A stretch of 39,207 nucleotides of DNA from Patescibacteria group bacterium UBA4664 (GTDB taxonomy: Bacteria; Patescibacteriota; Saccharimonadia; CAILAD01; BJGX01), in contig CALRCL010000003.1 in NCBI GenBank assembly GCA_943354575.1, positions 1-39,207 of the forward strand. Reading direction: 5' to 3'. The translations under genes were made by a program, and so were the position numbers. The notes below the pieces were generated by a model that saw nothing but the letters and a program-made list of their open reading frames with translations, was not told the origin of the DNA and made no database searches. Below are positions 1-39,207 of this stretch, in pieces (the stretch's first letter is position 1; each line of letters begins with the position of its first letter).

Positions 1-711
1 TATAACTGTGGTTTTGGACTTAGCGATAACGCCAGTTAGCTTACGCAAAGCTTGGCTCATTAGGCGAGCCTGCAGGCCCATGTGGCTATCACCCATATCG
101 CCTTCTATTTCGGCACGGGGTACAAGTGCTGCCACCGAATCGATAACAACAATATCGACGGCGCTACTACGCACTAGCGTCTCACATATTTCGAGGGCTT
201 GTTCGCCAGTATCTGGCTGCGAAATCAGCAAGTCGTCGAGCTTAACACCTATCTTAGCGGCATACTCTGGGTCGACAGCATGTTCGGCATCGATGAAGGC
301 AGCCAGGCCACCGCGCTTTTGTACCTCAGCCACTGCATGCAGGGCCAAGGTAGTTTTGCCACTAGATTCTGGGCCGTATATTTCGATAATTCGACCTTGT
401 GGCAGACCGCCACCCAAAGCGATATCAAGAGACAGGCTGCCGGTAGGGATTGTCTCGACTGCGACATTCATACCCTCACCCAGTTTCATGATTGAGCCTT
501 GCCCAAACTGGCGTTCGATTTGCTCGACGGCTAACTCGACGGCTTTGAGCCTCGAAGCTTTTTCTTTGGCATCTACGCTAGTTATTTTGTCTGATTTTGC
601 TTTTTTTGCTGGTTCGGCCACTGAGTTCTCCTGTGTTTTAGTTGCTGATGATTGCTGCTTTGTAACCTCTGCGGTACTTGCTGGTTGTTTTTGTAATTGT
701 GCTGTTGTCAT
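1..711 (-). CDS. recA: Recombinase RecA (5' part; 3' end runs off the window)
   Basis: Not in the ORF track; translated by hand from ATG at 711: ...[14 protein letters not shown]...[34 protein letters not shown]...[11 protein letters not shown]...[18 protein letters not shown]...[14 protein letters not shown]-like AGGAGGG lies just upstream. Confidence 0.98.
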
Positions 712-758
712 TATACCCTCCTAAAGATATGTTCGGTTTTTATTCTTAAAGTAAGATT

Positions 759-788
759 ACTATACCGAACATCAGGCGTACATGTCAA
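759..788 (-). promoter_or_regulatory. Putative sigma70 promoter of recA
   Basis: TTGACA (788-783), 18 nt spacer, TATAGT (764-759) on the minus strand. Confidence 0.7.
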
Positions 789-897
789 CATATTTTTTGA
801 ACTTTTATAGCATTTTGTACCATTAACGGCTTTGGCAGATTTGTTTTGTACTCTTATTTAAGCAGAAATCGTCTGCTAATGAAAGCGTTGGCGAACA

Positions 898-1395
898 CTA
901 GCGAAAATTGGTGAAGTTTAGGGGCATATCGAGCTCGGAACCCTTGAGCAAGTGCATCACATTTTGGAGGTCGTCTTTGGAGGCCGATGTCACGCGGACT
1001 TCTTGGCCTTGGATTTGGGTTTTGACCTTGGGGTAAGTGTCGCGGATTAGTTTGGTGATTTTTTTGGCCTTATCTTGATCAAGCCCCTGCACCAACGGCA
1101 GCGACTTCTTATAGACCATCGATGACTGCGTGATTTCCTGAGACTTGTCCATATATTTGAGGTCGAGACCGCGTTTTATAAACTTCGACTCGAGTGTATC
1201 GACAATGGTTTCGAGCTTGAGCTCGGAATTAGATTCGATATCTATTTTTTGAGATTCTTTGTCGTAGTTAATTTTGGAGCCGGTACCTTGAAAATCGTAG
1301 CGAGTTTGGATTTCGCGGGCAGTTTGATCAACTGCATTGTTCATTTCGGACTGATCGAACTCACTGACTACATCGTAAGAAAATGTTTTGCTCAT
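898..1395 (-). CDS. yajQ: YajQ family nucleotide/c-di-GMP-binding protein
   Basis: SYDVVSEFD..E..NAVDQ..REI.TRYDF.G and KVKTQIQGQEVRVTS..KDDLQ...PLNFTNFR match YajQ; ATGA overlap with the upstream gene. Confidence 0.93.
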   Translation of the reverse strand: MSKTFSYDVVSEFDQSEMNNAVDQTAREIQTRYDFQGTGSKINYDKESQKIDIESNSELKLETIVDTLESKFIKRGLDLKYMDKSQEITQSSMVYKKSLPLVQGLDQDKAKKITKLIRDTYPKVKTQIQGQEVRVTSASKDDLQNVMHLLKGSELDMPLNFTNFR

Positions 1396-2414
1396 TGGAC
1401 AGAAGTATCCTTATTAAATATTATGTCTTGCTTGGATTCGCCCTCCGGACCGAGGCTGCCGATAGACTTGTTGGCGACTACCGAATTGGTCAATACTACA
1501 CTGGTACTGCCGGCATTACCAGTGGTAATTCTGATAGACTGCTTGGCCTGAAACAACTGCTTGGAGCCTGGCAGCATGGTGCCCTTGAAGGCCTCCTTGC
1601 CATCAATTTTGGTGATAATATAAATCGCCTGAGGACCAGCTGTAACGACAAGCTCGACACCATCGAACACCGTACTCCTGACTACCGGCAGCGACGAATC
1701 GTTGCTGGTAGTTTTGGCATCTACGACGATTGTTTTGGTTGTTTCTTTGCCGAACTTATTGCGAGCGCTGACCTTGATTTGGTTGGAGCCATTGACCAGC
1801 ATTACGCGGTCGCTAAAAGATCCGTCGGGGGCAGATAAAATGGGCGAGTCGTTGATAAATACATCTGAACCGGTATCGACCTCGCCGCTGACGATTGCGT
1901 AGCTTGAGGTGGTGCTGGATTTTTCGGCATTAGAAAGGCGGATGCTGGGAGGCGTCGAGAGCTGCGAGAACTGCCAGCCGACATAGATGACCATCACCAG
2001 CACAAAGATGCTTGTCAGGGCCACCAAAATGGTGCGTGGGGTAATCGAATAGCTCTGCGAGCCTATTGGCTTAAGGCCGGCGATTTTTTTGGTTTTTCCA
2101 GCTGAGCCGAGCGACATATCGTATTCGTGGCGCTCGCGCGAGTATATTTTGAGTATTTCGATGGTATCAAAGCCGAGCTCTTCGGCGTAGTTTTTGACGT
2201 AGCCACGGCTGTACACATCGTTAGGCAAATTGGCGTAATCGCCTGCTTCGATTAGCTCTAGGTACTTGCGCCGAATGTGTGTGCTGCGCTCAACACTATC
2301 GAGCTCCAGCTCGAGCTGGTGCCGGCGCTTACCAAGAAGTTCGCTTAATTTTAAGCCGCCGAGACGGGCTGAGGTTATTTTTGCTGAAGATTTAGGTTTT
2401 TCATTCGGGCTCAC
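1392..2414 (-). CDS. RodZ-like protein (HTH, TM, Ig-like domain, DUF4115-like C-terminus)
   Basis: IRRKYLELIEAGDYANLP..VYSRGYVKNYAEELG is the RodZ HTH; a single TM follows, then ITTGNAGS (DUF4115-like). It lies downstream of ftsK. GTG at 2414 has GGAGG 5 nt upstream; the ORF track starts at 2435. Confidence 0.85.
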   Translation of the reverse strand: MSPNEKPKSSAKITSARLGGLKLSELLGKRRHQLELELDSVERSTHIRRKYLELIEAGDYANLPNDVYSRGYVKNYAEELGFDTIEILKIYSRERHEYDMSLGSAGKTKKIAGLKPIGSQSYSITPRTILVALTSIFVLVMVIYVGWQFSQLSTPPSIRLSNAEKSSTTSSYAIVSGEVDTGSDVFINDSPILSAPDGSFSDRVMLVNGSNQIKVSARNKFGKETTKTIVVDAKTTSNDSSLPVVRSTVFDGVELVVTAGPQAIYIITKIDGKEAFKGTMLPGSKQLFQAKQSIRITTGNAGSTSVVLTNSVVANKSIGSLGPEGESKQDIIFNKDTSVQ

Positions 2415-4521
2415 TAGTGCCTCCGCCGATTTCATCAGAGCCCGATATTAATAGCTTCCTGGGTTTTGAAGCACCTTCAGACGGACCAACAACACCTCGA
2501 TCTTCGAGCATATCTAGTAGTCTGGCGGCTCTGCCATAACCAACTCTCAGACGGCGCTGTATGAGGCTAGTTGAGCCTTTTCCGCTCTGCAAACAAACCT
2601 CAACAGCTTGGTCAAAAAGCTCGTCATCGTCGTCGTTGCCACCATCGCCGAGGATCGAAGACAGACCTTTGATCTTGACGGCTTGAGCCAAGACTTCGTC
2701 GTTGTACTGGGGCTCGCGCTGGGCTTTGAGGAACTTTGCTATTTTGGTGACTTCAGAATTACTTACCAATACACCCTGGACGCGCTTGGCCTTGAGCAGT
2801 ATTGGGCTCTTGTAGAGCATATCGCCATTGCCCAAAAGCTTTTCGGCGCCAGCGGCATCAATAATGGTTCGGGAATCGACATTGCTAGTAGTGGTCAGGG
2901 CGATCCGTGTTGGGATGTTGGCTTTGATGGTACCAGTTATGACATTGACGCTCGGGCGCTGCGTGGCAAGCACCAGGTGGATGCCTACAGCACGAGCCAT
3001 TTGTGAAATACGCTGAATCAACGCCTCTACATCTTTGCCAGCGACAATCATAAGATCAAATAACTCATCGATAACGATCACGATGAAGGGCATTTTGTCG
3101 ACATTTTTTTGCTTATTGAACTCGCCGATATCGCGCGCCGAATTGGCAGCCAGGAGCTTAAGTCGGCGCTCCATCTCGGCTACTGCCCATTTGAGTGCAG
3201 AAATGGTCTGGGTAGGCTCAAATATTACCGGGCTCAAAAGGTGCGGTATTCCTTCATAGAGTCCGAGCTCGACACGCTTGGGATCGACCAATATCAGCTT
3301 TAGCTCGCTGGGGCTGTTGCGATAAAGCAAGCTCACCAAAAGCGTATTGATCATTACACTCTTACCAGTATTGGTAGCGCCTGCTATAAGCAAGTGAGGG
3401 GCTTTTGTGAGGTCGCCAGTGACGATACCACCATTGACATCTCGCCCTAGCACAAATGTAAGCTTGGCTTTTTCGGCCTTAACTTCGTCGGATGTCATGA
3501 TATCTTTGAGACGTACGATTGAGGCTTTTTTGTTCGGAACTTCAACGCCGACCGAGCTCTTGCCTGGTATCGGGGCTTCGATTCGGATTTGCTCGGCCTC
3601 TAATGCAAGGGCTAGATTTTTGTCGAGTTCGGCGAACTTAGAGAGCTTTACACCATCTGGTGGCTTGAGCGAGTACTGCGATACAGTTGGCCCAACATCG
3701 ACACCCTCCATTTTGACTTCGTATCCGAAATCGGCAAAAGTCTTTTCGATGGTGGCGGCGTTTTTCTTGGCATCACCGGGGTCAGCCTGTGTAGTAGTGG
3801 TTTCGAGTAGTTCGGCAGATGGGTATTTCCACTCGGCATCAAATGAAGCCACGATAGGCTCTGACTCTGACTTGGGCTCGTCCTTGTCTTTGCCGATGGT
3901 ACCTGCAATTGGTAGGGTGTTGATCTTGAAAGCGGCGTCTGGATTGCCAACTTCATTTTTGTCTTTACGCATTGGGCCAAATAGCTTGCTAACAATTTGC
4001 TGGAGTCTGGCATTGGCCGATACTATCACCGATATAATGGTTAGCATTGCAAAAATAAACACTAGCACCCATCGAGTCAGAACTGGCGAGACGAGCGAAT
4101 AGATACCGTAGCCCACGACCCCTCCATAATTGCCGACGGTACTCATGCTAAAGCTCACTTCTGGGCCGAGTATAGCCTGGAGGATTGTACTAAAACATAT
4201 AAAGAAGCTAAAAATACCGACCAAGTTGTGTAGCCTGAGTGGGTGTTTTTCTTGAGCAAAAAGCATGAAAGCTACACCAAATAGAGCTATCGGGACCATA
4301 TAGACGCTCTGCCCTATCAGGAACTTTACGGCATCGAGAACCCACTTGCCGAGATTGCCGGCTACTCCGACTAGCGCCAATATCACGAATACGCCGATGG
4401 TAATTAGAAGTATCGCCAGCACTTCTTTGAGTACTGAGCGCTTTAAGCCTGTCTCCTGGTCCTGGAGATTGCTCTTGATTTGTTTTTTGCTCTTGGTTGG
4501 TTTTCGCTTGTGTTTGGCCAT
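2401..4521 (-). CDS. ftsK: DNA translocase FtsK/SpoIIIE
   Basis: N-terminal TM domain, PHLLIAGATNTGKS Walker A, IVIVIDE Walker B, HLVLATQRPS, gamma domain QRRLRVGYGRAARL. Confidence 0.97.
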   Translation of the reverse strand: MAKHKRKPTKSKKQIKSNLQDQETGLKRSVLKEVLAILLITIGVFVILALVGVAGNLGKWVLDAVKFLIGQSVYMVPIALFGVAFMLFAQEKHPLRLHNLVGIFSFFICFSTILQAILGPEVSFSMSTVGNYGGVVGYGIYSLVSPVLTRWVLVFIFAMLTIISVIVSANARLQQIVSKLFGPMRKDKNEVGNPDAAFKINTLPIAGTIGKDKDEPKSESEPIVASFDAEWKYPSAELLETTTTQADPGDAKKNAATIEKTFADFGYEVKMEGVDVGPTVSQYSLKPPDGVKLSKFAELDKNLALALEAEQIRIEAPIPGKSSVGVEVPNKKASIVRLKDIMTSDEVKAEKAKLTFVLGRDVNGGIVTGDLTKAPHLLIAGATNTGKSVMINTLLVSLLYRNSPSELKLILVDPKRVELGLYEGIPHLLSPVIFEPTQTISALKWAVAEMERRLKLLAANSARDIGEFNKQKNVDKMPFIVIVIDELFDLMIVAGKDVEALIQRISQMARAVGIHLVLATQRPSVNVITGTIKANIPTRIALTTTSNVDSRTIIDAAGAEKLLGNGDMLYKSPILLKAKRVQGVLVSNSEVTKIAKFLKAQREPQYNDEVLAQAVKIKGLSSILGDGGNDDDDELFDQAVEVCLQSGKGSTSLIQRRLRVGYGRAARLLDMLEDRGVVGPSEGASKPRKLLISGSDEIGGGTSEPE

Positions 4522-4596
4522 ATTAAGTTATTATAGCCTTATTAAGATAAGGGTTGCTAGAGTATTTTTTGGTGTATTGTTATTCAAAACATAAGT

Positions 4597-4625
4597 ATTA
4601 TAGCATATTTATGTAATAAATACAA
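4597..4625 (-). promoter_or_regulatory. Putative upstream sigma70 promoter of ftsK
   Basis: TTGTAT (4625-4620), 17 nt spacer, TATAAT (4602-4597) with extended TG. A second TATAAT lies 8 nt before the ATG (4535-4530). Confidence 0.55.
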
Positions 4626-4638
4626 CGCTTGTCAAACC

Positions 4639-6753
4639 CTAAACTTCGACAACAACAGGCAGAACAATAGGGTTGCGTTTGGTAACCTTATAGAGGTAGT
4701 TGCTGAGCTCATCGCGCATGCGGGCCTTGAAGGCTGGCGAACTGGCTGGCACGCTCGGGCTTTTGCTGGCAAAGATGTTTTTAACAATCTTACGGGAGTT
4801 ATTGAGGATATCGGCGTTATCTTTGACATAAATAAAACCACGGCTAATGACATCGGGGCTGGTTACTAGCTTGCCGGTCCGCTTATCGACCGTTGCAATA
4901 ACCATAAACACTCCGTCGCTACTCATAGCTAGGCGGTCCTTAAGGACGATTTCTTGGACATCACCGATACCGGCACCATCAATTAGTACTGCGCCAGACT
5001 GAACCTTAGGTCCGAGCTTGATGGCGTCTTTGGTCATTTCGAGAGTTTGGCCGTTTTCGATAACGAAGACATCTTTTTTGTCGTAACCCATATCGGTCGC
5101 GATTTTGGCATTATGCACTAGGTGGTGCAGCTCGCCGTGAATCGGTAAGTAGTACTTGGGCTTGGTGAGCTCGAGCATTTCTTTGACTTCATCGACATTG
5201 GCATGGCCAGAGATGTGGAATATACCAAGGTCGTCGACTCCGCGCGTGGCAGTCTGATAGACATAGGCGCCCCAACGGTAGAGATTGTCGACCATACCCC
5301 AGACCGACTTTTCGTTGCCGGGGATAATCGAAGAAGAAAGTATTACAATATCGCCTTCTTTTAATTTGACATCGCGGTGCTCTCCTTTGCCCATGCGTTG
5401 CAAGGCCGAAAACTCTTCGCCCTGCGAGCCAGTAGTAAGCACGGCTATTTCGCTATCTTGGTAGTTTTTCATATCTTGGGCCTTGATTATTAAACCAGGC
5501 GGAACCTTGATATAACCGAGTTTCACGGATAGCTCGAGGTTGTTGAGCATACTTCGGCCGGCCACCACTAGCTTACGATGGGCTTTATCGACGGCATTAA
5601 TGATGATCTGCATTCTGGTAATCTGGCTACCAAATGAAGATATGATTGCCCGGCGGTTGTAATTGCGTACCATGATTTCGTCTAGAGTATCGACAATTTC
5701 GCGCTCCGATGGAGTGCGCCCAGGGTTTTCGCAATTGGTCGAATCGCACATTAGTAGTGCTACGCCTTCGTCGCCGAGCTCTTTTAAGCGGCTTTTGTCA
5801 GATAGCTTGCCGTCTAGCGGCTCTTCTTCGAAGCGCCAATCGCCAGTGTTGATGATGGTACCAACAGGGGTGTGGATTGCCAGCGCGCAAGCGTCAGGGA
5901 TAGAGTGAGTGACGCGAATAAACTCTACGGTAAATACACCAAGCTGGATTTTGTCGTGGTTGTCTTGGTTGATGATGTGTAGCTCGGGCTTAAAATCGAG
6001 CTTGTACTCTTCGAGTTTGCGCTCGATAAACTTGATGGTAAATTGAGCTGCATAAATCGGAGCCGGGATTTTTGGTAACAGAAACGGGATACCACCAACG
6101 TGGTCTTCGTGGGCGTGCGTGATGACGATTCCACGGATCTTGTGCTTGCGTTGCTCGAGGTAGGTGATATCTGATACAACCAAGTCGATACCAGGCTGGT
6201 CTTCGTTCGGGAAGGTAAAGCCCATATCCATTACAATAATGTCATCTTCGTACTCCAGAGCCATAATGTTTTTACCAATTTGGTTGAGCCCACCAAGCGG
6301 GATTATTTTGAGCTTACCGGCGTCGATTTTGCTCATTCCTACCGGAGCTGTAACGACCGGAGCAGCTGGCTTGATCTGGTTGAAGCTACCAACCGCGTAT
6401 TGGGTTGGTCGTTTGTCGAAACGCCTGTTGTTGTTGCCGCCGCCGCGAGGCTTTTGGTAGTTGCGGTTTGGGTTACCTGGTTTGGCGCTGTTATTGTTGC
6501 GGTTACCAGCGTAGGCCGGTTTTGGCTGGGCTGGGCTAGCAGTAGCCTGTGAAGCTGGCTGTGAAGCTGGCTGTTGGGTATTTTGGCTAACCGAGTTAGT
6601 TTGGTTTGAAGCCGGCACCGAAGCCTTGGCTGCGGTTGTAGGGCTTGATTGCCCTGACTGGCTAGGTTGGCTAGGTTGGCTCGACTGATTTGTCTTATCG
6701 AGTCCTAGATCTTGCGCCGTCAATGGACGGCTTTTGAAATTATCTTTTGACAT
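4639..6753 (-). CDS. rnj: Ribonuclease J with long low-complexity N-terminal extension
   Basis: IIPLGGLNQIGKN, THAHEDHVGG metallo-beta-lactamase motif, VTHSIPD, TGSQGE, HISGHA, PIHGE. Confidence 0.97.
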   Translation of the reverse strand: MSKDNFKSRPLTAQDLGLDKTNQSSQPSQPSQSGQSSPTTAAKASVPASNQTNSVSQNTQQPASQPASQATASPAQPKPAYAGNRNNNSAKPGNPNRNYQKPRGGGNNNRRFDKRPTQYAVGSFNQIKPAAPVVTAPVGMSKIDAGKLKIIPLGGLNQIGKNIMALEYEDDIIVMDMGFTFPNEDQPGIDLVVSDITYLEQRKHKIRGIVITHAHEDHVGGIPFLLPKIPAPIYAAQFTIKFIERKLEEYKLDFKPELHIINQDNHDKIQLGVFTVEFIRVTHSIPDACALAIHTPVGTIINTGDWRFEEEPLDGKLSDKSRLKELGDEGVALLMCDSTNCENPGRTPSEREIVDTLDEIMVRNYNRRAIISSFGSQITRMQIIINAVDKAHRKLVVAGRSMLNNLELSVKLGYIKVPPGLIIKAQDMKNYQDSEIAVLTTGSQGEEFSALQRMGKGEHRDVKLKEGDIVILSSSIIPGNEKSVWGMVDNLYRWGAYVYQTATRGVDDLGIFHISGHANVDEVKEMLELTKPKYYLPIHGELHHLVHNAKIATDMGYDKKDVFVIENGQTLEMTKDAIKLGPKVQSGAVLIDGAGIGDVQEIVLKDRLAMSSDGVFMVIATVDKRTGKLVTSPDVISRGFIYVKDNADILNNSRKIVKNIFASKSPSVPASSPAFKARMRDELSNYLYKVTKRNPIVLPVVVEV
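6547..6681. repeat. Short in-frame tandem repeats in the rnj N-terminal extension
   Basis: CTGTGAAGCTGG x2 plus partial (6547-6574, QPAS-QPAS) and TGGCTAGGT x2 plus partial (6659-6681, SQP repeats). Confidence 0.8.
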
Positions 6754-6780
6754 ATTGGTTAATACATCCTTTCTTGTTAT

Positions 6781-7392
6781 TTATAATTTTACTTTGTTAA
6801 TAATGGCTAATATTTGAGGGATTTTGGCAAAATCATCAAATAATGTTTTACGCATTGATCCGTTATAAAGAGCGGCGGCTGGGTGGTAGAGTGGCAAAAA
6901 TGTTTGCTTCACTCGGACTTTAGGGCCTAGCTCGATTACCTGCATGAGAGGCTCACCGTGAGCTTCACCAATAGTGAGATTCGGGAAAAAAACATTGGCA
7001 GCGTGCCGACCCAAAAAAACTATCAGTTTGGGTCGTAAGGCGTCGATTTCCTGATACAAAATGTGCATACAGGCCTTGATTTCGGCGGCGCTGGGATCAC
7101 GGTTCTTGGGTGGTCGGAACTTGACGATGTTAGTGATAAAAACATCCTGCCGCTCGAGGCCAATGCTAGCAAGCATGGCGTCGAGGAATTTACCACTAGC
7201 TCCGACAAAAGGACGCCCGAGTTGGTCTTCCTTGGCACCTGGTGCTTCGCCAATTATCATTAGCTCGGCACTGGCGCTTCCCTCTCCTGGTACGGGGTTC
7301 AAACAAGATTTGGCGAGCTCAATATCTATAGCGCGGTTAGCGATAACACTGGCGATAGAATCTAGCTTGGCTTGCCGCTTATCTTGTTTCAT
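6781..7392 (-). CDS. Uracil-DNA glycosylase, family 4
   Basis: IGEAPGAKED..GRPFVGASG..L, ITNIVKFRPP.NRDP, YHPAAALY. Confidence 0.93.
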   Translation of the reverse strand: MKQDKRQAKLDSIASVIANRAIDIELAKSCLNPVPGEGSASAELMIIGEAPGAKEDQLGRPFVGASGKFLDAMLASIGLERQDVFITNIVKFRPPKNRDPSAAEIKACMHILYQEIDALRPKLIVFLGRHAANVFFPNLTIGEAHGEPLMQVIELGPKVRVKQTFLPLYHPAAALYNGSMRKTLFDDFAKIPQILAIINKVKL

Positions 7393-7396
7393 TTAT

Positions 7397-7448
7397 CCCC
7401 CCAGTTCTGCCCAGCTAATAGTTGGGCAGACTCTGGAGCGACAAGGGG
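7397..7448. promoter_or_regulatory. Long intergenic stem-loop between pnp and udg
   Basis: TCTGCCCA (7406-7413)/TGGGCAGA (7423-7430), extended by CCAG/CTGG and CCCC/GGGG. No U-tract. Confidence 0.55.
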
Positions 7449-7450
7449 TC

Positions 7451-9589
7451 TTACTTGGCGGCCTTAATCGAAAGGTTGAGCCGTCCGCGGTCGTCGATTT
7501 CGGTCAGCTTTACCTTGACCTCGTCGCCTTCGTTGAGTTCCTTACGAATATCCTCGACACGCTCGTCGCGGATTTGGCTGACATGGACCATGCCTTCTTT
7601 GCCAGGCATAATCTCGACGAAAGCACCGAAATCCATGACCTTAATAACCTTACCATTATACACCTTGCCAACTTCTGGTTCAGCTACTATTGCCTCTATC
7701 ATTTCCTTGGCAACTTGAGCGGCACCCGAATCGGCGCTAGATATCATAATTAGGCCGGAATCCTCGATATCGATATCAACACCAGTCTCAGCGGTGATGC
7801 GCTGGATTGTTTCGCCACCCTTGCCAATAACTTCGCGGATTTTATCGGGGTTAATTTGGAGCTTCGTGATGCGTGGCGCATAGGGGCTGAGATCAGCACG
7901 GGGCTTATCTAAAACCTTGTTCATAGCAGAGAGGATTTCGGCTCGGCCCTGCTGGCCTTGCTCGAGAGCAGCTTTGAGGATTTCAAGGCTCAGACCTTTG
8001 AGCTTGATATCCATCTGGACTGCTGTAACGCCTTGGCTGGTACCAGCTACCTTGAAGTCCATATCGCCAGCAAAATCTTCGGCGTCTTGGATGTCTGAGA
8101 GTATTACGTACTGGCTAGGGTCAGCGTGGTTAACGATTAGACCCATGGCGATACCACTAACTGGGCTCTTGATCGGTACACCAGCGTCCATGAGGCTCAA
8201 GCTGCTGCCGCAAGTGGCGGCCATTGAGGTTGAGCCAGCGCTACTTAGTATTTCGGTAACAATTCGAATGGTATAAGGAAAGTCTTCTTTGGTCGGCAAA
8301 ACAGCTTGCAGGGCTCGTTCGGCCAAATTGCCGTGGCCTATTTCGCGGCGGCTAGTAGAGCGCATTGGACGAGCCTCGCCAATCGAAAAAGATGCGAAGT
8401 TGTAGTGGTGCAAAAAGAACTTTTCGGTGTCTTCGTCCATACTTTCTATTTGCTGGGCGGCACCGGCCGGAGCCAGTGTGGTTAGGGTTAGGGCTTGGGT
8501 CGCACCGCGCGTAAATAAGCCGCTGCCGTGAGTCCTTGGAATAATACCAACCTGCATGCTCAATGGTCGGATCTCGGTGTTTTTGCGGTTATCTGGTCGG
8601 GTGGCTTCTTCAAGAATAGCTCGGCGGATTTCGGCATCGATGATTTTTTCGAAAGTTATCTCGATATCTGGGTGGCCGTAGCGAGTTTTGCCATCGTCTT
8701 CGACGTCGTCTGGTAACAGTCCGAATTCGGCCATTACCTCGTCGTGTAATTCGCCAATCGCCTCGTGGCGTTTAGATTTGTCGGCGTGCCGAACACGCTC
8801 GCCCAAGCGGGTTTTGAGGTATTCTCCAATTTTGAGCTCGACTTCGGCGTTTGGTTTAAATAGCTCAAAGTCTTTTTTTGTAATGCCGAGGTCTTTGACC
8901 ATTTTGTTTTGTAATTCAATGACCGGCTGCCAGGCTTTAATAGCCAGCTCGAAGCCATCGAGAATGACAGCTTCCGAGACTTCTGAGGCGACCGACTCGA
9001 CCATCATTATGGCGTCTTTGGTGCCGGCAACGGTGAGGTTTAGTTTGCTATCGAGCTGCTCGGTGAGGGTGGGGTTAACAACCAGCTTGCCGTCGATTTG
9101 GCCAATACGAACCGCTGCGACAGGGCCCTCAAAAGGTGTGCCAGCCAGCATTAAAGCTGTGGAAGCAGCAATAATAGAGACCACATCGGGTTCGTTTTCG
9201 AGATCAACACTCAAGACCGTAATTACTACCTGCACATCATTGCGGTAGCCTTTGGGAAATAGCGGGCGGATTGGGCGGTCGATAAGTCGAGCTGTTAGTA
9301 TCGCCTTGTCCGAGGGCCTGGCTTCGCGTTTCATGTAGCGGCTTCCAGAAATCTTTCCGGAGGCGTACCAACGCTCTTCGTAGTCGATCATTAATGGGAA
9401 GAAATCGGTGTCGGGCCTCGGTTTGGGTTCGACTATTGCAGTTGCTAGTACCATGGTGTCGCCGTAGCGAACGGTGACTGCACCGTCGGCCCTAAAGGCC
9501 ATATTGCCTGTTTCGATTATTAGTTTTTTATCAGCAAAATCGGTTTCGAATTTGAAGGTTTTGCCTCCAAAAGGATGAATTATTTCCAT
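7451..9589 (-). CDS. pnp: Polyribonucleotide nucleotidyltransferase (PNPase)
   Basis: DFFPLMIDYEE, ARLIDRPIRPLFP, HGSGLFTRG.TQ, RREIGHG.LAERAL, GDMDFKVAG, followed by KH and S1 domains. Confidence 0.98.
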   Translation of the reverse strand: MEIIHPFGGKTFKFETDFADKKLIIETGNMAFRADGAVTVRYGDTMVLATAIVEPKPRPDTDFFPLMIDYEERWYASGKISGSRYMKREARPSDKAILTARLIDRPIRPLFPKGYRNDVQVVITVLSVDLENEPDVVSIIAASTALMLAGTPFEGPVAAVRIGQIDGKLVVNPTLTEQLDSKLNLTVAGTKDAIMMVESVASEVSEAVILDGFELAIKAWQPVIELQNKMVKDLGITKKDFELFKPNAEVELKIGEYLKTRLGERVRHADKSKRHEAIGELHDEVMAEFGLLPDDVEDDGKTRYGHPDIEITFEKIIDAEIRRAILEEATRPDNRKNTEIRPLSMQVGIIPRTHGSGLFTRGATQALTLTTLAPAGAAQQIESMDEDTEKFFLHHYNFASFSIGEARPMRSTSRREIGHGNLAERALQAVLPTKEDFPYTIRIVTEILSSAGSTSMAATCGSSLSLMDAGVPIKSPVSGIAMGLIVNHADPSQYVILSDIQDAEDFAGDMDFKVAGTSQGVTAVQMDIKLKGLSLEILKAALEQGQQGRAEILSAMNKVLDKPRADLSPYAPRITKLQINPDKIREVIGKGGETIQRITAETGVDIDIEDSGLIMISSADSGAAQVAKEMIEAIVAEPEVGKVYNGKVIKVMDFGAFVEIMPGKEGMVHVSQIRDERVEDIRKELNEGDEVKVKLTEIDDRGRLNLSIKAAK

Positions 9590-9623
9590 TTTATTTATAT
9601 ACCTTTCTTAAAGGACTCAAGAT

Positions 9624-9709
9624 GATAGTTAGTTTCGGAATCAATTGATCAATTCGTATTAGATCAATCCGTTCCGCCACTATCTATGATTAGCTACGAT
9701 TAGCTACGA
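9624..9709 (-). promoter_or_regulatory. Long irregular hairpin plus 10-bp tandem repeat in the pnp 5' region
   Basis: GATAGT/ACTATC (9624-29/9679-84), CGGAA/TTCCG (9636-40/9672-76), ATTGATC/GATCAAT (9644-50/9662-68); GATTAGCTAC x2 (9688-9707). Confidence 0.6.
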
Positions 9710-9768
9710 GACCTGAGATTATTTATTAAGCATTATTTATTAATTACAATGTACTGACCCGGGAAAAA

Positions 9769-10035
9769 CTATCGGCGTAGTTTGAGCTTTTTGACGAGCG
9801 CTTCGTAACGCTTGGCGTCTTTTTTGCTCAAGTAATCTAGCAATCGGCGTCTTTTGCTGACCATAGCCAGTAAGCCACGACGAGAGTGGTTGTCTTTTTT
9901 GTGCTCCTTGAGGTGCTCGGTCAATTGCTTGATCTGCTCCGTAAAAAGCGCAACCTGAACTTCGGCCGAGCCAGTGTCTTTGGCGTGGATACCGTTGTCT
10001 TTCATTACCTTAGCTTTGATAGTCTTTTGAATCAT
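9769..10035 (-). CDS. rpsO: 30S ribosomal protein S15
   Basis: [38 protein letters not shown]. Confidence 0.98.
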
Positions 10036-10065
10036 TATGGGACTATCTTAACAGATACCAGCAAA

Positions 10066-10704
10066 TTAATCAATGCTTAGGGCGTCTTTCAAATCGAATT
10101 GCCCAATTCGAGTGCGCACAATTTTTGTACAATAAGCACCAGTTTTTAGCTCTTCGCCGATCGTGCGAGCCAGCGACCTAATGTAGGTACCAGAGCTAAC
10201 ATCGGCTTTTAAGCTAACATTTGGGTAGTGGTAAGCAATAATTTCAAAACTTGCAATGCTCACCTCGCGGCTGGGCATATCTGGTGTTTGGCCTTGTCGG
10301 GCTAGCTTGTAGGCACGCTGGCCACCAATCTTGATGGCCGAATAAATCGGTGGGGTTTGGGTTATTACCCCTGTTAGGGCTTTTATAACTTCAGCTAATC
10401 TGGCTTTAGTTGGTTTGGCATCAGAGACCTTAGTTTTGTCACCCTCTAGGTCGTCAGTGCTAGAAAACTCACCAAGCTTTATATCAAATTGGTATGTTTT
10501 GTCGAGTTTCGAATAGTCGCCGGCTTGCCTGGTAAATTCCTTACCGACCAAGACTATCAAAAGGCCTTCGGCTTCTGGGTCGAGGGTGCCGGCGTGGCCA
10601 ACCTTTTTGATGCCACTGGTGCGTCGCACTTGAGCCACCATACTAAAACTACTTCGGCCTCGAGGCTTGTTTATTAGGTGTAGTCCTTCTGATTTGATAT
10701 CCAT
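10066..10704 (-). CDS. truB: tRNA pseudouridine(55) synthase, lacking the C-terminal PUA domain
   Basis: KKVGHAGTLDP.AEGLL, QTPPIYSAIKIGG.RAYKLAR, SSGTYIRSLA. Confidence 0.96.
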   Translation of the reverse strand: MDIKSEGLHLINKPRGRSSFSMVAQVRRTSGIKKVGHAGTLDPEAEGLLIVLVGKEFTRQAGDYSKLDKTYQFDIKLGEFSSTDDLEGDKTKVSDAKPTKARLAEVIKALTGVITQTPPIYSAIKIGGQRAYKLARQGQTPDMPSREVSIASFEIIAYHYPNVSLKADVSSGTYIRSLARTIGEELKTGAYCTKIVRTRIGQFDLKDALSID

Positions 10705-10834
10705 AGTTTATATTGTAGCTTAAAAGTTAGCTAAAGTGCGGACTAGGCTTGGGCGGCAGTTGGGCCAATTTTGCCCTGGAAAGGTCCAGGCTTAAAGGCT
10801 TCGTCTGTGTCTTGAAAATCGCCTTTAGACCAAA

Positions 10835-11881
10835 TTAGATCTTTTTTTTTGAGCCGTTGTGTTGGACTTCGCTAGCCTTGGTCTCTGGAGCTTTAGTTTT
10901 TGGAGTATCTTCTGGAGCCTTATTATCTGCAGTACCAATTGCTGACTCGGTTTCGGCAGCTATTTGAGCCTGCTTGATAGCCTCTTTAATGCTAGTTGCA
11001 GCGGTCGCATCCGGAGCTACAGCCTCGATATTGGGCTCTTTAGCAGCAGTTGGAGGCTGAGGGTTGGCGGTTATTGGGTTCGGTTTGTTGTATGGCGCAG
11101 GAGATGATGTAGGCTTGGGAGTATTATTAGATTGCAAAACCCTTACAATCTCTTGCTGTTTGGCGCCAGCTGCTAGCATCTGGGCGGCAACCGTCATAGA
11201 CTTGGCGGTTGTATCTGGGGTAGTAAAGTTGTGGGTGGCAGTAGTAATACCAGTATATAATGCTGTGGCGATCGATTCATCGACCATTCCCTGCTCTAGG
11301 GACTCAAATAGCGATACTAGCATTTCGCAGACTGAGCTAGAGTTTTGATCGATATAATTGACACTACCGTACTCTTCGTTGATGCGATGATAATCGATAT
11401 TAATAAGGTGAAGGCCGTCGAATATAGTTGGGTTTTTTTCGACAATTTTATCGAGTTTTATAATCTGTGGTACGCCTAGCGCAATAACTAAATCGAACTT
11501 AAATGGACCTTGCTCAAAGCTAACATCGCCGGCCTTAAAGTTGCCATTGAGGGGTGTAATCGTGACATCTAGCCTGTCGCCTTCGACATTGTATTTGAGC
11601 TTATCAACCACTACGGAATGCATTGCAACGCTAATTATAAAGTCGCGCACACCCTGGATGTCGTTACTGATAAATTGGGTATCGAAAAGCTCGGCGCTCT
11701 TGGGTAGTGCGTCGGTAATAACAATACTGGCCTGCTTTTGGAGCTTATTTAGTGCTCGCTGGGTAGCGATTGCAGCCGCAAGCTGATCGTTGCTTGGCTC
11801 TCGCCCTGTAACAATCACGATATTGTGAGCTTGCTTAATGAGCTCGCTGGCTTGCTGTTTTGGGGTTAAATCATTTTGCAT
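10835..11881 (-). CDS. DHH/NrnA-family phosphoesterase-like protein with degenerate motifs
   Basis: LINIDYH..N..YG..N, SSVCE, IATALYTGI...T..F; located next to truB as nrnA often is. Motif 1 and DHH are altered; the C-terminal tail is Pro/Ala/Lys-rich. Confidence 0.8.
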   Translation of the reverse strand: MQNDLTPKQQASELIKQAHNIVIVTGREPSNDQLAAAIATQRALNKLQKQASIVITDALPKSAELFDTQFISNDIQGVRDFIISVAMHSVVVDKLKYNVEGDRLDVTITPLNGNFKAGDVSFEQGPFKFDLVIALGVPQIIKLDKIVEKNPTIFDGLHLINIDYHRINEEYGSVNYIDQNSSSVCEMLVSLFESLEQGMVDESIATALYTGITTATHNFTTPDTTAKSMTVAAQMLAAGAKQQEIVRVLQSNNTPKPTSSPAPYNKPNPITANPQPPTAAKEPNIEAVAPDATAATSIKEAIKQAQIAAETESAIGTADNKAPEDTPKTKAPETKASEVQHNGSKKKI

Positions 11882-11928
11882 AATATTTGCGTAGTTATAA
11901 TTATTGTTATCTTCTTAAACAATGGGTT

Positions 11929-11957
11929 ATTATACACGACATAAGCGTTATTGTCAA
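11929..11957 (-). promoter_or_regulatory. Consensus sigma70 promoter of the DHH gene
   Basis: TTGACA (11957-11952), 17 nt spacer, TATAAT (11934-11929). Confidence 0.85.
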
Positions 11958-11979
11958 GGTATAAGAGCCTTCAAGCTCG

Positions 11980-12226
11980 GTGGGGCTACCCCCGCTATAC
12001 TTTCCGCCACAGATCGCTAGTAAATTAGTGAGCTCTGGTGGTCGCCCCAGGGTGGATTCCTGGGGCGTTATTGTTTGGTGACGGCCAGACTTCTCTAGCC
12101 TCACGGAGCTTCCCCGTGATATTGCGGGCGGTTGTTTTACAAGAGTGCCATACTCTTGCCGTTCGAGAGAAGCTTGGGCTGTCGGTCGGGCAGTACCGAC
12201 TGTATGGTACTGGGCTAGCACCCCAC
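11980..12226 (+). ncRNA. Unidentified highly structured RNA candidate (about 250 nt)
   Basis: A long-range closing helix encloses at least five nested hairpins. Most non-Watson-Crick positions are G-U on the + strand. No convincing ORF. Strand is tentative. Confidence 0.55.
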
Positions 12227-12230
12227 ATCC

Positions 12231-12398
12231 TCAATTCTCTCTTCGGAGTCGATGCAAACCATACGCATAGGCAATTGTGATGGTGCCCGCAATTGCTGCT
12301 ACCGCAAACTTAGTCTTGTATGGTGCACTGACCAGCAAGACGTATCCCATGGTGATTATGCAGATCCAAGTCGCCACCTCTAGCAGTCGGAGCTTCAT
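12231..12398 (-). CDS. Small two-TM membrane protein (55 aa)
   Basis: ATG at 12398 with AAAGGAG SD and an extended -10 TGtTATAAT (12443-12435). Sequence MKLRLLEVATWICIITMGYVLLVSAPYKTKFAVAAIAGTITIAYAYGLHRLRREN. Confidence 0.7.
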   Translation of the reverse strand: MKLRLLEVATWICIITMGYVLLVSAPYKTKFAVAAIAGTITIAYAYGLHRLRREN

Positions 12399-12493
12399 TT
12401 TTTCTCCTTTGATGCAAGGTATATTTGCCTCAAAATTATAACATAACCTCAAAATGGTACTTAACAAGTGCGCCTCAATCGTGGCAAATACCC

Positions 12494-12522
12494 TTTACAG
12501 ATGAGGCATTATCAGGTATACT
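12494..12522 (+). promoter_or_regulatory. Putative sigma70 promoter of rpsT
   Basis: TTTACA (12494-99), 17 nt spacer, TATACT (12517-22). Confidence 0.65.
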
Positions 12523-12580
12523 TATGCCTATCACTATTTATTAAGTAATTTACTCTTTAAAAAGAAGGATTAATCGTTAT

Positions 12581-12970
12581 ATGCCAGTAATCAAATCAGC
12601 TATCAAGAGAGTCCGCCAAGAAAAAAAGCGCAAAGCTTATAATATTGGTGTAAAGACATCTGTAAAAGCCAAGTTTAAAGCTGTTCGCGACGAAGTTGCA
12701 ACTGGCAAAGTCAAGAGCAACGAAGAGCTAGTTGCTGCTATTAAAGCTATCGACCAAGCTGTACGCAAGGGCGTTATCAACAAACACAGCGCCGGCCGCA
12801 AAAAGAGCCGCCTAACACTTGCCTACAACTCAGTAGCCGAAAAGGCTTTTGGAACCGAGCCTGCCAGCAAGCCTAAGGCTAAAAAAGCTGCCGTCATCAA
12901 GAAACCAGCTGCAAAAAAAGCTGCTACCATCAAAAAGACAGCTACCAAAAAAGCTGCTCCAAAAAAATAG
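12581..12970 (+). CDS. rpsT: 30S ribosomal protein S20 with Lys/Ala-rich C-terminal tail
   Basis: MPVIKSAIKRVRQ..KR..YN...K, IDQAVRKGVI.K..AGRKKSRL; convergent with holA, the usual arrangement. Confidence 0.95.
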   Translation: MPVIKSAIKRVRQEKKRKAYNIGVKTSVKAKFKAVRDEVATGKVKSNEELVAAIKAIDQAVRKGVINKHSAGRKKSRLTLAYNSVAEKAFGTEPASKPKAKKAAVIKKPAAKKAATIKKTATKKAAPKK

Positions 12971-13008
12971 AAGACTATCAGGCTCTACATACATACCGAG
13001 CTAGCATT

Positions 13009-13037
13009 TAAAAAACCTCCAAAACGGAGGTTTTTTA
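13009..13037. terminator. Bidirectional rho-independent terminator between rpsT and holA
   Basis: TAAAAAACCTCC-AAAAC-GGAGGTTTTTTA. Confidence 0.9.
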
Positions 13038-13055
13038 GTTTTTAGAGCTGGGCTC

Positions 13056-13967
13056 TTAGTTACAAAGGCTATAAAACAGCCCGTTCATGGCTTCTTCGGA
13101 CGACAGTGCACCAGTTTTGGTAGCAATGTCGGCCTCGGCGATGAGCTGATAGGCCCCTGAGATATCTTCGATATCTAGCCCCTTGACCAAAGGCAGGGCT
13201 TTTTGGGTTGAATACGGCGATATTTTGTAGGCCTGATTGAGCTGAGGGTTATTGATAATAACCAGCATCAATACCCGGAACTGATAAATAATAGCCCCTA
13301 GTATCATCTGGTCGGCGTAGCCCTGCAGCTTAAGGCTTTTGTATAATTTTATTACTCGCGGTAAATCCTTACGCACCAAGGCTTCGGCCAAGATGAAGGC
13401 GTTGTTTTCAAGACTCGGCGTAGCCAGCTCGTCGACCGAAGCCCGAGAAATATCGCTGTTGTAGCTGGCCAGCTTGGCTATTTCGTTATGCAAACTCCAC
13501 TGGCTCTCGCCCACTAGGTCGATGAGATAGCCAGCTAGCTGGCTATCGAGCGTAGCACCTGCCCTGTGGGCCTCGACCAGTGCCCATTTTGTTAGCTCGA
13601 CTCGGCTAGGCCGCCTAAACTCCGTAGCGCCCTTAACCTTACTAAGGCTCTTATAAAGAGTGGTACGCTTATCCGGATTGGGGTCGATAATCACCAAATT
13701 GGTACTCTCGCTGGTGTTTTGCAATATAGCATCAATCTGCTTTTGGCTTGGCTTCGATTTGGGTAGATTGGTCAAAACAATCAGCCGACTACTAACAAAC
13801 ATCGGCATCGCGGACAAATTAGCAATCAGACTATCACTACCCTGCTCGAGGGCATCGATAGTTTGCATATCTCCCTCGGATCCTGTTTTTTTGATATATT
13901 GAGATTTTATTAGACTCAGCTGGCGACTGATTGCATAACTATTTTCGCCATATAAATACAAGATCAT
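13056..13967 (-). CDS. holA: DNA polymerase III delta subunit
   Basis: MILYLYGEN.Y, PMF...RLIVL, DKRT..YK, L.NEI.KL..Y, AD...KTG; adjacent to rpsT. Confidence 0.9.
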   Translation of the reverse strand: MILYLYGENSYAISRQLSLIKSQYIKKTGSEGDMQTIDALEQGSDSLIANLSAMPMFVSSRLIVLTNLPKSKPSQKQIDAILQNTSESTNLVIIDPNPDKRTTLYKSLSKVKGATEFRRPSRVELTKWALVEAHRAGATLDSQLAGYLIDLVGESQWSLHNEIAKLASYNSDISRASVDELATPSLENNAFILAEALVRKDLPRVIKLYKSLKLQGYADQMILGAIIYQFRVLMLVIINNPQLNQAYKISPYSTQKALPLVKGLDIEDISGAYQLIAEADIATKTGALSSEEAMNGLFYSLCN

Positions 13968-14035
13968 TTTTAAAACCTCTGCTTTCGAGCTTAATTATAC
14001 TTCATATCAGTGCAGGTGTGGCTAAAAGGTGCTGG

Positions 14036-14923
14036 CTAGCCTGCAAGTTTTGGCACTTTTTGACAGTGTGGACAGATGTGAGTACCCCTGCCTGCGGCGC
14101 GGATCTTGATAATTTTATGCCCGCAGTTGGGGCAAGCGCTACCCTCTTTGCGAAAAACCTGAGCAAATTTTAAGTAGCTGCCTTTGTTGCCCTTGGCATC
14201 GACGTAATTTCGGTCGCTGCTCCCGCCTAAACTAATACTGAGGCTCATGACCTCTCTTACTGCGTTAAAAAGCCTTTTGAGCTTCACAGCGCTAACATCG
14301 CCAACTTTGGTAAGGGGGTGGATTCTGGCCATAAAGAGAGACTCGTCGGCATATATGTTGCCAACCCCGGCCAGTACCGTCTGGTCTAGCAGGGCGGCCT
14401 TGATGCTAGTTTTGGAGCGCTTTTTAAGAGCCGAGCCAAATTGCTCAAAAGTATAGCTATCTTCGAGTGGTTCGGGGCCGAGCTTTTTCAAAAAAGCATT
14501 GTTTTGATACAGGCCGTCGCTTGGCTCGAGCTTGACCCAGCCAAATTTGCGCTGGTCGTTAAAAAATAGCGTGCCGCGGGTAAGCTCCATGATGACCCTT
14601 GTAGATTTGTCGGGAAGTTTATCGACCAAGCTAGCGTTAGGGTGCCCTCCCCCGAAGCCACGGCCAGATTTTGGCCGATACACCAATTGCCCAGTCATCT
14701 TGAGGTGTATCAAAATACTATAACCACTACTTAGTGGCATAATTATAAGCTTGCCGCGGCGCTGAACTGATTGGACTGTGGCACCAATCAGCTTGCTGGC
14801 CATCAGCGCCTCACTTATGGCCAAGCTCTTTGGCCAGTCACAAGTAGCTGATATTACCTTTTGCGTAGGCATAAACTCTTGTAAGCCGAATCGAACTGTC
14901 TCGACTTCAGGCAGCTCAGGCAT
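14036..14923 (-). CDS. mutM: Formamidopyrimidine-DNA glycosylase
   Basis: N-terminal PELPEVET, RRGK, HLKMTG, LLDQ...AGVGNIYADE, C-terminal zinc finger CPNC...CPHCQ. Confidence 0.97.
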   Translation of the reverse strand: MPELPEVETVRFGLQEFMPTQKVISATCDWPKSLAISEALMASKLIGATVQSVQRRGKLIIMPLSSGYSILIHLKMTGQLVYRPKSGRGFGGGHPNASLVDKLPDKSTRVIMELTRGTLFFNDQRKFGWVKLEPSDGLYQNNAFLKKLGPEPLEDSYTFEQFGSALKKRSKTSIKAALLDQTVLAGVGNIYADESLFMARIHPLTKVGDVSAVKLKRLFNAVREVMSLSISLGGSSDRNYVDAKGNKGSYLKFAQVFRKEGSACPNCGHKIIKIRAAGRGTHICPHCQKVPKLAG

Positions 14924-14951
14924 TTGGTGATTTCTGGTTTGAATTGTTCAT
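14916..14951 (-). CDS. Putative leaderless uORF MNNSNQKSPNA overlapping the mutM start
   Basis: TATAAT (14963-14958), 6 nt, ATG (14951); its TGA (14918-14916) overlaps mutM codons 2-3. Confidence 0.4.
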   Translation of the reverse strand: MNNSNQKSPNA

Positions 14952-14977
14952 TAGTCCATTATACCTGATAATTAAGC

Positions 14978-15006
14978 TTTACTTTTATACAATTTTGTTA
15001 TATTAT
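14978..15006 (+). promoter_or_regulatory. Putative sigma70 promoter of the two-gene accessory unit
   Basis: TTTACT (14978-83), 17 nt spacer, TATTAT (15001-06). Confidence 0.5.
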
Positions 15007-15045
15007 GTTTTATTGAAATCCGTACCTACTACCGAAAGGTGTTTG

Positions 15046-15150
15046 TTGTCCAGAGCGAGTATTCCAGAGACAATAAAAACTTTAGCAGCCGTCGCGACCA
15101 TCTGCATTGCCGCCATGGCATGCATGATTGTCGTCATTAGCCTGCCCTGA
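15046..15150 (+). CDS. Small single-TM peptide (about 34 aa)
   Basis: GAAAGGTG SD-like sequence before TTG; (M)SRASIPETIKTLAAVATICIAAMACMIVVISLP. This is the 3' part of ORF 14944-15150. Confidence 0.5.
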   Translation: MSRASIPETIKTLAAVATICIAAMACMIVVISLP

Positions 15151-15166
15151 ACCATGAGGAGCTACC

Positions 15167-15517
15167 GTGTCTTATATCAGCAGAAGCAAGCTTGAAGGCC
15201 ACGGCCTTGTCGCTAAACTCATCAGAATGACAAAACGGCTCGACCTGTATAGCTACCAGGAGCAGCAAATTGTTAATACAAAACGGTCACAAAAAATGAT
15301 TGTTCGTTTCATGCACGAACACCAAGTAATGTTTTTTGAGTTTGAGGGCTTTGGCGACCTGCTCGGTCAGGAAGCCACCCTCTACTCAGGGAATGTTGAA
15401 ATATCGAGTGGATTTATTGGAATCAATAACGATGTCTCGCTCTACTATCGATGTCCACTACCAAAAGGTGGTATCTCAGTTACCGTTGCCAATCCCAACG
15501 AGCCTAGCTTTTATTAG
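15167..15517 (+). CDS. Hypothetical protein (116 aa)
   Basis: GAGGAG SD before GTG; fills the mutM-polA gap; ends in a terminator hairpin. Confidence 0.7.
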   Translation: MSYISRSKLEGHGLVAKLIRMTKRLDLYSYQEQQIVNTKRSQKMIVRFMHEHQVMFFEFEGFGDLLGQEATLYSGNVEISSGFIGINNDVSLYYRCPLPKGGISVTVANPNEPSFY

Positions 15518-15537
15518 CTAGGCTCGCTTTATTTATT
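15499..15537 (+). terminator. Rho-independent terminator overlapping the stop codon
   Basis: CGAGCCTAGCT-TTTATT-AGCTAGGCTCG followed by CTTTATTTATT; lies between convergent genes. Confidence 0.8.
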
Positions 15538-15539
15538 GG

Positions 15540-18305
15540 CTATTTGAGATCCCCCCAGCTAGAGCCTTGGCGAACTTCTGCGACAATAGGAACCTCGAAC
15601 CGATGCACCCCCTCCATAGCCTGCTTGATAATCTCGGCGATTTTATCAGCATCTGCCTTGGGACATTCGGCTATTAATTCGTCGTGAATTTGCAGTAGCA
15701 AGTTTGCTTGCTCTGGGGCCTTCTTGCCCTCATTAAAATGCTCTAGTCTGTTGGCTATGTCGACCATTGCTAGCTTCATCATATCGGCCGCTGTACCCTG
15801 GAGAGGCAGGTTGACTGCAGCTCGTTCGGCAGAGGCACGAACTATAAAATTGCTAGAGCTAACATCTGGGCATGGGCGGCGGCGTCCAAAATATGTTTCG
15901 GTGTAGCCTTCGTCATGGGCAAACTTCTTAATACTAGCGATGTATGCAGCAACGCCTTTGCGCAACCCAAAGTAGCTGTCTATAAACTCTCGGGCTTTAT
16001 CGTAATCGAAACCCGTAGCAACTGATAGCCCGTGGGGGTTCATACCGTACAGTACTCCAAAATTGATGGTCTTGGCGGCGTAGCGCATTTCTTTGGTTAC
16101 TTTTGCTGGCGCAACGCCAAACATTTCGGCAGCGGTTAGTGTGTGGATGTCAGCCCCGCTCTTAAAATCGTTGATCATTGGCTGGTCTTTAGCTAACTCG
16201 GCAGCTAGGCGCAATTCTATTTGGCTATAATCGGCCGAAACCAGCACCTTGCCTGGGCTTGCCACAAAAGCCTTTCGTATCTCTCGGCCCATCTCGCTGC
16301 GAATCGGTATATTCTGAAGGTTCGGATTAGTACTGCTGAGGCGTCCCGTCTGGGCAATAGTTTGGTTGTAGCTGGTATGGATGCGGCCGTCTGGCTTAAC
16401 TAGCTTTGGCAAAGCATCGACATAGGTACTGGCGAGTTTTGTTAGCTCTCGATACTCGAACATCATATCGACCAGCTCATGCTTGCCACGTAATTTTTCG
16501 AGCTCACTGGCAGCAGTACTAATGCCAGTCTTGGTTTTTTTAAGGCCTGCCGTTGGTATCTTGAGCTTTTCAAATAGCACAACCTGAAGCTGAGCCGGCG
16601 AGCTAATGTTGAATTCGCCGCCAGCAAGCTTCCAGATATCGGTTTGTAGCTGGCTGATTTTTGAAGCGTACTGAACCGATAGTTTATTCAAGAAATTCGA
16701 GTCTAGCTCGACCCCGCAATACTCCATATCGCCAAGCACCGCAATTAGCGGCCACTCCATTTGTTCGGCAAGTTCGGAAAGTCGCCCGATTGCCTTCAGG
16801 GCTTTTTGCAACTTCAGGTACAATCGCCAGCTAATATCGGCGTCCTCGGCGGCATACTGGCCAGCCTCTTTAATGGGAACTGCGTCAAAAGTTCGTTGGT
16901 TTTTGCCTTTTGGTCCAATCAGCTCCTCGATACCTATCATTGATATTCCGAGCTCATTATAGGCCAGCTGACTGAGGCTCTGGGCCCGGCCGATGGGGTT
17001 TATAAGATAAGCTGCGACCATCGTATCGAAAACAATCGGCCCGAGTCGCAGATCGTTAAACGGGCGCATCATAACATAATCGTATTTGATATTGTGCCCG
17101 ACCTTGCCAATTTTATCGTCTTCTAGGATAGGGCCAATCAGCTCTACAAACTTGCCGTAGTCGATTTCGGTTTTCTCGGCGTGGGCGAGCGGCACATAGT
17201 ACGCCTCGCCGGCCTTGAAGCTAAAAGATGCACCTACTAACTCGGCGTCGATTTGGTCGGTACTGGTGGTCTCGGTATCAAAAGCAAAGTCTTTTTGCTG
17301 AGACAGCAGCTTGGCTAAGTCCTGCAGCTCGGAAACTTTTGTGATGAGCTGGTACTTGGCATCTTTGAGGTGTTGGCGGTTAAACTCTGCGGCGTCATTT
17401 TTGTGTTCATCAAAGGCTTCGGTTTGGTCGTCCGTGACTTTTTTATTCGGCAGTTTGGCCAGCAGGCTCTTGAACTCGAGCTGATGAAAAAGGTCGTAGA
17501 CACTTTTCTTGTCGTACTCGTGTATAACTGCGTCTTTGAGGTCAAAATCGAGCTTCAGATCGAGCTTGATGGTCGATAACTCTTGGCTCATATAGGCACT
17601 ATCTTTACCGAGCGTCAGCTTTTTGGCTACTGCAGGCTTTATATTATTAAGGTTTTCATAAATGGTGTCTAGGTCGTGATACTCCCTAACCAGCTCGGTG
17701 GCGGTCTTGTCGCCGATACCAGAAACGCCCGGGATATTGTCGCTAGTATCGCCCTTGAGTGCCTTATATACAATAAACTCTTTGGGGTTAACGCCATACT
17801 TGTCGATGACGGCTTGGGTATCATAAATAAAGGTATCGCTAAAACCCTTGCGCATCGTAAATACCGTTGTGCCGTCACTTACCAGCTGAAGCTCATCCAT
17901 ATCGCCCGTCACTACTACGACATCGACCTGGTCCTGGTACTGTGCACTGAGTGAGCCAATGATATCGTCGGCTTCAAAGCCAGGCATCTCCAAGAGCGGA
18001 ATATTGAAGGCCGCAACCACAGCCTTGGTTGTTGGGAACTGATCGTAGAGTTCTTGATCGGCCTTTTTGCGGGTGGCCTTGTATTGGTCGTACTGGTCGT
18101 GTCGAAAAGTTTTGCCTGGCGCGTCCCAGGCCACAGCGACGTAATCTGGCTTGAGCTCACGCAACGCCAAGAGCATCATCATCGTAAAGCCATACACCGC
18201 GTTGGTCGGAGTACCATCTTTGGTCGTCAAGTGCGGAATTGCATGGTAGCCCCTATGGACTAAGGCATGGCCGTCGAATACAACTAGTTTTTTGCGTTTG
18301 TTCAT
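15540..18305 (-). CDS. polA: DNA polymerase I
   Basis: 5'-3' exonuclease (EADDIIG, GDTSDNIPGV), intact 3'-5' exonuclease motifs (FDTET, HNIKYD, YAAEDAD), polymerase motifs (ADYSQIELR, AKTINFG..YG, QIHDE). Confidence 0.98.
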   Translation of the reverse strand: MNKRKKLVVFDGHALVHRGYHAIPHLTTKDGTPTNAVYGFTMMMLLALRELKPDYVAVAWDAPGKTFRHDQYDQYKATRKKADQELYDQFPTTKAVVAAFNIPLLEMPGFEADDIIGSLSAQYQDQVDVVVVTGDMDELQLVSDGTTVFTMRKGFSDTFIYDTQAVIDKYGVNPKEFIVYKALKGDTSDNIPGVSGIGDKTATELVREYHDLDTIYENLNNIKPAVAKKLTLGKDSAYMSQELSTIKLDLKLDFDLKDAVIHEYDKKSVYDLFHQLEFKSLLAKLPNKKVTDDQTEAFDEHKNDAAEFNRQHLKDAKYQLITKVSELQDLAKLLSQQKDFAFDTETTSTDQIDAELVGASFSFKAGEAYYVPLAHAEKTEIDYGKFVELIGPILEDDKIGKVGHNIKYDYVMMRPFNDLRLGPIVFDTMVAAYLINPIGRAQSLSQLAYNELGISMIGIEELIGPKGKNQRTFDAVPIKEAGQYAAEDADISWRLYLKLQKALKAIGRLSELAEQMEWPLIAVLGDMEYCGVELDSNFLNKLSVQYASKISQLQTDIWKLAGGEFNISSPAQLQVVLFEKLKIPTAGLKKTKTGISTAASELEKLRGKHELVDMMFEYRELTKLASTYVDALPKLVKPDGRIHTSYNQTIAQTGRLSSTNPNLQNIPIRSEMGREIRKAFVASPGKVLVSADYSQIELRLAAELAKDQPMINDFKSGADIHTLTAAEMFGVAPAKVTKEMRYAAKTINFGVLYGMNPHGLSVATGFDYDKAREFIDSYFGLRKGVAAYIASIKKFAHDEGYTETYFGRRRPCPDVSSSNFIVRASAERAAVNLPLQGTAADMMKLAMVDIANRLEHFNEGKKAPEQANLLLQIHDELIAECPKADADKIAEIIKQAMEGVHRFEVPIVAEVRQGSSWGDLK

Positions 18306-18375
18306 ACTTAAAATTATACACCTTATCTTATCAGCAAATTAGCAAAATATAACGCTGATGTGCTTTAATGTAACT

Positions 18376-18693
18376 ATGAGTGAAAAATCATTCCCACATG
18401 AAGCCGATGATTTCCCCAGGAATAGAGCTTTCTATGCAGAAAGTCTTAAGGACGATATAAAAAAAGAAACCAATCAGCACCTACCTGACCCAGGCGAAGA
18501 AACAGGTAAGCCAGGAGATTTGGGTGGTGGATACAATAGTCTAAACGAGGGCCAAATTACCCCTCCGCCAACCGTAAATCGTTACTGGCCCAACCAAGAG
18601 CAAAGAGCTGCTGGCCGAGAAGGCATCAAGAGGTCTCGTGAAGCACTCAAGCGACCTAAAGACCCTGAAGCTACTACCGAAGATCCTAGCTAA
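18376..18693 (+). CDS. Hypothetical hydrophilic, probably disordered protein (about 105 aa)
   Basis: The ORF fills the polA-rpoD gap. TGcTTTAAT 6 nt before ATG 18376 suggests that start rather than 18358. Its stop overlaps the rpoD stop. Confidence 0.65.
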
Positions 18694-19795
18694 TGTAGTC
18701 TCTGAGTCGTTTGCTGTCTTTGTGCTTGCGCAGCTTAGTGAGGGCTTTGGCTTCGATTTGGCGGATTCGCTCTCTGGTTACACCAAACTCCTGCCCGACT
18801 TCTTCGAGTGTGTGGCTTCGGCCGTCTTCAAGACCAAAACGCATGCGCAGTATCTTTTGCTCGCGTGGCGTGAGGAGCTCGAGGGTATCGTCGATGTGCT
18901 CTTTGAGCAGCTCGTAGGTAGCGGCTTCTTCTGGGCTGACGGTATCTTCGTCTTGAATAAAGTCACCCAAACTAGAATCTTCGTCTTCACCAACTGCGGC
19001 ATCAAGGCTGGTGGTGTCTTGGGATATTTTAAGAATATGGTTTACTTTATCGACATCGATTTCCATTTCTGCAGCTAGCTCCTCTGGTAGTGGCTCGCGA
19101 CCTAGCTCTTGAGTAAGTCGACGCTGGGTACGGATAAGTTTGTTGATTGTCTCAACCATATGGACAGGAATTCTGATGACCCTGGCTTGGTCGGCGATAG
19201 CGCGGGTGATGGCTTGGCGAATCCACCAAGTAGCGTAGGTACTAAACTTAAAACCTTTGTGATAATCAAATTTTTCGACGGCTCGGAGCAGGCCTGTGTT
19301 GCCCTCTTGGATGAGGTCGAGTAGGTCTAGCCCTCGGCCAATGTATTTTTTGGCGATACTAACCACGAGACGCATATTGGCTTCAGCCAGAGCGTCCTTG
19401 GCAGCTTTATCGCCCTTTTCGATTCTTTTGGCGAGCGATACTTCTTCGTCGGCGGTGATGAGTGATATTTTGCCAATTTCGCGCAAATACAAACGCACTG
19501 AATCGTCGGCGATATCCTTGATGTTGGCTTCGCTGGTGGCGTTTTCGACATCTTCCTCTGGCTCTGTCTCCCAAAGCTTATCTTTTTGGTCGGTAACTTC
19601 AATGCCTTTATCGATGAGTTGCGAATACAAGTCGTCGAGCAAATCGACGCTGTCTTCGGCCTCGGGAATAGTGGCCTGGATTTCTTGCTGGGTCACAAAG
19701 CCCTGCTGTCGTCCTTTGACGATTAGCTTTTCAATTGCTTCACTAAAATCATTTGTTAGTTTTGGCTCAGGAGTAGATTTGGCTTTTCTAGGCAT
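18686..19795 (-). CDS. rpoD: Primary sigma factor RpoD/SigA
   Basis: [91 protein letters not shown]. Confidence 0.98.
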
Positions 19796-19802
19796 GTAGT
19801 TA

Positions 19803-21587
19803 TTAATCCTCGTTTAATAGTGCTTGATAATCTCTTAGTAGCTGTTTTGTTTTTTTGGTGTCTCCAGAGGCCTCGGCTTCTGATAGCTGTCGGGCCAATT
19901 GGTGTTTGGCGTTTTGTCTGTTGATTTCTTGGATCCTAGCAACCTGGGTGAAGGCTTCGAGCCTAATGTCGTGCGCCGTCAAATCGGCGTAATTTTGTTC
20001 ACCTCTTAATGAAAGAATTTTAACATAATTTTCCTCTTTAGGCAATGCCTTTAGGATCGTCGCGAACTTTGCTTTCGGTGATTTTTTGATAACCTTGAAT
20101 ATCCTACGGTGCAGCTCCGAGGACTGATCCAAATCTAGGTCGTCAAGTGATGAGATGTTTTCAGGGAAAGCCAAGCAGAGTTCTAGCAGTATTTGCTCGA
20201 GCTTTTCTTGTCGGGTCAGCTTTCGTTTTTCTGATGGGCTTTTACTTGGGTCGGCTTGCGAGTCGCTATCAGGCTGGAGCTCTGGGTTGGGCTGTGAGTA
20301 GGCCGAGGTAGCTGTCTGGGTCTTGGCTAAAACCAATTTGCTAATACTGTCTTCGGTGGTATCTAGCAATTGAGCGACTACTTTAGTGTAATGTTGGTTT
20401 TCGATATCATCATGCAAGCTCAAGAGCATCGGTGTAATAAATTTAATAAACTGCTTCTTGCCAGGCGCTGTGGTGGTGCCATATCTACTCTTAGCGATTT
20501 CTACTAGGTAGTCTGGGGCGTACTTGGCACCCTCAACCGCCTTCTGCCATTCGGACTTACCTTTTTTGAGAAGTTCATCGGGATCTTTTGCGCCCTTGAG
20601 GCTGATGATATCGATTTTGACATCCATCGTGGCTGCGATATCGATGGCCCGAAGCGTTGCAGCAATACCAGCCTCATCGCTATCGAAGCAAAAAGCAATA
20701 TTGCCAGTTAGGCGGGCTAGCTGTTTTAATTGCAGTTGAGTTAGTGCTGTGCCGCTACTCGCCACGACATTACCAAAGCCAGCATTAGACAGTGCCACAA
20801 CATCCATATTGCCCTCTACCACAACGGCCAGGTCGGCCTGCCTGATGGCTTCCTTGGCCTGAGCCAGTCCATAAATGGCCTCACTCTTGTTGTAAATGGG
20901 CGTTTGGGGGGTATTAATATATTTGGCAGTTTTTTCGTTGCCGAGTATTCTGGCGCTAAACCCCACCACCCGAGCTTGGGCATCGAAAACCGGAAACATC
21001 ACGCGGGCCCTAAAAAGATCGTAGGCACCTTTGCCCTGCTTGCCCTCGACGCATAAACCCGCGGCAATCAGGTCTTCAACCTTGAAACCTTTTTTGGTCA
21101 AATAGTTTGTAAGCGATTCCCAGCTATCAGGCGAGTAACCTAGCTTATAATTCTTGATGGTTGCCGAGCTCAATCCTCTGGTTTTAATGAAGTACTCCTT
21201 TGCCTTCTCGTTTTTAGATAAGGACAAATGAAAGTATGCCATAGCCGACTGGCAAGCATCGTAGAGCTTGGTCTTATGGCTGGCGTTGGTTTGGTTCGAT
21301 CCAGATCTGGGCGTCAGCTTGACTCCAGCTCGCTTGGCGAGCATCTCGAGGGCTTCAGGAAAACTCAAGGCCTCCATCTCCATGACAAAACTAATAACAT
21401 CGCCGCCCTTGCCCGAACTAAAGTCGTGCCAGATATTTTTGTCAGGGCTAACAATAAAGGATGGTGTTTTTTCGGTCTTAAAGGGGCTAAGGCCCTTAAA
21501 GCTCTTGCCGGTTTGCTTTAATGGCACATAGCCACTTATGACATCGACTATGTCGAGGCGCGATTTGACTTCATCTACATCATTCAT
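19803..21587 (-). CDS. dnaG: DNA primase
   Basis: [41 protein letters not shown] and [13 protein letters not shown]; directly upstream of rpoD. Confidence 0.97.
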
Positions 21588-21598
21588 ATATCTATTAT

Positions 21599-21627
21599 AG
21601 TCTTACACCGCCGTTATAAAAGCAAAC
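21599..21627. repeat. 29-bp direct repeat, copy 1
   Basis: AGTCTTACACCGCCGTTATAAAAGCAAAC; 27/29 identical to 23696-23724. Confidence 0.9.
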
Positions 21628-21716
21628 CCAATATCTGACAATCGTACACTTGAAGGTTAATATTTATTCTATTGATGGCTACAAAATTATGAAATAATTG
21701 CAAAATAAATTGTCAA

Positions 21717-23660
21717 CTACCTAGTGTTCTCTAATTTATCGAGCAGACCCACAGCAGTTTGATTGCTACTATTTAAGGCTAACGCCTTTTTCAAGCTTTC
21801 TATGGCTTTCGGGTTGTCTCCATTGGCTATCAGCAAGATAGCTCGGAGTGTTAATATGTTAGAAATTTGAGCGACAAGATTGGGTCTAAGGGGTGCCTTG
21901 GCGCGGATTGTAGCATCATCATAATTCGTCAATATCCTATCGCTAAGCTCAAGTGCCTTTTGGGATTCATTATTGCGGGAAAGGAACCCGATATAGCTGA
22001 CATATATATCCAAATTATTAAACTGCGAACGACTCAAGGCTAGCTCGTAATTCTGACGGGCAGCTGAATGGTCTCCTTTGATATCGTAGATTTTAGCTAG
22101 TAGCAAATAGTTTTGATTATCAAATGGGTCAGCACTAATAGCTTTTTCGGTTAGCTTCCTGGCAGCTTCTAGTCTTTCAGCGCGTGCAGCTTGGTCACCA
22201 TTGACTGCCTCATTAATTAGATCGGCCGCTTGCATACCAATGATATCAGGGCTATAGAGTAGGGTACCGCTTGCGGCCAATAAGGATTTAGTGCGGTCTT
22301 CAGATGTGAAGCCGGTATATTCAGTTACTAAGTCTAGATTCATTTTAGATAAAAAATAATTAAAAGATAATAGGCTTGCCGCTATTATTAAAAATGCAGC
22401 TAGACCATAAAATACATACTTCAGCTTAGCTAATATAGGAAGTTGATTTTTAGACAACTCGAGATTGTCATCCGACGCGATGGATACTATACCCAGAAGA
22501 ATGAGTACTAAAAACAATATTGCCGGGTAAATAAAGTCTGTGCTGAAAAAAGCGTGTGCCAGTACGGCTAAAATACCAACTCCAGGGATTAGAACGTTGT
22601 TTTTGTCTCGATTTTTTATAATTGAAGTCAGCAAATAGAGTATAGCCAAGGACAATAATCCAAACCCCACAAGACCTGCTTCGGAGAAAACCTTGAGAAA
22701 GATGTTGTGCGGATCGTTTGTCTCGGCCATAGCATTGAGCTGGTAGCTTTGATAAATAGATCTAAAGGTGCCATAGCCAGTGCCCAACACAGGATAGTCT
22801 TTTATGATATTTAGGGTGCCAGACCAATAGCTTTCTCTATCGGAAAGGCTATTGCCAAGTGTTTCCTGAACCTGCTTACTGGTGTTGGTTGTATTGATAT
22901 TGATATTATTTTTAAATACCACAGATCTTATAAAATAAAGTGTCGACGCTAGAAGTATTGAAAGGACTAGCACTTTCAGCAGGCAAAGAATCCACTTTTT
23001 CTTTTCTTTGACTAATATGACAAGCAGAACAAGGCACGGAATAAAAATGACGTAGGCGCTTCTTGAGAAAGTTAGCCAGAAGCCAGCAGACAATACTGCA
23101 GCAGCCACCAAATAGTAGCTCCTGGCGCGACCTTTTGCCTGTGAATATCTATAAACAGTATAAATTATTACTGGCATCAAATATGCTGCCGTGGCATTCG
23201 GCCAGTATAGTAATGTCACAAACCTGCCATCTACGCTGTTTAGCATGTACTCTCCGATGCCCCATATTACAGTCGCTAGCGTAGAGCCAATCCATAGTAT
23301 CTGCCAAAGGTGATAGAGTTTTTCGTCGCATAAAAATTTGCGGGTTACTTCATATAGCAACCCGCCAACAATCAGCAATGTCACCCCTAGTGTAGTATCG
23401 AATCTACTTATGGACCACAAGTATGACATAGCCAGCCAAATACCCAGGGACAAAAGTAGCAACGACAATTTGTTAATGCTCGGTTGAACCTCTTTCTTAC
23501 TCTGATACAAGCAAATACCTAGCACCATAAGACTGGCTGAATATACAATATAGGCGACCCAATCTAATCCACCTGTCATCCAACTACAAGACAAGAATAG
23601 GATACCAGTTAGTGCCAATATTTGATTAAGGGCAAACTTAGTACTTTTAAAATCATGCAT
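21717..23660 (-). CDS. O-antigen ligase/Wzy_C-family membrane glycosyltransferase with C-terminal TPR repeats
   Basis: About 12 TM segments, YWPN..A.YL, LTFSRSAY, R..YW......I.DYPVLGTGYGTF, DPHNIFL...SEAGLVG; TPR-like KAISADPFD..NYLLLA.IY...GD...A...YE.AL. Confidence 0.85.
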   Translation of the reverse strand: MHDFKSTKFALNQILALTGILFLSCSWMTGGLDWVAYIVYSASLMVLGICLYQSKKEVQPSINKLSLLLLSLGIWLAMSYLWSISRFDTTLGVTLLIVGGLLYEVTRKFLCDEKLYHLWQILWIGSTLATVIWGIGEYMLNSVDGRFVTLLYWPNATAAYLMPVIIYTVYRYSQAKGRARSYYLVAAAVLSAGFWLTFSRSAYVIFIPCLVLLVILVKEKKKWILCLLKVLVLSILLASTLYFIRSVVFKNNININTTNTSKQVQETLGNSLSDRESYWSGTLNIIKDYPVLGTGYGTFRSIYQSYQLNAMAETNDPHNIFLKVFSEAGLVGFGLLSLAILYLLTSIIKNRDKNNVLIPGVGILAVLAHAFFSTDFIYPAILFLVLILLGIVSIASDDNLELSKNQLPILAKLKYVFYGLAAFLIIAASLLSFNYFLSKMNLDLVTEYTGFTSEDRTKSLLAASGTLLYSPDIIGMQAADLINEAVNGDQAARAERLEAARKLTEKAISADPFDNQNYLLLAKIYDIKGDHSAARQNYELALSRSQFNNLDIYVSYIGFLSRNNESQKALELSDRILTNYDDATIRAKAPLRPNLVAQISNILTLRAILLIANGDNPKAIESLKKALALNSSNQTAVGLLDKLENTR

Positions 23661-23695
23661 TATTAGTATATTATCATCTGGTCTTATGCTTCACA

Positions 23696-23724
23696 AGTCT
23701 TGCACTGCCGTTATAAAAGCAAAC
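23696..23724. repeat. 29-bp direct repeat, copy 2
   Basis: AGTCTTGCACTGCCGTTATAAAAGCAAAC. Confidence 0.9.
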
Positions 23725-23726
23725 TT

Positions 23727-23764
23727 AAAATAAATAAGTTCAGCTCAATGGTTGAGCCGAACTT
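23727..23764 (-). terminator. Rho-independent terminator after the 193-aa gene
   Basis: Minus strand AAGTTCGGCTCAA-CCA-TTGAGCTGAACTT then ATTTATTTT; one G-U pair on this strand. Confidence 0.75.
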
Positions 23765-23775
23765 TATAAATAACC

Positions 23776-24357
23776 TTAATACTGCTGCTTAGTGACCGTA
23801 TATGGTAGGGCTATTAAGCCGTACTGGGTTCTGGCCTTACGAATCTCTTGATCTCGAGCATCGGCATGAGCCTCAACGCGGCGTTTATGTCGGATAGAAT
23901 CGATAAAGGCCAGGCTATCACTGAGGTCTTTTTTGGTAAAAGCTAGCTGGGTGTTATGACTTCTCGCGTAGTTATCAGCAACCTTACTATAAAGCTTGGT
24001 TCTGATAGTTGCGATTTCATCACGGCTGTAACTATCGACCATGTCCCACTGGGCGAGCCAGAGGTTAACAAAATCCAAACACTGAGTGGTTGGTCCAAAA
24101 TTCTGCCTAGGCTTTTTAACTTTTTTATTATTTAGATTTAGCAAGTAATCAACAGCCGAGCCTAGCTCGGCCTTAGTGAAACCAACCTGTCCAGTCGACA
24201 AATAGTTGCTTGCGACCTTCTTAGTCATAAAGCTCTTAATTACTGCCATCTCCAATGGGCTGTAGTTGGATGCCTCGGGCCAATTGGCTTCCCAGTTATC
24301 AAGGAAGCTATCGATGAGTCCTTCGGCGTCATTGAGTAGATTAGGTCTTTTTTTCAA
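23776..24357 (-). CDS. Hypothetical protein with an internally duplicated ~60-aa domain
   Basis: TTG start with AGAAAGG SD, its own terminator, and two copies of F..W...W.....YS..E...I......KVA.NY......FTK..L. Confidence 0.75.
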   Translation of the reverse strand: MKKRPNLLNDAEGLIDSFLDNWEANWPEASNYSPLEMAVIKSFMTKKVASNYLSTGQVGFTKAELGSAVDYLLNLNNKKVKKPRQNFGPTTQCLDFVNLWLAQWDMVDSYSRDEIATIRTKLYSKVADNYARSHNTQLAFTKKDLSDSLAFIDSIRHKRRVEAHADARDQEIRKARTQYGLIALPYTVTKQQY

Positions 24358-24439
24358 GGCTAGCCTTTCTGGTACGGCGCTACGATGCGCGTTTTACAAG
24401 ACTACTACTATGCCAAGAATTTATCAAGTACTGCCCTTG

Positions 24440-25729
24440 TTACTGCCAGCGCCAGGTATCGAGTACGTTTTTTGTAACTGTTTTGTCGAATTCGTCTTGG
24501 TAGGTCGTAGTAATAGCAACAACCGTGACAGTTTTGCCATCTTGCTGATAGTTTTTGCCCACCAATAGCAATGCTACTAGGGAGTAGGTTTTGCCATCAG
24601 TAGCTTTGTATATAACCTGCGTAGCATCGAGACCGTCGAGCTTGATAACATCTGTTGATAGTACTGTTACAGAGGCACTAGATATTGCTAAGTATTCATC
24701 AATCTTTTGATAAGGTTCTGTCTTGGTATCCACCGCAATTGTACTAATTGCTTTTTGGCCAAATGTAGAGGTGGCGAAAGTGCAGGTTTCATCTTTAGGC
24801 ACGGTATTGGGTACATAAAGGGCAAAGCTATAGCACTGTTTAGTGATAGTGGCATAGCCTTCAGGGGGAGTGGCAGGGCCAGAGGTTGGTGTTGGTGTAG
24901 GTACCGGTGTAGGTGTCGGTGCTGGTGCTGGGGTTGGAGTCGACTTTTTAGCGATTACTGTAAAGTAATAAACTCCGCCGCCGACTAAGGCGAGGCCCAA
25001 AACTACGCCAAGAATAATAAATAAAAGCTTTTTGCTCTTTTTTGGGGGCGGTCCATAGCTACCCATGGAATCTAGCCCAGCTGCTACAGGCGCAAGCTGA
25101 TCGGCGCCTGGTAGTGCGCCAGGCTGAGCGTAGCTCGGTGGCAATTCTGATGGAGCAGTTACTGGTTGATTATAGCTAACTGGCATCGAATCTGGAGGCA
25201 TTGCAGGCTGTGGCTCCATTGGCATACCAGGTGGGAGTGAGCCACCAGGTACATCTTCGACAGGTGGTGGGCTAGCGACTGGTGAGCTGGGCAAAACTGG
25301 CTGGGGTTCTGCTATGGGCTGCGTTTGAGGTTGCTCGGCAGGCATTGCGGCAGGTATCGGTGCTGTAGCAACATCTGGCATTGGCATATCTAGAGGGTTG
25401 GGCTGTACAGGAGCGGACGGCTCGATGGTTGCAGCAATTGGTGGCGCATATGGTGGCTGAGAGGGTGGTGTAGCTATTTCTGGAACAGCGACAGGAGCTA
25501 CTGGCAAAGTTTGGTCTGAAGTTTGGGCGCCTAGCATACTAGCATCAGCTTGGGCGTCCTGCTGCCAAGCGGGAGCTGACTGGGTTGGGCTGGCTTGGGG
25601 CTGAAAAGTCGTACCACCCATTAGCGGGCCTGAGGCGGCGGCAGGCTGACTGGCTGCACCGGCAACACCAGCGGCTGATGTATCGGTCTTGATTTGATCT
25701 ATCGGAAAGTCGTTGTCTTGTGGTTGCAT
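24440..25729 (-). CDS. Pro/Ala/Gln-rich single-pass membrane protein with PT linker and PsbP-like extracellular domain
   Basis: About 230-aa Pro-rich N-terminus, KKSKK followed by a TM, PTPAPAPTPTP linker, C-terminus ..LDGLDA....Y....F......LDTWRWQ typical of PsbP-like folds. Confidence 0.75.
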   Translation of the reverse strand: MQPQDNDFPIDQIKTDTSAAGVAGAASQPAAASGPLMGGTTFQPQASPTQSAPAWQQDAQADASMLGAQTSDQTLPVAPVAVPEIATPPSQPPYAPPIAATIEPSAPVQPNPLDMPMPDVATAPIPAAMPAEQPQTQPIAEPQPVLPSSPVASPPPVEDVPGGSLPPGMPMEPQPAMPPDSMPVSYNQPVTAPSELPPSYAQPGALPGADQLAPVAAGLDSMGSYGPPPKKSKKLLFIILGVVLGLALVGGGVYYFTVIAKKSTPTPAPAPTPTPVPTPTPTSGPATPPEGYATITKQCYSFALYVPNTVPKDETCTFATSTFGQKAISTIAVDTKTEPYQKIDEYLAISSASVTVLSTDVIKLDGLDATQVIYKATDGKTYSLVALLLVGKNYQQDGKTVTVVAITTTYQDEFDKTVTKNVLDTWRWQ

Positions 25730-25863
25730 AATTAGCTTTATTATATCTAAAAAATTTATAAAGTTCTAGTGCTTAGTCAATCAATGCACCTTTTTAATAC
25801 TATTTTTTTAGTAGATCAGTTAGAGTCTAATGTAATAAACTTTTTTTGAGCTATAATGTAAGT

Positions 25864-27186
25864 ATGAAAAAAATGCTCAAAAAAATTGTTCAGCCAATAA
25901 TTCCAAAATCATTCATAAATTTTTTACACTACAGCGAATCGCTGGCTGCGGCCCAGAAGTATAAGCACCCAGGCAACAAGATGATTGTGATTGGGCTGGT
26001 CGGTAGCAAGGGCAAAACCACAACTGCCAATATGCTGTGGTCGATACTCTCAGCCGGTGGATCTAAGGTCGGGCTTATAGGTACCGCCAATATTCGTTAT
26101 GGGCAAAAAGAAGAACTCAATCGTTATCACATGACTATGCCGGGCGCTTTTGTGCTGCAGCGGCTGCTCGCAAAAATGTCGGCTATTAATTGTCAGTATG
26201 TAATTATGGAGGTTCCGTCGGAGGGTCAGACTCAATACCGACATGTTGGTATTAATTTTGATGTATTAATATTTACCAATGTCACCAATGAGCTAATGGC
26301 GGCCCACGACTTTAGCCTCGAAACCCTGCACAAACACAACAAACGCGTCTTTAAGCGACTCGCCCACTCCAAGCGTAAAACTATCGGGCTACAAAAAACA
26401 CCCAAAATAATTGTTGCCAACATCGACAGCAAAGATGCCCCAAACTACCTTCTGTTTCAGGCTGATAAAAAACTAACTTTTGGCACCAAAGCCAGCGCTG
26501 ACTACATTATAAAAGATGTCCAAGATACCCAAAACGGCATCAGCTTCGATATTAACAACACAAGCTATAGGGTTAAGATGCTTGGCAAAATAAATGCCGT
26601 TAACGCTGCTGGAGCTATCGCCACCGCCACCGCCCTTGGAGCAAATAAAAAAGCCATTGCGTTGGGACTCAGCAAGCTACCAACAATCCCGGGCCGCATG
26701 GAAGTTATCGAAGGCAAGCAGCCATTTACTGTGATAGTCGATTACGCCCACGAGCAAGCCAGTATGACCGCACTGATGGACAGTGCGCGCGATATGAAGC
26801 CAAAAGGTGCCAAGGTTATTACTCTTTTGGGCGCCGAAGGTGGCGGGCGCGACAAGGCCAAACGCCCCGAAATGGGCGCAATCTGCGCCAAGGGTTCAGA
26901 TATAATAATACTTAGTAATGTCGACCCCTATGATGACGATCCTATGACAATTCTTGCTGATATCTCTGAAGGGGCGCTTAGCACAGGTGCCGAAAAAAAT
27001 AAGAATATGTTTATTGTCCCCGACCGCCGCGAAGGTATCCGTAAGGCCCTTGAGCTAGCTAGCAAAGACGACTTGGTGCTAATTACCGGCAAAGGTGCCG
27101 AACAGTCGATGGAAATTGGCGGCCAGTCGATAGCTTGGGATGACAGAAAAGTTGTCAGAGAAGAACTGAATAAGTTAGTCGGCTAG
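25864..27186 (+). CDS. murE: UDP-N-acetylmuramyl-tripeptide synthetase (Mur ligase)
   Basis: GSKGKTTT, MEVPSEG..Q.R, FTN, IPGRME, VIVDYAH, GGRD..KRP.MG, ITGKGAE. ATG 25864 is 6 nt after TATAAT. Confidence 0.88.
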   Translation: MKKMLKKIVQPIIPKSFINFLHYSESLAAAQKYKHPGNKMIVIGLVGSKGKTTTANMLWSILSAGGSKVGLIGTANIRYGQKEELNRYHMTMPGAFVLQRLLAKMSAINCQYVIMEVPSEGQTQYRHVGINFDVLIFTNVTNELMAAHDFSLETLHKHNKRVFKRLAHSKRKTIGLQKTPKIIVANIDSKDAPNYLLFQADKKLTFGTKASADYIIKDVQDTQNGISFDINNTSYRVKMLGKINAVNAAGAIATATALGANKKAIALGLSKLPTIPGRMEVIEGKQPFTVIVDYAHEQASMTALMDSARDMKPKGAKVITLLGAEGGGRDKAKRPEMGAICAKGSDIIILSNVDPYDDDPMTILADISEGALSTGAEKNKNMFIVPDRREGIRKALELASKDDLVLITGKGAEQSMEIGGQSIAWDDRKVVREELNKLVG

Positions 27187-27203
27187 GCTTTGTAGGTGCA
27201 GCT

Positions 27204-29666
27204 CTAGGTATATACCGTACTAGGAACATCTCCTCCGTTGAACCTTACAGTGCCGTCAGGATCAATAATGATACTACCAGATGTTATTTCCTTTGAGGCT
27301 TCAACCTTCACATCATGGTAATCAGCAATAGACTCAGCGATATTTTTGCCATAGGTCACTTCTCCCGCCGTTGAGCAAGCTTTCAAAATAACCCTGAATC
27401 GTTTTCCTAAATGCCTTTGATAGTTATTGGATTTTTGGCTATTTGGTAGGCCTAACAGATAGTCGTCGGTGTCAATTCTTTGCCCTTCCGTACCAAGTAA
27501 TATTCCTTCCGGGTTGGCGTGCCCATCTATTACGAAGTTTTCCAGGCCGCTGTCTTCTTCGGGTATTCGACCGTTTGCTCGTTCCCTATTGCCAACAGCC
27601 ACCGCCACCTTTGCCATTTCAGTGCTATCGTTGGCTTCAAAAAAGAAAAGCCCGTCGTCTCCGAATAATTTATGAAAGCTTGAGCCCACGTCATCAACAG
27701 CACCGTTCCAATCGGATCTTGCACCTACAACGATATTTTTTACAGTTAAAGCACCGGATTTCCAGCTGATCAATTGTTCATGTAATAATTCGGGCTGATA
27801 ACGCATAAAATTATAAATGCCAAATGTTTCTACTATTGCCAAAGCCTCTTCGGTGCCAAAACGCTCTACATATGTTGTAAGTGCCTCTGCTTGTTGTGCT
27901 ATACGTTGACCCTGCTCTGCCAGAGTGCCATCAATATCTTCTGGATTCACGCTAGTTCGCATTTCGTCATTTTTATACAATCTTCGCCTTAATGAAGAGT
28001 AGCTAGCCCATGATGCAAACATCTCCTGCGCCAACTGTGGTGGTATGCCAAGACTTTCGAGGCGCTTACTTAGCTCCGGCAAATCTACAATCTTGGGCTT
28101 TGATTCAATATTTATTGAGCTTAATTGTCCAATTTCTCTGGCTGGTCGCCAGTACTCTTGATAGGCCAGCTCTGATTCATGACCAATCTTCCAATCGCTG
28201 CAATATCTTTCGACTGTACTAGGTTCTTTTCTACTCACTTCAAATAGCCCTCTAACCCCAATGTCTTCGATTGTCAGCCCGTATTTTTGAATTTCATCTA
28301 TGGATCTGACTATTTCATTGGCGGTAGTCTCAGGATTTTGGCCATTTAGTATTACCTTTTGTATTTCACGGCGCAGAGAATCGTCCAAGCTCTTGATTGA
28401 TGCTTCTATTATTGAAGCTGCTCGCCCTAATGCAATTGGGTATTCTGCTCTAGCGATATCACTCATAAGAGCTAGGTTTGAATCTGCCGAAACATTGGCC
28501 AGCCTTAGGCCTTCGGCAATATTTTTGGCACGCTCTACTGGATTATCGTTGGCATAAAATTGCGCTGATAATCCCTGTATGTAATCATCAGCTATGCCCT
28601 TGTCATCGCAATATTCTTTCATTATTTTCAGCGAGGCTATGTCCTCTTCCCTAAATCTTGCCAAATCTACTCCGTAGCCAGGATTTAGCAATCTATAGAG
28701 TTCTCGCAAGCCCTTTTGGGGGTCATCCGAACCATACATTGCGTTAGCAGCTTTTAGGGCACTCATAGGGTCTTCAAAGTTTGCAAGTTCTTGTGCAACT
28801 GAGCTTATATCTGGATTAAATTCCTCTTCGGCACTTTTGCGCTGGCCCAAAGATTCAATAGCCAGGCTAAGTGAGGCTAAATAGCGGGCAGACTTTTCTT
28901 TGTCGCCTATTGATATAACTTTTTTTAGTAAAGTTTTGTTATATTCCTGTAGTTCATATTTTTTAATGGCGTCTATGGAGCCTGCCGTTTTAGCCAAATC
29001 ACTACCTCCAGACTCCAATAGTTCCGTCAAAGAACTCTGCTGATCTGCGGCTAGCCAAAACTCGCTAGGTATATCAGCTGCTGAATCAGGGTCTGCAGAC
29101 CTAGTGATTATCCAATCTGTCACAGCTTCACTGACACCCTTAACTTTCAGTTCTTGCCTTAGCTCATCTTGCTTTTGTTGACATAATTTTTCCAACGTTG
29201 TCTTGATGTCACTTTTAGTTTTAGGCTCTAGCTCCACATATTCTAAGACGCGCTCTAAGTGCTGTGAATCTTGTGGCGATGATGATACAAGGTCTTTAGC
29301 GAGATCAAAATGCCCATCTTGGACAAGCTTTACCACGGCTAAATCAAGAGTATAAGTATAGCTGTCATTTATGCGATACGTACTATTGCCTGCTTGGCGC
29401 CTTATTCTGAGATTTCTTAATGCCAACTGTAGCTCATCCTTCGAAGAGGTGGTGCTGGCTTTTTCCAAAATTCCAACCAATTCATCCTCAGGAACATTTT
29501 CTATTCCTAGTCTCTTTAGGCTAGCGCTTGTCTCCTCATTTGCTGCTGGGCCTGTAATGTACTCAGAATTCTGGCCATTTTCTTGAGCAAGAGCTTTTAG
29601 TTCGTCATAAATAGTGCTCGGGCCTTGTTTGGGCCCGTTTTCACCTGATTTTAATTCTTTTGACAT
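27204..29666 (-). CDS. Large hypothetical protein with helical repeats and a C-terminal caspase-fold (C80/DUF4347-like) domain
   Basis: 820-aa ORF; the C-terminus has FVIDGHA.PEGI and VILKACSTAG...IAESIA......V.AS. Confidence 0.7.
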   Translation of the reverse strand: MSKELKSGENGPKQGPSTIYDELKALAQENGQNSEYITGPAANEETSASLKRLGIENVPEDELVGILEKASTTSSKDELQLALRNLRIRRQAGNSTYRINDSYTYTLDLAVVKLVQDGHFDLAKDLVSSSPQDSQHLERVLEYVELEPKTKSDIKTTLEKLCQQKQDELRQELKVKGVSEAVTDWIITRSADPDSAADIPSEFWLAADQQSSLTELLESGGSDLAKTAGSIDAIKKYELQEYNKTLLKKVISIGDKEKSARYLASLSLAIESLGQRKSAEEEFNPDISSVAQELANFEDPMSALKAANAMYGSDDPQKGLRELYRLLNPGYGVDLARFREEDIASLKIMKEYCDDKGIADDYIQGLSAQFYANDNPVERAKNIAEGLRLANVSADSNLALMSDIARAEYPIALGRAASIIEASIKSLDDSLRREIQKVILNGQNPETTANEIVRSIDEIQKYGLTIEDIGVRGLFEVSRKEPSTVERYCSDWKIGHESELAYQEYWRPAREIGQLSSINIESKPKIVDLPELSKRLESLGIPPQLAQEMFASWASYSSLRRRLYKNDEMRTSVNPEDIDGTLAEQGQRIAQQAEALTTYVERFGTEEALAIVETFGIYNFMRYQPELLHEQLISWKSGALTVKNIVVGARSDWNGAVDDVGSSFHKLFGDDGLFFFEANDSTEMAKVAVAVGNRERANGRIPEEDSGLENFVIDGHANPEGILLGTEGQRIDTDDYLLGLPNSQKSNNYQRHLGKRFRVILKACSTAGEVTYGKNIAESIADYHDVKVEASKEITSGSIIIDPDGTVRFNGGDVPSTVYT

Positions 29667-29691
29667 GCTACCAATATTGTAACATAAGGAC

Positions 29692-30561
29692 TTATAATAC
29701 TAATTTTTCCTTCACCGCCACTGGACACAATCCATTGTGCTTCTTGTCGCACTCTTTGCAGCAAATAAACAGCTGGTGGCAATCTGGCTTGGCGCAATCA
29801 ATGTATCGGTCGCTAGATTTTTTACAGTGCGCGCATTTGCTCAGCACCTTCTGGCCACTCTTGCTGTCGCCGTTGGTTGTCATGCGCTCATCAAACACGA
29901 AGTTTTTGCCTATAAAGTAGCCGTCGGGGTATTTTTCGAGGTATTTTACAATCCCGCCTTCTAGCTGGTAGACATCGGTAAAGCCCTCTTCGGCAAGTAA
30001 CGCTGTGGCTTTTTCGCAGCGGATTCCGCCAGTACAGTATGTAACTACTTTTTTATTCTTATCTATCTTCAGGTTCTTGATTTTTTCGGGTAGCTCATAA
30101 AACTTGACCGTGTTGGGCTGTATCGCACCGTCAAACCGCCCAACCTCGTACTCATAATTATTGCGCATATCTACCACCACCATATCTTCGCCCCTTTCAA
30201 AGAGCTGATGCATTGATTTAGGCGTTAGGTATTGGCCGGTTTTTTTCATATCGACCTTTTTACCGAGCGTCACTATCTCGGGCCGGTACTTGACTATCAT
30301 TTTTGGGAAAGGCATTTTACCAGCCGGGGTACGTTTGAATACGATACCTCCAAAGCTCGGGTGGGCGTTCATGTACTCAACATATTGCCTGAGCTCGGAG
30401 CGATGGCCGGCTACGGTACCGTTAATTCCCTCTTCGCTAATTAAAATACGGCCCTTCAAGCCGATGCCAGTACAGACCAGCTTGTGCTGTGTGGTTTCGA
30501 ACTTCGGGTCAGCGATATCTACGAATTTATAATAAAGTAGTACAAAAATGTTATTCGACAT
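29692..30561 (-). CDS. trhO: Rhodanese-domain tRNA hydroxylase TrhO (YceA/UPF0176)
   Basis: YYKF, LKGRILIS.EGINGT, DMRN.YE..VGRF.GA, YCTGGIRCEKA, VYQLEGGI..Y, FVFDER, Cys-rich C-terminus. Confidence 0.9.
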   Translation of the reverse strand: MSNNIFVLLYYKFVDIADPKFETTQHKLVCTGIGLKGRILISEEGINGTVAGHRSELRQYVEYMNAHPSFGGIVFKRTPAGKMPFPKMIVKYRPEIVTLGKKVDMKKTGQYLTPKSMHQLFERGEDMVVVDMRNNYEYEVGRFDGAIQPNTVKFYELPEKIKNLKIDKNKKVVTYCTGGIRCEKATALLAEEGFTDVYQLEGGIVKYLEKYPDGYFIGKNFVFDERMTTNGDSKSGQKVLSKCAHCKKSSDRYIDCAKPDCHQLFICCKECDKKHNGLCPVAVKEKLVL

Positions 30562-30681
30562 AATCCAAAGATTATAGCAATAAATAACTTCTTATTCCAG
30601 GAGAGCATGCTTGCTTTAGATATTGATATCTGGTAAAACTTATAACGATGCTTATCAATATTTCCGACCTAGAGGAGAAGC

Positions 30682-31440
30682 ATGGCACTAGAACTACAAG
30701 ACAGACTGTTCGAACTTCCGGATATCCAGCCGCCCTGTAATTTCAGGAGGGCCCTACTTAAACTTAGCGGTGAAGCCCTCATGGGCAGCCAAGAGTCTGG
30801 CATCGATGCCGATGTCATCAGAAGATTTGCTCAAGAAATTGTGATCGCTCGTCAAGATCTTGATGTAGAGCTAGCCGTGGTGGTAGGTGGCGGCAACTTC
30901 TGGAGAGGCAAGCAGCATCCAGAGATGGACCGCAACCAAGCAGATTTCGCGGGCATGCTGGCAACAGTAATGAACGGGCTTTGCTTGCAAGACCACCTCG
31001 AAAAGCTCAATCAACCAACTCGAGTTATGTCAGCAATTAGTATGGAGAAGGTTGCCGAACCCTACATTCGACGGCGTGCCATCAGGCACCTCGAAAAAGG
31101 TCGGGTTGTAATCTTGGCTGGAGGCACAGGCAACCCGACCTTCACTACCGATACTGCAGCCGCACTACGGTCGGTCGAAATCGAAGCCGAAGTACTGCTG
31201 ATGGCCAAAAATGGTGTCAATGGAGTTTACTCTGCAGACCCCAAAACTAACCCTGACGCAGTTCGCTACAAGGAGCTAACCTACCTTGATATCATCAATG
31301 ATGATCTACAAGTAATGGACCCCACGGCCGCAACCCATGCCATGGAAAACCATATGCCGATTGTTGTTTTCGATGGTTTGCGCGAAGGTGGCCTCGAGGA
31401 AGCCCTCGTCAACCCATATTCGGGAACCGTTATTAAATAG
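30682..31440 (+). CDS. pyrH: Uridylate kinase
   Basis: LLKLSGEAL, VVGGGNFWRG, DFAGMLATVMN, RRAIRHLEKGRVVI..GTGNP.FTTD.AAALR, VMD.TA. Confidence 0.96.
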   Translation: MALELQDRLFELPDIQPPCNFRRALLKLSGEALMGSQESGIDADVIRRFAQEIVIARQDLDVELAVVVGGGNFWRGKQHPEMDRNQADFAGMLATVMNGLCLQDHLEKLNQPTRVMSAISMEKVAEPYIRRRAIRHLEKGRVVILAGGTGNPTFTTDTAAALRSVEIEAEVLLMAKNGVNGVYSADPKTNPDAVRYKELTYLDIINDDLQVMDPTAATHAMENHMPIVVFDGLREGGLEEALVNPYSGTVIK

Positions 31441-31460
31441 CTCTCTCTAGAGAGCTCTAC

Positions 31461-31497
31461 TAGTCGCTTGCAATTACTGCAGGCGACTATTTTATTT
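31461..31497 (+). terminator. Rho-independent terminator after pyrH
   Basis: TAGTCGCTTGCA-ATTAC-TGCAGGCGACTA then TTTTATTT. Confidence 0.8.
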
Positions 31498-31501
31498 ATA
31501 A

Positions 31502-31780
31502 TTAAGATTTACGGCGGCGTTTTTTGATAACGAAAGTTATGAAAGCTATAATAGCTACAAAATAAATTCCGAGCACCAATAGTAGAGCTGAGTCGTTGAG
31601 CACCGCAAAAAATGGCAGGATAAAAAACAACCCGAGCCCTAGCACTAACAATCCGATTACGACATCGCCAAATACTCCGGCTTGGTAATCTTCGTGCGGT
31701 GTTTGGTAGGATTGGTTCTCGTGCTTCTTTTTATGTTCATGCTTGGCGTGGCTGTTTTTGCTCATTTTAAAGTCTTTCAT
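31502..31780 (-). CDS. Small two-TM membrane protein with His/Lys-rich N-terminus
   Basis: SHAKHEHKKKHEN...PHE followed by two hydrophobic helices and KKRRRKS. Confidence 0.75.
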   Translation of the reverse strand: MKDFKMSKNSHAKHEHKKKHENQSYQTPHEDYQAGVFGDVVIGLLVLGLGLFFILPFFAVLNDSALLLVLGIYFVAIIAFITFVIKKRRRKS

Positions 31781-31801
31781 ATTATTTATATTAAATATAT
31801 T

Positions 31802-32770
31802 CTAACTCTTTTTTAGGATTAATTCTATCTCATCAAGGGCCTCTTGTGGCGAGTGAGTCTCCATTAGTTTGGCCCGAACTTTGGCCGAACCGTCGAAGCC
31901 ACTAATATAGAGCTTGAAGAATTTCTTGAGTGGCTCAAATGATTTGCTATCTCCCCAAGTTTTTTGATAGAGGCCAATATGCTCTACCAGGATTCCTAGC
32001 ATCTCGGCTAGGCTGTGCTCAGTTTGGGTTTCGTCGAAAACAAATAAATTTTGAAATACTCCCCGCCCAATCATAACTCCATCGACTCCGGTTTGTTTGG
32101 CTCTATCACTAGCCTCTGCCCTAGTGAGGACATCGCCATTACCAATTATGACTGTATTGGGCGAAATCTCATCGCGCAAAGCGACGGCCTTTTTGACTTC
32201 GTCCCAATGAGCAGGCACTTTGCTCATTTCTTTTTTGGTGCGACCATGCACAATAATGGCATCTAGCTTTTGTTGCAATAAAAACCCAATCCATTTTTCG
32301 GTATCGATAGTGTTAAACCCAATGCGAGTTTTAACACTAACTGGCACCTTACCATTGGCACCCTTAATCGTTGCGGCTATTACCTTGCTGGCTAGTTCGG
32401 GGTTTTGGATCATCGCGCTACAGGCGCCTTTTTTGATCATATCTTTTACGGGGCAGCCCATATTGATATCAATGCCGGCAAAGCCCATGGCAACCAAGTC
32501 TTGAGCCATAGTGAAGTAGTTGTCAGGATTAATACCCCAAATCTGAGCAATTACAGGGCCTTCGCTAGGACTTAAACGCAAGCGTGAGCTGATAGCTTCT
32601 TTACCGGGGCTACAATAGCCGTCGGCATTGGCAAATTCGGTCATCATCAGATCAGCTGGCGCATGCTTGGCGACTATTTGTCTAAAAACCGTGTCTGTTA
32701 CGTCGTCCATCGGCGCCAAAACACAAAATGGTTGTTTAGATTCTTTAAGATTTTGCCAGATGTTATTCAT
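31802..32770 (-). CDS. tRNA-dihydrouridine synthase (Dus family)
   Basis: LAPMDDVTD..FR, TEF, QIWG, IDINMGCP, PVSVKTRIG, VHGRT, IGNGDV, DGVMIGRG. Confidence 0.95.
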   Translation of the reverse strand: MNNIWQNLKESKQPFCVLAPMDDVTDTVFRQIVAKHAPADLMMTEFANADGYCSPGKEAISSRLRLSPSEGPVIAQIWGINPDNYFTMAQDLVAMGFAGIDINMGCPVKDMIKKGACSAMIQNPELASKVIAATIKGANGKVPVSVKTRIGFNTIDTEKWIGFLLQQKLDAIIVHGRTKKEMSKVPAHWDEVKKAVALRDEISPNTVIIGNGDVLTRAEASDRAKQTGVDGVMIGRGVFQNLFVFDETQTEHSLAEMLGILVEHIGLYQKTWGDSKSFEPLKKFFKLYISGFDGSAKVRAKLMETHSPQEALDEIELILKKS

Positions 32771-32781
32771 ATATTTTGGAT

Positions 32782-33594
32782 TTAAAAATGAGAATGCTCT
32801 GAATACTTTTTTAGTATCAGGCTATGGACTATCGTCTTGTCGTCTCCATAGACCTTGCTCTGGTGGGTAAAATGCTCTAGTAGGTCGTTATTGACCGGCT
32901 CATAAATAAACCCCCTCAGACCCTCAACGTTACGACATACCACCACCGCGCCTGCAGGCATAGTATCGCAGATTTGACGCATGATTAGCGGCTTTGGTTT
33001 GGCCAATGCTGCCACAACGATATGGGTATAACCCGAGTAATCATGCTCCGCCGCGTCACAATACCTGATGCTAATTGTCTTATCTAGCCCCAGCTCAGAT
33101 ATAATTTTGGTGGATAGAACAACAGCTTCGGGATTATTGTCTATAATTGTGATTTTACAATTATTCTGTTTGCTATAGGCGATTGCTGTTTCGGGAAACG
33201 GCCCTCCACCAATAAATACAACTTTTGATTCGGGCGTAAAACCAGCTTCTAGGGATTCCTTTTTAGCAAACTCAAAGGTACGGCCGATGAATTGATCCTT
33301 AAGAAAGTCTATTTTGCCAGAAACGATATCGAGGTAGGTGGATGTCTCCAGAAAAACCTCAAACAATTCATAAACGCGTCGAGTTTGGTGAGCTAAATTA
33401 CGAAAGTGTGCAGTATCTAAAAGCTCCTTCGATAGTTCATTGTACTGACGATCACGAGCGATGTTCTCTAACTGTTCTATGAGTGTGGTAAAGTCTTCAC
33501 TCAAAAAAACCGCTGGAGACTTTTCGGCGGCACAGAGCTCGGCGGTGATTGCTTCGATGTCAGATTTAAAATTATTATAAAGGTTATTTTTCAC
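32782..33594 (-). CDS. Nicotianamine synthase (NAS/CntL)-like SAM-dependent aminocarboxypropyltransferase
   Basis: KVVFIGGGPFPETAI (cf. NAS VAFIGSGPLPLT), Y.HIVVAALA.PK, RNVEGLRGFIYEPV (cf. RSA.GLR.FLYP). Confidence 0.8.
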   Translation of the reverse strand: MKNNLYNNFKSDIEAITAELCAAEKSPAVFLSEDFTTLIEQLENIARDRQYNELSKELLDTAHFRNLAHQTRRVYELFEVFLETSTYLDIVSGKIDFLKDQFIGRTFEFAKKESLEAGFTPESKVVFIGGGPFPETAIAYSKQNNCKITIIDNNPEAVVLSTKIISELGLDKTISIRYCDAAEHDYSGYTHIVVAALAKPKPLIMRQICDTMPAGAVVVCRNVEGLRGFIYEPVNNDLLEHFTHQSKVYGDDKTIVHSLILKKYSEHSHF

Positions 33595-33666
33595 CGAAAT
33601 ACCATAGCATAAAAATGCTTATAATTCTAGTCACATTATGGCAATAAAAGCGTTATAATAGTCTGT

Positions 33667-35151
33667 ATGCCAGAAGAAAAACACAAGACTCAGCGCAAGA
33701 ATTCGAAAAAAGAGCAAGATAAGCCAGATTTTGTGTATGACCCCGAAAGTGACGAATTTCAGCAGTCTCGCGAGGCGCTGGCGCTGGAGCTTGACCCAAT
33801 TAAAAGCAATTCTGACAACACCTTATTGGACTCCAAGCTACTCCAAAAGAAAGCCAAGAGGAAAAAAAGAATCAAACGAACAATCATACTTACATTGCTA
33901 TTTTTACTTTTGCTGGGTGCTGGTGTATTTACATACCTAGTCATTAAGGCCGGTAAAATCAGCACCAACCCATTTAACCTCTCTAGTAAGCTCAAGGGTG
34001 AAGACGAAGGGCGCGTCAATATTATGCTGCTTGGGGTTGGCGACCCAGGGCACGAAGGCGAAACGCTGGCCGATACGAATATGGTCATTAGCATCGATAC
34101 CAGAAATAACAAAGTTGCAATGATCAGTATCCCCCGCGACACCAGAGTATATATACCCGGCGAGGGCTACGCAAAAATCAACAATGCCCATGCTATTGGT
34201 GAGAATAAAACACCTCCTCAGGGTATTGAAATAGCCCAAAAAACTATCGAACAAACACTGGATATACCAATACATTATTATGTACGAGCCAACTTCTCAG
34301 GCCTCAAACATGCCGTTGATGCTGTTGGCGGTATTGATATAGATGTCAAAGACGCTCTGTATGACCCCGAGTACCCCTGTGAAAAAAATGAGGGGCGAAG
34401 CTGTGGTTTCAAAATTAGCGCCGGCCAAACTCAGATGGACGGCTCGACGGCACTAAAGTATGCCCGATGCCGCAAGGGCAACTGTGGAGACGACTTTGGT
34501 CGAGCTTTGCGCCAGCAAGAGGTCTTGCAGGCTCTCCGCACCAAAGCCGCTAGTACAAAAACTCTTTCTGACCCCAAAAAACTCAGCGGTCTTATTGAGG
34601 CAGCAGCCAATAACATCAAGACCAATATGAGCCTTTCTGAAATGCAACGGGCTTATGAATTAAGTAAAAAGATATCACCCGAAAATATTATCGATGCAGT
34701 TCTTTCCTTAAACCCCAATGGATTCCTGAAGTCTGATCCCTCAAGCAGTGATTTGCTACCAGCGGCTGGCAACTTTGATGAGATCAAAAAATTCGTCAAA
34801 GACATATTCATCTTTGGTCCAATCTGGGCGGAAGATCCAAAAATAGTGTTGCAAAATGGAACCTCTGTAGTCGGTATCGCTGGGAAGCTAAATATTAAAC
34901 TGACTAATTCTGGAGTGCCTATCACGGTTTTAGAAATCCAAAACTCCGATACCAGAGATTACACCACCAGCGAAATAATTGATTATACTGATGGCAAAAT
35001 GCCCAATACCATTAAGTACCTTGAAGATCTACTCGGAGTTAAGGCTACTCTGTCAGATAAAGCCTCTAGGCCTCCGTCGGGCGAAGACATTACCGTTATT
35101 TTAGGCACCGACTATGCCGATAAAATTACCCAATACGGCACAGCTGACTAG
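33667..35151 (+). CDS. LCP (LytR-CpsA-Psr) family cell-wall glycopolymer ligase with LytR_C domain
   Basis: NIMLLG, DTNMV.S, SIPRDT, KINNA, VDAVGGI, ALKYAR.R, DFGR..RQQ; C-terminal LQNGT...G.A...DITVILG.DY. Confidence 0.93.
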   Translation: MPEEKHKTQRKNSKKEQDKPDFVYDPESDEFQQSREALALELDPIKSNSDNTLLDSKLLQKKAKRKKRIKRTIILTLLFLLLLGAGVFTYLVIKAGKISTNPFNLSSKLKGEDEGRVNIMLLGVGDPGHEGETLADTNMVISIDTRNNKVAMISIPRDTRVYIPGEGYAKINNAHAIGENKTPPQGIEIAQKTIEQTLDIPIHYYVRANFSGLKHAVDAVGGIDIDVKDALYDPEYPCEKNEGRSCGFKISAGQTQMDGSTALKYARCRKGNCGDDFGRALRQQEVLQALRTKAASTKTLSDPKKLSGLIEAAANNIKTNMSLSEMQRAYELSKKISPENIIDAVLSLNPNGFLKSDPSSSDLLPAAGNFDEIKKFVKDIFIFGPIWAEDPKIVLQNGTSVVGIAGKLNIKLTNSGVPITVLEIQNSDTRDYTTSEIIDYTDGKMPNTIKYLEDLLGVKATLSDKASRPPSGEDITVILGTDYADKITQYGTAD

Positions 35152-35212
35152 CGAAGTTAACAAAATAATAGAATTTATTGTATAATCAGCTTAATTAACA
35201 AGGAGTTTTACA

Positions 35213-35779
35213 ATGGATTTAGTGTATTCGCCATCTCGCAGTTCAATGATATTAAGAAGCGCTGTCAATATCCTATTTGGGGCGGTTATTATTCTGTTCC
35301 CAGGCATTAGTTTACTGGTAGTGGCAGTTGCCTTTGCAGTCAATTTATTGGTACTAGGGATGTTTATGATATTTGAACCGACCATCGATAACCAGAATAA
35401 ACATGCCGTCCTAACTGTTATGCTGGGTATTCTAACGGTCGGCGCAGGAGTCTATGTGCTGTCTCGACCACTAGCAGGAATCGCCGTACTAAGCCTACTC
35501 TTTGCCGCCTGGGCGCTACTTTATGGCATCATCGATCTTATGATCGGCTTGAGACTATCAGACTCAAAAAACAAGAGCAGCTGGGTATTTTTGCTAGCCG
35601 GGCTAATATCAGTAATCTTTGCAGTCTACTTGGCGTTTAATCCGCTCGAGGGCAGCCTAACACTATTATGGATAGTGGGCGTTTATTCGATAGCGATTGG
35701 TTTGGTGCTAGCCTTTGAAGTGGCCGCTAGCAATCGAGGTAAAAAGGCTATTAAGGCTGTCCCCAAAGGCAAAAAATAA
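35213..35779 (+). CDS. HdeD/DUF308 family membrane protein
   Basis: Six TM segments, ILFG...FPG, G......P, GLISVIF......P..G; AAGGAG SD; promoter TTAACA-18-TATAAT (35157-35186). Confidence 0.85.
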   Translation: MDLVYSPSRSSMILRSAVNILFGAVIILFPGISLLVVAVAFAVNLLVLGMFMIFEPTIDNQNKHAVLTVMLGILTVGAGVYVLSRPLAGIAVLSLLFAAWALLYGIIDLMIGLRLSDSKNKSSWVFLLAGLISVIFAVYLAFNPLEGSLTLLWIVGVYSIAIGLVLAFEVAASNRGKKAIKAVPKGKK

Positions 35780-36462
35780 TGGATCGAGCCGATGTTCAGA
35801 GCAAGGCAGCCGGAACATTTAGCGACTACCTTTCTGGAATATTTGCCTGGATGTTCGCTGGGCTTTCTGCTAGTGGGCTTGTCGGATATTTAATCGCCAA
35901 TAGCGGAGATAGCATTAAGGCGCTGTTCTTGAACCCAATATCATTTTTTGTGCTAATTATCGCTCAGTTCGGGCTTGTAATATTCTTGAGTGCGCGCATC
36001 ACCAAGCTATCTGCCAATGCAGCCCGTGCGCTGTTTATGGCCTACGCCGTTAGCGTCGGGGCGACACTATCGACAATATTCTTAGTGTATACATCGAGCT
36101 CCATAATGCGCGTCTTCTTTATTACTGGCAGTATGTTCTTGGTGATGGCAATAGTCGGATACCTGACAAAAGTCGATCTCAGCAAGTTTGGTGCTCTACT
36201 CATAATGGGCCTTGTTGGAATCATTATTGCTAGCGTTGTAAATATCTTTCTGGGCTCCGACTCACTCCAAATGATAGTTTCGTATTTGGGTGTCGGCATT
36301 TTCTTGGGCCTGACGGCCTATGATGTTCAGAAAATCAAAAAGCTATACGCCGAATTCGGAAGCGCCGGAAACCTCGCAATCTTGGGTGCTCTTAGTTTGT
36401 ACCTAGATTTTTTGAATCTTTTTCTGTTTTTACTGAGAATCTTCGGAGTGAGCAAAGATTAA
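35779..36462 (+). CDS. Bax inhibitor-1/YccA family membrane protein
   Basis: WM..GL, TKVDLS..G..L.MGL.G..IAS.VN.FL, F.GLTAYDVQKIK, ILGAL.LYLDF.NLFL.LLR. Confidence 0.93.
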   Translation: MDRADVQSKAAGTFSDYLSGIFAWMFAGLSASGLVGYLIANSGDSIKALFLNPISFFVLIIAQFGLVIFLSARITKLSANAARALFMAYAVSVGATLSTIFLVYTSSSIMRVFFITGSMFLVMAIVGYLTKVDLSKFGALLIMGLVGIIIASVVNIFLGSDSLQMIVSYLGVGIFLGLTAYDVQKIKKLYAEFGSAGNLAILGALSLYLDFLNLFLFLLRIFGVSKD

Positions 36463-36544
36463 AGTACTTAACCAGCTCAAAAAACTTGCATAATACATTA
36501 ATAAAGCATTACAATTAAAGATATTAATTTAAGGAGGAGTCATT

Positions 36545-37081
36545 ATGGAGATCGCAGTTTTACCATCGAAGAACGCAATATTAATAAGAGCAGCCCTGAA
36601 TATAGGTCTTGGAGCCATACTATTGATTTGGCCCGGAATCACACTATTGGTTTTGATCTATGCTTTTGCGCTGAACATACTACTGGTGGGGCTATCGACC
36701 CTTTTTGAGCCATCTTACGACAAATCCAGTAAGGGTTCTGTAGTGCACGTCTTATTGGGCATCGTAGGGATTGTAGCTGGCATATACCTAGTCGCAAGAC
36801 CAGAGCTAACAGCCGAAATAATTGCCCTACTTCTAGCTATGTGGGCCATAATTTTTGGTATCGTTGATATCTACCTTGGCTTCACAACCAAAGATGGTGG
36901 CGGCAACTTGTTATTTATCTTGGTAGGTATAGTTTCAGTGATATTTGGTATCTACGTACTAAATAGCCCATTGCAGACAATTCTAGATCTTGTGTATGTA
37001 ATTGGTATCTACTCTCTAATTGTTGGTGTAGTACTAGGCATCCTAGGCCTTGTCTTCTACCCAAAAACTAAGTCAAAATAA
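36545..37081 (+). CDS. HdeD/DUF308 family membrane protein (paralog of 35213-35779)
   Basis: Aligns by eye with the first copy (LIRAALNI.LG....WPGI.LL......A.N.L..G...FEP..D); AAGGAGG SD; promoter TTGCAT-18-TACAAT (36486-36515). Confidence 0.85.
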   Translation: MEIAVLPSKNAILIRAALNIGLGAILLIWPGITLLVLIYAFALNILLVGLSTLFEPSYDKSSKGSVVHVLLGIVGIVAGIYLVARPELTAEIIALLLAMWAIIFGIVDIYLGFTTKDGGGNLLFILVGIVSVIFGIYVLNSPLQTILDLVYVIGIYSLIVGVVLGILGLVFYPKTKSK

Positions 37082-37087
37082 TTTCTT

Positions 37088-38032
37088 ATGGCTGATAGTT
37101 TAAAAACAAAAATAGCACATTCTGGCTGGAACAGACTAGTCTTAGTTATACTAACGACTACTCTTGTTCTGGTCAGTTTTGCTACTGTCCTAAGAGACAA
37201 TTTCACTACCGGCGCAAAGAGTTATTTATTTTTAAAGGAATCGCAAGCTTTTGATAACATCTCGCAAATTGCTAAAAATGAAATCAGCAATAACTTGCCC
37301 GATAACATTAAAAACAACTTTGTAAAACGGGCAATCATTGCAAAGATTACGGATATTATAATAACACCCGAAAATGTAGCAAAGGTTGCCGAGCCAGGCA
37401 TTATAAGACTCTACACGGTAGCCGGCGAGGCTACAAAAATTGCCGACAAAAAGATTGTCTTTGATACGGCCACCTTTAAGTCGCAGGCCAAAGAATACCT
37501 ACCTGCGGTGGGGCTACCAAAAGGGCTAGCCGATACTACCTCAGAATTTGTAGGCTCAATACCCGACACAATCACAATACTAGATGTCGAAAATAACCCT
37601 AATTCGCCATTAGCAATACTAATAAAACTACAGTCGGCTTTTAAGGCCATCTCTACCGTTACCAGCGCCCTATGGTGGGCCGTGATAGCTAGCATCTTGG
37701 TTGTGCTGCTGCTAAATATTAAAAGCCTACGCAGGCTTCTCAAAACATACTATTTGGCTTTTGGTATTTCCGCCGCATTGGTACTTGGGTTGTCGTATGG
37801 TGGTCCTGCAATCACATCTGCCCTACTGCCAGCATCCACGCCCACCAATGCCCTAGTCAATAACCTAGTCAATAACTTCTGCCTGATGACTCAAGGCTAC
37901 GGCTGGATACTTTTATCGATTGCAGCTGCCACCCTTGCCATTAGCTGGCTAACGAACACTACGAAAGCTAAGCAAACCATTGCATCTGTTCAGCTAAAAG
38001 TATCAGACTTCAAGAAAAAGACTTTTTCTTAG
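37088..38032 (+). CDS. Hypothetical membrane protein
   Basis: 314-aa ORF with an N-terminal TM, a large loop and three C-terminal TMs; 6 nt downstream of the previous gene. Confidence 0.8.
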   Translation: MADSLKTKIAHSGWNRLVLVILTTTLVLVSFATVLRDNFTTGAKSYLFLKESQAFDNISQIAKNEISNNLPDNIKNNFVKRAIIAKITDIIITPENVAKVAEPGIIRLYTVAGEATKIADKKIVFDTATFKSQAKEYLPAVGLPKGLADTTSEFVGSIPDTITILDVENNPNSPLAILIKLQSAFKAISTVTSALWWAVIASILVVLLLNIKSLRRLLKTYYLAFGISAALVLGLSYGGPAITSALLPASTPTNALVNNLVNNFCLMTQGYGWILLSIAAATLAISWLTNTTKAKQTIASVQLKVSDFKKKTFS

Positions 38033-38040
38033 ATAGCAGG

Positions 38041-38541
38041 CTAGATTCCTAAATCTGAGAAGCTGTCGATATAAAGATTAAGGTCGTCCAGAAGAGGCTG
38101 GATGCTTTCGGTAAAGCTGCTGTTCGCCTCGGTAGTGTATGTTTGCCCATTATTGAGCGTGATGCTAATGGTATAACTAGGGCCCCCGATTAGGGGTTTT
38201 TGAGCATCCTGCTTGTTGGCCATTATTTTATCGATGACCGAATAATTATAAATGTCTTTTTGGAGCGCGCCAAACTTATCGGCCTGAAGGTTACAAGCTG
38301 TAGATGTGGCCTCGTTTGAGATTGTCTTGGTAACTGTAATGCTACAGCTCGTGCTAGTTAGCTCAAAAACCGTAGTCTGCTGAAACTCTGGCGATACCGG
38401 GCCCGAGTTGGTGGTTATGGTGATAGACCGCAGCTTGTGCGAGAAGCTGTTTTGGGCAATTAATAATATCCCGACTATTAGGGCGACGAATATAAGTATT
38501 CCGGTGATAAGTTTTTTGGCTGCTGAATAATTGTTTGGCAT
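38041..38541 (-). CDS. Hypothetical membrane-anchored exported protein
   Basis: ATG 38541 with AAAAGGAG SD; N-terminal TM; Ser/Thr-rich domain with a Cys pair. Confidence 0.75.
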   Translation of the reverse strand: MPNNYSAAKKLITGILIFVALIVGILLIAQNSFSHKLRSITITTNSGPVSPEFQQTTVFELTSTSCSITVTKTISNEATSTACNLQADKFGALQKDIYNYSVIDKIMANKQDAQKPLIGGPSYTISITLNNGQTYTTEANSSFTESIQPLLDDLNLYIDSFSDLGI

Positions 38542-38629
38542 TGTTTTCTCCTTTTTTATATCATAGCACCTTTCAAAAATAGTAAAATAGTACATTTATC
38601 TGTATCATGAAATTATATAAGGAGAACTA

Positions 38630-38998
38630 ATGAAAAAATTAAGCATTATAAACATCTGTGTTTCGCTACTGTTTTTAGCTATTGCCGTAATTGTACTAAT
38701 CGACTTGCTGGGGCTTCTTGACTCCTCGGTGATAATTTCTGAGTACTGGCCTGTGCTACTGGTTTTCATTGGACTCTTTACGATATCTCCCTCTAGGGCT
38801 AAGGGTAATGGTTTTTCGTTCGGTATTATGACTCTAGGGCTAATTTTTATGCTCCGAAACCTAGGCGTATTCAATACCCAGACAGGTAAAGTGATGCTTG
38901 TAATACTGCTAGCCTTGTGTGGTTTAGTAGTGCTGATATTCGCAACTTCCAAGAGTGGCGATAGCACCAAGCAAGACAAAAAAGATCTCTACTTCTAG
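38630..38998 (+). CDS. LiaF-TM/DUF5668-like membrane protein
   Basis: L..LG......I..YWPVLLVFIGL motif with four TMs; AAGGAG SD. Confidence 0.7.
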   Translation: MKKLSIINICVSLLFLAIAVIVLIDLLGLLDSSVIISEYWPVLLVFIGLFTISPSRAKGNGFSFGIMTLGLIFMLRNLGVFNTQTGKVMLVILLALCGLVVLIFATSKSGDSTKQDKKDLYF

Positions 38999-39207
38999 TC
39001 TTTAGTAATTGGCTGGCGGATAATTGTTCTTAGCCGACCAGTCTTGGTGCGTGTTGGGTCGCTCAAATATATACTATGGAGTCTCAGGGCGGGCTTAAAG
39101 CCTTTTTTATCTAAAAAGGCATTCAGCGTATCGGTAGCTTTTTGTTCATTCTTAAGCAATCCTGTGTGTAATACCTGTACGGAAGTTTTTTCTTGTAGCG
39201 ACGCGAT
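38995..39207 (-). CDS. GyrI-like small-molecule-binding domain protein (3' end only)
   Basis: Hand translation: ...VQVLHTG..KNE...DTLNAFL.KKG......HSIYLSDPTRTKTGRLRTIIRQPITKD*, matching the GyrI-like HEIYLSDP...L.TIIRQP signature. Confidence 0.8.
   Translation of the reverse strand: MASLQEKTSVQVLHTGLLKNEQKATDTLNAFLDKKGFKPALRLHSIYLSDPTRTKTGRLRTIIRQPITKD

Follow-up and report, generated by a model that had tools for sequence, protein, structure and literature searches.

Extragenic palindromes of the REP/BIME type, as well as other 3′ stem-loops, stabilise upstream bacterial messages, and they are proposed to do so by blocking 3′-to-5′ exonucleases. REP/BIME elements are simple palindromes, of which a genome may contain tens to hundreds. 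At the 3′ end of MALAT1 and MEN-beta, a protective structured element is followed by a tRNA-like piece that is removed by RNase P. In the preQ1-I, preQ1-II and SAM-II aptamers, a hairpin is followed by an A-rich 3′ linker and by bases that pair into the hairpin loop. Conserved motifs in the neighbourhood of hammerhead and twister genes were the starting point for the discovery of several ribozyme classes. According to Perreault et al. (2011; PMC3088659), single genes in bacteria are flanked by hammerheads, which may trim long transcripts to the length of a gene.

The locus that is compared here comes from Patescibacteria group bacterium UBA4664 (GCA_943354575.1). The window, i.e., the whole stretch of DNA that was analysed, covers positions 1–39,207 (39,207 nucleotides) of contig CALRCL010000003.1. 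Within it, the initial annotation had proposed a free-standing + strand RNA gene of the 6S/SRP type at 11980–12226. The stretch does fold and is conserved, yet most probably it does not represent a free-standing RNA gene. It has the appearance of a structured tail on the small membrane-protein gene's own message, carried in a portable one-gene unit.

The stretch forms a GC-rich island in an AT-rich spacer, as had been claimed, with a G+C content of 0.53–0.57 compared to 0.30–0.40 in the flanks. Comparison with shuffled sequences, suggested in the initial annotation, gives z-scores of about −5.6 on both strands: the folding energy is −116.6 kcal/mol on the + strand (z −5.61) and −105.8 kcal/mol on the − strand (z −5.68), and none of 200 shuffles equals it in either case. 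A scan of the whole 39,207-nt window at the Rfam gathering threshold yields no family, and a permissive scan of 11700–12500 with 4227 models (Rfam 15) yields chance matches only, the best having an E-value of 0.18. The stretch is a structured RNA element without an Rfam family. The reported absence of RNase P, SRP, tmRNA and tRNA hallmarks agrees with these searches, which find no match to these RNAs, nor to 6S RNA, inside the stretch. RNase P RNA and tmRNA are rejected as identities, as the genome has its copies elsewhere, on contig C9 (19800–20201, 148.7 bits, and 1894–2292, 126.2 bits, respectively). Codon-level conservation had been put forward as an alternative to an RNA; the single-base indels between 93%-identical copies speak against coding in this region.

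The folded stretch is part of 11960–12485, which is a single inserted one-gene unit on the minus strand with a tail of ~250 nt. The unit and its surroundings comprise the following features.

11960–12485, minus strand: whole insertion unit of ~526 bp, consisting of a promoter, the 55-aa ORF and the structured tail
12435–12443, minus strand: putative promoter of the 55-aa ORF, a promoter-like −10 hexamer after TG (extended −10 type), from reading of the sequence
12231–12411, minus strand: 55-aa hydrophobic ORF from ORF reading, with an SD-like site at 12405–12411, ATG at 12398 and the stop codon at 12231–12233
11929–11957, minus strand: promoter of the DHH gene with 12/12 consensus matches, located in conserved flanking DNA immediately beyond the insertion border

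Among congeners the element is lost or decayed. In G005 (locus L051), BLAST and reading of the junctions show a DHH–rpsT spacer without 11960–12485 and with ~85 unrelated bases instead, while G004 (L012) has a decayed copy of the unit with a GNAT gene module inside. Direct repeats at the unit borders (16 nt at 81% and 10 nt exact) are not clearly above chance in 681 bases. The 55-aa ORF has two hydrophobic stretches and a strong ribosome-binding site, matches no Pfam family, and is also found in G006 and in metagenome locus L081. Its stop codon lies 4 nt from the folded stretch, the distance given in the initial annotation. A consensus promoter scan, which requires a −35 match, does not list the candidate −10 at 12435–12443. 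The proposed tie between the RNA and the membrane-peptide gene is correct in that both belong to one insertion unit, but a specific partnership does not follow, since the core of the tail is found behind unrelated ORFs elsewhere.

This core is a motif termed R2. On the minus strand, it is composed of a pseudoknotted hairpin, an A-rich linker, GUAAU, a hairpin with a GGNAGCW loop, a third hairpin and GUCAC, in this order. The loop of the first hairpin forms an H-type pseudoknot across the A-rich linker. GUAAU is near-invariant, being GCAAU in the genus of UBA4664, and many other columns are invariant or nearly so. The fold consists of several short hairpins and a pseudoknot and is not rod-like. 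All helices of R2 are present in UBA4664, on the strand of the ORF, and the elements of the tail are situated as follows.

12181–12226, minus strand: pair of local hairpins that separates the stop codon from the core, the second being GTCGGT/ACCGAC; their loops share GCCC
12073–12164, minus strand: core motif R2, 87 positions, covariance model match of 85.7 bits
12140–12158, minus strand: pseudoknot stem 1; 4/4 pairs changed on both sides, 97.7% of cells paired
12147–12151, minus strand: loop of stem 1, carrying the 5′ strand of pseudoknot stem 2
12127–12129, minus strand: 3′ strand of pseudoknot stem 2, partner of 12147–12149; 4/4 pairs changed on both sides
12101–12119, minus strand: hairpin with the conserved 7-nt GGNAGCW loop; 96.2% of cells paired, 4/6 pairs changed on both sides
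12083–12100, minus strand: third hairpin, with a conserved U-G wobble that would be a C-A mismatch on the plus strand
12043–12067, no strand assigned: G+C-rich 9-bp hairpin, an inverted repeat with a terminator-like score and a T-rich run behind it on the + strand
12005–12041, no strand assigned: long imperfect hairpin with two polymorphic positions
11980–11995, no strand assigned: segment of the terminal helix, pairing with 12212–12226 only in UBA4664; a small hairpin of its own is also possible

The secondary structure of R2 is well supported by covariation. In an alignment of 24 sequences, 94.4% of the cells are paired and 15 of the 20 pairs are changed on both sides; with 46 sequences (44 distinct) these values are 92.8% and 16 of 20, and in both cases none of 500 shuffles performs equally. 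Shifting the 3′ partners by 1–3 columns in the larger alignment reduces pairing to 34–55% of the cells. Pseudoknot stem 2, which has three pairs in UBA4664 and four to five in most relatives, was not part of the covariance model and hence had no influence on the fitting of the alignment. Two helices of the initial annotation reappear in the core, i.e., TCACGG/CCGTGA (12101–12119), with strong covariation, and CAAGAGT/ACTCTTG (12140–12158), which covaries as well. Two others find no support: the junction helix CTTCTCT/AGAGAAG competes with the covarying local hairpin at 12083–12100, and the bases of GGGCGG/CCGTTC make the pseudoknot. The terminal helix (11980–11995 with 12212–12226) pairs in UBA4664, but it is rejected as a conserved closure, because four related copies (G003a, L076b, L081a and L085b) lack one of the partners. 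A first alignment of eight sequences had also shown a long-range helix that closes the core, but this helix is not general; the ORF stop abuts stem 1 in most copies.

The strand of the core is indicated by its wobble pairs. On the minus strand, there are 38 G-U cells against 9 A-C cells, and pair 88–123 in the third hairpin is UG in 23 of the 44 distinct rows, UA in 11, GC in 2, CG in 1 and unpaired in 6. Both the wobble count and the conserved U-G favour the minus strand. R2 is a conserved RNA motif outside Rfam. The novel noncoding element that had been claimed exists as a conserved structured RNA without an Rfam family, but it is read from the minus strand and lies directly 3′ of ORFs, which does not agree with a separate + strand gene.

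The hairpins around the core are less clear in this respect. Both hairpins at 12181–12226 are kept in the distant copy L085b by double changes, two of which fall in GTCGGT/ACCGAC, but the support is weak, as it comes from this one independent comparison. The hairpins at 12005–12041 and 12043–12067 occur in every close copy with some double changes, the latter being kept in eight close copies. At the polymorphic positions of 12005–12041, A-U/A-C on the minus strand corresponds to A-U/G-U on the plus strand (hand count, including the G004 remnant). Over 12005–12067, a hand count gives about 11 A-C against 2 G-U cells on the minus strand, by which these outer hairpins pair better on the plus strand, although this count rests on two polymorphic sites because the copies are close kin. 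The + strand wobbles reported in the initial annotation therefore apply to the outer hairpins only and not to the core. Folding energies of the separate segments on both strands give no consistent strand preference for the outer hairpins: for the long hairpin in nine copies, the + strand is lower in two, the minus strand in two, and the rest differ by less than 0.5 kcal/mol.

R2 is present in 14 of the 60 genomes of the order and in 15 of the 151 of the class, with one to four copies per genome, in Saccharibacteria and a few other Patescibacteria. This patchy and often multi-copy distribution does not support a housekeeping role. A pattern scan of a genome collection retrieved seven stretches, one of which is a chance match in an archaeal bin, while viral contigs contain no match to the motif pattern. 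Searches of the literature on hammerheads of Saccharibacteria and CPR bacteria and on noncoding RNA covariation in Patescibacteria yielded no description of the motif. Twister ribozymes are located ~390 nt upstream of two weak look-alikes of R2. Regarding expression, three RNA sequencing runs contain a small share of the sequence words; in comparisons with their contigs, one run has no coverage, one covers the rpsT leader only, and one, a metatranscriptome, contains a single 152-nt contig over 12084–12235. As these data are contigs, they provide no strand, no transcript ends and no proof of transcription.

The genomic context of the copies is more uniform upstream than downstream. In 41 of the 45 distinct copies, an ORF of at least 35 aa on the same strand stops within 150 nt upstream of R2 (27 at 30 nt or less, 14 at 31–150 nt); two copies have no such ORF and two are at a contig end. 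One copy has a tmRNA gene, and not an ORF, directly upstream. The ORFs are mutually unrelated and encode lipoproteins, a ~235-aa two-helix membrane protein, cysteine-rich small proteins and others; four of the five examined are without a Pfam family. The units are often organised in rows of small genes (G003, G022, L081, L076 and G234). Downstream, a type III hammerhead follows on the same strand within 250 nt in nine of the 45 copies (41–53 bits in relatives), and in one copy (L038) tRNA-Lys follows on the same strand at +6. An ORF of at least 50 aa begins within 130 nt downstream in 21 of the 45.

For the function of R2, the main reading, to which a probability of roughly 0.5 is assigned, is that it defines and protects the 3′ end of the cassette message. 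The motif would act in cis, on a transcript that ends or is cut just 3′ of it. In relatives the cut may be made by hammerhead self-cleavage or by tRNA processing, and in the UBA4664 unit the end may be set by the two G+C-rich hairpins. The fold of pseudoknot and hairpins would then protect the new 3′ end against 3′-to-5′ exonucleases, thereby giving an acquired gene a defined and stable message at any landing site. In favour of a tail acting in cis are the z-scores, the covariation and minus-strand wobbles of the core, the ORFs that precede it with their unrelated cargo, the hammerheads and tRNA-Lys behind it, and the insertion unit itself.

Several observations count against this role. Firstly, UBA4664 has no hammerhead (RF00008, type III) in the stretch or anywhere in its genome and no tRNA 3′ of the core, so that the cut-then-protect step has no visible cutter. 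Secondly, a plain exonuclease block would not require such an elaborate motif, with its 87 positions and invariant loops, which hints at a specific binding partner. Thirdly, the ORF starts downstream of 21 of the 45 copies would fit a leader as well. Lastly, the copy behind a tmRNA gene has no ORF directly upstream, and the outer hairpins at 12005–12067 pair better on the + strand, one of them resembling a + strand terminator.

The downstream ORFs lead to a first alternative, in which the core would serve as a regulatory leader or as a switch between cistrons, a riboswitch-type fold that binds a ligand or protein and controls translation of, or read-through into, the next gene. Small pseudoknot aptamers have the same architecture of a hairpin with an A-rich linker and pairing back into the loop, the loops of the motif and its GUAAU hardly vary, the downstream ORF often has a strong ribosome-binding site and an extra hairpin, and one subfamily lies between ~235-aa and ~340-aa genes at no fewer than nine loci. 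What makes a leader unlikely is that the downstream content varies (hammerhead, tRNA-Lys, promoter or ORF), whereas the upstream ORF is near-constant and abuts the motif. Moreover, DHH, the next gene in UBA4664, has its own 12/12 promoter outside the insertion and is run by congeners without the motif, and the core matches no Rfam riboswitch or ribozyme model in UBA4664 or in 23 related loci.

A second alternative, raised by the outer hairpins, is a short + strand antisense RNA, from about 11972 to 12076, that would be complementary to the end of the message for the membrane peptide and would control this message in the manner of type I toxin-antitoxin systems. It would run convergent with the 55-aa gene and consist of a small 5′ hairpin, the long hairpin and the terminator hairpin. 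This antisense RNA is what survives of the earlier + strand idea. It would account for the terminator-like site with its T-rich tail and for the better + strand pairing in the hand count, and a hydrophobic peptide of 55 aa whose ORF has a strong ribosome-binding site, on an element lost or decayed in congeners, would suit such a system. Nevertheless it is quite doubtful: the promoter scan lists no promoter on the + strand there, a candidate with a −10 ending in G fails the scan rule, and both the inconsistent energies of the nine long hairpins and the close kinship behind the wobble count weaken the strand argument. The same two hairpins also occur behind cores without an upstream membrane ORF (G003c and L076a), and the core, following varied unrelated ORFs, is not specific for a toxin.

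Still less probable is that the element acts as DNA, i.e., as a folded, attC-like recombination site at the cassette boundary for capture and exchange of cassettes. Its position at the 3′ end of single-gene units and rows is what such a site would have, it adjoins tmRNA and tRNA-Lys, both of them genes at which integration classically occurs, congeners differ in whether they have the unit, and pairing in the outer hairpins is better on the strand that does not encode the ORF. However, the H-type pseudoknot, which is crossed by an A-rich strand, and the sense-strand wobbles are marks of selection on RNA, the sequence is conserved as well as the structure, and no recombinase gene was noticed in the loci inspected by reading.

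The presence of hammerheads raises a further alternative, namely that the core is a new class of self-cleaving ribozyme, or its cofactor-binding part, which would work alongside the hammerhead or take its place. A pseudoknot and unpaired bases that hardly vary would be in keeping with this, and a motif with hammerheads within 250 nt in nine of 45 copies, and with the twisters near its two weak look-alikes, recalls how several ribozyme classes were discovered. The chance of this is nonetheless small, since no Rfam ribozyme model matches, copies that have a hammerhead need no second cutter, and no result obtained here speaks for catalysis.

That the stretch would be a diverged housekeeping RNA was considered because SRP RNA (RF00169, RF01854) is undetectable in the stretch at E-values up to 10, in the whole genome and in all 61 relatives, and 6S RNA (RF00013) is found neither in the stretch nor anywhere in the genome; an SRP identity is already refuted by the patchy, multi-copy distribution and the absence of the SRP54 M domain (PF02978), the binder of SRP RNA, from all 61 genomes (controls 14/14), loss or decay in congeners argues against any housekeeping RNA, and 6S RNA is a long rod with a central bubble, so that next to nothing is left of this idea. 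An excerpt of PMC8080830 likewise reports that SRP subunits are absent from many CPR bacteria. For the 39,207-nt window, an attractive but mistaken annotation as the missing SRP or 6S RNA is thereby avoided.

A bolder reading, which must be regarded as quite improbable, would make the core a new class of functional RNA in ultra-small bacteria within a ribozyme-equipped gene-cassette system, either as a new processing module (self-cleaving or ligand-gated) or as a recognition handle on cassette transcripts. If this were true, units excised by hammerhead or tRNA processing could be stabilised and even re-inserted via an RNA intermediate. What bacterial hammerheads do has been debated without a settled answer since 2011, and the Patescibacteria now offer a concrete construct in which this question is testable, with an ORF, the core and a cutter (hammerhead or tRNA) within small portable gene units. 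The R2 model finds the motif in genomes and, given its strong covariation support, could help annotation by serving as the seed of a family and as a marker of accessory-gene units in the genomes of CPR bacteria, whose mobile elements are little known.

Among known systems, the hammerhead-flanked genes of bacteria and prophages, as far as a passage of PMC3088659 describes them, resemble the R2 units in being single genes or short blocks of changing identity. They are bounded by self-cleaving ribozymes, as are, on the downstream side, the nine R2 copies with a type III hammerhead. Unlike these genes, R2 units have an extra 87-position pseudoknotted motif between ORF and ribozyme; the UBA4664 copy has no hammerhead, and the hosts are Patescibacteria, with no prophage genes seen.

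The 3′ end of MALAT1 and MEN-beta is dealt with in PMC10159000. These RNAs share with R2 a structured element directly 5′ of a tRNA or tRNA-like processing site, the parallel being the L038 core 6 nt before tRNA-Lys. By this analogy, a cut at such a site would leave a structured, protected 3′ end. In the eukaryotic RNAs, however, a U-rich/A-rich triple helix buries the 3′ end itself, whereas R2 has an H-type pseudoknot and two hairpins with the 3′ end beyond the fold, and there is no homology.

Integron attC sites are likewise conserved folded elements 3′ of cassettes that are promoter-poor or contain a single gene, and they occur in arrays whose small genes are unrelated. In these sites the structure is conserved and the sequence is not; they function in the form of single-stranded DNA and require an adjoining IntI integrase. 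R2, in contrast, shows sequence conservation and features typical of RNA, and no integrase was noticed in the loci inspected by reading. With the preQ1-I, preQ1-II and SAM-II aptamers, R2 shares its architecture without matching their Rfam models; unlike these aptamers, it lies behind ORFs and not in 5′ leaders, and it has two further hairpins. Lastly, R2 is like REP/BIME elements in being repeated, structured and positioned behind ORFs or between cistrons, but it differs from them in having a pseudoknot and invariant loops, in its one to four copies per genome, and in travelling with accessory gene units.

The stretch at 11980-12226 differs from its surroundings in composition, its G+C content being 0.53-0.57 versus 0.30-0.40 in the A+T-rich spacers on either side. 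It is also strongly folded on both strands: the plus strand reaches -116.6 kcal/mol (z -5.61) and the minus strand -105.8 kcal/mol (z -5.68), with none of 200 dinucleotide shuffles as good in either case. Rfam 15 at the gathering score gave no match in the entire window, and a permissive scan of 11700-12500 returned chance-level rows only (best E 0.18). The initial annotation, which had described the stretch as structured and unrecognised, is thereby borne out, and the neighbouring genes that it had named are all found.

Genes around the structured stretch
DHH-family gene, minus strand, identified with Pfam
small hydrophobic ORF, minus strand, stop codon 4 nt from the structured stretch
rpsT, plus strand, flanking gene

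Codon-level conservation of the overlapping ORFs 11907-12221 and 12025-12234 had been named as something that would count against an RNA gene; copies that are 93% identical differ by two single-base indels, which, together with covariation, argue against these ORFs being genes.

Nine of 61 related genomes gave matches in a DNA search. Within the genus, near-full copies are present in G003 and G006 only and remnants in G004, while the congeners G001, G002 and G005 gave no match in this search. In G003 (contigs C19, C79) and G006 (C11, C15) the locus is broken across contig ends, with several partial or variant copies, which suggests strain heterogeneity or repeats at the site in the sampled populations. 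A second family has only about 80 central bases in common, with visibly compensating changes. Two covariance models were built, R1 and then R2, the latter made from 19 sequences read on the other strand. Among 60 genomes of the order, R1 found this conserved core (window 12073-12164) in 14, with two or three copies in G003, G019, G022 and G025. R2 detected it in 15 of the 151 genomes drawn from the class and in three of 150 others drawn from the phylum, among them G234. A pattern scan of metagenome contigs yielded 23 contigs, on which R2 has 22 strong and two weak matches; two of these contigs are without an R2 match and three carry two or three copies each. The same pattern had no match among viral contigs.

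Elements of the core, minus strand, in order from 12164 to 12073
stem 1, 4-7 pairs, the first element
loop of stem 1, seven or eight bases, its 3' half pairing with the bases after an A-rich linker (UAAAA), an H-type pseudoknot
(C/U)GUAAU, near-invariant (GCAAU in the window's genus), after the pseudoknot
hairpin of six pairs with the loop GGNAGCW, after (C/U)GUAAU
third hairpin, with a variable loop, directly abutting the GGNAGCW hairpin and followed by GUCAC

In an alignment of 24 sequences, 94.4% of the cells are paired and 15 of 20 pairs have changes on both sides; with 46 sequences (44 distinct) the values are 92.8% and 16 of 20. No shuffle was as high in either alignment (0/500 each), a control that overstates significance, the aligned sequences being kin. 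Moving the 3' partners by 1-3 columns in the larger alignment lowers pairing to 34-55% of cells. The pseudoknot helix has both-side changes in all four pairs, with partner words that vary among copies, and it lies outside the covariance model, so that the alignment is unfitted to it. Up to six pair types occur per column, a number that indicates repeated independent changes in the core. G234 belongs to another class of the phylum; its contig C9 has a row of four diverged copies on one strand (loci L092-L094, within ~2.7 kb), which retain the pseudoknot via new partner words and have an altered GUAAU and GGNAGCW loop.

The RNA had initially been assigned to the plus strand, and the core points the other way. 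Its cells on the minus strand comprise 38 G-U versus 9 A-C, and pairing amounts to 94.4% on this strand versus 88.3% when read as the plus strand. In the third hairpin U-G alternates with U-A, for which the plus-strand equivalent is a conserved C-A mismatch. Moreover, type III hammerheads (Rfam) that adjoin the core in relatives are always on the same strand, 3' of the core, and at locus L038 of G019 a tRNA-Lys(UUU) begins 6 nt past the core, again on the same strand. From these wobbles and orientations, the conserved RNA is judged to be read from the minus strand, which is the strand of the small ORF.

Not all helices proposed outside or across the core fared equally well. The terminal helix 11980-11995/12212-12226 does pair in the window's own genome, but it is not general, one partner being missing in four related copies (G003a, L076b, L081a and L085b), and it is taken as a local pairing, perhaps a fortuitous one. 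The proposed CTTCTCT/AGAGAAG and GGGCGG/CCGTTC pairings conflict with the covarying third hairpin and the pseudoknot. Between stop codon and core, two local hairpins (12181-12226) are both kept via double changes in L085b, the second copy at locus L085 and the only distant full-length relative. On the other side of the core (3' on the minus strand), the hairpins 12043-12067 and 12005-12041 are present in all close copies and take the place of the hammerhead seen in others. A hand count of the minus-strand cells in these two gives about 11 A-C versus 2 G-U, A-C there being G-U on the plus strand; the excess traces to two polymorphic positions and two further ones. A plus-strand terminator is scored at the 12043-12067 hairpin, which has a T-rich tail, and per-segment folding energies do not decide between the strands for the outer hairpins. 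For these reasons a short plus-strand antisense RNA over 11972-12076 is kept as a possible rival for this part of the tail.

Same-strand ORF of at least 35 aa upstream of the core, counted over 45 distinct copies (46 matches less a duplicate)
stop at most 30 nt before the model start, 27 of 45
stop 31-150 nt before the model start, 14 of 45
none, 2 of 45
too close to a contig end for a call, 2 of 45

The upstream ORFs are mutually unrelated. Their products include the 55-aa two-helix peptide of the window, lipoproteins, cysteine-rich and acidic small proteins, and a protein of ~235 aa that has two membrane helices at its C-terminus; four of five such ORFs compared with Pfam were without a family and the fifth had a sub-threshold match. 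One of the 27 close cases is really a tmRNA gene running into the core. At L085 (1020-1941), a tmRNA gene leads straight into the R2 core, the two matches overlapping by 8 nt, and ~500 nt further a second unit combines an ORF of 75 aa with a full-length tail resembling that of the window.

Downstream, on the same strand, nine of the 45 copies have a hammerhead core motif within 250 nt and one has a tRNA-Lys, while in 21 the start of an ORF of at least 50 aa lies within 130 nt. Among 60 genomes of the order, 32 have type III hammerheads (57 matches, seven genomes above Rfam's cut-off) versus none of 14 control genomes. Since only six of the 57 adjoin the R2 core, the core is a module of a subset within a larger set of ribozyme-ended units. 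The L038 region (G019:C18, 485-3083) holds a tmRNA gene and then three full tRNA-Lys(UUU) copies ~575 nt apart in a cassette-like row; each has the same pair of hairpins behind it, followed by a small ORF that differs from one copy to the next, and the R2 core separates the first ORF from the first tRNA. Loci L075 (300-356) and L080 (3166-3222) each carry a Twister-P5 ribozyme that scores above cut-off (45.7 bits); ~390 nt downstream of it on that strand, behind a 188-aa ORF, comes a weak R2-like match of 22 bits.

The congener G005 aligns to the window through 11959 and resumes at 12486, with ~85 unrelated bases between, so that 11960-12485 is one insertion unit of ~526 bp.

Features of the insertion unit, 11960-12485
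12435-12443, -10 hexamer preceded by TG, as read from the sequence
Shine-Dalgarno-like site, ATG at 12398, 55-aa ORF and tail, all in the unit

The DHH promoter, with 12/12 consensus matches, lies immediately outside. An imperfect 16-nt direct repeat (13/16; 11955-11970 and 12415-12430) brackets tail and ORF, its copies falling at the insertion's left border and within the 5' leader; it does not clearly exceed what chance would give. The unit in G004 is decayed, with the first codons of the ORF joined to the long hairpin and the core missing. There, at L012 (1527-2608), which corresponds to window 11986-12379, a plus-strand module has replaced most of the unit. The module carries a promoter-like site of its own, an ORF of 30 codons, a hairpin resembling a terminator and a gene for a GNAT acetyltransferase; parts of the long hairpin and the ORF start remain.

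Three metatranscriptome runs share words with the locus; all are contigs, from which strand, ends and transcription are unreadable. The first has no sequence over the locus and the second covers the rpsT leader only. The third has a single 152-nt contig (12084-12235) with G006-type variant bases, spanning the ORF stop codon and the core and giving neither strand nor transcription.

It is established that a conserved minus-strand RNA fold is located behind unrelated ORFs, and that the core travels with accessory single-gene units, frequently with a hammerhead or tRNA just 3'. We consider it to act in cis, as a minus-strand part of a portable gene unit (probability roughly 0.8). As a 3' module of the message, it would stay on a transcript cut just downstream by the hammerhead or by tRNA processing in relatives, whereas the window's own unit would instead terminate at its two G+C-rich hairpins; the remaining pseudoknot and hairpins might then block 3'-to-5' exonucleases. 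This protective mechanism is tentative, and for identity and mechanism stated jointly the chances are about even. The main rival is a regulatory or binding role, since the invariant loops hint at a specific partner; less weight is given to a recombination site acting at the level of DNA and to a new ribozyme.

A diverged SRP RNA merited testing, because SRP RNA is undetected in the window's genome and its relatives. In this genome (607 kb, 32 contigs, 91.7% complete), RNase P RNA and tmRNA are each on a different contig from the window, and neither SRP RNA nor 6S RNA was detected. SRP RNA (RF00169) and the SRP54 M domain (PF02978) were both found in none of 61 genomes (this one and 60 relatives), versus 14 of 14 controls positive for the M domain, which fits the statement of Moreira et al. 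(2021; PMC8080830) that many CPR bacteria are without SRP subunits; the missing M domain, that statement and the patchy, multi-copy occurrence of the element speak against the SRP reading.

The cis element of a portable gene unit is known in kind, as structured elements behind genes and ribozyme-bounded gene units are. Literature searches, with supplementary material beyond their scope, found no description of the motif; both the motif with its pseudoknot and its association with cassette units of Patescibacteria appear undescribed so far, and the new findings here are the core as a conserved element, the pseudoknot and the strand assignment. The proposed logic of cutting downstream of a gene is also that of the MALAT1 3' end, where a tRNA-like piece is cut by RNase P. 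The same logic has been proposed for hammerhead-flanked prophage genes (PMC3088659).
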